Source: Pseudoalteromonas translucida KMM 520 (GTDB lineage Bacteria; Pseudomonadota; Gammaproteobacteria; Enterobacterales; Alteromonadaceae). From it: 32,000 nucleotides of DNA. The position numbers were made by a program, and so were the translations under genes. How positions within the stretch are numbered: position 1 is the first letter of the stretch; each line of letters starts with the position of its first letter. The stretch lies in contig NZ_CP011034.1 of assembly GCF_001465295.1 (NCBI RefSeq), positions 1,410,001 to 1,442,000 on the forward strand, in the 5' to 3' direction. The notes beneath the pieces were generated by a model, which was not told where the DNA came from, did no database searches, and was given only the letters and a program-made list of their open reading frames with translations. Below, one piece after another: positions 1 to 32,000 of this stretch.

Positions 1-210
1 AATTATAATATCTTGATTTAACAAGCGATTAGTTTCTTTATAAATTCGCTCGTTATGCCATGTAGGTTGTTTGTGTTTAATGGCATTTTGCAAATCTTTA
101 ATACTAAAGTCGGCCATTTTAAAACGTTTAAATAATAGCTCTAGCACCCCCCAATGTTCGCTAAGGGTATTTAATAGCTTTTTAGCTGGGATCATAAGGC
201 GTTTATACAT
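1..210 (-). CDS. Hypothetical protein, 5' part only (continues off the left window edge)
   Basis: My own translation of the minus strand from ATG at 210-208 gives MYKRLMIPAKKLLNTLSEHWGVLELLFKRFKMADFSIKDLQNAIKHKQPTWHNERIYKETNRLLNQDIII with no stop up to position 1. An in-frame TAA lies just upstream at 225-223. No motif recognised. Confidence 0.35.
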   Translation of the reverse strand, partial: MYKRLMIPAKKLLNTLSEHWGVLELLFKRFKMADFSIKDLQNAIKHKQPTWHNERIYKETNRLLNQDIII

Positions 211-426
211 CCTAGTATGTTGTTAAATAACGAGCTAAATAAGCGAGTTATTCATAATTTTAATAGCGCTGATAGCACTATGGTATTCGTTTTTACAACG
301 ATTTAATAATAGTTTTTACCAGGTCATAGTGATAACATCCGCACCGAAAATAGGCACACGAAATATGCGGCTCTATTTTCTTCATAGGTTCAATTTTTAC
401 ATTATTCCAAAGGTTGTTCAATTATC

Positions 427-1674
427 ATGGTTTCCTCTATTATCCTGACTTTAATAGCGATTGCATTTTTGCTGATTGTTATTGAGGATATAATCCACGT
501 AAACAAAGCTAAAACGACACTTTTTTTTGGTACGCTCTGCTGGATTATCTCTTTTATCTTCCCTATTAATGGGCAAAGCCCTGATACGATTCAATCACTC
601 CTTAATCATAATATTTTAGAAATTGCCTCCTTATGGTTGTTTTTAATGGCGGCAATGACCTTTGTTGCCTATTTAAACTCAAAAGGGTTTATCGAAAATA
701 TTGTTAACCGGATTATGCCAAAACGAATTAGCGAACGTAAGTTAATGTTTTTGGTTGGTGTTTTTGCATTTTTATTCTCTTCTATTTCCGATAACGTAAC
801 TGCTACGCTTATATCTTTAGCGGTGGTTTTATCATTAAAACTTGAAGCCAAAAAGCTAATTAGATACGCCACGCTGATAATTTTTGCGGTTAACTCTGGT
901 GGTGTGTCGTTAATTACCGGTGATGTAACCACGTTAATGATATTTTTAGATGGCAAAGTAACTATTAGCAATTTGTTATTGTTAATTGGGCCAGCATTTG
1001 TAAGTGTGATGCTGTTAGCTGCACTGTTATCAATAGGCTTAAATGGCCAGCTCGACTTTACTAAAACCAAGCAAAAACGCATTGAAAAAACCGATATTAC
1101 AATTGCAGTTATCTTCTTATCTACGGTTATTGCTACCTTAACACTGAGTGTTTTATACAGTGTACCGCCATTGCTTACCTTTTTGTTTGGTTTGTCTATG
1201 ATGTTTTTAGTGGCGCAATTTTTAATGCGCAAAAAAGACATAAACAAAGACATGATAGATTTTATTCGTGAAATAGAATACGACACCTTGTTGTTTTTTG
1301 TAGGTGTATTATTACTGGTAGGGGCGTTAAAAGAAGTTGGTATGTTAAGCAACTTTAGCGACCTGTACACAATAATGGCACCTGAATACGCAAACTATTT
1401 AATGGGTATATTGTCGGCAGGCGTTGATAACGTACCACTTACTGCCGCGTTATTAAAAGCAGATATAGTAATGACACAGCAGCATTGGCTGTCGTTTACT
1501 TATGCCACAGGCGTAGGGGGCTCTATGTTAATTATAGGCTCAGCGGCGGGTATTATTGCCATGAGCAAAGTTAAAGAACTGACCTTTATGAGCTATTTAC
1601 GTTTGTCGTTTTATTTATTAATTTGTTACACCGTAGGCTATACAGGCTCGTATTTAATGGCAGGTTTTGTTTAA
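427..1674 (+). CDS. Polytopic membrane transporter, ArsB/NhaD permease superfamily (NhaD-type Na+/H+ antiporter-like)
   Basis: 415-aa ORF, hydrophobic throughout with about 10-12 predicted TM segments. The blocks GGVSLITGDVTTLMIF and SAGVDNVPLTAALL resemble ArsB/NhaD-family signatures. A hairpin terminator follows. The antisense ORF 669-1370 is treated as an artefact. Confidence 0.6.
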   Translation: MVSSIILTLIAIAFLLIVIEDIIHVNKAKTTLFFGTLCWIISFIFPINGQSPDTIQSLLNHNILEIASLWLFLMAAMTFVAYLNSKGFIENIVNRIMPKRISERKLMFLVGVFAFLFSSISDNVTATLISLAVVLSLKLEAKKLIRYATLIIFAVNSGGVSLITGDVTTLMIFLDGKVTISNLLLLIGPAFVSVMLLAALLSIGLNGQLDFTKTKQKRIEKTDITIAVIFLSTVIATLTLSVLYSVPPLLTFLFGLSMMFLVAQFLMRKKDINKDMIDFIREIEYDTLLFFVGVLLLVGALKEVGMLSNFSDLYTIMAPEYANYLMGILSAGVDNVPLTAALLKADIVMTQQHWLSFTYATGVGGSMLIIGSAAGIIAMSKVKELTFMSYLRLSFYLLICYTVGYTGSYLMAGFV

Positions 1675-1727
1675 TATTAGTTATTAAAGTGCTTGACAGC
1701 TAGATGTCTAAACGATAACTTTCAAAG

Positions 1728-1775
1728 CCCCAGTAAAGTATTGATCTTTTCAATATATTGCTGGGGTTTTGTTTT
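1728..1775 (+). terminator. Probable rho-independent terminator of the transporter gene
   Basis: CCCCAGTAAAGTATTG ... CAATATATTGCTGGGG forms an imperfect long hairpin. It is followed by TTTTGTTTT, about 55 nt after the stop codon. Confidence 0.5.
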
Positions 1776-1811
1776 ATTAGTGATTGCTAAAATAGCCATT
1801 AATACAACATT

Positions 1812-1985
1812 CAGAAGAGGTGCGATACTTAGGTATTTAATGTGAGGTGACGAACGCCGTTGAGCATTAAAGAGGGAGGTACTCGCCGAGAAAAATAACG
1901 CGTCGTCGTCGTTGTTTTTCGGTTTATGGGGCTGAATCCTCAAAACTGTCACCAATATAGGTGGAGAGCTTCTGGCAGTGAATTT
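1812..1985 (+). promoter_or_regulatory. Lysine riboswitch (L-box) in the lysC leader
   Basis: Conserved L-box blocks occur in the right order: AGAGGTGCG (P1 5' side), AGAGGGAGGTACTCGCCGAG, GGGGCTGAATCCTC..AACTGTCACC and GGTGGAGAGCTTCTGG. From memory these closely parallel the E. coli lysC leader (GGGGGCTGAATCCCC..GTTGTCACC..GGTGGAGCACTTCTGG). The element lies directly upstream of an aspartokinase gene. Confidence 0.85.
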
Positions 1986-2054
1986 TCTTACCTTATATTT
2001 GCTGCCAAGTTCTTCTTGTTTTATTACGGTTTGGATGCCGTGAAAGGAGACAAA

Positions 2055-3446
2055 ATGACAACCCAATCAGTGCCACATGTAGTATTAGGCAGCAAATCAA
2101 ATTATACCGTTGCTAAATTTGGCGGCACCAGCGTAGCTAACTTTGCGGCTATGGACCACAGTAGTAAAATTGTAGTAGCAGATAAAAGCGTGCGTATTGT
2201 TGCACTAAGCGCCAGCGCAGGAGTCACTAATCATTTAGTTGAGCTATGTAAAAACAACCTTAGTGAAGATGAGCGCCAAGCACATATTAACGGCGTGCTG
2301 GCGATTCAGCAGGCTATTTTAGCCGAGTTGAGTTTAGATACCGACTTAGCGCAGGGCTTTGCCCAAACGTTAGCGGCATTTGAAAAACTAGCCAGCCAAA
2401 CACTACAAACTAAAGCGCTACATGACGAGCTATTAAGTTTTGGCGAGCGGTTATCAACTTATTTATTTACCCAAGTGCTGCGTTTAAAAGGTTTAAATGC
2501 AATACGCTTTGACGTGCGCCAAGTGCTTAAAACCGACAGTCAATTTGGCAAAGCAACTCCTAATGTTGCAGCTACTGCACAAGCAGCAAGCGCATTACTT
2601 ATTCCGCTGTTAGACGATCAAGTAATTGTTACACAGGGCTTTATTGGCAGCGACGAACACGGCCAAACGACCACTTTAGGGCGCGGCGGATCAGACTACA
2701 GTGCTGCATTACTGGCCGAGGCTATTCATGCTAAAAGTGTACATATTTGGACTGACGTAGTGGGTATTTTTAGTACCGACCCGCGTTTATGTGTAAAAGC
2801 CACGCCTATTGCACGCCTCAGCTTTGACGAAGCCGCCGAAATGGCTACCTTTGGTGCAAAAGTATTGCATCCGGCAACTATTTTACCCGCCAGTCGCAGC
2901 CATATTAATGTGTTTGTAGGGTCGAGCCGTGAGCCAGAGCGCGGTGGTACTTGGATTGAACGTGAAAAGTCGCAACTGCCAGGAATTCGCGCAGTAACAC
3001 AACGTAAAAATCAAATATTACTTACCCTTAAAAGCCCCGAAATGCTATTAGCTAGTGGCTTTTTAGCCCGAGTATTTACCATTTTAAGTGAGTTTAATAT
3101 TTCGGTAGATTTAGTGACTACTTCTGAAATTAGCGTAGCAATAACGCTTGATAACGCGCCTAATGCATCGCGTCCAGAGCTTGATCAGGGTTGCTTAGAT
3201 AAACTTGCTGAGTTTTGTCATGTATCGGTAGAAAACAACTTAACCTTAGTGGCGCTTATTGGCTCAGAAATACAGTTGCGCCAGCACGAAATGAACTTAA
3301 TGCAGGTATTAAGTGACTTTAATATAAGGCTAATTTGCCACGGTGCAAGTAAGCATAACTTGTGCTTTTTGGTCGAGCAAGGCGAATCCGATAACGTAGT
3401 GCAAGCTATTCATAGCCGACTACTTGAAAGCGATTGCGCGGCCTAA
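2055..3446 (+). CDS. lysC: Lysine-sensitive aspartokinase III
   Basis: VAKFGGTSVANF (the KFGGTS nucleotide-binding motif), LGRGGSDYSAALLAEA, and two C-terminal ACT-like repeats. I place the start at ATG 2055, behind SD AAGGAGA at 2044-2050. The tracked ORF start at 1926 lies inside the riboswitch. Riboswitch context supports lysC. Confidence 0.9.
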   Translation: MTTQSVPHVVLGSKSNYTVAKFGGTSVANFAAMDHSSKIVVADKSVRIVALSASAGVTNHLVELCKNNLSEDERQAHINGVLAIQQAILAELSLDTDLAQGFAQTLAAFEKLASQTLQTKALHDELLSFGERLSTYLFTQVLRLKGLNAIRFDVRQVLKTDSQFGKATPNVAATAQAASALLIPLLDDQVIVTQGFIGSDEHGQTTTLGRGGSDYSAALLAEAIHAKSVHIWTDVVGIFSTDPRLCVKATPIARLSFDEAAEMATFGAKVLHPATILPASRSHINVFVGSSREPERGGTWIEREKSQLPGIRAVTQRKNQILLTLKSPEMLLASGFLARVFTILSEFNISVDLVTTSEISVAITLDNAPNASRPELDQGCLDKLAEFCHVSVENNLTLVALIGSEIQLRQHEMNLMQVLSDFNIRLICHGASKHNLCFLVEQGESDNVVQAIHSRLLESDCAA

Positions 3447-4166
3447 TATAGCTAAATTAATAAGAGAGCACTGCCAGTCAGTGCTTTTTTCGCTCACTAC
3501 ACTTATATCAAATTCACCTACCACAGAACTACTGGCATTAAGCTGTGTGCAAGTTAACTCTGTAAACACATTAGGGCTTAGTAACTTGGCAATAGGGCGG
3601 CTAGTGGCTTTAGCGAGCGCTTCTTTTAAGGTCCAAATTCTAAAAAAGTGTTTAGCTTGATCCTCTGCATTGGTGGGCTTGGTGATCAGCGCAATTTCAT
3701 CGGTATGATAAAAATGCTTTGCGAGTTTTTCAAAAGGGCGCTTTGTGCTTATTTTTTCAATATCGAAACCAAACTGGGCTTTTGTAGGGTTAAGTGCAGC
3801 GCCAACAAAACCATTAGAATGCGATATACAGGTATTAATAACGGTATGGCTGTTATTAATGTGTAGCGCTAATTTACTTGTTTGTAGGTTAAACTCTGAG
3901 CTTATATTACATGGCTTAATGCCCGCCATATTAGGGTGCGAGGTTATAACTAAATACTTAAGTAATAATCGCGTGGCTAAATACTCTTGCTTGGCCGATG
4001 TGCTTTTACGGCGGTTTATTATTTGCAGCTCAAAAGGGCTTAAATAATCAGGCAAATTAAATTGGCTTATATCGAGCGTTTTAGCGTCAAACAATAAAAT
4101 AGGGCTTTTATTGTTACTAAAAGGCTGATTAATTTGCAGGGTGTTTTTAAAGTAAAGTGAACTCAT
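3420..4166 (-). CDS. 4'-phosphopantetheinyl transferase, Sfp/EntD type
   Basis: 248 aa. Carries the PPTase motifs GFDIE (GxDxE) and FFRIWTLKEALAKA (W/F-x-x-KEA-x-x-K). Its 3' end overlaps the lysC 3' end by 27 nt in convergent orientation. Confidence 0.75.
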   Translation of the reverse strand: MSSLYFKNTLQINQPFSNNKSPILLFDAKTLDISQFNLPDYLSPFELQIINRRKSTSAKQEYLATRLLLKYLVITSHPNMAGIKPCNISSEFNLQTSKLALHINNSHTVINTCISHSNGFVGAALNPTKAQFGFDIEKISTKRPFEKLAKHFYHTDEIALITKPTNAEDQAKHFFRIWTLKEALAKATSRPIAKLLSPNVFTELTCTQLNASSSVVGEFDISVVSEKSTDWQCSLINLAILGRAIAFK

Positions 4167-4339
4167 AAACGCTCAAAATAATAATAAATTTAATACCGAT
4201 TACCTGCTTGTATGCATATGCTGAACATATAGTGAGCGGTTGTTAGTTGTTGTGCGCGCTAGGTACATTTTTATTACTAAGGCGCGATGAAATATGGTTT
4301 AATTCACAACAGCTAAAATAATAACAGATTTGTAGGTGT

Positions 4340-5665
4340 ATGACACAAGTGCGTGATGGTTTTCAAAGTCGACTTGGTTTTGTATTGGCCGCCGCTGGCG
4401 CAGCGGTAGGTTTAGGTAATATATGGGGTTTTCCTACGCAGGCTGCTAACCATGGTGGTGGTGCTTTTTTGCTGGTTTACTTTATTGTTATATTTTTACT
4501 TGCTTTGCCGGCTTTATATACCGAGCTGTATTTAGGGTATTACGCCCAAGCTAATCCGGTAAAAGCACTTAGGCAAGCATGGCAAAATAAAGCCCCTAAA
4601 GTAGGCGCGGCTGCAGGTTATATTGGCCTTGGCGGCGCTATTGTAATGCTTAGCTTTTATTCAATAGTGGCGGGGTGGATGCTGTCGTATGCTATTGAAC
4701 CAGTAACTACATTTTTAGGGTTTAGCGGCGCTAGCGAATTTTTACACAGCGACTCTGCGCTGCGTAATTTTGTGTTTACCCCGCTTATGCTTATTTTAAC
4801 CGCGAGTATTATTTTAAAAGGGGTTAAATCGGGTATTGAAACCTGGTCACGGCGTTTAATGCCGGTGCTGCTAGTATTGCTAATTGGTTTAATTATTTAT
4901 ATTGCAACGCTTGATGGTGCAAGTGATGGCTTTGCAGCGTATTTAATACCTGACTTTAGCCAAATACTCGACCCTAACTTAATTATTGCAGCTATGGGGC
5001 AAGCCTTTTTCTCCTTATCGCTAGGTGTGGGCTGCATGATGATTTACGGCTCGTATTTAAAACCCGGTGCTAACTTACCAAAACTGACTGCCAGCGTAGC
5101 ACTACTCGATACCAGTGTGGCCTTTTTAGCTGGTTTACTTATTGTGCCTGCTATTTACGTGGCGCAGCACAACGGCGTAGAAGTATTTAGTAACGGTAAA
5201 TTAATTGGCGAAGGGCAGCTTATTTTTGCCATTTTACCCGCGTTATTTAGCACCATGGGCGATATTGGCTTATTGGTTGGGTTATTGTTTTTTGTATTAA
5301 TGTCGATAGCCTCGGTTACTTCTACTATATCAACCACCGAAATACCGGTGGCATTTTTAGTCGAAAACCACGGCGTTGATCGCACTAAAGCTACGTGGCT
5401 AGTTAGTGGCGTAGTGTTAGTGTTTGCCAGTTTAATAATACTTAATTTTGATTGGTTATTTGGCTTGGTTATTATGGTATTTACCCAGTATCAATTACCG
5501 TTAATGGGGTTATTTTACTTTGTTACTGTGGGCTGGTTATGGCAGCGTGGTAACAAACTACATCAAGCAACTAGCGGCGCGCATTACTGGTTTGCTCAGT
5601 ACATACGTTTTGTTTGCCCAATATTAATGACCTTGGTATTTGCCAATGTGGCGTTTAGTAGTTAA
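4340..5665 (+). CDS. Sodium-dependent transporter, neurotransmitter:sodium symporter (NSS/SNF) family
   Basis: 441 aa and polytopic. The N-terminal signature GFVLAAAGAAVGLGNIWGFP is typical of bacterial NSS proteins. Confidence 0.85.
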   Translation: MTQVRDGFQSRLGFVLAAAGAAVGLGNIWGFPTQAANHGGGAFLLVYFIVIFLLALPALYTELYLGYYAQANPVKALRQAWQNKAPKVGAAAGYIGLGGAIVMLSFYSIVAGWMLSYAIEPVTTFLGFSGASEFLHSDSALRNFVFTPLMLILTASIILKGVKSGIETWSRRLMPVLLVLLIGLIIYIATLDGASDGFAAYLIPDFSQILDPNLIIAAMGQAFFSLSLGVGCMMIYGSYLKPGANLPKLTASVALLDTSVAFLAGLLIVPAIYVAQHNGVEVFSNGKLIGEGQLIFAILPALFSTMGDIGLLVGLLFFVLMSIASVTSTISTTEIPVAFLVENHGVDRTKATWLVSGVVLVFASLIILNFDWLFGLVIMVFTQYQLPLMGLFYFVTVGWLWQRGNKLHQATSGAHYWFAQYIRFVCPILMTLVFANVAFSS

Positions 5666-5686
5666 GCGTTACTGCAAGTTATAAAT

Positions 5687-5713
5687 AAAACGGGAGCTTT
5701 TGCTCTCGTTTTG
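5687..5713. terminator. Shared (bidirectional) terminator between convergent genes
   Basis: AAAA-CGGGAGC-TTTT-GCTCTCG-TTTT. This is a 7-bp stem with one G.U pair, flanked by an A-run and a T-run, between the NSS stop (5665) and the gpx stop (5719). Confidence 0.6.
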
Positions 5714-5718
5714 CTTTG

Positions 5719-6213
5719 TTATTTAGCTGTTAGCAATAACTGATTTTCAATTGCCTGCTTTAACGTTTCTGGCTTGGTGCGCGGTGCATAACGGGAAACA
5801 AGTTGGCCTTGCGAATTAATTAAAAATTTAGTGAAGTTCCACTTTATTACTCGCCCTTGCGAAATACCTCTGGTGTGCTGCTTTAAGTAATTAAACAAGG
5901 GGTGAGCTTCTGGGCCGTTTACCATTACTTTGGCAAATATTTCAAATGTGGTATTAAATTGCGCTTGATAAAAGCTGTTAATGGCTAAATTATCAAGCGG
6001 CTCATTTTGGCCAAATTGATTGCACGGAAACGCTAAAATGGTAAATCCACTGTTTTTATAGTGCTGATACAGCTTTTCTAAAGCGGTTAACTGCGCCGAA
6101 AAATGACATTCACTGGCAATATTTACAATAAGTAGCGTTTTGCCTTTTAACTGCTTAAAAGAAAAAAGCGCCTTGTTACAACACTCTGCGTTAAATTGAT
6201 AAATACTATCCAT
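5719..6213 (-). CDS. Glutathione peroxidase (BtuE-like)
   Basis: 164 aa. GPx signatures present: LIVNIASECHFS (catalytic Cys block), LAFPCNQFGQNEP and IKWNFTKFLI. Confidence 0.9.
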   Translation of the reverse strand: MDSIYQFNAECCNKALFSFKQLKGKTLLIVNIASECHFSAQLTALEKLYQHYKNSGFTILAFPCNQFGQNEPLDNLAINSFYQAQFNTTFEIFAKVMVNGPEAHPLFNYLKQHTRGISQGRVIKWNFTKFLINSQGQLVSRYAPRTKPETLKQAIENQLLLTAK

Positions 6214-6331
6214 AGATCACCTACTTAATTTCCTATTAAATAAACTTTATAAAGACTTCATTCGCTTTTTTATCAACCGATTGACATAATCAGGCATGGT
6301 TTTTAAGTTATCAGTTTAATAGGTCATTTTT

Positions 6332-7213
6332 ATGTCAATGAAAGTAGCATTTATAGGTTTAGGCGTAATGGGTTACCCAATGGCGGGGCATTTAGCAAAA
6401 GCAGGGCACAGTGTGTGCGTTTATAACCGTACTCAAGCTAAAGCTCAAAAGTGGGCTAACGAATTTAGCGGCAACTTTGCAGCCACTCCACGCGAAGCTG
6501 TAAACGGTGCCGACATTGTATTTATGTGTGTGGGTAACGACGACGATTTACGCTCGGTAGTATATGGCGAAAACGGGGTATTAGCCGGTATTAAAGCAGG
6601 CAGTATTTTGGTCGATCATACTACTACTTCAGCTACAGTGGCGCGCGAAGTGGCAGCAAAAGCGGCGTTATTAAAAGTCGACTTTATTGACGCGCCAGTA
6701 TCGGGTGGTCAAGCTGGCGCCGAAAATGGCGTGCTTACAGTAATGGCTGGTGGCAGCGAAACTGTATTTGCTAAAGTGCAGCCTGTTATGACGGCATTTA
6801 GTCGTTTCAGCCAATTGTTAGGTGGCGTAGGCTCGGGGCAATTATGTAAAATGGTTAATCAAATTTGTATTGCGGGTGCAGTACAGGGCTTAGCCGAAGG
6901 CTTACATTTTGCAAAGCAAGCAGGGCTTGATGGTGAAAAAGTAATAGAAACTATTTCTAAAGGCGCTGCCGGTTCGTGGCAAATGGAAAACCGTTACAAA
7001 ACCATGTGGGCAGGGGAATACGACTTTGGTTTTGCAGTTGATTGGATGCGTAAAGACTTAGGCATAGCGCTAGATGAGGCGAAAAATAACGGTGCAACGC
7101 TAGCAATGACAGCCACAGTAGATGGGTATTACGCCGATGTGCAAGCATTAGGCGGTGGCCGCTACGATACATCAAGCTTACTTGCACGCATTGAAGCACA
7201 GCATAAAAAATAA
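6332..7213 (+). CDS. NAD(P)-dependent beta-hydroxyacid dehydrogenase (3-hydroxyisobutyrate / 2-hydroxy-3-oxopropionate reductase family)
   Basis: 293 aa. N-terminal Rossmann motif KVAFIGLGVMGYPMAGHL, DAPVSGG and the conserved K in MVNQ..; architecture typical of the MmsB/GarR family. The exact substrate cannot be called. Confidence 0.8.
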   Translation: MSMKVAFIGLGVMGYPMAGHLAKAGHSVCVYNRTQAKAQKWANEFSGNFAATPREAVNGADIVFMCVGNDDDLRSVVYGENGVLAGIKAGSILVDHTTTSATVAREVAAKAALLKVDFIDAPVSGGQAGAENGVLTVMAGGSETVFAKVQPVMTAFSRFSQLLGGVGSGQLCKMVNQICIAGAVQGLAEGLHFAKQAGLDGEKVIETISKGAAGSWQMENRYKTMWAGEYDFGFAVDWMRKDLGIALDEAKNNGATLAMTATVDGYYADVQALGGGRYDTSSLLARIEAQHKK

Positions 7214-7374
7214 CGTTTACGTTGAGTATATCGTTGTAGACGCCAAGCTTGCGTGATGTGCAAAGCCCGTAAAGTGATTTATTCACAAAGAGGTTAAGAG
7301 ACGCTGCGCTTTTAGAGAAAGTGATAGATCTAAAAAGATCATTGTTGGTTTTATGTCTTCTCATTTACTTAAAA

Positions 7375-7416
7375 CAAAAAACGCGACGCTTTAGTTATAA
7401 AGCGTCGCGTTTTTGT
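7375..7416. terminator. Strong bidirectional rho-independent terminator
   Basis: Perfect 13-bp stem: ACGCGACGCTTTA (7381-7393) pairs with TAAAGCGTCGCGT (7398-7410), with loop GTTA. An A-run lies upstream and TTTT downstream. It sits between the convergent dehydrogenase and sbcB genes. Confidence 0.85.
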
Positions 7417-7445
7417 ATGCCTTGTACCAATAAACTTAAAGCAAG

Positions 7446-8897
7446 CTACATGCTTTGTGCGTAGTTATATAAGGCTTTTAAAATGGTTAGGTTTTTTTCA
7501 CTGTCGTCATGCTCATGGGCTAAATTTTCAAGCGTGATCATAAAGTCTTGAGCGTTAATTGAGGGTTGATCTTCCCCGTGCATTAACTTGTTTTGACAAT
7601 ACTGACGCCATTGATCCAGTTCTTGCTGGTTAAGCGTTTGCGGCCAGTTACGAGCGCGGTATCTAAACAATAAAGTATTAAACTTTTTATCTTCAAAATC
7701 GAGTTTTAAATCGGCTAAGTCTTCGGGTTTTGCATCGCGAATAATCGCAAATTTAGCTTTGTCAGCATGGCTAGTAAACCCATCGTAAAGTAAATAGTCA
7801 ACGTTAGTTGTTGCGCTGTAATCGCCTTGCTCGTTAAACACCTCAGTTACTTTATCGCGCAGCTCGCTATTGCCTTTTAACACCGCCAGGTTTTTTAAAC
7901 ATTGCTCGCGGTCAATGCCTAAACGCGCTGCATTTTCAGGTAATAACGTTTTAGCAGGTGCTAAAATAGGGCACTTGTTTAAATGCACTAGTTTTAATCC
8001 TACTGGTAACTCGTCTTCAGCTAAATCAATACGCTTGGTATATAAACGTTTACGTAATTGCTCAACACTTAAATCAATAAGTACTTGTGGGCTTTGAATT
8101 AAATCAAAACAAATTACGGCATTTTTATTTACCGGATGAAAGCTCATAGGTGCAACCCAGCTAGTGCAGCCTTGGGTTGCTGGAATGCGTGAGCTGGTAT
8201 GCACAAGCGGGGTCATGTTAAATACATCAACCAACTCAGCTAAGGCTTTTTTACCGCGTAAACTAAAAAAGAAGTTATACAGCTTTGGCTGCTTGTCTTT
8301 TATTAGTTTAGCCAGTGCAATAGTAGCGGTTACATCGCTTAGTGCATCGTGCGCCGCAGCGTGTTCAATACCGTTGGCAACGGTTAAATGCTCTAACTTA
8401 AAGCTTGGACTACCGTCTTCTTTTAACGGCCATTCAATGCCCTCTGGGCGCAGTGCATAACAAGCACGTACTAAATCAATAATGTCCCAGCGGCTATTGT
8501 TGTTTTTATATTCACGCTCGTACGGGTCGTAAAAGTTACGGTAAAAGCTATAACGGCTTACTTCGTCATCAAACCGAATACTGTTATAACCAGCTACACA
8601 GGTATTTGGCATACTAAATTGTGCATGAATTTTTGCTATAAATTCAGCCTCAACCAAGCCTTTTTTCATCGCCACTTGTGGCGTAATGCCGGTAATTAAA
8701 CACGCCTCAGGGTGCGGTAAGTAATCCGCCTGCGGTTTACAGTATTCAATAAGCGGCTCACCAATAATATTTAAATCAAGATCGGTACGAACACCCGCAA
8801 ACTGGCTCGGCTTATCCTTTTGCGGACTAGCCCCCCAGGTCTCGTAGTCGTGCCAGTATATTGTAGGTTGTGTTTCGTGGTATGTTGGTTCGCTCAT
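7446..8897 (-). CDS. sbcB: Exodeoxyribonuclease I
   Basis: 483 aa. N-terminal DEDDh exonuclease block IYWHDYETWG, HDALSDV (the H-x4-D motif), and overall length and architecture like E. coli SbcB. Confidence 0.9.
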   Translation of the reverse strand: MSEPTYHETQPTIYWHDYETWGASPQKDKPSQFAGVRTDLDLNIIGEPLIEYCKPQADYLPHPEACLITGITPQVAMKKGLVEAEFIAKIHAQFSMPNTCVAGYNSIRFDDEVSRYSFYRNFYDPYEREYKNNNSRWDIIDLVRACYALRPEGIEWPLKEDGSPSFKLEHLTVANGIEHAAAHDALSDVTATIALAKLIKDKQPKLYNFFFSLRGKKALAELVDVFNMTPLVHTSSRIPATQGCTSWVAPMSFHPVNKNAVICFDLIQSPQVLIDLSVEQLRKRLYTKRIDLAEDELPVGLKLVHLNKCPILAPAKTLLPENAARLGIDREQCLKNLAVLKGNSELRDKVTEVFNEQGDYSATTNVDYLLYDGFTSHADKAKFAIIRDAKPEDLADLKLDFEDKKFNTLLFRYRARNWPQTLNQQELDQWRQYCQNKLMHGEDQPSINAQDFMITLENLAHEHDDSEKNLTILKALYNYAQSM

Positions 8898-8984
8898 TCT
8901 ATCTCTTAGCCCTTTTGTAATGCGGGTTTTTAGTGCACTTTAATTTGTTGTTGTATCTTTGCGTGTGTTGTAATCTGCGCATTG

Positions 8985-9027
8985 TGTGTATAATATTGTG
9001 TATAAATTTTTTGCTAACTGTGTATAA
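8985..9027 (+). repeat. Three direct copies of TGTGTATAA immediately upstream of int
   Basis: Exact 9-mers at 8985-8993, 8997-9005 and 9019-9027, with start-to-start spacing of 12 and 22 bp. They end 9 nt before the int start codon. Function is unknown; candidates are integrase arm-type sites or stacked -10-like elements (the first copy contains TATAAT). Confidence 0.6.
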
Positions 9028-9035
9028 AATATTAA

Positions 9036-10256
9036 ATGGCAATCAGTGACACCAAATTAAGAAAGCTGCTAGATAAAAATCAAACACCGTGCGTATTATC
9101 GCATAGAGACAGTTTAAGTGTAAGAGTATCAGCCAAAGGCACAATCACTTGGCAGTATCGTTGTCGCGTGGATAACAAACAAGTAATAATATCGCTTGGA
9201 CGTTATCCAGGGCTAAGTATAAAAGAAGCGCAAGACTACATACCACTACTTCAAAACTGGCTAAGCCAGGATAAAGACCCACGAACCGAACTAAAGCTTA
9301 TGCGTAACCAAGCCAAAGGTTTGCCAACAATGGCAAAAGTGGCAACCGACTGGTTAAATAAAAAAGTACCCGACCTAAAAGAAAAAACCCAAACTTTATA
9401 CACAAACCAAGTGGGCAAATGGATAGTGCCGCTTTTAAATGACGAAGCAATGCCACTCGACCTAATGACCATAAAAGACTGGTTTATTTATTTTGATAAA
9501 GTTAAAGAGCAAGGCAGCGCCAAAACTGCCGGCACAATATTAGTGCGCATAAAATCAATAATAGGCTGGGCCGAAAAACGCGGTGAAGCAAAACCATTTA
9601 ACCCAGTACTAACCTTAAACGTAAACGACGTAGGCGAACAAGCAACAATAGGCCAGCGCGTAATGCGCTTTGATGAAATAGCAAAACTGTGGATACAAAT
9701 AGAAAGCTCAAAAGCCACGCCAGCTACCAAAGCATGTTTGCAATTAATTTATATAACAGGCGCTAGGCAATCAGAAGTTCGCTTGGCCAAGTGGGAGCAT
9801 TTCGACTTTGATAACAACATTTGGACAGTACCGCCCGAAAACTCAAAAACAAACCAAGCCATACGCAGGCCAATATCTAAAAAAATGCACAGCATATTAA
9901 ATACACTTGCCATGGTTTACGGCAAAAGCGGCTATTTAATACCGGGCAATAACCCGCGCAAACCAGTAACCACCCACAGCATAAACCGTTACTGCTGCAG
10001 AATGTGGGATCACTTGTTTACTAAGTACAAAACACCCAAGTTTTTACCACATGACGCCCGCCGTTCAATATCAACATTACTCAGCGAAAACGGCATAGCG
10101 CCACACGTAACAGAAAAAATGCTAGGCCACACAATGCGTGGAGTAATGGCAATTTATAACAAACACGACTGGATAAAAGAGCAGGCTGAAGGGTACGAAC
10201 TATATTGCCAATTCATAGATAAGGCGATAGAAAATGAATTTGTAAAGAGCAATTAA
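9036..10256 (+). CDS. int: Tyrosine recombinase / phage integrase, P4-like (N-terminal DUF4102-type arm-binding domain)
   Basis: 406 aa. N-terminus ISDTKLRKL...SLSVRVSAKGTITWQYRCRV is typical of P4-family integrases. Catalytic residues are in order: TGARQSEV (R), HDARRS (H-x-x-R), MLGHT (H) and AIYNKH (Y). Confidence 0.9.
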   Translation: MAISDTKLRKLLDKNQTPCVLSHRDSLSVRVSAKGTITWQYRCRVDNKQVIISLGRYPGLSIKEAQDYIPLLQNWLSQDKDPRTELKLMRNQAKGLPTMAKVATDWLNKKVPDLKEKTQTLYTNQVGKWIVPLLNDEAMPLDLMTIKDWFIYFDKVKEQGSAKTAGTILVRIKSIIGWAEKRGEAKPFNPVLTLNVNDVGEQATIGQRVMRFDEIAKLWIQIESSKATPATKACLQLIYITGARQSEVRLAKWEHFDFDNNIWTVPPENSKTNQAIRRPISKKMHSILNTLAMVYGKSGYLIPGNNPRKPVTTHSINRYCCRMWDHLFTKYKTPKFLPHDARRSISTLLSENGIAPHVTEKMLGHTMRGVMAIYNKHDWIKEQAEGYELYCQFIDKAIENEFVKSN

Positions 10257-10367
10257 CTTTGAATCATAAAGTGTAGTAATATCAAATAGTATATAGTCGG
10301 AAAAGAGGTTAAAGTGTTGTTAACTTCTAATATCTCTCGTTAAATACTTACTGTAAAGGAATATGTA

Positions 10368-10712
10368 ATGAATTACCTGTTTTCAGCTATAGATCCAAGT
10401 TATGTTCATAAAGATTTATTTGGGATTGGAGCGATTTTTGATTTAGAAAATGGTCAACAGGGATGGAGTGAAATTCAAGATATAACAGTCGGAGATAAAG
10501 CCGCTGTAATTAATGTGAAACGCAATATCCCAGTTCTATATGAAGTTACAAAAATCGAAAAGTCAGATAAACAGATCGTCGTTTTTGGAAGAGTGATAGA
10601 CAGAATTGATATGAATTATGAAAAGTTTATTCGCCAACATAATATTACTAGCAGTCGTATAAGTTCCAATCATCAGATGATGCAAGGCTTTAATTTGGCT
10701 ATATGGAAATAA
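10368..10712 (+). CDS. Hypothetical protein (cargo island gene 1)
   Basis: 114-aa ORF behind SD AAGGA, in a very AT-rich region. Looks like a beta-strand-rich small soluble protein. No motif recognised. Confidence 0.55.
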   Translation: MNYLFSAIDPSYVHKDLFGIGAIFDLENGQQGWSEIQDITVGDKAAVINVKRNIPVLYEVTKIEKSDKQIVVFGRVIDRIDMNYEKFIRQHNITSSRISSNHQMMQGFNLAIWK

Positions 10713-10850
10713 ACCCTAACAAAATAAATCTATAATATTTATTTGCAAATGACAGTGATTTTAAATGATCCATTGTGCTTATATATTAGGTAGATAATTT
10801 TAAGTCTGTAAATAATTTTTATTCAATTAATTAAAATCTTAGGAGCTACT

Positions 10851-11261
10851 TTGAACAACAAACTTATTGGTGACTCGGGCGAATACTTCGTCTCATATAA
10901 TTTATCCCGAAGAGGGTTATCTTGTGCTCTTATGAACAATGGAGCAAAAGGCGTAGATATTCTTGTTACCGACGATGGAAAAAGCGTTGTTAGCATTCAG
11001 GTTAAAACCTCTCAAGGAAAGTCTCAGCCTAGACAGTGGATGGTTGGAAAGAACGCGCCGAGTGCTTCCAATAATTTTTTCTTCGTTTTTTGTAATATTT
11101 GGAAGGATTTCGACAAGGCCCCTGAGGTATTCATTATTCCTAGTCAGTACGTCAAAGATAATGTCAATTGGGACTCCACAGCCCCCTTATTTAAGATAAC
11201 ACCAGAGGTTGCAGATAAGTATCGAGAAAATTGGGAACAAATACTTGCACTCTTTATCTAA
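10851..11261 (+). CDS. Small PD-(D/E)XK-like (Hjc/restriction-endonuclease-fold-like) protein, putative nuclease (cargo island gene 2)
   Basis: 136 aa. TTG start 5 nt after a strong SD, AGGAG at 10841-10845. GDSGEYFVSYNLSRRG...GVDILV...VVSIQVKT gives an E11...D36...Q50-x-K52 arrangement on an alpha-beta-beta-beta pattern compatible with a minimal PD-(D/E)XK core. The fold call is by eye only. Confidence 0.5.
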   Translation: MNNKLIGDSGEYFVSYNLSRRGLSCALMNNGAKGVDILVTDDGKSVVSIQVKTSQGKSQPRQWMVGKNAPSASNNFFFVFCNIWKDFDKAPEVFIIPSQYVKDNVNWDSTAPLFKITPEVADKYRENWEQILALFI

Positions 11262-11391
11262 ATGTAATTGATTAATATGCTGGTTGTATTGACCCACTAA
11301 TAAAGGTAGCAAACTGTGGTATATCCATATTATTAATTATAAATAGATAACTAAAACATTTAACAATGTGTTGATATATTAAGGGATTAAA

Positions 11392-12432
11392 GTGTCGTCG
11401 AGTGAAGAGCAATTAGATAGACTGTCTGCAGCCGCAAAAAAAAATAATAACATTACCGAGAAAATAGTTGAGAGAACAGTCACATTTTCTCAGGTTTGGT
11501 TTACTTTAATAGCACCTATCATAATAGGTGTTGCAGCTACTTATTTCACTTCTGATAAAAAAGATGATTTAGGCGGTTTAGTAATCGCACTTATTTGTAT
11601 AGTCATAGTTGGTTTTATAATAGTACATATTTTTCTATCATATATAAGCCATGAATATAGTAAAAAAGAGTCTTTATATGCTGAAATCGTAGACATGAAG
11701 CATCAAAAAGATCAAGAAGTTGGAAAATTAAGAAGTGAGTTAGCACAAAATAAATTAGGTCTTAGGAGGATAACTGATTTATATAGCAATCAAATATCAA
11801 GCCTTTACTTATCTGCGCATGCTACAGATATAGCAATAGGTGACTTAAAGAAAATGGAAATTGATGATAAAAATGTCACAGAAGATGATTTTTGGAATAA
11901 AGTAACAACCTCATTAAGTCCAATATTGCAACCACTTATTATTGAACGAGAGTCGTTATTTGGCTTCAAATCTGAAGGGAAGTATAATGTGGCTTTATAT
12001 TTTTATGATGCTGACGATGATGATTTAGGTATTGTTTGGAGGGATTGTGATAGCCGCTTACCTCAAAGGAATAGAAATTGGAAACCAGGGCATGGACATG
12101 TTGGGCTAGCATTTTTACACAAAGAGGCAAAGTTTTGTCCTGATATCACAATGAGTAGTGAGCTTAACCCAAGCTATACGAGTAGCGATGGTTCTAATTA
12201 TAGAAGTTTTATATCAATACCTATACTTAGATGTGATGATAATGGAGAAATGCTTGAAAATGATATGAAGCCGTTAGGAGTATTAGTTCTAACGAGTGCT
12301 AAACCGGAGCAATTCATAAAAGAAAGAGATTTGCGCTTTCTTACTATTATTTCTAAGCACCTTGCCATATACTTATCATCAGTAGAAACATTTTTAAGTC
12401 ACAATGTGTTGATTGAAAATGATGCAGAATAA
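11392..12432 (+). CDS. 2TM membrane protein with coiled coil and C-terminal GAF-like domain (cargo island gene 3)
   Basis: 346 aa. GTG start behind SD AAGGGA. Two hydrophobic helices: VWFTLIAPIIIGVAATYFT and LVIALICIVIVGFIIVHIFLSYI. A charged heptad-like segment follows (KESLYAEIVDMKHQKDQEVGKLRSELAQNK). The C-terminal ~150 aa show a GAF-like pattern: GHGHVGLAFLHKEAKFCPDI ... YRSFISIPIL ... PLGVLVLTS ... FIKERDLRFLTIISKHLAIYL. Confidence 0.6.
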   Translation: MSSSEEQLDRLSAAAKKNNNITEKIVERTVTFSQVWFTLIAPIIIGVAATYFTSDKKDDLGGLVIALICIVIVGFIIVHIFLSYISHEYSKKESLYAEIVDMKHQKDQEVGKLRSELAQNKLGLRRITDLYSNQISSLYLSAHATDIAIGDLKKMEIDDKNVTEDDFWNKVTTSLSPILQPLIIERESLFGFKSEGKYNVALYFYDADDDDLGIVWRDCDSRLPQRNRNWKPGHGHVGLAFLHKEAKFCPDITMSSELNPSYTSSDGSNYRSFISIPILRCDDNGEMLENDMKPLGVLVLTSAKPEQFIKERDLRFLTIISKHLAIYLSSVETFLSHNVLIENDAE

Positions 12433-12434
12433 GG

Positions 12435-12632
12435 ATGGGTAGATTTATGAAAGAAAAAAATAATGTTAAAAAACAAAATCAAAATCAAAGTAATGCTTCT
12501 ACAGAATCTTTAAGTATGTCTCAAGGTCTAGAGCTAATTAAGGCTATCAAGAACGAGCCCTCTAAAGTAGATGAATGGTTTAGTAAGCAAAGGTTAGAGA
12601 TGCACAAGTTTGCCAATACCTTAGTTAATTAA
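12435..12632 (+). CDS. Small hydrophilic protein, translationally coupled to the GAF protein (cargo island gene 4)
   Basis: 65-aa ORF starting 2 nt after the upstream stop (TAAGGATG). Rich in N, Q and K at the N-terminus, with a helical C-terminus. A terminator follows immediately. Coding status is less certain because of its size. Confidence 0.4.
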   Translation: MGRFMKEKNNVKKQNQNQSNASTESLSMSQGLELIKAIKNEPSKVDEWFSKQRLEMHKFANTLVN

Positions 12633-12636
12633 TATA

Positions 12637-12657
12637 GCCCGCCAAGCGGGCTTTTTT
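12637..12657 (+). terminator. Rho-independent terminator closing the cargo cassette
   Basis: GCCCGC-CAA-GCGGGC followed by TTTTTT, 5 nt after the stop codon at 12632. Confidence 0.85.
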
Positions 12658-12764
12658 GTGCCGGTATAAATGTCACCTCGGGCCAAACGGCCCAACCTTG
12701 TTTTAACCTTAACGGTAACTTAGTATATAAGTTTGCAATATTATGGAAAATAAAAGGATTAGGC

Positions 12765-13355
12765 ATGTTAAAAATTATTGGTTGGGTATTAGGTATTGTA
12801 GCAATTGGCTTTGTGGGTATGTACTTCGACAAAGGCGAGTTTTTAGCCGGGTTCGTTTGTGTGCTAGCAATTGGTTTTTTAATACCGCCGTTGTTAAATA
12901 AAATAAATAAAAACAGCAAAGAAAGCGCAGAAAAAAAAGGCAAAGAATATAAAGAGCTAACGCCAAAATCCAGTATCATCGGTGGCGTTGTGTTGCTTAT
13001 AATTGCAGCTATCATGGGTAATGGAAGTAGCAACAATGAACAAGTAGCATTACCAAGCTGGTATGACAGTAGCGCAACAGAGCTAGTATCAAAAAAAGCA
13101 TCTGATTGGCACAAAGCAACCGACTCACAAAAGCTATCAGCAAGCGCAGATATAATTTATACAGTATGGAAAGATGGTAAATTAAAGCCAAAAATCAGCA
13201 ATAAAATTAAAAGCGTTGACGACATAAAGCCATTTGCTAATGGCCTAGCAAAAGAATTAGATAAAGCTTTTGATGGCAGCCCATCAGAAACAGGCGCTAA
13301 CCCAGCCATTAAAGAAGGAGCTGTTACGCTACTAGTTCTTAATGGATGGATATAA
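12765..13355 (+). CDS. Membrane protein of unknown function (stand-alone moron; possible superinfection-exclusion type)
   Basis: 196 aa. SD AAGGA lies 6 nt before the ATG. Three hydrophobic segments in the first ~90 aa (IIGWVLGIVAIGFVGMYF, FLAGFVCVLAIGFLIPPLL, IIGGVVLLIIAAIMG), then a soluble K/D-rich domain. Bracketed by two terminators. The opposite-strand ORF 12629-13114 was rejected. Confidence 0.65.
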   Translation: MLKIIGWVLGIVAIGFVGMYFDKGEFLAGFVCVLAIGFLIPPLLNKINKNSKESAEKKGKEYKELTPKSSIIGGVVLLIIAAIMGNGSSNNEQVALPSWYDSSATELVSKKASDWHKATDSQKLSASADIIYTVWKDGKLKPKISNKIKSVDDIKPFANGLAKELDKAFDGSPSETGANPAIKEGAVTLLVLNGWI

Positions 13356-13373
13356 ATAAACACCAAACAAACA

Positions 13374-13396
13374 GCCCGCACTTAGCGGGCTTTTTT
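13374..13396. terminator. Rho-independent terminator (probably serves both the moron and the convergent CI gene)
   Basis: GCCCGC-ACTTA-GCGGGC followed by TTTTTT. It lies between the stop at 13355 (+) and the stop at 13416 (-). The stem and tail are identical to those of the terminator at 12637. Confidence 0.8.
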
Positions 13397-13415
13397 GTGC
13401 CTGCAATTTAGCAAA

Positions 13416-14036
13416 CTAAAACGACTTACCTGCAAATATTATTTTACCTACCAACGTACAGTTGCCGTTTATTGCTATTAGTTGTTCTGGCCAGTTAGGG
13501 TTAGCTGCTTTTAAAAACTTTTGGCCGCTTTCAATTATAAGCTGTTTAAAGGTGGCTTCGTTGTTGTCATCTAAACGCGCTACTACGTACGAACCGTGTA
13601 TGCACTCGGCTTCAGGGTCCACAAAAATTAAATCGCCCTCATAAAATTTAGGCTCCATGCTCACGCCTTGCACTTTCAATACAAACGTTAGATCACTGCA
13701 ATTAACTGGGCACATAAAGCGTTCGGCATCATAGGCTTTAATTTCGCTAATTTCAGACCATGCACCTGCTTGTACCCAGCTTATAAGCGGGGCAGTTGCC
13801 TTAATTGCTGGTCCTGGCGAAACGTTACTATTTATGTTTTCAATTACACCAAATTGCAAAAATTCAGGAGTGCACTGTAACGCTTTTGCTAGTTCATTTA
13901 TTTTTTTAGTAGTTTTAGTTGTTCCATCTTCAATCCTTTGGAGTGATTGCTGAGCTATCCCAATCATTTCTGAAAGCTTAACTTGAGTTAAATCTAGTTC
14001 TTTTCTTCTTTCTTTTACTCTTTTTCCAATGCTCAT
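13416..14036 (-). CDS. CI-type prophage repressor: XRE HTH plus LexA-like S24 autopeptidase domain
   Basis: 206 aa. N-terminal HTH is RRKELDLTQVKLSEMIGIAQQSLQRIEDG. The C-terminal S24 domain carries the catalytic Ser block VQGVSMEPKF and the Lys in LVGKIIF. It is divergent from a Cro-like gene. Confidence 0.9.
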   Translation of the reverse strand: MSIGKRVKERRKELDLTQVKLSEMIGIAQQSLQRIEDGTTKTTKKINELAKALQCTPEFLQFGVIENINSNVSPGPAIKATAPLISWVQAGAWSEISEIKAYDAERFMCPVNCSDLTFVLKVQGVSMEPKFYEGDLIFVDPEAECIHGSYVVARLDDNNEATFKQLIIESGQKFLKAANPNWPEQLIAINGNCTLVGKIIFAGKSF

Positions 14037-14080
14037 AAGTAGTCCCTTCTTATCAAAAACAGTTAATTAAGTTAAATAAA

Positions 14081-14171
14081 TACAGTCAAATTACAGCTTA
14101 TAACTATTTTACAGCTAAAACAGGTATTGACAACCACGCTGCAACTGTATTTAATACAGCTACAAACTGTA
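14081..14171. promoter_or_regulatory. Immunity switch region: divergent promoters with repeated TACAG/CTGTA operator half-sites
   Basis: TACAG occurs at 14081, 14092, 14110 and 14155; CTGTA occurs at 14145 and 14167. TACAGCT is repeated exactly at 14092, 14110 and 14155. The rightward promoter candidate is TTGACA (14127-14132)-N17-TTTAAT (14150-14155). It is overlapped by the palindrome CTGTAT-TTA-ATACAG (14145-14159). Confidence 0.6.
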
Positions 14172-14187
14172 ATAAAGGCGTTGAATT

Positions 14188-14406
14188 ATGAATAACATCG
14201 CTAAAGCTGTAAAAATCTATGGCGGGCAAACCAAGTTAGGCAACGCCCTAGGTGTAAAACAAGCTTCTGTGTGGGATTGGATGAATAAGTACGGCCAAGC
14301 CCCAGCGAAATACATTACCCGTATTTCAGAACTAACAAACGGCCAAGTAACAATAGATGAGCTACTAGCCGACCACGTAAAAACCGACAAGGAGAGCGCA
14401 GCATGA
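14188..14406 (+). CDS. Cro-like / YdaS-type HTH regulator
   Basis: 72 aa. GGQTKLGNALGVKQASVWDWMNK is a YdaS/Cro-type HTH. It is the first gene of the rightward early operon, divergent from CI. Confidence 0.75.
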   Translation: MNNIAKAVKIYGGQTKLGNALGVKQASVWDWMNKYGQAPAKYITRISELTNGQVTIDELLADHVKTDKESAA

Positions 14407-14696
14407 GCAATGAACAGCAAATAATTATGCTCGATATTCACCCAGACGCAAAAGCAATGTTGTTTGCACTACTACAAGAAAACAACCAATTGCGCGCTGA
14501 GCTTGAAGAGCAAAAAGACCGCTTAGTAAACAGTGCAGAAGCCATGGAAGTTTTAGGCTGTGCCCACGCCAAGTTTTGGAAACTCAATAAAATGGCTGGG
14601 TTTCCAAAGCCGGTGCAATTTGGCAAAAGCAACTACTACCGCATAAACGAGCTAATAGCATTTAGAACCAAGTACCAACAAAACGTGAATAACTAG
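14403..14696 (+). CDS. AlpA/excisionase-like HTH protein (possible Cox/Xis analogue)
   Basis: 97 aa. Coiled-coil N-terminus, then SAEAMEVLGCAHAKFWKLNKMAGFPKPVQFGKSNYYRINELIAF. This resembles AlpA/Xis-type winged-helix DNA-binding domains. Its 4-nt overlap with the upstream gene (ATGA) indicates coupling. Confidence 0.5.
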   Translation: MSNEQQIIMLDIHPDAKAMLFALLQENNQLRAELEEQKDRLVNSAEAMEVLGCAHAKFWKLNKMAGFPKPVQFGKSNYYRINELIAFRTKYQQNVNN

Positions 14697-14706
14697 GAGC
14701 AGGGCA

Positions 14707-14979
14707 ATGAGCACATACCAAGTATTTAGTCGTGAAACGTTAAGCAGCTTTAAAACATTAGCAGAGCAATGCCGCTATTTATTGAGCTGCAAAATTACCA
14801 CCCGCAAAGCGGTGTTTGGTTTTGACCCAGTATTTCAAGCGCGTGTTGGTGATTTTGACTTACCGGTTTATTGCAATGGCGACGAGTACCAAACAATACA
14901 AAAAGCAGTTTTCTGGTTAAAAACACAAGCAACTAATTACCTAAATGCAGCAACACGCAGTCAGCAAGGAGTTAATTAA
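14707..14979 (+). CDS. Hypothetical early protein
   Basis: 90-aa ORF, tightly packed in the early operon with phage-core composition. No motif recognised. Confidence 0.5.
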   Translation: MSTYQVFSRETLSSFKTLAEQCRYLLSCKITTRKAVFGFDPVFQARVGDFDLPVYCNGDEYQTIQKAVFWLKTQATNYLNAATRSQQGVN

Positions 14980-14980
14980 C

Positions 14981-15367
14981 ATGGCAAACACAGCTATTAA
15001 CTACCCAAGCCAAGCGCCACTAAAAGCAGTAACTGGCCGCCACATACCAAAAGGCTTAGCCGAAATAAAAGCATTAATGGGCAGCGAGCGCCACACGCCA
15101 GAATACGTTTACAACAAAGTATTAAGCCCACAAGAGCGCACATTGGTATGTTTTGCAGCAGGTTTAAAGCGCCACCATTTAGAAAGTGGCTTTGCTAATT
15201 TTGATGCAGAAACCCGCTTAAAAATACACAAGGCCATTTTGCAAATGGAGCAATTAGTAAAAGCATTTACCGACGCTAACGCCATGGCCCCCGCTAAGTT
15301 TGTGCAGCATGCACCGGTTGAGCCTGCCAATACCAATTATTCACATTTAACCATTACTAAGGGCTGA
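14981..15367 (+). CDS. Hypothetical early protein
   Basis: I prefer ATG 14981 (MANTAINYPS...), which lies behind SD AAGGA (14967-14971) and 1 nt after the upstream stop. The tracked start at 14945 is not preferred. About 128 aa. No motif recognised. Confidence 0.5.
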   Translation: MANTAINYPSQAPLKAVTGRHIPKGLAEIKALMGSERHTPEYVYNKVLSPQERTLVCFAAGLKRHHLESGFANFDAETRLKIHKAILQMEQLVKAFTDANAMAPAKFVQHAPVEPANTNYSHLTITKG

Positions 15368-15369
15368 TC

Positions 15370-15969
15370 ATGACTCCCGACCAGCTAATAAACCAAGACA
15401 GTGGCAATGTTGAGTTCTACACGCCCGCTAAAGTTTTGCAGTATGTGCACCAAATGTTTCCGGTTATTGATTTAGACCCAGCAAGTTGCGCGGTGGCTAA
15501 CGAGTCAGTAAAAGCAACGTGTTACTTAACCGAAAAAGACGATGCATTAACACGAAATTGGATAGCAAACAGGGTTTGGTTAAATCACCCATTCAATAAA
15601 GGTGAAATAGCCTGCAAGCCAAAGTGCGTTAAAAAAGTGTGTAACGACCCTAGTTATAGTAAATATCGCGGCCACTGCATTACCGAAGGCATAGCAAGCA
15701 ACGGCGATTGGATTGACTATTACCTAGACCAATATGCGCAAGGTAACTTTAAAGAAGCAATGAACATCACCTTTGTTAATAGCTCAGAAGCATGGTGCCA
15801 AAAGTTATTAAAAGCAGGTTTAAGCTGCTTTATTGATGGCAGAACACACTTTAACGATGCGCAAGGCAACGTAAAAAAGGGCGCACCAAAAGGCTGTTTT
15901 ATTACTTACCTTGGCGATAGAACAGACGAGTTCCGCGCCATATTCTCAGCGCTTGGAGTAGTGAAGTAA
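15370..15969 (+). CDS. Phage DNA N6-adenine methyltransferase-like protein (Dam, PF05869-like) with atypical motif IV
   Basis: 199 aa. EFYTP...IDLDPAS...ALTRNW...RVWLNHPF matches the layout of phage Dam proteins (YTP, DLDP, then vWLNPPY). Motif IV reads NHPF instead of NPPY/F. A Cys-rich insert follows (CKPKCVKKVCND...GHC). Confidence 0.55.
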   Translation: MTPDQLINQDSGNVEFYTPAKVLQYVHQMFPVIDLDPASCAVANESVKATCYLTEKDDALTRNWIANRVWLNHPFNKGEIACKPKCVKKVCNDPSYSKYRGHCITEGIASNGDWIDYYLDQYAQGNFKEAMNITFVNSSEAWCQKLLKAGLSCFIDGRTHFNDAQGNVKKGAPKGCFITYLGDRTDEFRAIFSALGVVK

Positions 15970-16283
15970 TGAAACTACACCCAAAAGCAAAAGCGGCACT
16001 TGGCTATTACAACGCACACAGAAAAGAGCGCGATATAGCAAAGTGTGATTTTCAAAAAGCGGTAAATGCATTATGCGACTTAAAAAAGTACGCGCCGAAA
16101 ATTGCAAAGCGCATAAATGCGCTTGGTCGTTATAGCTCAAACAGCTGGTACGCCTACTCAATGGCTGAGTTCGATATTCAGCTTGATAACGATGTGAGGC
16201 TTTTAGATGCATACCACAACATCGACCCGATAAGCCCTGACGAGCCAGACCTAACCGAATTTTTAAACGACATTCCATTTTAA
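15969..16283 (+). CDS. Hypothetical early protein
   Basis: 104-aa ORF. Its start overlaps the upstream stop (TAATG). No motif recognised. Confidence 0.5.
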   Translation: MKLHPKAKAALGYYNAHRKERDIAKCDFQKAVNALCDLKKYAPKIAKRINALGRYSSNSWYAYSMAEFDIQLDNDVRLLDAYHNIDPISPDEPDLTEFLNDIPF

Positions 16284-16303
16284 CCCCCAAGGACACTAAA
16301 AAA

Positions 16304-16582
16304 ATGACCACTATCAAAGACCAAGATCACTCTAAAAATAAGCAATTACTACTTAGCATTGTTTTACACGCTATTGAGCAAGTTAATTTTGCAATTCGCA
16401 ATTTAAACAAGCGCAGCACCATTGGCATGCTAATGCAGTGCGAAGACACGTTAACCGACCTGTTGCCGATAGTGAAAATGATTGCAGATGACGACGTTAA
16501 TTTTGAAGGCGTTTACAGCCAAATGAGCATTGCATTAAATGCCGCCCAAATTGGTGGCGAACCATTGGAAATAGAGCTGTAA
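16304..16582 (+). CDS. Hypothetical early protein
   Basis: 92-aa ORF directly upstream of the replication gene. No motif recognised. Confidence 0.5.
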   Translation: MTTIKDQDHSKNKQLLLSIVLHAIEQVNFAIRNLNKRSTIGMLMQCEDTLTDLLPIVKMIADDDVNFEGVYSQMSIALNAAQIGGEPLEIEL

Positions 16583-16585
16583 GCC

Positions 16586-19072
16586 GTGGCTAACCCGAAA
16601 CCAATTGACCTAAAAGCCCTTAGACTATCTAGCGTAGCCGAGGGCTTAATTACGTCTATTAGCGATATTGATAACCGTAACTTTTTAGCGCGCGGCCTGC
16701 AGGCTGTGCCTGTTCCGCTGCAAAGCAGAATGGCCCGCAAATATATTGACCGTTATAACCAAAAAAAGGCGGGTAGCGAATACCGCGCTAATACATGGTT
16801 GCGCCGTGTTATTGGTCGTTTAAAGCCACGCTTTGGCGTGTTGTTTAGTATTACTCAAAATATGCCATTGCCATGGCATATTTTAAGCAGTATTGAAAAA
16901 ACCAAAAAGCATGCAAATACGCTGGCTATTGAATGCCTGCAAATTGCGCTTGATGTAAGCGAAGAGCACCAGCACCTACCTTATGAAAAAATAGTATCGT
17001 TAACCTACGATGCAATAGCTGATCACGCTAAAGCTGTGGGTGCTAACGTACCCTTTTACGCTATGCGCGAAGAAAGCTTACCAACTGAATGCTACGAAAT
17101 TGCACTACTTAAAATGCAGTGCGACAAGTGGTGGGCGCGCCAATTAAAAACCCTACGCCGCCAGTTTTTAGAATTGCTAGAAATTGCCACCGGCCAAGTG
17201 GGCAAAGACCTATACCACGACAAAAAAAGCAAAAAGTTTAAACGTAAAGGCATTAGCCCGTACTCGTCAAAACAAGCGCAGCGTGAGTTTAACTTTGCCC
17301 AAGCCAGCGGCCGCCAGTTTTTAGAAATGATGGAATTACAAAGCAGCGATGGCGACGTAATAAGTTTAATTGAGGCGGTTAAAAGCGGCATGGCAAACCC
17401 AGCCAACCGCCGTAACGAATTAATGCTACGTATACGCGAAACCGAAGAGCTAGCCGACGAAATGGGTTACGTAGGTGTTTTTTACACTATTACGTGCCCG
17501 TCGCGTTTTCATGCCAACTCAAGCAAGTGGAGCGGCGAAACCCCAAAAGACGCGCAAAACTATTTAACCCAAACATGGGCGCGTGCTCGCTCTAAATTAA
17601 ACCGCCGTGGCCTTAAGTATTTTGGCGTGCGTGTTGTAGAACCACATGCCGACGGCTGCCCGCATTGGCACATGATGTTATTTATGCCAAAAAACAAACT
17701 GCAAGAAGTAAACGCTATTTTGCGTTGGTACTTTATTCAAGAAGACAAAACAGAGCTTTACGATTACTACGGCCCAGTAGCAACTCGCGCCAAAGTAGTT
17801 ACCGAATGGGTAGATATAAACACCCATGGCGTACACGTTAAAACCGTTGAAAAGTGCGTGAGCTATCGTGCAGGCACTAAAAAAAGCGAGCTGTTTAAAA
17901 CCTACAAACAAAAGCGCCGCGAGTGGGGCCTTAAAAAAAGCCAAGGCAAAAAAGCCAAAGCGCCTAGTAAGTTTTATCGTACATTTAGCCCACGCTTTGA
18001 CGCCATAACAATGGATAAAAGCAAGGGCAGTGCGGCCAGCTACATTGCTAAATACATTAGTAAAAATATTGATGGCTACATGCTGGGCGATCATGAAGAT
18101 GCTGAAACAGGCGAAAACCTGCAAGAGCAAGCTAACCCCGTTTTAGCCTGGGCTAGTACGTGGAATATTCGCCAGTTTCAATTTCAAGGTTCACCAAGCG
18201 TTACCGTGTATCGTGAATTGCGCCGCCTGCCAAAAGGCAAAGCAATAAGCGACGAGACCATAGAGCCTATTCGCCACGCTGCCGACACTGCCAACTGGAA
18301 AGACTACGTAAAATTACAGGGCGGCATGTGTATTGGCCGCGCTGCTAACTTTAAATCAATGTACGAGCTAACCCCGCAAGGCAACGACTACGCCGAAGTA
18401 GTGCGCCGCATTAAGGGCGTGCTTACTAATACTGACTACAAAGCCGTGCTTAAGCGCACGCTAGAAAACGTGCATAACGTAATTGCCGACACCAGCTTAA
18501 AAACGCGCCTTATCGAATGGACAAGACAGCTCAAGGGCACAGCCGAAAAACTCAGTGCTAAGGCTAGCACCAACGTCGGCGCAGCCGACCTATCTTGGAC
18601 TAGTGGTAATAACTGTACGCCTATCGCCGCAGGCTCTAGAGCTGAGTTGTTACTTGATGCCGTGGGTTTATCAAAAACCGACCTTGATGATCTGGTAAGT
18701 GATCTAAATAGCGGAAAAAGGATCAGTAGAAACGGGCTAATTTATCAAATTCGCGATGGGCAGTTACATACATTAGACGAAAACGCCCAGCTTAAGCAAA
18801 ACAAGCAACTCGATATTGAATACCGAGCGCAAACACTCGCGCAAAAATCAGCTAGCTGGCACATAACCGACGCGCATTGGCAACAAGCACGCGATTTTGT
18901 AGAGCTTGCTTATAAATACGCGCAGCTCGATGGACGTAAATCACTTAATAACACCACCAACGAACGCGGACTAGTCACTATTGGCGATTGGGACCTAGTT
19001 AATTTGGTTAAACAAGGCAGTGCATCAGCAATCAGCGACAACGATTGGTGGGCACTGGATTTAATGGCGTAG
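16586..19072 (+). CDS. Replication initiation endonuclease, P2 GpA family (rolling-circle HUH nickase)
   Basis: 828 aa with a GTG start. HUH block VVEPHADGCPHWHMMLFM and tyrosine block SAASYIAKYISKNIDG, as in P2 A / 186 A proteins. Positioned after the early operon. Confidence 0.85.
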   Translation: MANPKPIDLKALRLSSVAEGLITSISDIDNRNFLARGLQAVPVPLQSRMARKYIDRYNQKKAGSEYRANTWLRRVIGRLKPRFGVLFSITQNMPLPWHILSSIEKTKKHANTLAIECLQIALDVSEEHQHLPYEKIVSLTYDAIADHAKAVGANVPFYAMREESLPTECYEIALLKMQCDKWWARQLKTLRRQFLELLEIATGQVGKDLYHDKKSKKFKRKGISPYSSKQAQREFNFAQASGRQFLEMMELQSSDGDVISLIEAVKSGMANPANRRNELMLRIRETEELADEMGYVGVFYTITCPSRFHANSSKWSGETPKDAQNYLTQTWARARSKLNRRGLKYFGVRVVEPHADGCPHWHMMLFMPKNKLQEVNAILRWYFIQEDKTELYDYYGPVATRAKVVTEWVDINTHGVHVKTVEKCVSYRAGTKKSELFKTYKQKRREWGLKKSQGKKAKAPSKFYRTFSPRFDAITMDKSKGSAASYIAKYISKNIDGYMLGDHEDAETGENLQEQANPVLAWASTWNIRQFQFQGSPSVTVYRELRRLPKGKAISDETIEPIRHAADTANWKDYVKLQGGMCIGRAANFKSMYELTPQGNDYAEVVRRIKGVLTNTDYKAVLKRTLENVHNVIADTSLKTRLIEWTRQLKGTAEKLSAKASTNVGAADLSWTSGNNCTPIAAGSRAELLLDAVGLSKTDLDDLVSDLNSGKRISRNGLIYQIRDGQLHTLDENAQLKQNKQLDIEYRAQTLAQKSASWHITDAHWQQARDFVELAYKYAQLDGRKSLNNTTNERGLVTIGDWDLVNLVKQGSASAISDNDWWALDLMA

Positions 19073-19080
19073 GAGAAAAT

Positions 19081-19347
19081 ATGACTATTCAAATTTCAAA
19101 GGTACTCATGCCAAAGGCATGTATTAGTTGCCAGGCATTTTGCCCAAAAGGTTTTGCAGAGGATCAGCACAGCCCGTTTGTTACAAAATTCGATAAGCCC
19201 GCGCCTAAAACCCAATACGGCCAGTGCGGAAAAAACAAAAACAGCGTATTTGCTACCGAAATTTGCACCGGCTATCAGCAAGAACCTAGCGCCAACGTAT
19301 TTACAGTAACTAACAGACCACAACCAAAACAGCAGGTGACATTATGA
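19081..19347 (+). CDS. Small Cys-containing hypothetical protein
   Basis: I prefer ATG 19081 behind SD GGAGAA (MTIQISKVLMPKACISCQAFCPKGF...). About 88 aa, with C-x2-C-x3-C plus two later Cys. A terminator follows. Confidence 0.45.
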   Translation: MTIQISKVLMPKACISCQAFCPKGFAEDQHSPFVTKFDKPAPKTQYGQCGKNKNSVFATEICTGYQQEPSANVFTVTNRPQPKQQVTL

Positions 19348-19399
19348 ACACTATCTTTAAAAGTGACTATTAAAGTTAAAAACTTCAAATCATAAAAAA

Positions 19400-19426
19400 G
19401 GCTGACATGGGATGTCGGCCTTTTTT
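19400..19426 (+). terminator. Rho-independent terminator ending the early/replication operon
   Basis: GGCTGACAT-GG-GATGTCGGCC stem (one G.U pair) followed by TTTTTT, and preceded by AAAAAA. Confidence 0.8.
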
Positions 19427-19501
19427 ATGCCTGAAATTCATAGACTTTATTTACACCGGAATGTTATATAGATACGCAATTTTAAAAATGGATTCAACGG
19501 A

Positions 19502-20254
19502 ATGCTTAAGTGGTTAGATAAATGTTTAGATAATTTAAAATCCCCTTATTGGGAGTTTTACATTTTAGTGGGGGCTGTGATATTTGGTATTTCAGGTAGT
19601 ATTGTTATTTTTATTGACCCAAATGGGTCAGCTGAAAAGTTTAATAATATAGCAAGTTTCTTAGGTGGCTTGTTTACTGTTATTGGTGTGATCATTGCTT
19701 TTATTGCATATGAAAGAAGTAAAGTGCAGCACAAAAAAAATAGACTATTAGATATTCAATCAGAAATTGAGTTTGAGATACTTCCTAAACTAGTAAATAG
19801 CATGAATTCCTGTTTACACCATGGGGTTTATTCGTTAAGGGTAATAAGGAATGGTGAGGCAATCAACAATGAAACCATTACTAAAATATTAAAAAATATA
19901 GATGAACTAAGCATAATTAGGAAAGAGCTTGAGACTAAAACTGGATATTTAAATAAATTAGGTGGTTTGAAAAGTAATTATGAAGATAGCTATGAAGAAC
20001 TTAATTTATTAATATGTATGATAATTCATTTGTATAAAGCTCAAATTGAATACATAAAATCAGAACCTAAAAAACTAGAAGAACTAGAACTTCGTTTAAA
20101 AATGGCTTTTAGCACTTATCCTTTTTTCTCACGTTATGTTGTAAATGTAATAGAAAGCGATAAAGAACACATTTCAAAGGTGTTATTAATGCGTTGTAAA
20201 CTCGAATCTAAGATATCAGATGTTTATAAATACTATGGCTTAAAGCCCAATTAA
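19502..20254 (+). CDS. 2TM membrane protein with helical cytoplasmic domain (second cargo slot; candidate exclusion/abortive-infection protein)
   Basis: 250 aa in an extremely AT-rich segment (one 60-nt line counted by hand gave 20% GC). Two hydrophobic helices: FYILVGAVIFGISGSIVIFI and FLGGLFTVIGVIIAFIAY. The remainder is K/E/L-rich and helical. It sits between the replication module and the Ogr-like/portal genes, the position of tin/old in P2. Confidence 0.6.
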   Translation: MLKWLDKCLDNLKSPYWEFYILVGAVIFGISGSIVIFIDPNGSAEKFNNIASFLGGLFTVIGVIIAFIAYERSKVQHKKNRLLDIQSEIEFEILPKLVNSMNSCLHHGVYSLRVIRNGEAINNETITKILKNIDELSIIRKELETKTGYLNKLGGLKSNYEDSYEELNLLICMIIHLYKAQIEYIKSEPKKLEELELRLKMAFSTYPFFSRYVVNVIESDKEHISKVLLMRCKLESKISDVYKYYGLKPN

Positions 20255-20485
20255 CTCTAACTGTTGTTCTCGAGGTAAATTTTTAATAAGCGCTGCCGCT
20301 AATTGTTGTGTGCTTTGTACCGGAGGGTTTAAGAAGTGATCAAACGATTGGGTAATGCGAAACGTTGCCCCGCACTCGCGAGTATTAGTGCAAGAGCAAT
20401 ATAAATTTACTACGTGCGCACTTTGCGTTTCACGCGATGTAATCGTAGCTTTAGCTTCGCAATTCGGACAAGTAACCCGCGCCAT
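20240..20485 (-). CDS. Ogr/Delta-family zinc-finger transcriptional activator (late gene activator-like)
   Basis: MARVTCPNCEAKATITSRETQSAHVVNLYCSCTNTRECGATFRITQSFDHFLNPP. From memory this aligns with P2 Ogr: CPxC...TSR...Y-x-C-x-N-x2-C-x-ATF-x-T-x-S. I prefer the ATG at 20485, behind SD GGTGA. The tracked ORF extends to 20497. Confidence 0.8.
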   Translation of the reverse strand: MARVTCPNCEAKATITSRETQSAHVVNLYCSCTNTRECGATFRITQSFDHFLNPPVQSTQQLAAALIKNLPREQQLELIGL

Positions 20486-20513
20486 AATATTCACCAATCG
20501 TTAATAAAGTACA

Positions 20514-20529
20514 CTGTCATTATATACAG
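20514..20529. promoter_or_regulatory. Canonical LexA (SOS) box overlapping the -10 of the Ogr-like gene promoter
   Basis: CTGT-CATTATAT-ACAG (CTGT-N8-ACAG) lies inside the longer perfect inverted repeat TACACTGT/ACAGTGTA (20510-20533). On the minus strand the same DNA reads TTGTTA-N17-TATAAT, about 30 nt upstream of the Ogr-like start. Confidence 0.7.
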
Positions 20530-20590
20530 TGTATTTGTGCATAACAAATAAGCATTTACAAATAGCCGCAATATACCTAAAATAAATTAA

Positions 20591-20608
20591 TTATCACTTA
20601 AGTGATAA
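20591..20608. promoter_or_regulatory. Perfect 18-bp palindrome (operator candidate) just downstream of a promoter-like element
   Basis: TTATCACTT|AAGTGATAA. It lies 8 nt after the candidate promoter TTTACA (20555-20560)-N17-TAAAAT (20578-20583) and 20 nt before ATG 20628. Confidence 0.55.
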
Positions 20609-20627
20609 GTAATTTGAGGGTTTTAGC

Positions 20628-20900
20628 ATGCAATATTTATATAAAGGGTCACAAAGCCAAGAGCGATTAGATTGGTTATTCGCTATGTGTAAAATTAAAA
20701 GTGCCGACATAAAAGCCGCCGCGAGCGATCATCTAGTAAAAGGCATAAGCAAAACCCATGCAGCACTGTTAAATAACGTACCCGCGCCAAATTTAACGCG
20801 AGCATTAAAAACCTTAAATACCTATGCCGAATTAGTCGAAAAAATAAAAGCGCACGATGCGCAGCATAGCCAGTACTACGCTTTACGCGCTGGGCTCTAA
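20628..20900 (+). CDS. Small regulator-like protein, possibly PapB/FaeB-family HTH
   Basis: 90 aa. LDWLFAMCKIKSADIKAAASDHLVKGISKTHAALLNNVPAPNLTRALKTLN resembles the PapB-family layout (helix, xDyLVxG, HTH, then a second helix). This is a weak call by eye. Its 3' end overlaps the portal 3' end by 18 nt. Confidence 0.35.
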   Translation: MQYLYKGSQSQERLDWLFAMCKIKSADIKAAASDHLVKGISKTHAALLNNVPAPNLTRALKTLNTYAELVEKIKAHDAQHSQYYALRAGL

Positions 20901-21923
20901 ATCAAAATTTAGCTGTAACTTACTGCCTATTTCAGGATCCCTTGCTACTTCATCACTCATTAATTTAATAAGCGGTTTAGTCTCGTTTTTAAAATACATG
21001 GCGTCGTATTTAGTTGGGTCGCCAAGGCCTGCATTGTTGGCCGGAATAATACCCGCCAAGCCCGGCGGAAAACGGTGGGCGTTTAATATATCTTGCGCCG
21101 ATACGTTTTTAACATTCATAAACTCGTCTTTACTTTCAAAGTTACCCACAGGAATTATTTGTAAGCCTTTTTCTTTACCGTTGGGTATGTTTACAAACAA
21201 CGAGCGAAAGTTACCCACGCCTTTACTGTCTGAAATTTTTTGCTGTAGTTCTTCTTCAACGTCAGCGTCTAAGTTAGGATCAGTCGCGTACATAATAAAA
21301 CCCATGTGCGCACCGTTTAAAAAATACTTACGGCGGAATAGCGTAGCGTCTTCATTTAATAACGTGGCTTGTAAGCCCCCTAAGTAATCGGCCAAACCAT
21401 ACACTTGCTGCACTGGGTCGTACTGGCGAACCCAAATAATATCGCGCTTTTTATATTTTTTAACTTGGCTATTACGCTCAAGCACCACCGCGCCACCATC
21501 ACCACCAACACGAGTACGGTAACTAGGCAGCGGAAACAACCTTACAATTTGCCCAAAGCCATTACGTATTTTAAGTAGTGCCACATCACCAAATTGCACC
21601 AAGTTTAAAAAGCCTGCTTGTACTTGCTGTGCACTCATACCGCCACTAATAAAACGGCTAGCCGCCATATTGGCACGGCTTTGCACTATGCCGCCGTGCT
21701 GGGCATTACGCCGTGTTAAGTTTGCTAATAAATGGCGGTCTACTGGCGGCTCCCAATAATTATCCATATCGTTATAAAAAAGCGAGTCGTAATCGGTTAG
21801 CCACATATCTGGCATTACTTGCTCAGGCAAGCCAAACACAACGGGCGCATTTTTATTATCTGGTTGATCGTGTGGCTGGTCTGTTAACTGCTCAGCGGTT
21901 TGGTCTAATTCTGCATTATCCAT
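20883..21923 (-). CDS. Portal protein, P2 GpQ family
   Basis: 346 aa (from memory P2 Q is about 344 aa). It lies immediately downstream of the large terminase, overlaps it, and is divergent from the scaffold and capsid genes. This is the canonical P2 Q-P / O-N-M-L layout. Confidence 0.85.
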
Positions 21924-23683
21924 CGTGATTTTCTCTTATGTGCATGGTTAAGGGGTTCGTTAATAACAGCGTGGCTAATAGCAAAAAATACGTCTGCATG
22001 GCCTATGGTGTTATCGCGGCTCGCTTTAAACGTTATAGCACCGCCCGAGTCGGTACTGGTGCGGCGTATTGAAAGGCAGCTCATAGCAATATCTTTATGT
22101 TGGGCGTCCCACTCCAAACGGCCGCCTTCAATCAGGTCAATCATTTTAAGTACTAAGCGGGTTTTGCTGCTTACGCTGTAATGTATGGCCGTAGCTTCGC
22201 GCGGGTATAAGGTACTTATAGAGTCAAACACCCCCGCGCCAATGCCGGTGGTATCTACACCAATATAAGTAACGCGGTATTTGGCATATATTTTTTGAAT
22301 TTCGCTTACATGGTGCGAAAAGTTCATACCGCGCCAATAATGCTTTTCCAGTATTCTAAATTTTTCGCCAGCTTTTTCGGGCGGGGCAACCACTACTAAT
22401 GCGGCATTATCGCGGGTGCGCGAAGGGTCATACCCCAGCCACACCTCGCGGTTACCAAATGGCTGTACCGCATTGGGTTTGTGATCCTGCCAGCGGGTAG
22501 CATCAACCATACATTTTTCAAGGTCGCTAAATTTAAATATACTGTCGGCATCGTCCACAAATATGCACATAAACAGGTTATTAAAATCATCGGCGTTGTA
22601 TTCGTCGCGCAGCTCGTCAATGTCGAACAGCTCACAACCACCGCGCAGCGCATCTTCAATGGTAACTACATAGCGCCATTGTTTATCGGGGCACAGCCTA
22701 CCGTTATCTTGCAGCTCAACAAACGTAGGAAACTCAATTTCTTCGCGCTCAGCGCGGCCTTGTCGCCAATGATCACCAGTCCAAAATGTATAAGCCGGGT
22801 GCGCTTTAGTAGAAGGGGTCGAAAAATACGTTTTACGCCACTTTTTATGTGTGGCCATGGCGCTGGCTAATTTGTTTAGCTCGTTAAACTTACCTATCCA
22901 AAAGTACTCATCTACATAAACATGGCCGTGGTAACTTTGCGCCGTTTTGCTATTGGTACTTAAAAACCGCAGCTCGGCATCACCATGTTTAGTGTGTAGG
23001 GTAATTGGGTTGCCGGTTAGCTCTATTTCAAAAAACTCATGTGCAATAGCAATTATATAGCTACGAAACACCTCAGCTTGTGAACGGCTAGCCGATAAAA
23101 ATATTTGTGGGTCGCCCGTTAAAACCGCATCTTTAAACGCTTCACCCGCAAAATAATAAGTAGCCCCAATTTGGCGGCTTTTTAAAATATTACGAATACG
23201 TTGATGCAAGTTGTCGTGCATCGTTTTTTGGTATTCAAACAGCGAATCAAACCAAGTACCAAAGTCCTCTTCGGTTAAATGGCTAACATCGTTTTTACGC
23301 TTACGGCCTTTGCTTTTACCACCTTCGCTATTATTGTTTTTGTTACCGCCTTTATTAGTGCTTGGTGGCTCGTTAGCCTGGGCTGCTTTTTTAGCTTGAT
23401 CAACACGCTGCTTTTTAAGCTTAACGTGCTTTTCTATCAGCATGTCTAGCTCTTTTATTTGGTTGCCTGTTTTGTCGCTAACGTCGGTAAGTATTAAAAT
23501 GCGCCGCGCAATAGCTTCGTCTACATCTTCCTCGCGCAGCATATCGCGCCAATTGTATTTATCGGCCCAATAGTAAATTACACGGTTATTAGGTAACGCC
23601 AGTTCTGCCCGTATTTCGTCGGGCGTGTGGTGGCGTAAATAAAGCCGCTTAGCGGCTTCACGAATTTCAGAAGAGTAGGCCAT
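21905..23683 (-). CDS. Terminase large (ATPase) subunit, P2 GpP family
   Basis: 592 aa (from memory P2 P is about 590 aa). N-terminal HTH-like region, a K/N/G-rich linker, Walker A-like [12 protein letters not shown], and a C-terminal nuclease domain with acidic blocks ([19 protein letters not shown]). Confidence 0.85.
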
Positions 23684-23877
23684 TTAGTATTACAATATGC
23701 TCATAAAAATGATAACTGCGTACAGTGTATTCATTTACAACAAGCTTATAACCGCTTAAAAATACTCATGTTTCCTAAAACCCCAATATAGGAATTTACA
23801 AAAAGCTAACTAGGTGAACAGCCCTTTTTTTATGGCTATGCTGCGTTTAAATATTCAGTAACGCACACGGCAAACTA

Positions 23878-24795
23878 ATGGCAAAGCAAACAGGTTGGGT
23901 AATTGCAGCAACAGAAGGCGCAACGGTAGACGGTCGCATTATTTCAAAAGAATGGATTAACGACATGGCCGCATCGTATTCAGTTGACGAATACACAGCA
24001 CTTATTTGGCCAGAACATTTCCGCTCAAGCTGGGGCCCAACCGAGGGCAAAAACTGGGGCCAAGTTGACGAAGTAAAAGCCGCTAAAAAAGATGGCAAAT
24101 TGCGCCTGTTTGTAAAAATTACCGCTAACGACTACCTACTAGCTGCCAACAAAGACGGCCAAAAGCTGTTTATGTCTATTGAGCCAAACCCCGACTACAA
24201 AAGCGAAGGGCGCTGTTATTTACAAGGCCTTGCCGTTACCGACTCGCCAGCCAGTTCAGGCACCAGCCGCTTAAAATTCTCTATTGGTGATAACGAAGTA
24301 AATCACGAATATAGCCAACTTGAAGCGCTACAACACAGTGACTTTATTACCACCAATAGCGAACCAACTGCCCCAAATAGCAAACAAGCCAAAGCGCAAA
24401 GCTTAATGGCGCAACTATTTAGTTTATTTTCTAGCGATCAGCAGCCAGCCGATCAGCAAGAGCCATCCACCGAGGAAGAACCCATGAACAAAGAACAGTT
24501 TGATGCCCTAATGGGCAAGTTTGAAGGATTAGATGCCAAGGTGACTGACCTTGAAACTAAATTCAGCAAGCCAGCAGAAGAACCAGAAGTTAAGCCAGAG
24601 CCAACACCAGAGCCAGAAATTAAACCAGAGCCAGCAACAGGCGTAACCGCCGAGCAATTTAGCCAGCTAATGGACAAAATGGAAGGCTTTGGCAAAAAAG
24701 TAGATGGCATAGAAACCAAATTTAACGCCCTTAGCCAAGAGCAAAACGGCCAAGAGCCCGACCCAGTTGGCGGCGAAACCGTAAGCCTGGTTTAA
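23878..24795 (+). CDS. Capsid scaffolding protein / prohead protease, P2 GpO family
   Basis: 305 aa. From memory the N-terminus WVIAATEGATVDGRIISKEWINDMAASY...WPEH parallels P2 GpO (FRIGVEGDTCDGRVIS...INLEH). The C-terminus is P/E-rich and carries a duplicated helical motif. Confidence 0.85.
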   Translation: MAKQTGWVIAATEGATVDGRIISKEWINDMAASYSVDEYTALIWPEHFRSSWGPTEGKNWGQVDEVKAAKKDGKLRLFVKITANDYLLAANKDGQKLFMSIEPNPDYKSEGRCYLQGLAVTDSPASSGTSRLKFSIGDNEVNHEYSQLEALQHSDFITTNSEPTAPNSKQAKAQSLMAQLFSLFSSDQQPADQQEPSTEEEPMNKEQFDALMGKFEGLDAKVTDLETKFSKPAEEPEVKPEPTPEPEIKPEPATGVTAEQFSQLMDKMEGFGKKVDGIETKFNALSQEQNGQEPDPVGGETVSLV

Positions 24796-24849
24796 ACAAA
24801 CGCTTAACCACGTTTACCTTTATTAATGCATAACAGAGCGAGATAACGC

Positions 24850-25878
24850 ATGCACTTAAATCAAATAGCCGCTGGGTTTTTAAAACAATACTCAACGCAA
24901 CTAGCCAAAACATTCGGTGTTGAAGACGTAACTAAACAGTTTGCAGTAACAGCACCAATGGAAACCAAACTACGTTCCGCGCTTTTAGAGTCGGTCGAAT
25001 TCCTGCGCATGATCAGCACTATGCCAGTCGATCAGCTAAGTGGCCAAGTAGTAAAAGTAGGTAACTACGGTATCGCGACAGGTCGCAAAGCCGGTGGGCG
25101 TTTTACATCGGATCAAGGCGTTGGCGGCTTTAAATACCAGCTTACAGAAACCGATTCATGTTCAGCACTTCCATGGGCGCTTTTGTCTGCATGGGGTAAT
25201 GCCGGCAACCAAAATGAGTTCATGAAAAAAATGAACGACAACGCAACGCACCGCTTTGCACTCGACATGCTGCGCGTTGGTTTTAATGGTACATCAATCG
25301 CCGCTACATCAGACCCAGTTGCAAACCCATTGGGCGAAGACGTAAACAAAGGCTGGCATCAAATCGTTAAAGAAGAAGCGCCAGAACAAATAGTAACTGA
25401 CCCTATTTACTTTAATCCAGACGCAACCGAAGCGCTTAAAGATGGTGAATACAAAACGTTAGATGCCATTGTTACCGAGCTTAAAAATACGCTTATTCAC
25501 CCATCACTGCGTAACGACCCGCGCCTAGTTGTATTGGTTGGCAGCGACTTAACGGCCACAGCGCAAACAAAGCTAATGAACCAAGCTGACAAGCCAAGCG
25601 AACGTGTGGCCGCTCAGCAAATGGATAAAAACATTGGCGGCATGCGTGCATATACGCCGCCGTTCTTCCCGGGCAAACGCATTGCAGTAACTATGCTAAG
25701 CAACTTGCATATTTATACACAGCGCGGCACATCACACCGTAAGTCTGAAAACGTTGAAGACCGCAAGCAGTATGAAGACAAGTACTGGCGTAACGAAGGC
25801 TACGCAATTGAAGAGTTTGAAGCGTATGCCGCAATCGACGAAGCCAACATGAACATTGGCGCCGCGCCAGCAGCTTAA
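24850..25878 (+). CDS. Major capsid protein, P2 GpN family
   Basis: 342 aa. Blocks FAVTAPMETKL, DMLRVGFNGTS, NKGWHQ, DPRLVVLVGSDL and YTPPFFP parallel P2 GpN as I remember it (FTVEPSVTQTL, DFIMAGFNG, AVGWLQ, DPDLVVIVG, RVPYFP). Confidence 0.85.
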   Translation: MHLNQIAAGFLKQYSTQLAKTFGVEDVTKQFAVTAPMETKLRSALLESVEFLRMISTMPVDQLSGQVVKVGNYGIATGRKAGGRFTSDQGVGGFKYQLTETDSCSALPWALLSAWGNAGNQNEFMKKMNDNATHRFALDMLRVGFNGTSIAATSDPVANPLGEDVNKGWHQIVKEEAPEQIVTDPIYFNPDATEALKDGEYKTLDAIVTELKNTLIHPSLRNDPRLVVLVGSDLTATAQTKLMNQADKPSERVAAQQMDKNIGGMRAYTPPFFPGKRIAVTMLSNLHIYTQRGTSHRKSENVEDRKQYEDKYWRNEGYAIEEFEAYAAIDEANMNIGAAPAA

Positions 25879-25952
25879 GCGCGACTGGTAAACGCATTGC
25901 TAGGCCTAACCGCCTAGCATTTAAACCATATTATTAAAAATAGGATAGAGCC

Positions 25953-26522
25953 ATGAGCGCCATTGCTAATTTTAAAAAACGCAAGCTAGCAGAAAAAGCC
26001 AAGCAAAGTGATCAGCAAGTAAAGCCTGCAACGGCGCTTACATTGCTAGCGCAGCTACTGGGTTGCGACGAATCAAAAGCCATTGAAACAGCGCAACAAT
26101 ACGTTGACCAAAACATTCATTTTTTTAATGTAAACATGAGTGTTGATCCTGCAGCGCCAGGCGAAGACAAAACCGCCGTTGCAGACGTCACCCTTGATGA
26201 TAAAGGCAATATTGAAAACATCGATGTTTCAAACGTTGAACATGCAACCGACGAGCTAAACGAAAGCATTGAACATGCAAGCGACGCCGCCGCAACTATT
26301 GCCAATAGCGCCGAGCAAACAAGCAGTGCCGCCAGCGACATTAAAAGCGCCGCAGAACAAGCAAGCGACGCAGCCAGCGACCTAGCTTACCAAGCCGACG
26401 ACATTAACAACGCAAATAGCGACTTGGCCGAAACGGTAAAAGAGCTAAAAAAGCCGTCGGCGGCGCCAAAATCCTCCAATTCAAAGAGCAAAACCAAGCA
26501 AAAAAACAGCTCGAAAAAGTAA
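25953..26522 (+). CDS. Acidic Ala/Ser/Asp-rich ORF in the position of the 5' part of the small terminase gene
   Basis: 189 aa. It starts 75 nt after the capsid stop, where P2 M begins. It contains loosely repeated A-S/E-x-x-ASDAASD-type segments and a K/S-rich tail. It ends at TAA 26520, just after an A7 run (26500-26506). See the finding on frame change. Confidence 0.5.
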   Translation: MSAIANFKKRKLAEKAKQSDQQVKPATALTLLAQLLGCDESKAIETAQQYVDQNIHFFNVNMSVDPAAPGEDKTAVADVTLDDKGNIENIDVSNVEHATDELNESIEHASDAAATIANSAEQTSSAASDIKSAAEQASDAASDLAYQADDINNANSDLAETVKELKKPSAAPKSSNSKSKTKQKNSSKK

Positions 26523-26644
26523 GTGTAACGGGTTCAGGGCAGTACGCCCCAAGCCTACATTTACAGCTAATTGAATTAGAAGACGACTTAAAACGGTTAA
26601 AAGGTTTTGCGCGCCGCGTCGACAAAATAACCCATAAACGCGAC

Positions 26645-27184
26645 GTGCTATTACCCAAGTGGTTACCCATTGTTGAGCAGCATTTAGCAAACATAAAAGA
26701 AGGAAAGCCCAATGACAACCCGATTTTTGCTTACTGCACTGTTTGGCTATTTGATATTAACGACCTTGGCCGTGGCCTTGAGTTTGCTTTTACAGCCATT
26801 GAGTGCAATCAGCCCATGGCTAACAGCATACGCCGCAAGTGGCCTGGTTTTATTGCCGACACTGTTTTTGATTGGGCGCAAACCCAAGCAGAAAAAGGAA
26901 GCAGTATTGAACCGTATTTTGGCCAAGTGTTCAGCAATGTTGCGAACCATTGGAAATTACCTGAGCAAGTTACGGCTAAGTACTACAAGTTTGCGGGCCT
27001 TGCGTTACTGCGCAGCAAAAACGGCGACATTAGCCCGTCAACGGTTGGCGACGTGCAAAGGCTACAGCAGGCCGACGGCTACTTAGCCAAAGCAGCAGAG
27101 CTACATAAACACGCACAAGTAAAAACAGTAAGAAACAAAATAGCCATGAGATTAAGAGCTATTGCCGAGCTAAACGCCCAGTAA
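26645..27184 (+). CDS. Terminase small (endonuclease) subunit, P2 GpM family; only the portion downstream of the first available start codon
   Basis: LLPKWLPIVEQHL...NDNPIFAYCTVWLFDINDLGRGLEFAFTAIECNQPM parallels the P2 GpM block LLPFWLPWVNGVL...LMTVMLWRLDTGDIAGALEIARYAL, as recalled from memory. GpM-like sequence (APSLHLQLIELEDDLKRLKGF...) continues upstream in the same frame to about 26531. That frame has no ATG, GTG or TTG between the stop at 26417 and GTG 26645. Confidence 0.7.
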   Translation: MLLPKWLPIVEQHLANIKEGKPNDNPIFAYCTVWLFDINDLGRGLEFAFTAIECNQPMANSIRRKWPGFIADTVFDWAQTQAEKGSSIEPYFGQVFSNVANHWKLPEQVTAKYYKFAGLALLRSKNGDISPSTVGDVQRLQQADGYLAKAAELHKHAQVKTVRNKIAMRLRAIAELNAQ

Positions 27185-27294
27185 TAGCCATTACTCCCAA
27201 CCCTCCAGTGCACTAGCCGAGTGTTTAACGGGCGACCGTTAAAAACCACTAAGACGCTAACTGCACTGAACCCAAATTGTAGAAGGTATGCGGT

Positions 27295-27744
27295 ATGTCA
27301 TTTGGATTTGAAGCAACAGCACAAAGCAGCATTGCAATAGATGAAACCAGCGGCTGGCCAGCATTAAGCACCGGCGAGTTTCGCGCACATCGCCGCATAC
27401 CCGAATTTTACGAAGAAACAGTAATAGCCGACTCGCTCAACCGCAGCGCGCTCGAAGTACAACAGCAGTTACTAAAATACATTATGAAAGAAAACACGGA
27501 CGTTGCTTTCACCCTAACTAACGCCGTGCCCAACTTTAATACCGCACAGCAAAGCGTTTACCGTGGTGCCGTGTATGCCCGTTCGCATTCAGATTTAATG
27601 GGCTACTTTTCATCGGTTGACCAAAAAGACGCAGGCAACAACAAAGCCGACGACGTTGATCAGCAAGACGCCATACTCGCGCAATCTAACCGCAGCATAC
27701 GTTTATTGCTTGGCCTTGGCCGTGCCGGAGTGCACCTACTATGA
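27295..27744 (+). CDS. Head completion/stabilisation protein, P2 GpL family
   Basis: 149 aa, directly after the M-like gene. The WPALSTGEFRAHRRI... and VYRGAVYARSHSDL blocks resemble GpL proteins. Synteny supports the call. Confidence 0.7.
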   Translation: MSFGFEATAQSSIAIDETSGWPALSTGEFRAHRRIPEFYEETVIADSLNRSALEVQQQLLKYIMKENTDVAFTLTNAVPNFNTAQQSVYRGAVYARSHSDLMGYFSSVDQKDAGNNKADDVDQQDAILAQSNRSIRLLLGLGRAGVHLL

Positions 27745-28223
27745 GCCAAACAATTACCCAATTGCAGCAGCTAACCAACTTTTTGCACAGCAGCTTAAAG
27801 GGCGCAATTCACGCCAATAACATAGACGCCTGGCAAGAGCGCGGCACGCTAATAATTCACAACCAAGACCGTGGTCAAGACGGTTACGCAGTTGCTAAAT
27901 GGAAACACACCGCCGTAATTGCTATCGAGAATTTTCCGCATAGGCGCGTAAACCCGTACAACTTGCTCGCCATGGTAAGCGCCTTTTTAATAGACAGCGA
28001 ATGGCCGCGTGACGAATACGGCCTAGACGACCCCGAAATAGACATTGACGTAGTGAGCAAGGACAACGCCACCGTGTTAATCGACGTGCAACTAATTGAC
28101 GACATAGAACTAATACCCGCCGACAACGGCCCGGTGTTTTTTAATGGCGAAAATTATTACGTATCGCTAGCGCCAATCAGCATAGCCGAAGACGTAAACG
28201 TAGATATTAAGGGGCAACCATGA
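27741..28223 (+). CDS. Tail completion protein, P2 GpR-like
   Basis: 160 aa. Pattern is L..L...L....N.D.W...G.L followed by an acidic C-terminal beta region (EIDIDVVSKDNATVLIDVQLIDDIEL), as in GpR-family proteins. The 4-nt overlaps on both sides indicate translational coupling. Confidence 0.5.
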   Translation: MSQTITQLQQLTNFLHSSLKGAIHANNIDAWQERGTLIIHNQDRGQDGYAVAKWKHTAVIAIENFPHRRVNPYNLLAMVSAFLIDSEWPRDEYGLDDPEIDIDVVSKDNATVLIDVQLIDDIELIPADNGPVFFNGENYYVSLAPISIAEDVNVDIKGQP

Positions 28224-28876
28224 GTTTAGTGATCACCCCAAACAGCAAACAAGCATTAAGTGCAAAGCATCAATTGCAGTTACTAGCATTGCCAAACAAC
28301 AAGCGCATTCGCTTATTAAAAACGCTTGGCCGCTACGAACGTAAGCTGGCGCGCCAACGCGTACGCACCCAAACCACGGTAAAGGGCAATAAGTTTGCAG
28401 CACGCGAAAGTGGCAAAAAAACCAAAATGCTTAAGCGCATGGGTAAAACATTAGAGCCCTACGTAAAAGCGGGTAAACGCCTAGAGCTAAAACATAAAAA
28501 TGCACTTACTGGGCGAATAGCTGCACTGCACCAAGAAGGTGGCACCGAGCAAATGACCGCCAACCGCATGGCACGTATTCATGGCAAACCAAATTACAAA
28601 GCACCGTGTACACGCAGCCAAGCCAAAGCGCTATCGGCCGAAGGTTACAAAGTACGCAGAGCAAAAGGCAAAGGCTACCGCCGCGCCACAATTAAAGAAA
28701 TAACAGCCAACTTAAACCACGGTAAAGCCACCTTAGTTTTAAGTAAATTACGCGGCCAAAAAAGCCGTAAAAGCTGGCCAATAGCAGTAAAAGCACGCCC
28801 GTTTTTAGGCGACACACCGCAAAACGTGCAAGCGCAATTGGCACAAATTTTAAACCAACTCAATAAACGAGGATAA
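28220..28876 (+). CDS. Virion morphogenesis / tail completion protein, GpS-like
   Basis: 218 aa and highly basic. ...LTGRIAALHQEGG... matches the conserved yaaiHqfGG block of Phage_tail_S / Mu G-type proteins. It follows the R-like gene, as in P2. Confidence 0.5.
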   Translation: MSLVITPNSKQALSAKHQLQLLALPNNKRIRLLKTLGRYERKLARQRVRTQTTVKGNKFAARESGKKTKMLKRMGKTLEPYVKAGKRLELKHKNALTGRIAALHQEGGTEQMTANRMARIHGKPNYKAPCTRSQAKALSAEGYKVRRAKGKGYRRATIKEITANLNHGKATLVLSKLRGQKSRKSWPIAVKARPFLGDTPQNVQAQLAQILNQLNKRG

Positions 28877-28880
28877 CCCA

Positions 28881-29996
28881 ATGTCACTAGGTAAAGTGCA
28901 AGTTAACAATCTGAATTTAGGGCAAGGCGACATCCAAGGTGTTGAACGACACTTTTTGTTTGTTGGCCGTGCTGGTTCAGTAGAAGAAGAAAGCCAATTG
29001 TTTAGCGTTGGCGCGCAAACCGATTTACATAAAACATTTGCCGACAGCCCACTGCGCGATCAGCTTATTGCAGCGCAATTAAACGGCGGCCAAAACTGGA
29101 CTGCAGCGGCTTACCCACTTGCCGAAGCCGAGACCATTGTTGATGCAATTGACCGCGCCAACGAAGTGCAAAGCTTTGAAATGATTGTTGTGTGCAACGA
29201 GCAAAACACCAGCGCCAGCCTAACCGACCTGCACGACAAACTAACATCATTGCAAGCCACATTAGGCCGTTTTGTATCGGCATTGGTTGCCGTACCAGGT
29301 ATTGATGTAGCTACACAAACATGGTCAACGTATGAAGCCGCAACCATTGCATTGCAAGCCGATATTGACGCGCATTTAGTGGTACCCGTACCGCAATTAC
29401 ACGGTAATAACGTAGGCGTATTAGCAGGGCGATTATGCGACCGCAGCGTAAGTATTGCCGACAGCCCAATGCGCGTAGCAACAGGCAGTGTATTAGGCCT
29501 AGGCGCAGCACCGGTTGATAGCACAGGCGAGCCGCTAACACTTGCAACACTAGAAACCCTAGCCAACAGCCGCATGAGCGTACCGCAATGGTATAGCGAT
29601 TTTGAAGGCACCTATTGGAGCGACGCCCAAACGCTAGACGCAGCAGGCGGCGACTACCAATATCTAGAGCATCTACGCCCAGTGCATAAAGCCAGTCGCG
29701 AAGTGCGCGTGCTAGCCATTCGCCGTGTAGCAAACCGCGCCCTTAACTCAACGCCAAATAGCATTGAGCTAAACAAAGCGTACTTTATGCGCCCACTGCG
29801 TGACATGAGCAAAAGCACCACCATTTTAGGCACCCAGTTCCCCGGCGAAATTAAACCACCGGTTGAAGGCGATATAACCATTGTATGGACCAGCAATAAA
29901 AGCGTAGTTATTTACATGGTGCTACGCCCATACAACAGCCCTAAAGAAATTACCGTAAACATCATGCTTGATTTAAGCAGCAACCAGGAGCAATAA
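28881..29996 (+). CDS. Putative tail sheath-like protein (DUF2586-like)
   Basis: 371 aa. Assigned from position (after R/S and before a tube-like gene) and size. No diagnostic motif recognised. Several long antisense ORFs in this GC-richer stretch were rejected. Confidence 0.45.
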   Translation: MSLGKVQVNNLNLGQGDIQGVERHFLFVGRAGSVEEESQLFSVGAQTDLHKTFADSPLRDQLIAAQLNGGQNWTAAAYPLAEAETIVDAIDRANEVQSFEMIVVCNEQNTSASLTDLHDKLTSLQATLGRFVSALVAVPGIDVATQTWSTYEAATIALQADIDAHLVVPVPQLHGNNVGVLAGRLCDRSVSIADSPMRVATGSVLGLGAAPVDSTGEPLTLATLETLANSRMSVPQWYSDFEGTYWSDAQTLDAAGGDYQYLEHLRPVHKASREVRVLAIRRVANRALNSTPNSIELNKAYFMRPLRDMSKSTTILGTQFPGEIKPPVEGDITIVWTSNKSVVIYMVLRPYNSPKEITVNIMLDLSSNQEQ

Positions 29997-29998
29997 AC

Positions 29999-30448
29999 AT
30001 GCGTTTATCAGGAATGAATTTTAACGTGAACTTGGGCGACATAATGATTCAAGTTGATACGGCATCACTGGCCATTACCGACAACAGCGCAGTAAGCCAA
30101 ACGGGCGGCGTACCCGACGGCTCAGTAGATGGCGACGTATAGGCCAGCGGCGAACTATCGGTAAATGCCAGTAACTTTGCGCTTATATCAAATGCGGCAA
30201 AAAGCGCCGGTTCATGGCGTGGCATGCAAACATTCGACATTATGTTTTATGCAAAAACCAGCCAAGACGAAATGAAAGTAGAAGCCTTTGGTTGCCGCAT
30301 TAAACTAAGCGACATTTTAGACATAGACAAAAAAGGCGGCAGCGCCAGCTTGTTTAAAATTCCGTTTGATGTAACCAGCCCAGACTTTGTAAACATTAAC
30401 GGTGTGCCGTATCTGCGCCCCGACGAAATTGAAAACATAGTGCAATAA
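29999..30448 (+). pseudogene. Tail tube-like gene (DUF2597-like) interrupted by an in-frame amber codon
   Basis: ATG 29999 lies 2 nt after the sheath-like stop. My translation gives 47 sense codons (MRLSGMNFNVNLGDIMIQVDTASLAITDNSAVSQTGGVPDGSVDGDV). TAG follows at 30140-30142. The same frame then continues open (ASGELSVNASNFALISNAAKSAGSWRG-MQTFDIMFYAK...) into the tracked ORF 30224-30448. 30224 minus 29999 is 225 nt, so the two parts are in frame. Confidence 0.6.
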
Positions 30449-30463
30449 AAAGGCAGTTAGTAA

Positions 30464-30664
30464 ATGGATGATCTAGACCGCCTAGTGCTTGCACAGGAAC
30501 GCGCTGAAAAACACTTTGTTGATCAGCGCCTAAACGGACTTAACAACAGCCGCGTGATCAGTGCAACGGACTGCATTGATTGCGGCGACCCAATACCAAA
30601 AGCGCGGCAACGTGCCATTGCAGGTGTACAGCGTTGTGTACCGTGCCAATCGTTAAGCGAGTAG
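30464..30664 (+). CDS. DksA/TraR-family C4 zinc-finger protein
   Basis: 66 aa. CIDCGDPIPKARQRAIAGVQRCVPCQ is the C-x2-C-x17-C-x2-C motif typical of phage TraR proteins. Confidence 0.8.
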   Translation: MDDLDRLVLAQERAEKHFVDQRLNGLNNSRVISATDCIDCGDPIPKARQRAIAGVQRCVPCQSLSE

Positions 30665-30668
30665 CAAA

Positions 30669-31217
30669 ATGAATGCATTAAAAATTAGGTTAATAGGCGA
30701 GCTAATAAAGCGCGAAGGCGGTTACGTAAACGACCCAACCGACCGCGGCGGCGAAACCATGTACGGCATTACCAAAGCGGTAGCCCGTAACTATGGCTAC
30801 AGCGCTGCAATGGTTGACTTGCCGTACCACACAGCATTTTTAATTCACGAACAGCGCTACTGGGCACCACTAAAGCTAAGCGGTGTAAGCCAATTGAGCG
30901 AAGCATTAACAGAGCAGCTATTCGATTTTGCGGTTAACTCAGGCGTGTTAAACGCAGGTAAAGCACTGCAAAAGGCGCTTAACGTACTTAATAAGTGCCA
31001 AACGCTATACCCCGACTTGGTAGTTGATGGCATAACTGGCAGCCGCACCATTAAGGCGCTAAATAGCTATGCTGCAGCCCGAAAAAACGACGGTTTAAAC
31101 GTATTAACCCGCGCAGTTAGCGGGCAACGCATTAGCTTTTTAATTGACATAGCCGCCAATGACGAAAGCCAAGAAAAATACACCTACGGGTGGTTACACC
31201 GCGTAGTTAATTTGTAA
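30669..31217 (+). CDS. Endolysin, glycoside hydrolase family 108 with C-terminal peptidoglycan-binding domain
   Basis: 182 aa. REGGYVNDPTDRGGETMYGIT is the GH108 signature. VVDGITGSRTIKALN is a PG_binding_3-like motif. Confidence 0.85.
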   Translation: MNALKIRLIGELIKREGGYVNDPTDRGGETMYGITKAVARNYGYSAAMVDLPYHTAFLIHEQRYWAPLKLSGVSQLSEALTEQLFDFAVNSGVLNAGKALQKALNVLNKCQTLYPDLVVDGITGSRTIKALNSYAAARKNDGLNVLTRAVSGQRISFLIDIAANDESQEKYTYGWLHRVVNL

Positions 31218-31230
31218 AGGAGCACTGATC

Positions 31231-31620
31231 ATGGGCTGGTTTTCTAAAATATTAGGTACAAACCCAATTGAAGCAATTGGCAAAGCGGGCGATGCGTTAT
31301 TCACATCAGACGAAGAGCGCCAGCAGCTAAGCAACGACCTACTAGAAATAAAGCAAAAGCCCATGTTAATGCAGGCCTTAGCAAATACATTATCAGCGCA
31401 GCATCGCTCAATGTTTGTGGCAGGTGCACGCCCATTTTTGCTGTGGGTATGTGGCTTTGGCTTTTTGTTTACCTTTTTAATTAACCCTATTTTGCAATGG
31501 ATTATGCCAGAGGCCGGAACGCCAGAACTACCAACCGACGTAATGATGGAATTAACGCTCGCATTACTTGGCCTAGCAAGTTTAAGAACAATAGAAAAAA
31601 TTAAAGGAGTAGCCAAGTGA
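31231..31620 (+). CDS. Holin, 3TM type (GTA_holin_3TM-like)
   Basis: 129 aa. N-terminal amphipathic region with FTSDEERQQL, then hydrophobic segments ARPFLLWVCGFGFLFTFLINPIL and MELTLALLGLASL. Adjacent to the endolysin. Confidence 0.65.
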   Translation: MGWFSKILGTNPIEAIGKAGDALFTSDEERQQLSNDLLEIKQKPMLMQALANTLSAQHRSMFVAGARPFLLWVCGFGFLFTFLINPILQWIMPEAGTPELPTDVMMELTLALLGLASLRTIEKIKGVAK

Positions 31621-31871
31621 AAGAAGTAGCCGACTGGATAATGGTAGCCATTGCATTTATTAGCCTAGTGCTAACCATATTAGTGCCGCTGTTAGTGAGC
31701 CTATTTAGCGCCCACAAAGCAACAGCCAAAGAGCTAAGCGACCACAAAACCCATGTGGCCGAAACGTACGCCACTAAAACCGACTTTGAAAAATTAACCG
31801 ATCGTATGGAAAGCCGTATTAAAGACGGATTTGAAACACTCGAAAAACTATTAACCAAATCTAAGGAATAA
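31617..31871 (+). CDS. Small N-terminally anchored membrane protein with coiled coil (lysis accessory / spanin-like candidate)
   Basis: 84 aa. The GTG start overlaps the holin stop (GTGA). One TM segment (WIMVAIAFISLVLTILVPLLVSLF), then a charged helical region. Confidence 0.45.
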   Translation: MKEVADWIMVAIAFISLVLTILVPLLVSLFSAHKATAKELSDHKTHVAETYATKTDFEKLTDRMESRIKDGFETLEKLLTKSKE

Positions 31872-31873
31872 CC

Positions 31874-32000
31874 ATGAAACAAACAATTACATTAACAATC
31901 GCAGGCACCGACTTTAAATTTAACATGACAGTGCAAGACCACAGCGACTTTGTAGACTCGGTAGCGCGTGGCGGCTCAATGACCGCAGCATCACACAACA
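31874..32000 (+). CDS. Hypothetical phage protein, 5' part only (possibly a tail assembly chaperone, by position)
   Basis: ATG 31874 lies behind SD AAGGAA. MKQTITLTIAGTDFKFNMTVQDHSDFVDSVARGGSMTAASHN stays open to the window end. The function guess rests on synteny only. Confidence 0.35.
   Translation, partial: MKQTITLTIAGTDFKFNMTVQDHSDFVDSVARGGSMTAASHN

Follow-up and report, generated by a model that had tools for sequence, protein, structure and literature searches.

A conserved gene pair for a predicted membrane GAF protein and a small partner in the cargo slot of a P2-like prophage of Pseudoalteromonas translucida KMM 520

The interval between integrase and repressor of a P2-like prophage of Pseudoalteromonas translucida KMM 520 is a cargo (“moron”) slot with three unrelated units, i.e., p114, p136, and p346 together with p65 (each named after the length of its product in amino acids). 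The pair of p346 and p65 is the only conserved unit of this cassette and forms one bicistronic module, while the three units of the slot may or may not be co-transcribed. Tentatively, we propose that the pair may well be a module of the toxin-antitoxin or abortive-infection type. The original prediction, made from the sequence of the 32,000-nucleotide stretch of DNA analysed here (the window), had taken positions 10257-12660 for a candidate four-gene anti-phage module.

Results

The prophage adjoins host sbcB, and its cargo slot is bordered by a tyrosine integrase gene and by the gene of a LexA/CI-type repressor, two flanks that had been recognized from the sequence and that Pfam confirms (Table 1). 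The repressor shares 80% identity with that of phage PY3, and the content of the slot varies among related phages, with one unrelated 369-aa gene in PY3 and a different set of genes in phage C5a, which bears out the view of the block as foreign cargo. Its composition is foreign as well: positions 10257-12660 have a GC content of 33.0%, the second lowest among 296 sliding 2.4-kb windows, compared to 44.4% in the remaining prophage and 40.4% in the host flank, and all sliding windows below 35% GC overlap the block. The GpA-like gene, which had been put at about 52% GC for comparison, has a computed value of 46.5%.

All four same-strand open reading frames of the block are present as originally described, and a purine-rich Shine-Dalgarno sequence lies 6-9 nt before each of them. 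For p65, RefSeq uses the second ATG at 12447, which gives a protein of 61 aa. The first three spacers (int-p114, p114-p136, and p136-p346) measure 111, 138, and 130 nt, and a terminator scan found nothing between the four genes until the strong terminator that had been placed at 12637 and was located at 12636-12652; the four genes may thus be co-transcribed, and some functional interplay may exist in this particular phage. A promoter scan gave no excess (14 found vs. 15.3 expected from shuffling). Rfam matches across 10000-13500 were all below threshold and fell on terminator hairpins, which gives no indication of an RNA antitoxin. The only repeat within 10200-13450 is a duplicated terminator tail, with no attC-like sequences or insertion-element ends.

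The slot contains one more cargo gene on this strand, p196, which separates the cassette from the repressor gene and had not been part of the original prediction. Its product has 44% identity to gp10 of phage C5a, which likewise adjoins the repressor, and a near-copy of the terminator at 12636 follows it at 13373-13391.

Table 1. Features of the prophage cargo slot and its borders (positions in the window).
Feature	Position	Strand	Basis
Host sbcB	7446-8897	minus	Identity read from the translation
Tyrosine integrase of the P2-like prophage, left border of the slot	9036-10256	+	Pfam Phage_integrase E = 2e-21; Arm-DNA-bind_3
p114, orphan 114-aa protein, independent cargo gene	10368-10712	+	ORF; AAGGA 8 nt upstream
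p136, minimal PD-(D/E)XK nuclease by predicted fold, TTG start	10851-11261	+	Predicted fold; E11, D36, Q50-V-K52
Conserved two-gene mobile unit (RBS, p346, p65, terminator)	11376-12656	+	blastn against Pseudoalteromonas sp. ASV78 locus L003
p346, N-terminal helix, 2TM hairpin, long coiled-coil helix, and cytoplasmic GAF domain, GTG start	11392-12432	+	Pfam; AlphaFold2
p65, hydrophilic small partner, proposed antitoxin/regulator	12435-12632	+	ORF; homology to partners at other loci
Intrinsic terminator closing the p346/p65 module	12636-12652 (feature 12636-12660)	+	7-bp stem (6 G-C), 3-nt loop, T6 run
p196, membrane protein, separate cargo gene	12765-13355	+	phrog_23065 E = 9e-24
LexA/CI-type repressor, right border of the slot	13416-14036	minus	Pfam Peptidase_S24 E = 6e-26; HTH_3

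What recurs elsewhere is the pair of p346 and p65. At all 18 places considered (the window and 17 other loci, numbered with L below), an ORF of 59-78 aa directly follows the gene of the 2TM/coiled-coil/GAF protein, down to 21% identity. The distance between the two genes ranges from -44 to +25 nt, with an overlap of 1-44 nt at 13 of the 18 places and, at five of them, the -4 “ATGA” overlap that is typical of translational coupling. An HMM of the small partner built without the window and L003 ranks p65 top among 164 ORFs of the window (E = 3e-6), and the divergence of the small proteins parallels that of the GAF proteins (Mantel r = 0.90; 0 of 5000 permutations). At the nucleotide level, a blastn comparison with Pseudoalteromonas sp. 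ASV78 (L003) gave 76% identity and, within the cassette, covered only the two-gene unit listed in Table 1 including its terminator; the sole other match to this locus is a repressor remnant at 13416-13662.

By contrast, neither p114 nor p136 was found beside a p346 homologue at any of the 17 other loci, which speaks against one four-gene module. This absence was checked by tblastn for L003-L007; for the remaining 12 loci, it was read from the gene tables and the lengths of the ORFs that surround the pair, and blastn found no DNA similarity to positions 10257-11375 of the window in L010-L019. Two metagenomic contigs do carry int-p114-p136, but with 94-97% nucleotide identity they represent one and the same prophage and are therefore not independent. 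Because p346 homologues occur without p114 or p136 nearby and p136 homologues are found alone in four other mobile contexts, the apparent architecture of a nuclease plus a membrane effector is a chance juxtaposition. The original caveat that the genes could be independent morons was thus justified for p114 and p136, but not for p346 and p65 as a conserved pair.

The first of these genes, p114, is a lineage-restricted orphan: it has no family match at curated thresholds (Pfam, PADLOC, PHROGs, and NCBIfam) and no homologue in phage genomes or IMG/VR viral contigs, and was seen only in the same prophage lineage (94-97% nucleotide identity).

For p346, Pfam and AlphaFold2 agree with the 2TM hairpin, coiled coil, and GAF-like domain that had been read from its sequence. 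Residues 202-328 match Pfam GAF_2 (E = 8e-9; 36.2 bits with a cut-off of 28.6), and p346 also matches Pfam GAF (29.0 bits; cut-off 22.4). The model (pLDDT 85.6) has two N-terminal helices that cover the hydrophobic, predicted TM segments, along with a helix of 63 residues and a GAF fold. Its top Foldseek matches in the PDB are all GAF domains (E down to 2e-8), the closest of which include a cAMP-binding GAF domain and fRMsr, with the PDE6 GAF domain also among the matches. The family comprises at least 525 clusters at 50% identity with members of mostly 290-350 aa, and hydropathy indicates that the 2TM-plus-GAF architecture holds family-wide. In an alignment of 88 sequences, Pro42 is kept in 85 and His/Gln79 in 84, both within predicted TM helices, which points to a functional membrane part of p346. 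The GAF domain has near-invariant R228, W230, G-x-G-H-V-G, Y270, S272, T301, and S302. None of the invariant or ≥90% conserved columns contains a cysteine, and the Cys of the “RDCD” motif varies across the alignment. We thus rejected p346 as an fRMsr enzyme, whose catalytic cysteines are not conserved here, even though fRMsr is among the top fold matches. SLATT or another named 2TM effector was discarded as well, with no Pfam match at E ≤ 1. A profile search with the 88-sequence alignment gave no named distant relatives among the matches listed; searches of contigs with sub-alignments of the family returned nothing in one viral-contig scan, one metagenome locus, one incomplete viral locus, and otherwise known contigs.

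The pair fills the slot between integrase and repressor in the P2-like elements of the window, L003, and L010. In Pseudomonas prophages (L006, L011, L013, L014, and L015), it is flanked by a Dcm methylase gene on one side and the integrase gene on the other. Eight IMG/VR viral contigs carry it close to the integrase, and it is also found between glmS and Tn7-like tnsABC genes. At L003, the pair is intact beside IetAS (PADLOC E = 6e-246 and 1e-123), while the rest of this decayed prophage has been lost, its integrase gene being broken and its repressor gene truncated. Three distant members (L007, L019, and L030) stand among ordinary chromosomal genes without a mobile-element signature. No nucleotide cyclase or CD-NTase was found among the neighbors scanned, i.e., by Pfam for all five cargo genes of the window and selected flanks in L003, L004, L006, and L010-L017, from precomputed Pfam families for L019, L030, and L032, and from ORF lists only for L005, L007, and L018. 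With no cyclase found nearby, p346 was rejected as a CBASS or Pycsar effector.

The third unit, p136, had been called nuclease-like for its E...D...QxK arrangement, and this call stands: E11, D36, and Q50-x-K52 are invariant in 25 homologues, and the AlphaFold2 model (pLDDT 89.2) has a PD-(D/E)XK fold. Membership in this superfamily rests on the predicted fold because the Pfam similarity, to PDDEXK_5, falls below threshold (E = 0.05); a match to YraN is weak as well. A profile search against sequences of solved structures gave no match even at E ≤ 10, so that the fold comparison is the informative one. The top Foldseek matches of the model are I-Ssp6803I, Hjc, the SPARDA nuclease, and NhoI/Eco15I, and EcoRV is also among the matches. 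With endonucleases of the I-Ssp6803I/Hjc/NhoI type, p136 shares the predicted fold (TM-scores of 0.5-0.66, normalized to the query), the invariant catalytic-type residues E11/D36/K52, and a size in the range of 130-160 aa, but it differs in having Gln in place of the acidic residue of (D/E)xK, has no intron context or partner methylase, and its sequence similarity stays below family thresholds.

The homologues of p136 are solitary genes, found in Vibrio as integron cassettes and otherwise inserted singly into Mu-like and lambdoid prophages, and the family also occurs in a P2-like prophage and a Shewanella genomic island. At L008 and L009, repeats of ca. 121-130 nt flank each gene including the p136 homologue. 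Integron cassettes and single-gene morons are thus what was found for the homologues, while p136 of the window itself has no attC-like repeats. Its GC content is 39.9%, while its neighbors have 31-33%. Some homologues lie near candidate defense genes, i.e., PDC-S31 in Aeromonas and, in Shewanella, an island with a helicase and DUF6998. Judged from these sequence comparisons, p136 is a stand-alone mobile single-gene unit, and it would be either a one-gene restriction-like defense or a selfish homing-type nuclease. We consider it rather unlikely that p136 is a free-standing homing endonuclease that spreads itself instead of protecting the host. Its best structural match is indeed the PD-(D/E)XK homing endonuclease I-Ssp6803I, whose family PDDEXK_5 is also its sole Pfam similarity, and it is a lone gene at many unrelated sites, in one case oriented against the phage genes on either side. 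However, the family also travels as an integron cassette, moved by attC recombination and not by homing, it adjoins the candidate defense genes of Aeromonas and Shewanella, and the methyl-directed restriction enzymes NhoI and Eco15I as well as the SPARDA defense nuclease are equally good structural matches.

That the block matches no named defense system, as had been noted from the sequence, agrees with a search of PADLOC-DB v2.0.0. Including its candidate PDC systems, this library gave no match for p114, p346, p65, p196, or the L010 homologue and chance-level matches only for p136 (E = 0.02-0.04); IetA/IetS of L003 and PDC-S31 of L020, which it did detect, serve as positive controls. Across PADLOC, PHROGs, and NCBIfam, the five cargo proteins had no system-level match. 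The only strong family matches, phrog_29029 for p136 (E = 5e-45) and phrog_23065 for p196, have no assigned function.

Discussion

The reading of p346/p65 as a toxin-antitoxin or abortive-infection type module starts from the generic layout of type II-like systems, as the pair is adjacent, co-directional, conserved, and patchily distributed on mobile elements. The comparisons above show the pairing, the co-divergence, the architecture, and the contexts in mobile elements and defense islands, whereas toxicity of p346, neutralization by p65, a trigger, and an anti-phage effect are inferred. In the proposed mechanism, p346 would be anchored in the inner membrane by the 2TM hairpin with its conserved Pro and His/Gln and probably dimerize via the long helix, with the GAF domain in the cytoplasm. 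Translational coupling would provide p65 in fixed proportion to hold p346 inactive until infection by another phage releases it, either through loss of the fast-evolving, partly disordered p65 or through binding of a ligand or phage protein at the strongly conserved GAF pocket. Freed p346 might then compromise the membrane or arrest cell division, and no phage would emerge from the infected cell. The defense role that had been proposed for the whole block is still plausible for part of it, as a related decayed prophage has a genuine IetAS system beside the p346/p65 pair in this slot, but not for the block as one module.

By described architecture, the closest published analogue of p346/p65 may be the toxFtsL(D9):PanA pair of Gelidibacter mesophilus from the NetFlax study. 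This toxin (WP_027127282.1, ca. 281 aa) combines a TM segment, a helical region that is FtsL-like and dimerizing, and a GAF domain; it is a validated toxin that causes filamentation and lysis and is neutralized by the product of the neighboring gene, PanA (PMC10440598). The p346 family has the same order of parts, compared by description only, and no named Gelidibacter match appeared among the family matches listed. The partners differ: PanA is a Panacea (DUF4065) protein, while that of p346 is an unrelated protein of 59-78 aa without a Pfam match at all 18 places.

Several observations count against the toxin-antitoxin reading. p65 matches neither DNA-binding domains nor others known from antitoxins (Pfam, PADLOC, PHROGs, and NCBIfam), and the GAF protein never has another kind of partner, while toxFtsL has a Panacea-domain antitoxin. 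PADLOC v2 has no model for the pair despite including many candidate systems, and the chromosomal settings of L007, L019, and L030 would fit a housekeeping sensor equally well. Furthermore, having the gene of the large protein first is the less common order in type II toxin-antitoxin modules.

It is worth considering that the pair is no conflict system at all but a sensor of small molecules, anchored in the membrane and accompanied by a regulatory protein, e.g., for stress or envelope signaling, carried as fitness cargo. Ligand sensing is the classical role of GAF domains, and the structural matches of p346 to the cAMP-binding GAF domain and fRMsr, the size and age of the family (525 clusters), the location of L007, L019, and L030 between housekeeping genes without marks of mobile elements, and the lack of a recognizable enzymatic or pore-forming effector domain by Pfam all speak for such a sensor. 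Nevertheless, we regard it as unlikely: p346 has no output domain (kinase, cyclase, or DNA-binding), catalysis of the fRMsr type is improbable with no cysteine conserved across the family, the distribution is patchy and includes prophage cargo, Tn7-like neighbors, and the side of IetAS in a decayed prophage, and the one characterized protein of the same architecture is a toxin.

Sensing and conflict could also be combined in one protein. In the eukaryotic enzyme PDE6, a GAF domain is regulated by the small, largely disordered inhibitory P-gamma subunit. If p346 were a new kind of ligand-gated membrane effector in anti-phage defense, its strongly conserved GAF pocket (R217, R228, W230, G-x-G-H-V-G, Y270, S272, T301, and S302) would directly sense a phage protein or a small molecule specific to infection, without a dedicated cyclase, and the co-evolving p65 would act as a P-gamma-like plug on the GAF domain. 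We consider this quite improbable, and the comparison with PDE6 is an analogy only, with no homology between the partners. Should it be true, the family of ca. 525 clusters would represent an immune system of two genes, as yet without a name, that is widespread in prophages and further mobile elements.

Distinctly unlikely, too, is superinfection exclusion, i.e., that p346/p65 leaves the cell alive but stops incoming phages at DNA entry or at an early step at the membrane. This role would suit an inner-membrane protein that is encoded in the lysogeny region of a prophage, in an orientation that permits expression in the lysogen, and that has integrase-proximal relatives in eight IMG/VR viral contigs. 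However, excluding phage relatives makes less sense in Tn7-like and plain chromosomal settings, nearly all of the conserved mass (GAF domain and long helix) is cytoplasmic and not periplasmic, and, known exclusion proteins do not typically have a small partner in the cytoplasm that is strictly conserved and co-evolves with them.

Exceedingly improbable, and largely refuted by non-co-occurrence, is the single defense system of the original prediction with the p136 nuclease and the membrane/GAF protein p346 acting together, for which four genes on one strand without a terminator before 12636, their common low GC content, and the int-p114-p136 order of two metagenomic contigs could be cited, but against which stand the shared lineage of these contigs, the 17 loci where p346 homologues lack both neighbors, the life of p136 homologues as single-gene integron cassettes or lone prophage genes, and the deviating GC content of p136.

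As a candidate toxin-antitoxin or abortive-infection module, p346/p65 can be compared to RexAB of lambda, RosmerTA, Kiwa, and the 2TM effectors of CBASS and Pycsar, which are alike in their prophage- or island-borne two-gene layout, in having both an effector in the inner membrane and a sensing part in the cytoplasm, and in a lysogeny-region or integrase-proximal location. None of them has a sequence or profile match to the pair in PADLOC, and p346 differs in that sensor (GAF) and membrane part are fused, with no cyclase nearby.

A sharply delimited two-gene module at 11376-12656 thus replaces a speculative four-gene system, and p136 is left as a testable one-gene candidate of its own. The pair is absent from the libraries of defense and phage families that were searched (PADLOC, PHROGs, and NCBIfam) and, at 1.3 kb, is a cheap-to-clone candidate for a new toxin-antitoxin or abortive-infection family. 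A similar layout has been studied in one protein only, toxFtsL, and with a different partner; p346/p65 could therefore show what role a GAF sensor plays in the conflict between phages and bacteria.

Cargo between integrase and repressor of a P2-like prophage

The cassette is carried by a P2-like (Peduoviridae) prophage that is integrated beside sbcB and has the Pseudoalteromonas phages vB_Psp_PY3 and C5a as relatives; no tRNA gene was found in the window. At 33.0% GC, positions 10257-12660 rank second lowest among 296 sliding 2.4-kb windows, which bears out the reported AT-richness (the rest of the prophage has 44.4% and the host flank 40.4% GC); the ca. 52% quoted for the GpA gene was too high, as the GpA-like gene measures 46.5%. 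The four open reading frames, here p114, p136, p346, and p65, exist as described and have credible ribosome-binding sites, the spacers reported as 110-140 bp measure 111, 138, and 130 nt, and the terminator at 12636-12652 consists of a G-C-rich hairpin of 7 bp and a T-run. RefSeq places the start of p65 at 12447, giving 61 aa, and p346 corresponds at 100% identity to the 346-aa PTRA_a1541 of Pseudoalteromonas translucida KMM 520. The gene set is nevertheless incomplete, since it omits a fifth gene, p196, which lies on the same strand between the cassette and the repressor gene.

The integrase-repressor slot is variable among related phages: a single unrelated 369-aa gene occupies it in PY3, and C5a has a different gene set there that includes a homolog of p196. 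A second AT-rich island of the window (19400-21000, 33.9% GC) directly follows the GpA-like replication gene and is probably another cargo slot; PADLOC matched none of its three ORFs, and Pfam gave no match for the 250-aa ORF, the only one of them scanned.

Table. Features of the prophage cargo regions in window coordinates
Feature	Coordinates	Strand	Product	Assignment
Integrase	9036-10256	+		Pfam
p114	10368-10712	+	114 aa	
p136	10851-11261	+	136 aa	
p346 (GAF gene)	11392-12432	+	346 aa	
p65	12435-12632	+	65 aa	
Terminator upstream of p196	12636-12662			
p196	12765-13355	+	196 aa	phrog_23065, E = 9e-24
Terminator downstream of p196	13373-13401			
LexA/CI-type repressor	13416-14036	-		Pfam
Second AT-rich island, first ORF	19502-20254		250 aa	
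Second AT-rich island, second ORF	20628-20900			
Second AT-rich island, third ORF	20857-21387			

p346 and p65 form a conserved gene pair

The real unit of the cassette is a conserved pair of p346 and p65. In every locus examined, an ORF of 59-78 aa begins between -44 and +25 nt from the stop of the GAF gene; it overlaps this gene in 13 of 18 places, with a 4-nt ATGA overlap in five of the 18. These places comprise the window, five genomes, eight IMG/VR viral contigs, one metagenome contig, and three distant members from exact look-up, with identity to p346 down to 21%. A small-protein HMM that excluded the window and its closest relative ranked p65 first among the 164 window ORFs (E = 3e-6; runner-up E = 0.03). 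The pairwise identities among the large proteins closely track those among the small ones (Mantel r = 0.90; none of 5000 permutations as high), and the two genes have therefore been inherited together. Nucleotide homology between the window and Pseudoalteromonas sp. ASV78 is restricted, within the cassette, to 11376-12656, i.e., from the p346 ribosome-binding site to the terminator, and the mobile unit is thereby delimited.

Residues 202-328 of p346 match Pfam GAF_2 and GAF, each above the gathering score. In an AlphaFold2 model built on 22 homologs (pLDDT 85.6), helices 3-53 and 62-91 bear two hydrophobic segments and precede a 63-residue helix (95-157), another helix, and an alpha/beta domain (199-337) for which Foldseek returned GAF domains alone (fRMsr/YKG9, the cAMP-binding Lcd1 GAF, and PDE and phytochrome GAFs). 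Among 1.84 billion cluster representatives searched with a profile, 525 relatives reached E <= 1e-3 and 335 reached E <= 1e-10, mostly 290-350 aa long and aligned end to end; members of this family as a rule have two N-terminal hydrophobic segments and, near residue 200, the GAF motif. Of 88 family sequences, 85 retain Pro42 and 84 have a polar residue, His or Gln, at position 79; judging from this conservation, the membrane part is more than a passive anchor. The near-invariant set of the GAF domain consists of R217, R228, W230, G-x-G-H-V-G, D266, Y270, S272, T301, and S302. An fRMsr-type enzyme is unlikely because the alignment of these 88 sequences contains no conserved cysteine.

Genomic contexts of the pair

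The layout of the window, in which the pair is followed by a convergent S24 repressor, is repeated in Pseudoalteromonas sp. ASV78 and in one of the viral contigs. The former locus is a decayed PY3-type prophage of ca. 6 kb (7186-13002) with host genes on both flanks, an integrase of which two fragments remain (83-85% identity to residues 194-273 and 292-393 of PY3 Int), and a repressor shortened to 88 aa. Apart from the GAF pair, a complete IetAS system (PADLOC; IetS E = 6e-246, IetA E = 1e-123) is all that survives in this decayed P2-like prophage, which has been domesticated as a defense islet. Five Pseudomonas prophages carry the pair between the integrase and a Dcm-type methylase, and in two Pseudoalteromonas genomes (L004 and L005, 8000-9200) it is found between glmS and Tn7-like tnsABC, with tnsA truncated in one of them. 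The glmS side of tnsA, where the pair is thus placed in these Tn7-like elements, normally holds the right end of Tn7 alone. Between glmS and tnsA, L004 also encodes a 317-aa protein (6956-7909) that has no Pfam or PADLOC match.

Separate histories of p136, p114, and p196

The nuclease candidate p136 matches phrog_29029, a family without assigned function (E = 5e-45), and weakly PDDEXK_5, YraN, and DUF6998; no solved structure matched it at the sequence level. Its residues E11, D36, and Q50-V-K52 are invariant across 25 homologs, and its AlphaFold2 model (pLDDT 89.2, pTM 0.86) resembles the homing endonuclease I-Ssp6803I, archaeal Hjc resolvases, the SPARDA nuclease domain, and the methyl-directed restriction enzymes NhoI and Eco15I. 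With 39.9% GC, p136 is distinct from the neighboring cassette genes.

Homologs of p136 occur in four other kinds of mobile and accessory DNA. In two Vibrio loci (L008, 7-3096; L009, 475-3786), the homolog forms one single-gene cassette in arrays of short same-strand genes separated by repeats of ca. 121-130 nt (TAACAAA...GCGTTA type), as is typical of Vibrio chromosomal integron cassettes. Aeromonas Mu-like prophages (L020-L022, 5001-6407) carry it between mor and the lysis genes, where the next gene downstream encodes a DUF2971 protein matching the PADLOC candidate PDC-S31 (E = 5e-24); in a Shewanella island, its companions are genes for a UvrD-like helicase and DUF6998 as well as umuDC-like genes. 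In enterobacterial prophages (L034-L036, 4001-5212), it occupies the opposite strand, flanked by the small terminase gene and by one for an Acb2/Tad1-type hairpin domain, i.e., of the anti-CBASS/anti-Thoeris sponge family, so that defense-type and counter-defense-type cargo are adjacent in one slot. We regard p136 as either a one-gene restriction-like defense or a selfish homing-type nuclease.

For p114, the profile libraries scanned gave no family match past threshold, and no relative was found in phage genomes or IMG/VR; elsewhere, it is present only in two metagenomic contigs that represent the same prophage (94-97% nucleotide identity). p196 has a hydrophobic N-terminal half and shares 44% identity with gp10 of C5a, which likewise adjoins the repressor gene; ten near-identical copies of p196 are present in Pseudoalteromonas genomes and in metagenomes. 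The two terminators that bracket p196 have the stem arms AGCCCGC/GCGGGCT in common and end in the same 18-nt 3' part, AGCGGGCTTTTTTGTGCC, with only their loops differing. This looks like a duplicated junction from cargo insertion beside the repressor terminator; the downstream copy is bidirectional and shared with the repressor gene.

Possible function of the pair

We tentatively favor a toxin-antitoxin (TA) or abortive-infection (Abi) mechanism for the pair because of its strict pairing with translational coupling, its mobile and defense-island contexts, its retention in decayed elements, and the fact that toxFtsL(D9), the one characterized protein of the same layout, is a toxin. p346 would then act as a dimeric effector in the inner membrane, with its GAF domain as the cytoplasmic sensor, and would be restrained by the co-translated and fast-diverging p65 until infection frees it. 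The Gelidibacter mesophilus toxFtsL(D9) is neutralized by the product of its neighbor and causes filamentation and lysis without depolarization (PMC10440598). Its likeness to p346 is one of described architecture, and the partner in toxFtsL:PanA is a Panacea-domain protein, whereas p65 has no Panacea domain; we would therefore place the pair among membrane-toxin TA/Abi modules as a new variant.

Some distant members of the p346 family lie amid ordinary chromosomal genes, and a non-conflict sensor module is an unlikely but conceivable reading of the pair. A role in superinfection exclusion appears improbable. That all four genes form one defense system, as in the original prediction, is hardly credible: the juxtaposition of nuclease and membrane sensor is due to chance, and none of the p136 homologs in the loci examined lies beside a GAF gene or p114. 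The accompanying caveat of independent morons describes the cassette better, a cargo hotspot in which independently acquired units have accumulated, but it fails for the conserved pair of p346 and p65.

The claim that no named system fits holds for the pair, for which PADLOC v2 has no model (IetAS and PDC-S31 were recovered as controls), and full-text literature searches turned up no account of a system of a 2TM-GAF and a small protein in phage defense. As a candidate, the pair is widespread, clearly delimited, and cheap to test, but its general type is a common one.

Follow-up and report, generated by a model that had tools for sequence, protein, structure and literature searches.

A mobile GAF-protein cassette in a Pseudoalteromonas prophage as a candidate toxin-first membrane module

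The genome of the marine bacterium Pseudoalteromonas translucida KMM 520 raises the question of what a membrane-anchored GAF protein and a very small companion protein accomplish together inside a P2-like prophage. A first-pass annotation, made from the letters of a 32,000-nucleotide window (the whole stretch of DNA analyzed here, to which all coordinates refer), had proposed either a sensor-effector or a toxin/antitoxin-like pair. Both ORFs that it described, 11392-12432 (346 aa) and 12435-12632 (65 aa), are present on the plus strand. Together with a terminator, they form a discrete low-GC cassette (11376-12662) between the integrase and the repressor of the prophage, with a GC content of 0.33-0.36 that lies below that of the prophage. 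DNA homology to the cassette of the closest relative, L001, spans 11376-12656. Homology to a second relative, L030, is confined to 11431-12616, though the sbcB flank is ~84% identical. L030 has no prophage, and its comparison with KMM 520 reveals one chromosomal site that carries the cassette with or without the phage.

The gene for the large protein (11392..12432, plus strand) begins with GTG and corresponds to PTRA_a1541 of P. translucida KMM 520, whose NCBI sequence its product matches at 100%. A Shine-Dalgarno sequence, AAGGGA, can be read 5 nt before this start (11381..11386, plus strand). The cassette is closed by an intrinsic terminator located directly 3' of the small ORF (AGCCCGC-CAA-GCGGGCT followed by TTTTT; 12636..12662, plus strand). 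The 3' 18 nt of this terminator occur in a second exact copy at 13384-13401. A palindrome scan upstream of the GAF gene returned only AT-rich micro-palindromes, and no promoter or operator was found there. A candidate internal promoter for the small partner at 11960-11988, comparable to PB in spoIISA, is unsupported despite a score of 10/12. It was rejected because conservation is lacking at its -35 hexamer, and its -10 hexamer coincides with the codons of the invariant residues Tyr198-Asn199.

The large protein displays a three-part architecture in an AlphaFold model (pLDDT 85.8), and its invariant residues were read from a 30-sequence family alignment. Its N-terminal part holds the transmembrane (TM) hairpin that the first-pass annotation had read from the sequence. 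TM helix 1 (approximately residues 30-53; 11479..11550, plus strand) reaches a KD19 hydropathy of 1.84 and contains the family-invariant W36, P42, and G46. TM helix 2 (approximately residues 61-85; 11572..11646, plus strand) reaches 3.27 and contains the family-invariant H79. These are the only two hydrophobic segments of the protein, KD19 being at most 1.15 elsewhere, and they fall within the N-terminal helices predicted at residues 2-53 and 61-90. The hairpin is joined to the C-terminal domain by one long predicted helix, residues 95-157 (11674..11862, plus strand; pLDDT ~88-97). This helix bears out the heptad-like linker described earlier, though the heptad signal is modest, with a hydrophobic fraction of 0.67 at positions a and d in the best register. 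It is a possible dimerization coiled coil. Weak Pfam, NCBIfam, and PHROG matches in the TM and helix region or in the partner, including ZapG-like, 8xMP, DUF4231, MAG1210, TIGR04402, and phrog_35253, all lay far below cutoffs and were dismissed as noise.

The cytoplasmic C-terminal domain (approximately residues 164-337; 11881..12402, plus strand) is a GAF domain, as had been suspected, on the combined evidence of Pfam, Foldseek, and family conservation. Pfam places GAF_2 and GAF on residues 202-328, with 36.2 and 29.0 bits compared with cutoffs of 28.6 and 22.4, respectively, and GAF_2 is matched by 52 of 60 superfamily members. Virtually every one of the best 50 Foldseek matches in the PDB is a GAF domain or a protein that contains one, with a probability of 1.0. 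Among them are 1f5m, 5w10, 3ksf, and 2zmf, with TM-scores of 0.6-0.8 on the target side, and the nearest folds include Lcd1-cAMP (5w10) and fRMsr enzymes. PDB searches by sequence, with the family profile and with the single protein, gave no significant match. The motifs that had been quoted as GAF-like coincide with the predicted elements H235-243, E272-278, E296-302, and H310-337.

Conserved positions in this domain comprise R217, D220, R222, R228, W230, G233-x-G235-H236-x-G238, Y270, S272, P277, G296-V297, and T301-S302. On our reading, the G-x-G-x-x-G, Y-x-S..P-I, and GV-V-TS motifs are largely the generic GAF core. The invariant charged residues R217, D220, R222, and R228 suggest a specific ligand site. 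Cyclic-nucleotide-binding GAF domains carry an NKFDE signature. The equivalent positions here appear to be T301-S302...F308...R312-D313 and thus not NKFDE, an equivalence drawn by inspection. By inspection as well, the position of the fRMsr catalytic Cys is occupied by Val237.

The second gene of the cassette encodes the small partner, which had been called a coupled ORF starting 2 nt after the stop of the GAF gene. That spacing is correct for the mechanical 65-aa ORF, but translation probably starts at an ATG 12 nt further downstream. The ATG at 12435 is absent from L001, the closest relative, while the ATG equivalent to 12447 is retained there, so the product is likely a 61-aa protein (12447..12632, plus strand) that begins 14 nt past the GAF-gene stop. 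A conserved AAGG..GGGTAG precedes the start equivalent to 12447.

The proposal that this ORF is a conserved, coupled partner holds. Pairwise pN/pS values in three pairs are 0.13/0.79, 0.24/0.78, and 0.30/0.97, with pN far below pS, and judging from these substitution patterns the small ORF is a real coding gene under purifying selection. A co-oriented small ORF lies 3' of the GAF gene in all 24 loci, including those whose GAF members are only 22-27% identical. Its size ranges from 59 to 78 aa, with 109 aa in one locus. The distance between the two genes varies from -44 to +46 nt in the 20 loci measured, and they overlap in 13 of these. Moreover, the divergence of the GAF protein and that of its partner are correlated (r = 0.86; no value in 2000 Mantel permutations reaches this r). 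Absence of a GAF fold, absence of a TM hairpin, and an unconserved or untranslated small ORF were all looked for as grounds against the annotation, and none of them was found.

The partner is hydrophilic. AlphaFold predicts a disordered Lys-rich tail (residues 1-23, pLDDT ~55) followed by a helical hairpin (helices 24-36 and 38-60, pLDDT > 90), and the pI of homologs extends from 4.5 to 10.4. Against Pfam, the partner matches no family, neither an antitoxin family nor SpoIISB_antitox, and shows no HTH, RHH, or AbrB DNA-binding domain. Foldseek likewise returned no match for it (best E 3.6).

The cassette belongs to a superfamily of 523 clusters at 50% identity that spans diverse bacteria and phages and is unnamed, with no PADLOC model (0 families) and no NCBIfam model. 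A viral-contig scan with the 30-sequence alignment showed that the cassette recurs in viral contigs. A profile search with a 60-sequence alignment against a name-bearing protein database, in which scoring was limited to the 8000 candidates with the most shared words, yielded 32 close relatives. An annotated phage collection (megablast and tblastn) and a plasmid collection (tblastn) contained no match to the cassette.

Genomic contexts are varied. The cassette adjoins the repressor of a Mu-like prophage, lies between a C5-methylase and the integrase in Pseudomonas prophages, and is found between glmS and Tn7 tnsAB, between two Tn7-like elements, 10 nt after a type I hsdR, and in an integrase/Rep_trans/ApaLI restriction-modification (R-M) element. 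Other relatives are small insertions. Of the 17 loci that came from sources other than the viral database, 10 show a link to mobile elements or R-M systems, and 7 of the 24 loci have housekeeping-gene surroundings. GGDEF/EAL genes occur near the cassette in 3 of 24 loci, a proximity treated as chance. The cassette is an autonomous, horizontally transferred unit with a patchy distribution, and it resides mostly on mobile elements.

The only conserved neighbor in the 24 loci is the small protein. The earlier remark that no cyclase is encoded nearby agrees with a scan of the five island genes and 10 other ORFs of the window, none of which contains a cyclase domain. A cyclic-nucleotide sensor-effector, which that annotation had also entertained, gained no positive support: the 24 contexts lack a conserved cyclase, and no PADLOC Pycsar or CBASS model was matched. 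In Pycsar PycTM and CBASS 2TM-SAVED effectors, an N-terminal TM module is combined with a C-terminal small-molecule sensor, and these systems occupy defense islands and mobile elements. To our knowledge, such 2TM effectors never occur without a cyclase or CD-NTase, and their systems have no obligatory small protein partner. Their sensors are cNMP-binding or SAVED domains, whereas the family described here uses a GAF domain.

Among the known systems compared, the cassette most resembles SpoIISA/SpoIISB. SpoIISA of Bacillus is a validated toxin composed of TM helices and a cytosolic, dimerizing GAF-fold domain, and it is neutralized by the 56-aa natively disordered SpoIISB encoded just downstream (PMC6562991). 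In B. subtilis, SpoIISAB adjoins a prophage, and sequence conservation within the family is very low (PMC6562991). The likeness to SpoIISA/SpoIISB(/SpoIISC; PF14171, PF14185, PDB 3O6Q) lies in the order of genes with the toxin first, an N-terminal TM region, the GAF fold, and a tiny downstream partner (theirs 45-56 aa). Differences are also evident. SpoIISA has three TM helices in 248 aa, whereas the present protein has two TM helices and a 60-residue linker helix in 346 aa; SpoIISA gives no Pfam GAF match, whereas this family does; and SpoIISAB belongs to Bacillus, whereas this family resides in Gram-negative hosts, mostly on mobile elements. The two small proteins share no detectable similarity; SpoIISB likewise has no DNA-binding domain (PMC6562991).

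With hhalign, the 60-sequence alignment scored a probability of 0.05% and an E of 0.85 against the 3O6Q chain. PF14171 (SpoIISA_toxin) did not match the 346-aa protein at E <= 1 and was not among the families listed for the 60 members; as a Pfam control, SpoIISA itself matches PF14171 at 8e-101. Furthermore, 3O6Q was not among the best 50 Foldseek matches. The cassette is best described as analogous to SpoIISA/SpoIISB, and to toxFtsL-D9:PanA, and not as a detectable sequence homolog of SpoIISA.

A second point of comparison is toxFtsL-D9 (WP_027127282.1, Gelidibacter mesophilus), identified with NetFlax (Ernits et al. 2023), which is toxic and neutralized by the adjacent PanA (PMC10440598). 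Its expression causes filamentation and FtsZ delocalization with no depolarization (PMC10440598). The resemblance is one of annotated build ("GAF; FtsL; transmembrane", read as TM, helical region, and GAF), at 281 aa compared with ~300 aa typical of the superfamily. Neither the profile search nor a single-sequence search with P0068 in the name-bearing protein database returned a Gelidibacter protein. PanA is a Panacea (DUF4065) antitoxin, whereas the partner here has ~60 aa; in loci with precomputed Pfam calls, the ORF beside the GAF gene is small and without a Pfam match, and no Panacea/DUF4065 partner was seen.

Modules of the RexA/RexB type (lambda; CarolAnn gp43/44, Sbash gp30/31) also consist of two repressor-adjacent, lysogen-expressed genes with a membrane component (PMC6426606). 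RexB-like proteins, however, have four TM helices and no GAF domain, their partner is a DUF4747 protein of ~280-370 aa, and neither sequence nor fold indicates kinship to the cassette. The Gordonia CarolAnn and Sbash prophage defense systems were accordingly set aside as relatives, being RexAB-like and unrelated.

Of the two proposals made at the outset, a toxin/antitoxin-like pair fits best, given an autonomous mobile cassette and the same build in SpoIISA and toxFtsL-D9. By this analogy, the cassette may be a horizontally mobile, toxin-first membrane toxin/antitoxin or abortive-infection module of the SpoIISA/SpoIISB type, an explanation that we regard as evenly poised between right and wrong. 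The 2TM hairpin would anchor the large protein in the inner membrane, and the long helix and the GAF domain, both cytoplasmic, would mediate its dimerization or oligomerization. Left unrestrained, the large protein would damage the membrane or block division. The small, partly disordered partner, made from the same mRNA, would bind the cytoplasmic GAF/helix part and hold the large protein in check. If the partner were lost, titrated, or displaced, for instance upon phage infection or loss of the element, the effector would be set free. The prophage could then profit from abortive infection or exclusion, or the host could become addicted to the element. Toxicity, direct binding, neutralization, the trigger, and any anti-phage effect are drawn from the parallel with characterized systems. 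The cassette shows the generic type II toxin/antitoxin traits of a compact two-gene operon, translational coupling, and a patchy mobile distribution; a DNA-binding, autoregulating antitoxin is the trait that is absent, as seen from the partner's domain content and the upstream micro-palindromes.

Several observations pull away from this explanation, among them the lack of detectable sequence homology to SpoIISA, the absence of 3O6Q from the best 50 structural matches, a partner that matches no antitoxin family, and an upstream region in which no promoter or operator was found. The invariant charged residues R217/D220/R222/R228 count against a pure toxin/antitoxin system because such a system needs no specific ligand site. 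They form part of a dense invariant polar and charged cluster that would suit a ligand-gated membrane effector, in which the GAF domain binds a phage- or host-made small molecule (a nucleotide or stress metabolite), the 2TM hairpin oligomerizes into a pore as in PycTM or CBASS 2TM effectors, and the small protein acts as an accessory or modulator. Proximity of this bona fide GAF to the ligand-binding domains of Lcd1 and the fRMsr enzymes, the conserved polar or helix-breaking TM residues W36, P42, G46, and H79, and the prophage and defense-island-like contexts are consistent with this arrangement. We nonetheless consider it rather unlikely, as the 24 loci share neither a cyclase nor another signal-producing enzyme in their neighborhoods, the Pycsar and CBASS effector models of PADLOC do not match, the conserved GAF motifs are largely generic, and the universal small partner is left unexplained. 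Ligand gating and a toxin/antitoxin-type function are compatible and not mutually exclusive.

The seven housekeeping-flanked loci, in turn, count against a conflict reading because a non-conflict role would explain them too. They suggest long-term tolerance, which would also be expected of a non-lethal superinfection-exclusion or membrane-signaling pair that alters envelope or injection functions, or signals to a host pathway, as a form of lysogenic conversion. In two unrelated prophage types the cassette adjoins the repressor, where exclusion genes typically lie, and toxFtsL-D9 acts on the divisome without membrane depolarization, so pore formation is not a necessary property of TM-GAF proteins. 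Such a pair is still unlikely: exclusion is usually the work of a single gene, a cytoplasmic partner that is obligate, co-diverging, and translationally coupled has no clear role in it, and blocking phage injection is not the obvious benefit in Tn7-like and R-M contexts. Some loci lie between core genes, which might also reflect a general sensor of cellular stress or redox state that has a small regulatory subunit, operates outside genetic conflict, and hitch-hikes in the prophage. GAF domains are ubiquitous in housekeeping signaling, and fRMsr enzymes are among the nearest folds. Yet Val237 replaces the fRMsr catalytic Cys, the protein has no output domain besides the TM hairpin, and the patchy distribution, horizontal transfer, occupation of the same site with or without prophage, GC below the surroundings, and recurrence in viral contigs all make this sensor highly improbable.

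The toxin-first explanation can be extended to a bolder, tentative proposition, which we judge doubtful at present. The cassette could be the founding example of a large unrecognized anti-phage or addiction family, in which a GAF domain held by a co-evolving mini-protein senses infection and turns a 2TM hairpin lethal to the membrane or to division, as a Gram-negative, mobile-element counterpart of SpoIISAB. If so, phage defense would also suggest itself as the physiological role of SpoIIS-type systems.

We know of only two experimental cases of GAF-based membrane toxins, SpoIISA and toxFtsL-D9, and of no function assigned to SpoIIS-type systems since 2001. A much larger, unnamed family with SpoIISA-like logic is now defined, carried repeatedly by temperate phages, Tn7-like elements, and R-M islands. 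With a mini-protein always linked to it and sharply defined cassette ends, the family lends itself readily to cloning and testing. Should it turn out to serve defense or addiction, PADLOC and NCBIfam would gain a family that they now lack, and GAF domains would acquire a part in the conflict between prophage and host. The cassette would also provide a tractable system for studying the control of a two-helix effector in the membrane by a soluble sensor domain.

The window is from Pseudoalteromonas translucida KMM 520, and its gene at 11392-12432 (+) encodes a 346-aa protein that is 100% identical to NCBI PTRA_a1541, annotated as 'hypothetical / GAF domain-containing', and it begins with a GTG start preceded at 5 nt by an AAGGGA Shine-Dalgarno sequence. 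Hydropathy analysis (19-residue Kyte-Doolittle) returned exactly two hydrophobic segments, at about residues 30-53 and 61-85, with a maximum of 1.15 in the rest of the protein. AlphaFold, supplied with a 30-sequence family alignment, predicted helices at 2-53 and 61-90, followed by one long helix (95-157) and an alpha/beta domain (164-337), with a mean pLDDT of 85.8. This last domain scores above the Pfam cutoffs for GAF_2 (36.2 bits against 28.6) and GAF (29.0 bits against 22.4). In a Foldseek search of the protein against the PDB, GAF domains, or proteins that contain one, fill the top 50 places at probability 1.0; among them are fRMsr of yeast and bacteria, Lcd1-cAMP, PDE GAFs, and phytochromes. 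The protein thus belongs to the GAF-domain proteins. Hydropathy, AlphaFold, Pfam, and Foldseek together uphold the structural statements of the first-pass annotation, namely an N-terminal transmembrane (TM) hairpin, a heptad-like linker, and a C-terminal GAF domain, albeit with a modest heptad signal in the long helix (hydrophobic a/d of 0.67 in the best register). Given a two-helix hairpin, the N-terminus and the GAF domain share one membrane side, presumably the cytoplasm; the charges flanking the hairpin do not settle its orientation.

The gene is followed by a small partner ORF, originally described as 65 aa long and starting 2 nt past the stop. That frame exists mechanically (12435-12632, +), but the partner most likely comprises 61 aa and starts 14 nt past the GAF-gene stop, at 12447, because the closest related locus (L001) has no ATG equivalent to 12435 and keeps the one equivalent to 12447, after a conserved AAGG..GGGTAG. 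An intrinsic terminator of textbook form (12636-12658) directly follows. Sampling of one-genome-per-species contigs, exact-protein look-ups, and IMG/VR viral contigs yielded 24 non-identical loci, and all 24 carry a co-oriented small ORF directly 3' of the GAF gene (59-78 aa in 23 loci, 109 aa in one). The gap between the genes spans -44 to +46 nt in the 20 loci measured, 13 of which show overlap. The small ORF is kept even where the GAF protein is 22-27% identical to that of the window (L011, L013, L015, L017, L027). Non-synonymous change lies far below synonymous change in three pairs (pN/pS 0.13/0.79, 0.24/0.78, and 0.30/0.97), a pattern indicating that the small ORF is translated and under selection. 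The partner is real and obligate to the GAF gene. Pairwise identity of the GAF protein tracks that of the partner from locus to locus (r = 0.86; Mantel, 0 of 2000 permutations reach r), and the two genes are therefore inherited as a unit.

Partner sequences are hydrophilic (GRAVY -0.3 to -1.2), range in pI from 4.5 to 10.4, and contain no Pfam domain. Those of the gammaproteobacterial clade align on a thin signature, S-x-S...L...W...S-x-x-Y/F, also discernible by eye in the L017 and L027 partners. Single-sequence AlphaFold predicts a 23-residue disordered tail (pLDDT ~55) and a confident helical hairpin (24-36, 38-60), and a structural search with this model gave no meaningful neighbour.

Comparison of related loci indicates that the GAF gene and its partner constitute a mobile cassette. 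The DNA match between the window and L001 covers 11376-12656, which comprises the RBS, the two genes, and the terminator; apart from this stretch, only a piece of the repressor gene farther along is shared. More informative are loci L030 and L032, from other Pseudoalteromonas strains, which share the sbcB/dehydrogenase flank (~84% identity), lack a prophage, and match the window's cassette region over 11431-12616 only, at 71%. Since these prophage-free loci share the pair, it moves as a unit between chromosomal hotspot and prophage. In other genomes, the module adjoins the repressor of a Mu-like prophage or another integrase, and it lies between a C5-cytosine methylase and an integrase at the end of several Pseudomonas prophages, between glmS and Tn7 tnsA/tnsB, between two Tn7-like elements, 10 nt past a type I R-M hsdR (the island includes VspR and a helicase), and in an integrase/Rep_trans element also bearing an ApaLI R-M system. 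Seven cases are one-to-three-gene insertions among housekeeping genes. Linkage to mobile elements or R-M systems was found in 10 of 17 loci, counted without the viral-database loci, and no third gene is conserved beside the pair across the loci compared.

Two of these settings hold further ORFs downstream of the module. In the integrase/Rep_trans integrative element of L015 (6276-10906; also L016), they encode a 502-aa protein without a Pfam match, a 90-aa HTH protein, a 346-aa protein, and an ApaLI-type R-M pair, and the stretch looks like a small defence island. In prophage-free L030 (7761-8168, 10744-11151, 11662-12072; also L031 and L032), three ~135-aa ORFs without a Pfam match, interspersed with a Na/H exchanger gene, could represent repeat copies of one gene, or an array of cassettes, in this sbcB hotspot.

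Within the window, the cassette sits in a P2-like prophage inserted beside host sbcB (7446-8897, -). Five cargo genes (10368-13355, +) lie between the integrase (9036-10256) and an S24/HTH cI-type repressor (13416-14036, -), beyond which follow a cro-like gene, a Dam-like methylase, gpA, and then portal, terminase, gpO scaffold, and P2-type capsid. At 33-36% GC, the cargo interval lies below the remainder of the prophage (40-50%). The gene immediately 5' of the GAF gene, with no terminator predicted in the intervening DNA, encodes a 136-aa protein (10851-11261, +) that matches phrog_29029 strongly (E 5e-45; function uncharacterised) and PD-(D/E)XK_5 and YraN-type nucleases only weakly, with a D..D-I-L..Q-V-K motif visible by eye; its gene is not conserved beside the module at other loci. 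An exact 18-nt direct repeat, AGCGGGCTTTTTTGTGCC, at 12645-12662 and 13384-13401, corresponds to the 3' half plus tail of a pair of nearly identical terminators and flanks a 196-aa membrane-protein gene (12765-13355; phrog_23065, E 9e-24). This arrangement suggests insertion or duplication of the gene via recombination at the cassette terminator. A low-GC stretch (~19000-21000) contains a 250-aa ORF (19502-20254, +) whose product has a pair of hydrophobic helices at the N-terminus and is helical towards the C-terminus. The ORF is flanked by gpA (16586-19072) on one side and by an Ogr-like zinc-finger gene (20240-20497, -) and the portal gene on the other, in the classic old/tin cargo hotspot of P2. 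With no significant Pfam match (E <= 0.001), no PADLOC match, and one sub-threshold NCBIfam match only, it may represent another uncharacterised cargo or defence gene for a membrane protein in the same prophage.

An exhaustive profile search places the GAF protein in a family of 523 clusters (50% identity) at E <= 1e-3, or 339 at E <= 1e-10, mostly ~300 aa long, with matches that extend from the TM region across the GAF domain. P42 of TM1, an H in TM2, and the core motifs of the GAF domain are common to the members sampled. No PADLOC 2.0 or NCBIfam model matches either protein of the pair, PHROGs gave non-significant matches only (E >= 0.004), annotated phage and plasmid collections gave none, and full-text literature searches returned no described system with such a composition. 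Identity as a Pycsar/CBASS effector is ruled out by the lack of a cyclase and of a model match.

The architecture is common to two experimentally validated toxins, SpoIISA and, by published annotation, toxFtsL-D9. SpoIISA of Bacillus combines three TM helices with a cytosolic dimerising GAF domain, both needed for toxicity, and disrupts the membrane; the gene immediately downstream encodes SpoIISB, a natively disordered 56-aa protein that neutralises the toxin (PMC6562991) and wraps round its GAF dimer (PMC6562991; PDB 3O6Q). The 281-aa Gelidibacter toxin toxFtsL-D9, which carries the annotation 'GAF; FtsL; transmembrane', makes cells filament and delocalises FtsZ but does not depolarise them; it is counteracted by a PanA antitoxin (PMC10440598), the defining partner of that pair, which is absent beside the GAF gene. 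The GAF protein is not a detectable SpoIISA-family member, because it has no PF14171 match in Pfam, its family aligns to the 3O6Q chain at an hhalign probability of 0.05%, it has two TM helices rather than three, and 3O6Q is absent from its top 50 Foldseek fold matches. SpoIISA itself has no match to Pfam GAF. By analogy, our best estimate is that the pair would work like a SpoIIS-type module, yet should not be filed as one.

Following SpoIISA and toxFtsL-D9, the 346-aa protein would be a membrane effector whose long helix and GAF domain set its oligomeric state and so govern a harmful TM-hairpin activity. The mini-protein, co-translated with the effector, would attach to the cytoplasmic portion and keep it inactive, and loss or displacement of the mini-protein, upon infection or element loss, would let the effector fire. 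Beyond architecture and linkage, we infer every step of this scheme, and we give a toxin-antitoxin or abortive-infection reading of the pair about an even chance. A sensor-effector, driven by a ligand in the GAF pocket, could coexist with such a partner-held effector, and the family does keep an invariant charged cluster (R217, D220, R222, R228, W230) beside the generic GAF G-x-G-x-x-G motif; for a cyclic-nucleotide input, nothing positive was found. The first-pass annotation had left both options standing and reported no cyclase nearby; none is indeed a conserved neighbour of the module across the loci compared, and its interpretation finds partial support, the toxin/antitoxin-like option now being favoured and the cyclic-nucleotide idea lacking support. 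The sole nucleotide-signalling neighbours are GGDEF/EAL genes (c-di-GMP turnover), which in three of the 24 loci lie no more than a few kb from the module (L005 6725-7816, L006 788-4237, L011 10514-10876), a proximity probably due to chance since such genes are very numerous in these genomes and the spacing varies.

In BFVD, the best structural matches to the GAF protein are full-length and are with uncharacterised 'membrane proteins' of ~250 aa from Gordonia phage Finkle and uncultured phages (A0A9E7NJ10 of Finkle, A0A8S5TS05, and A0A8S5UTM1; 297-325 alignment columns, E 1e-6 to 8e-4), so phages of unrelated hosts carry the same build. SpoIISA, at 248 aa, is near these proteins in size, and they may link the GAF-protein family, SpoIISA, and actinophage cargo genes. 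The interest of the family lies in its being large, unnamed, mobile, and easy to test.
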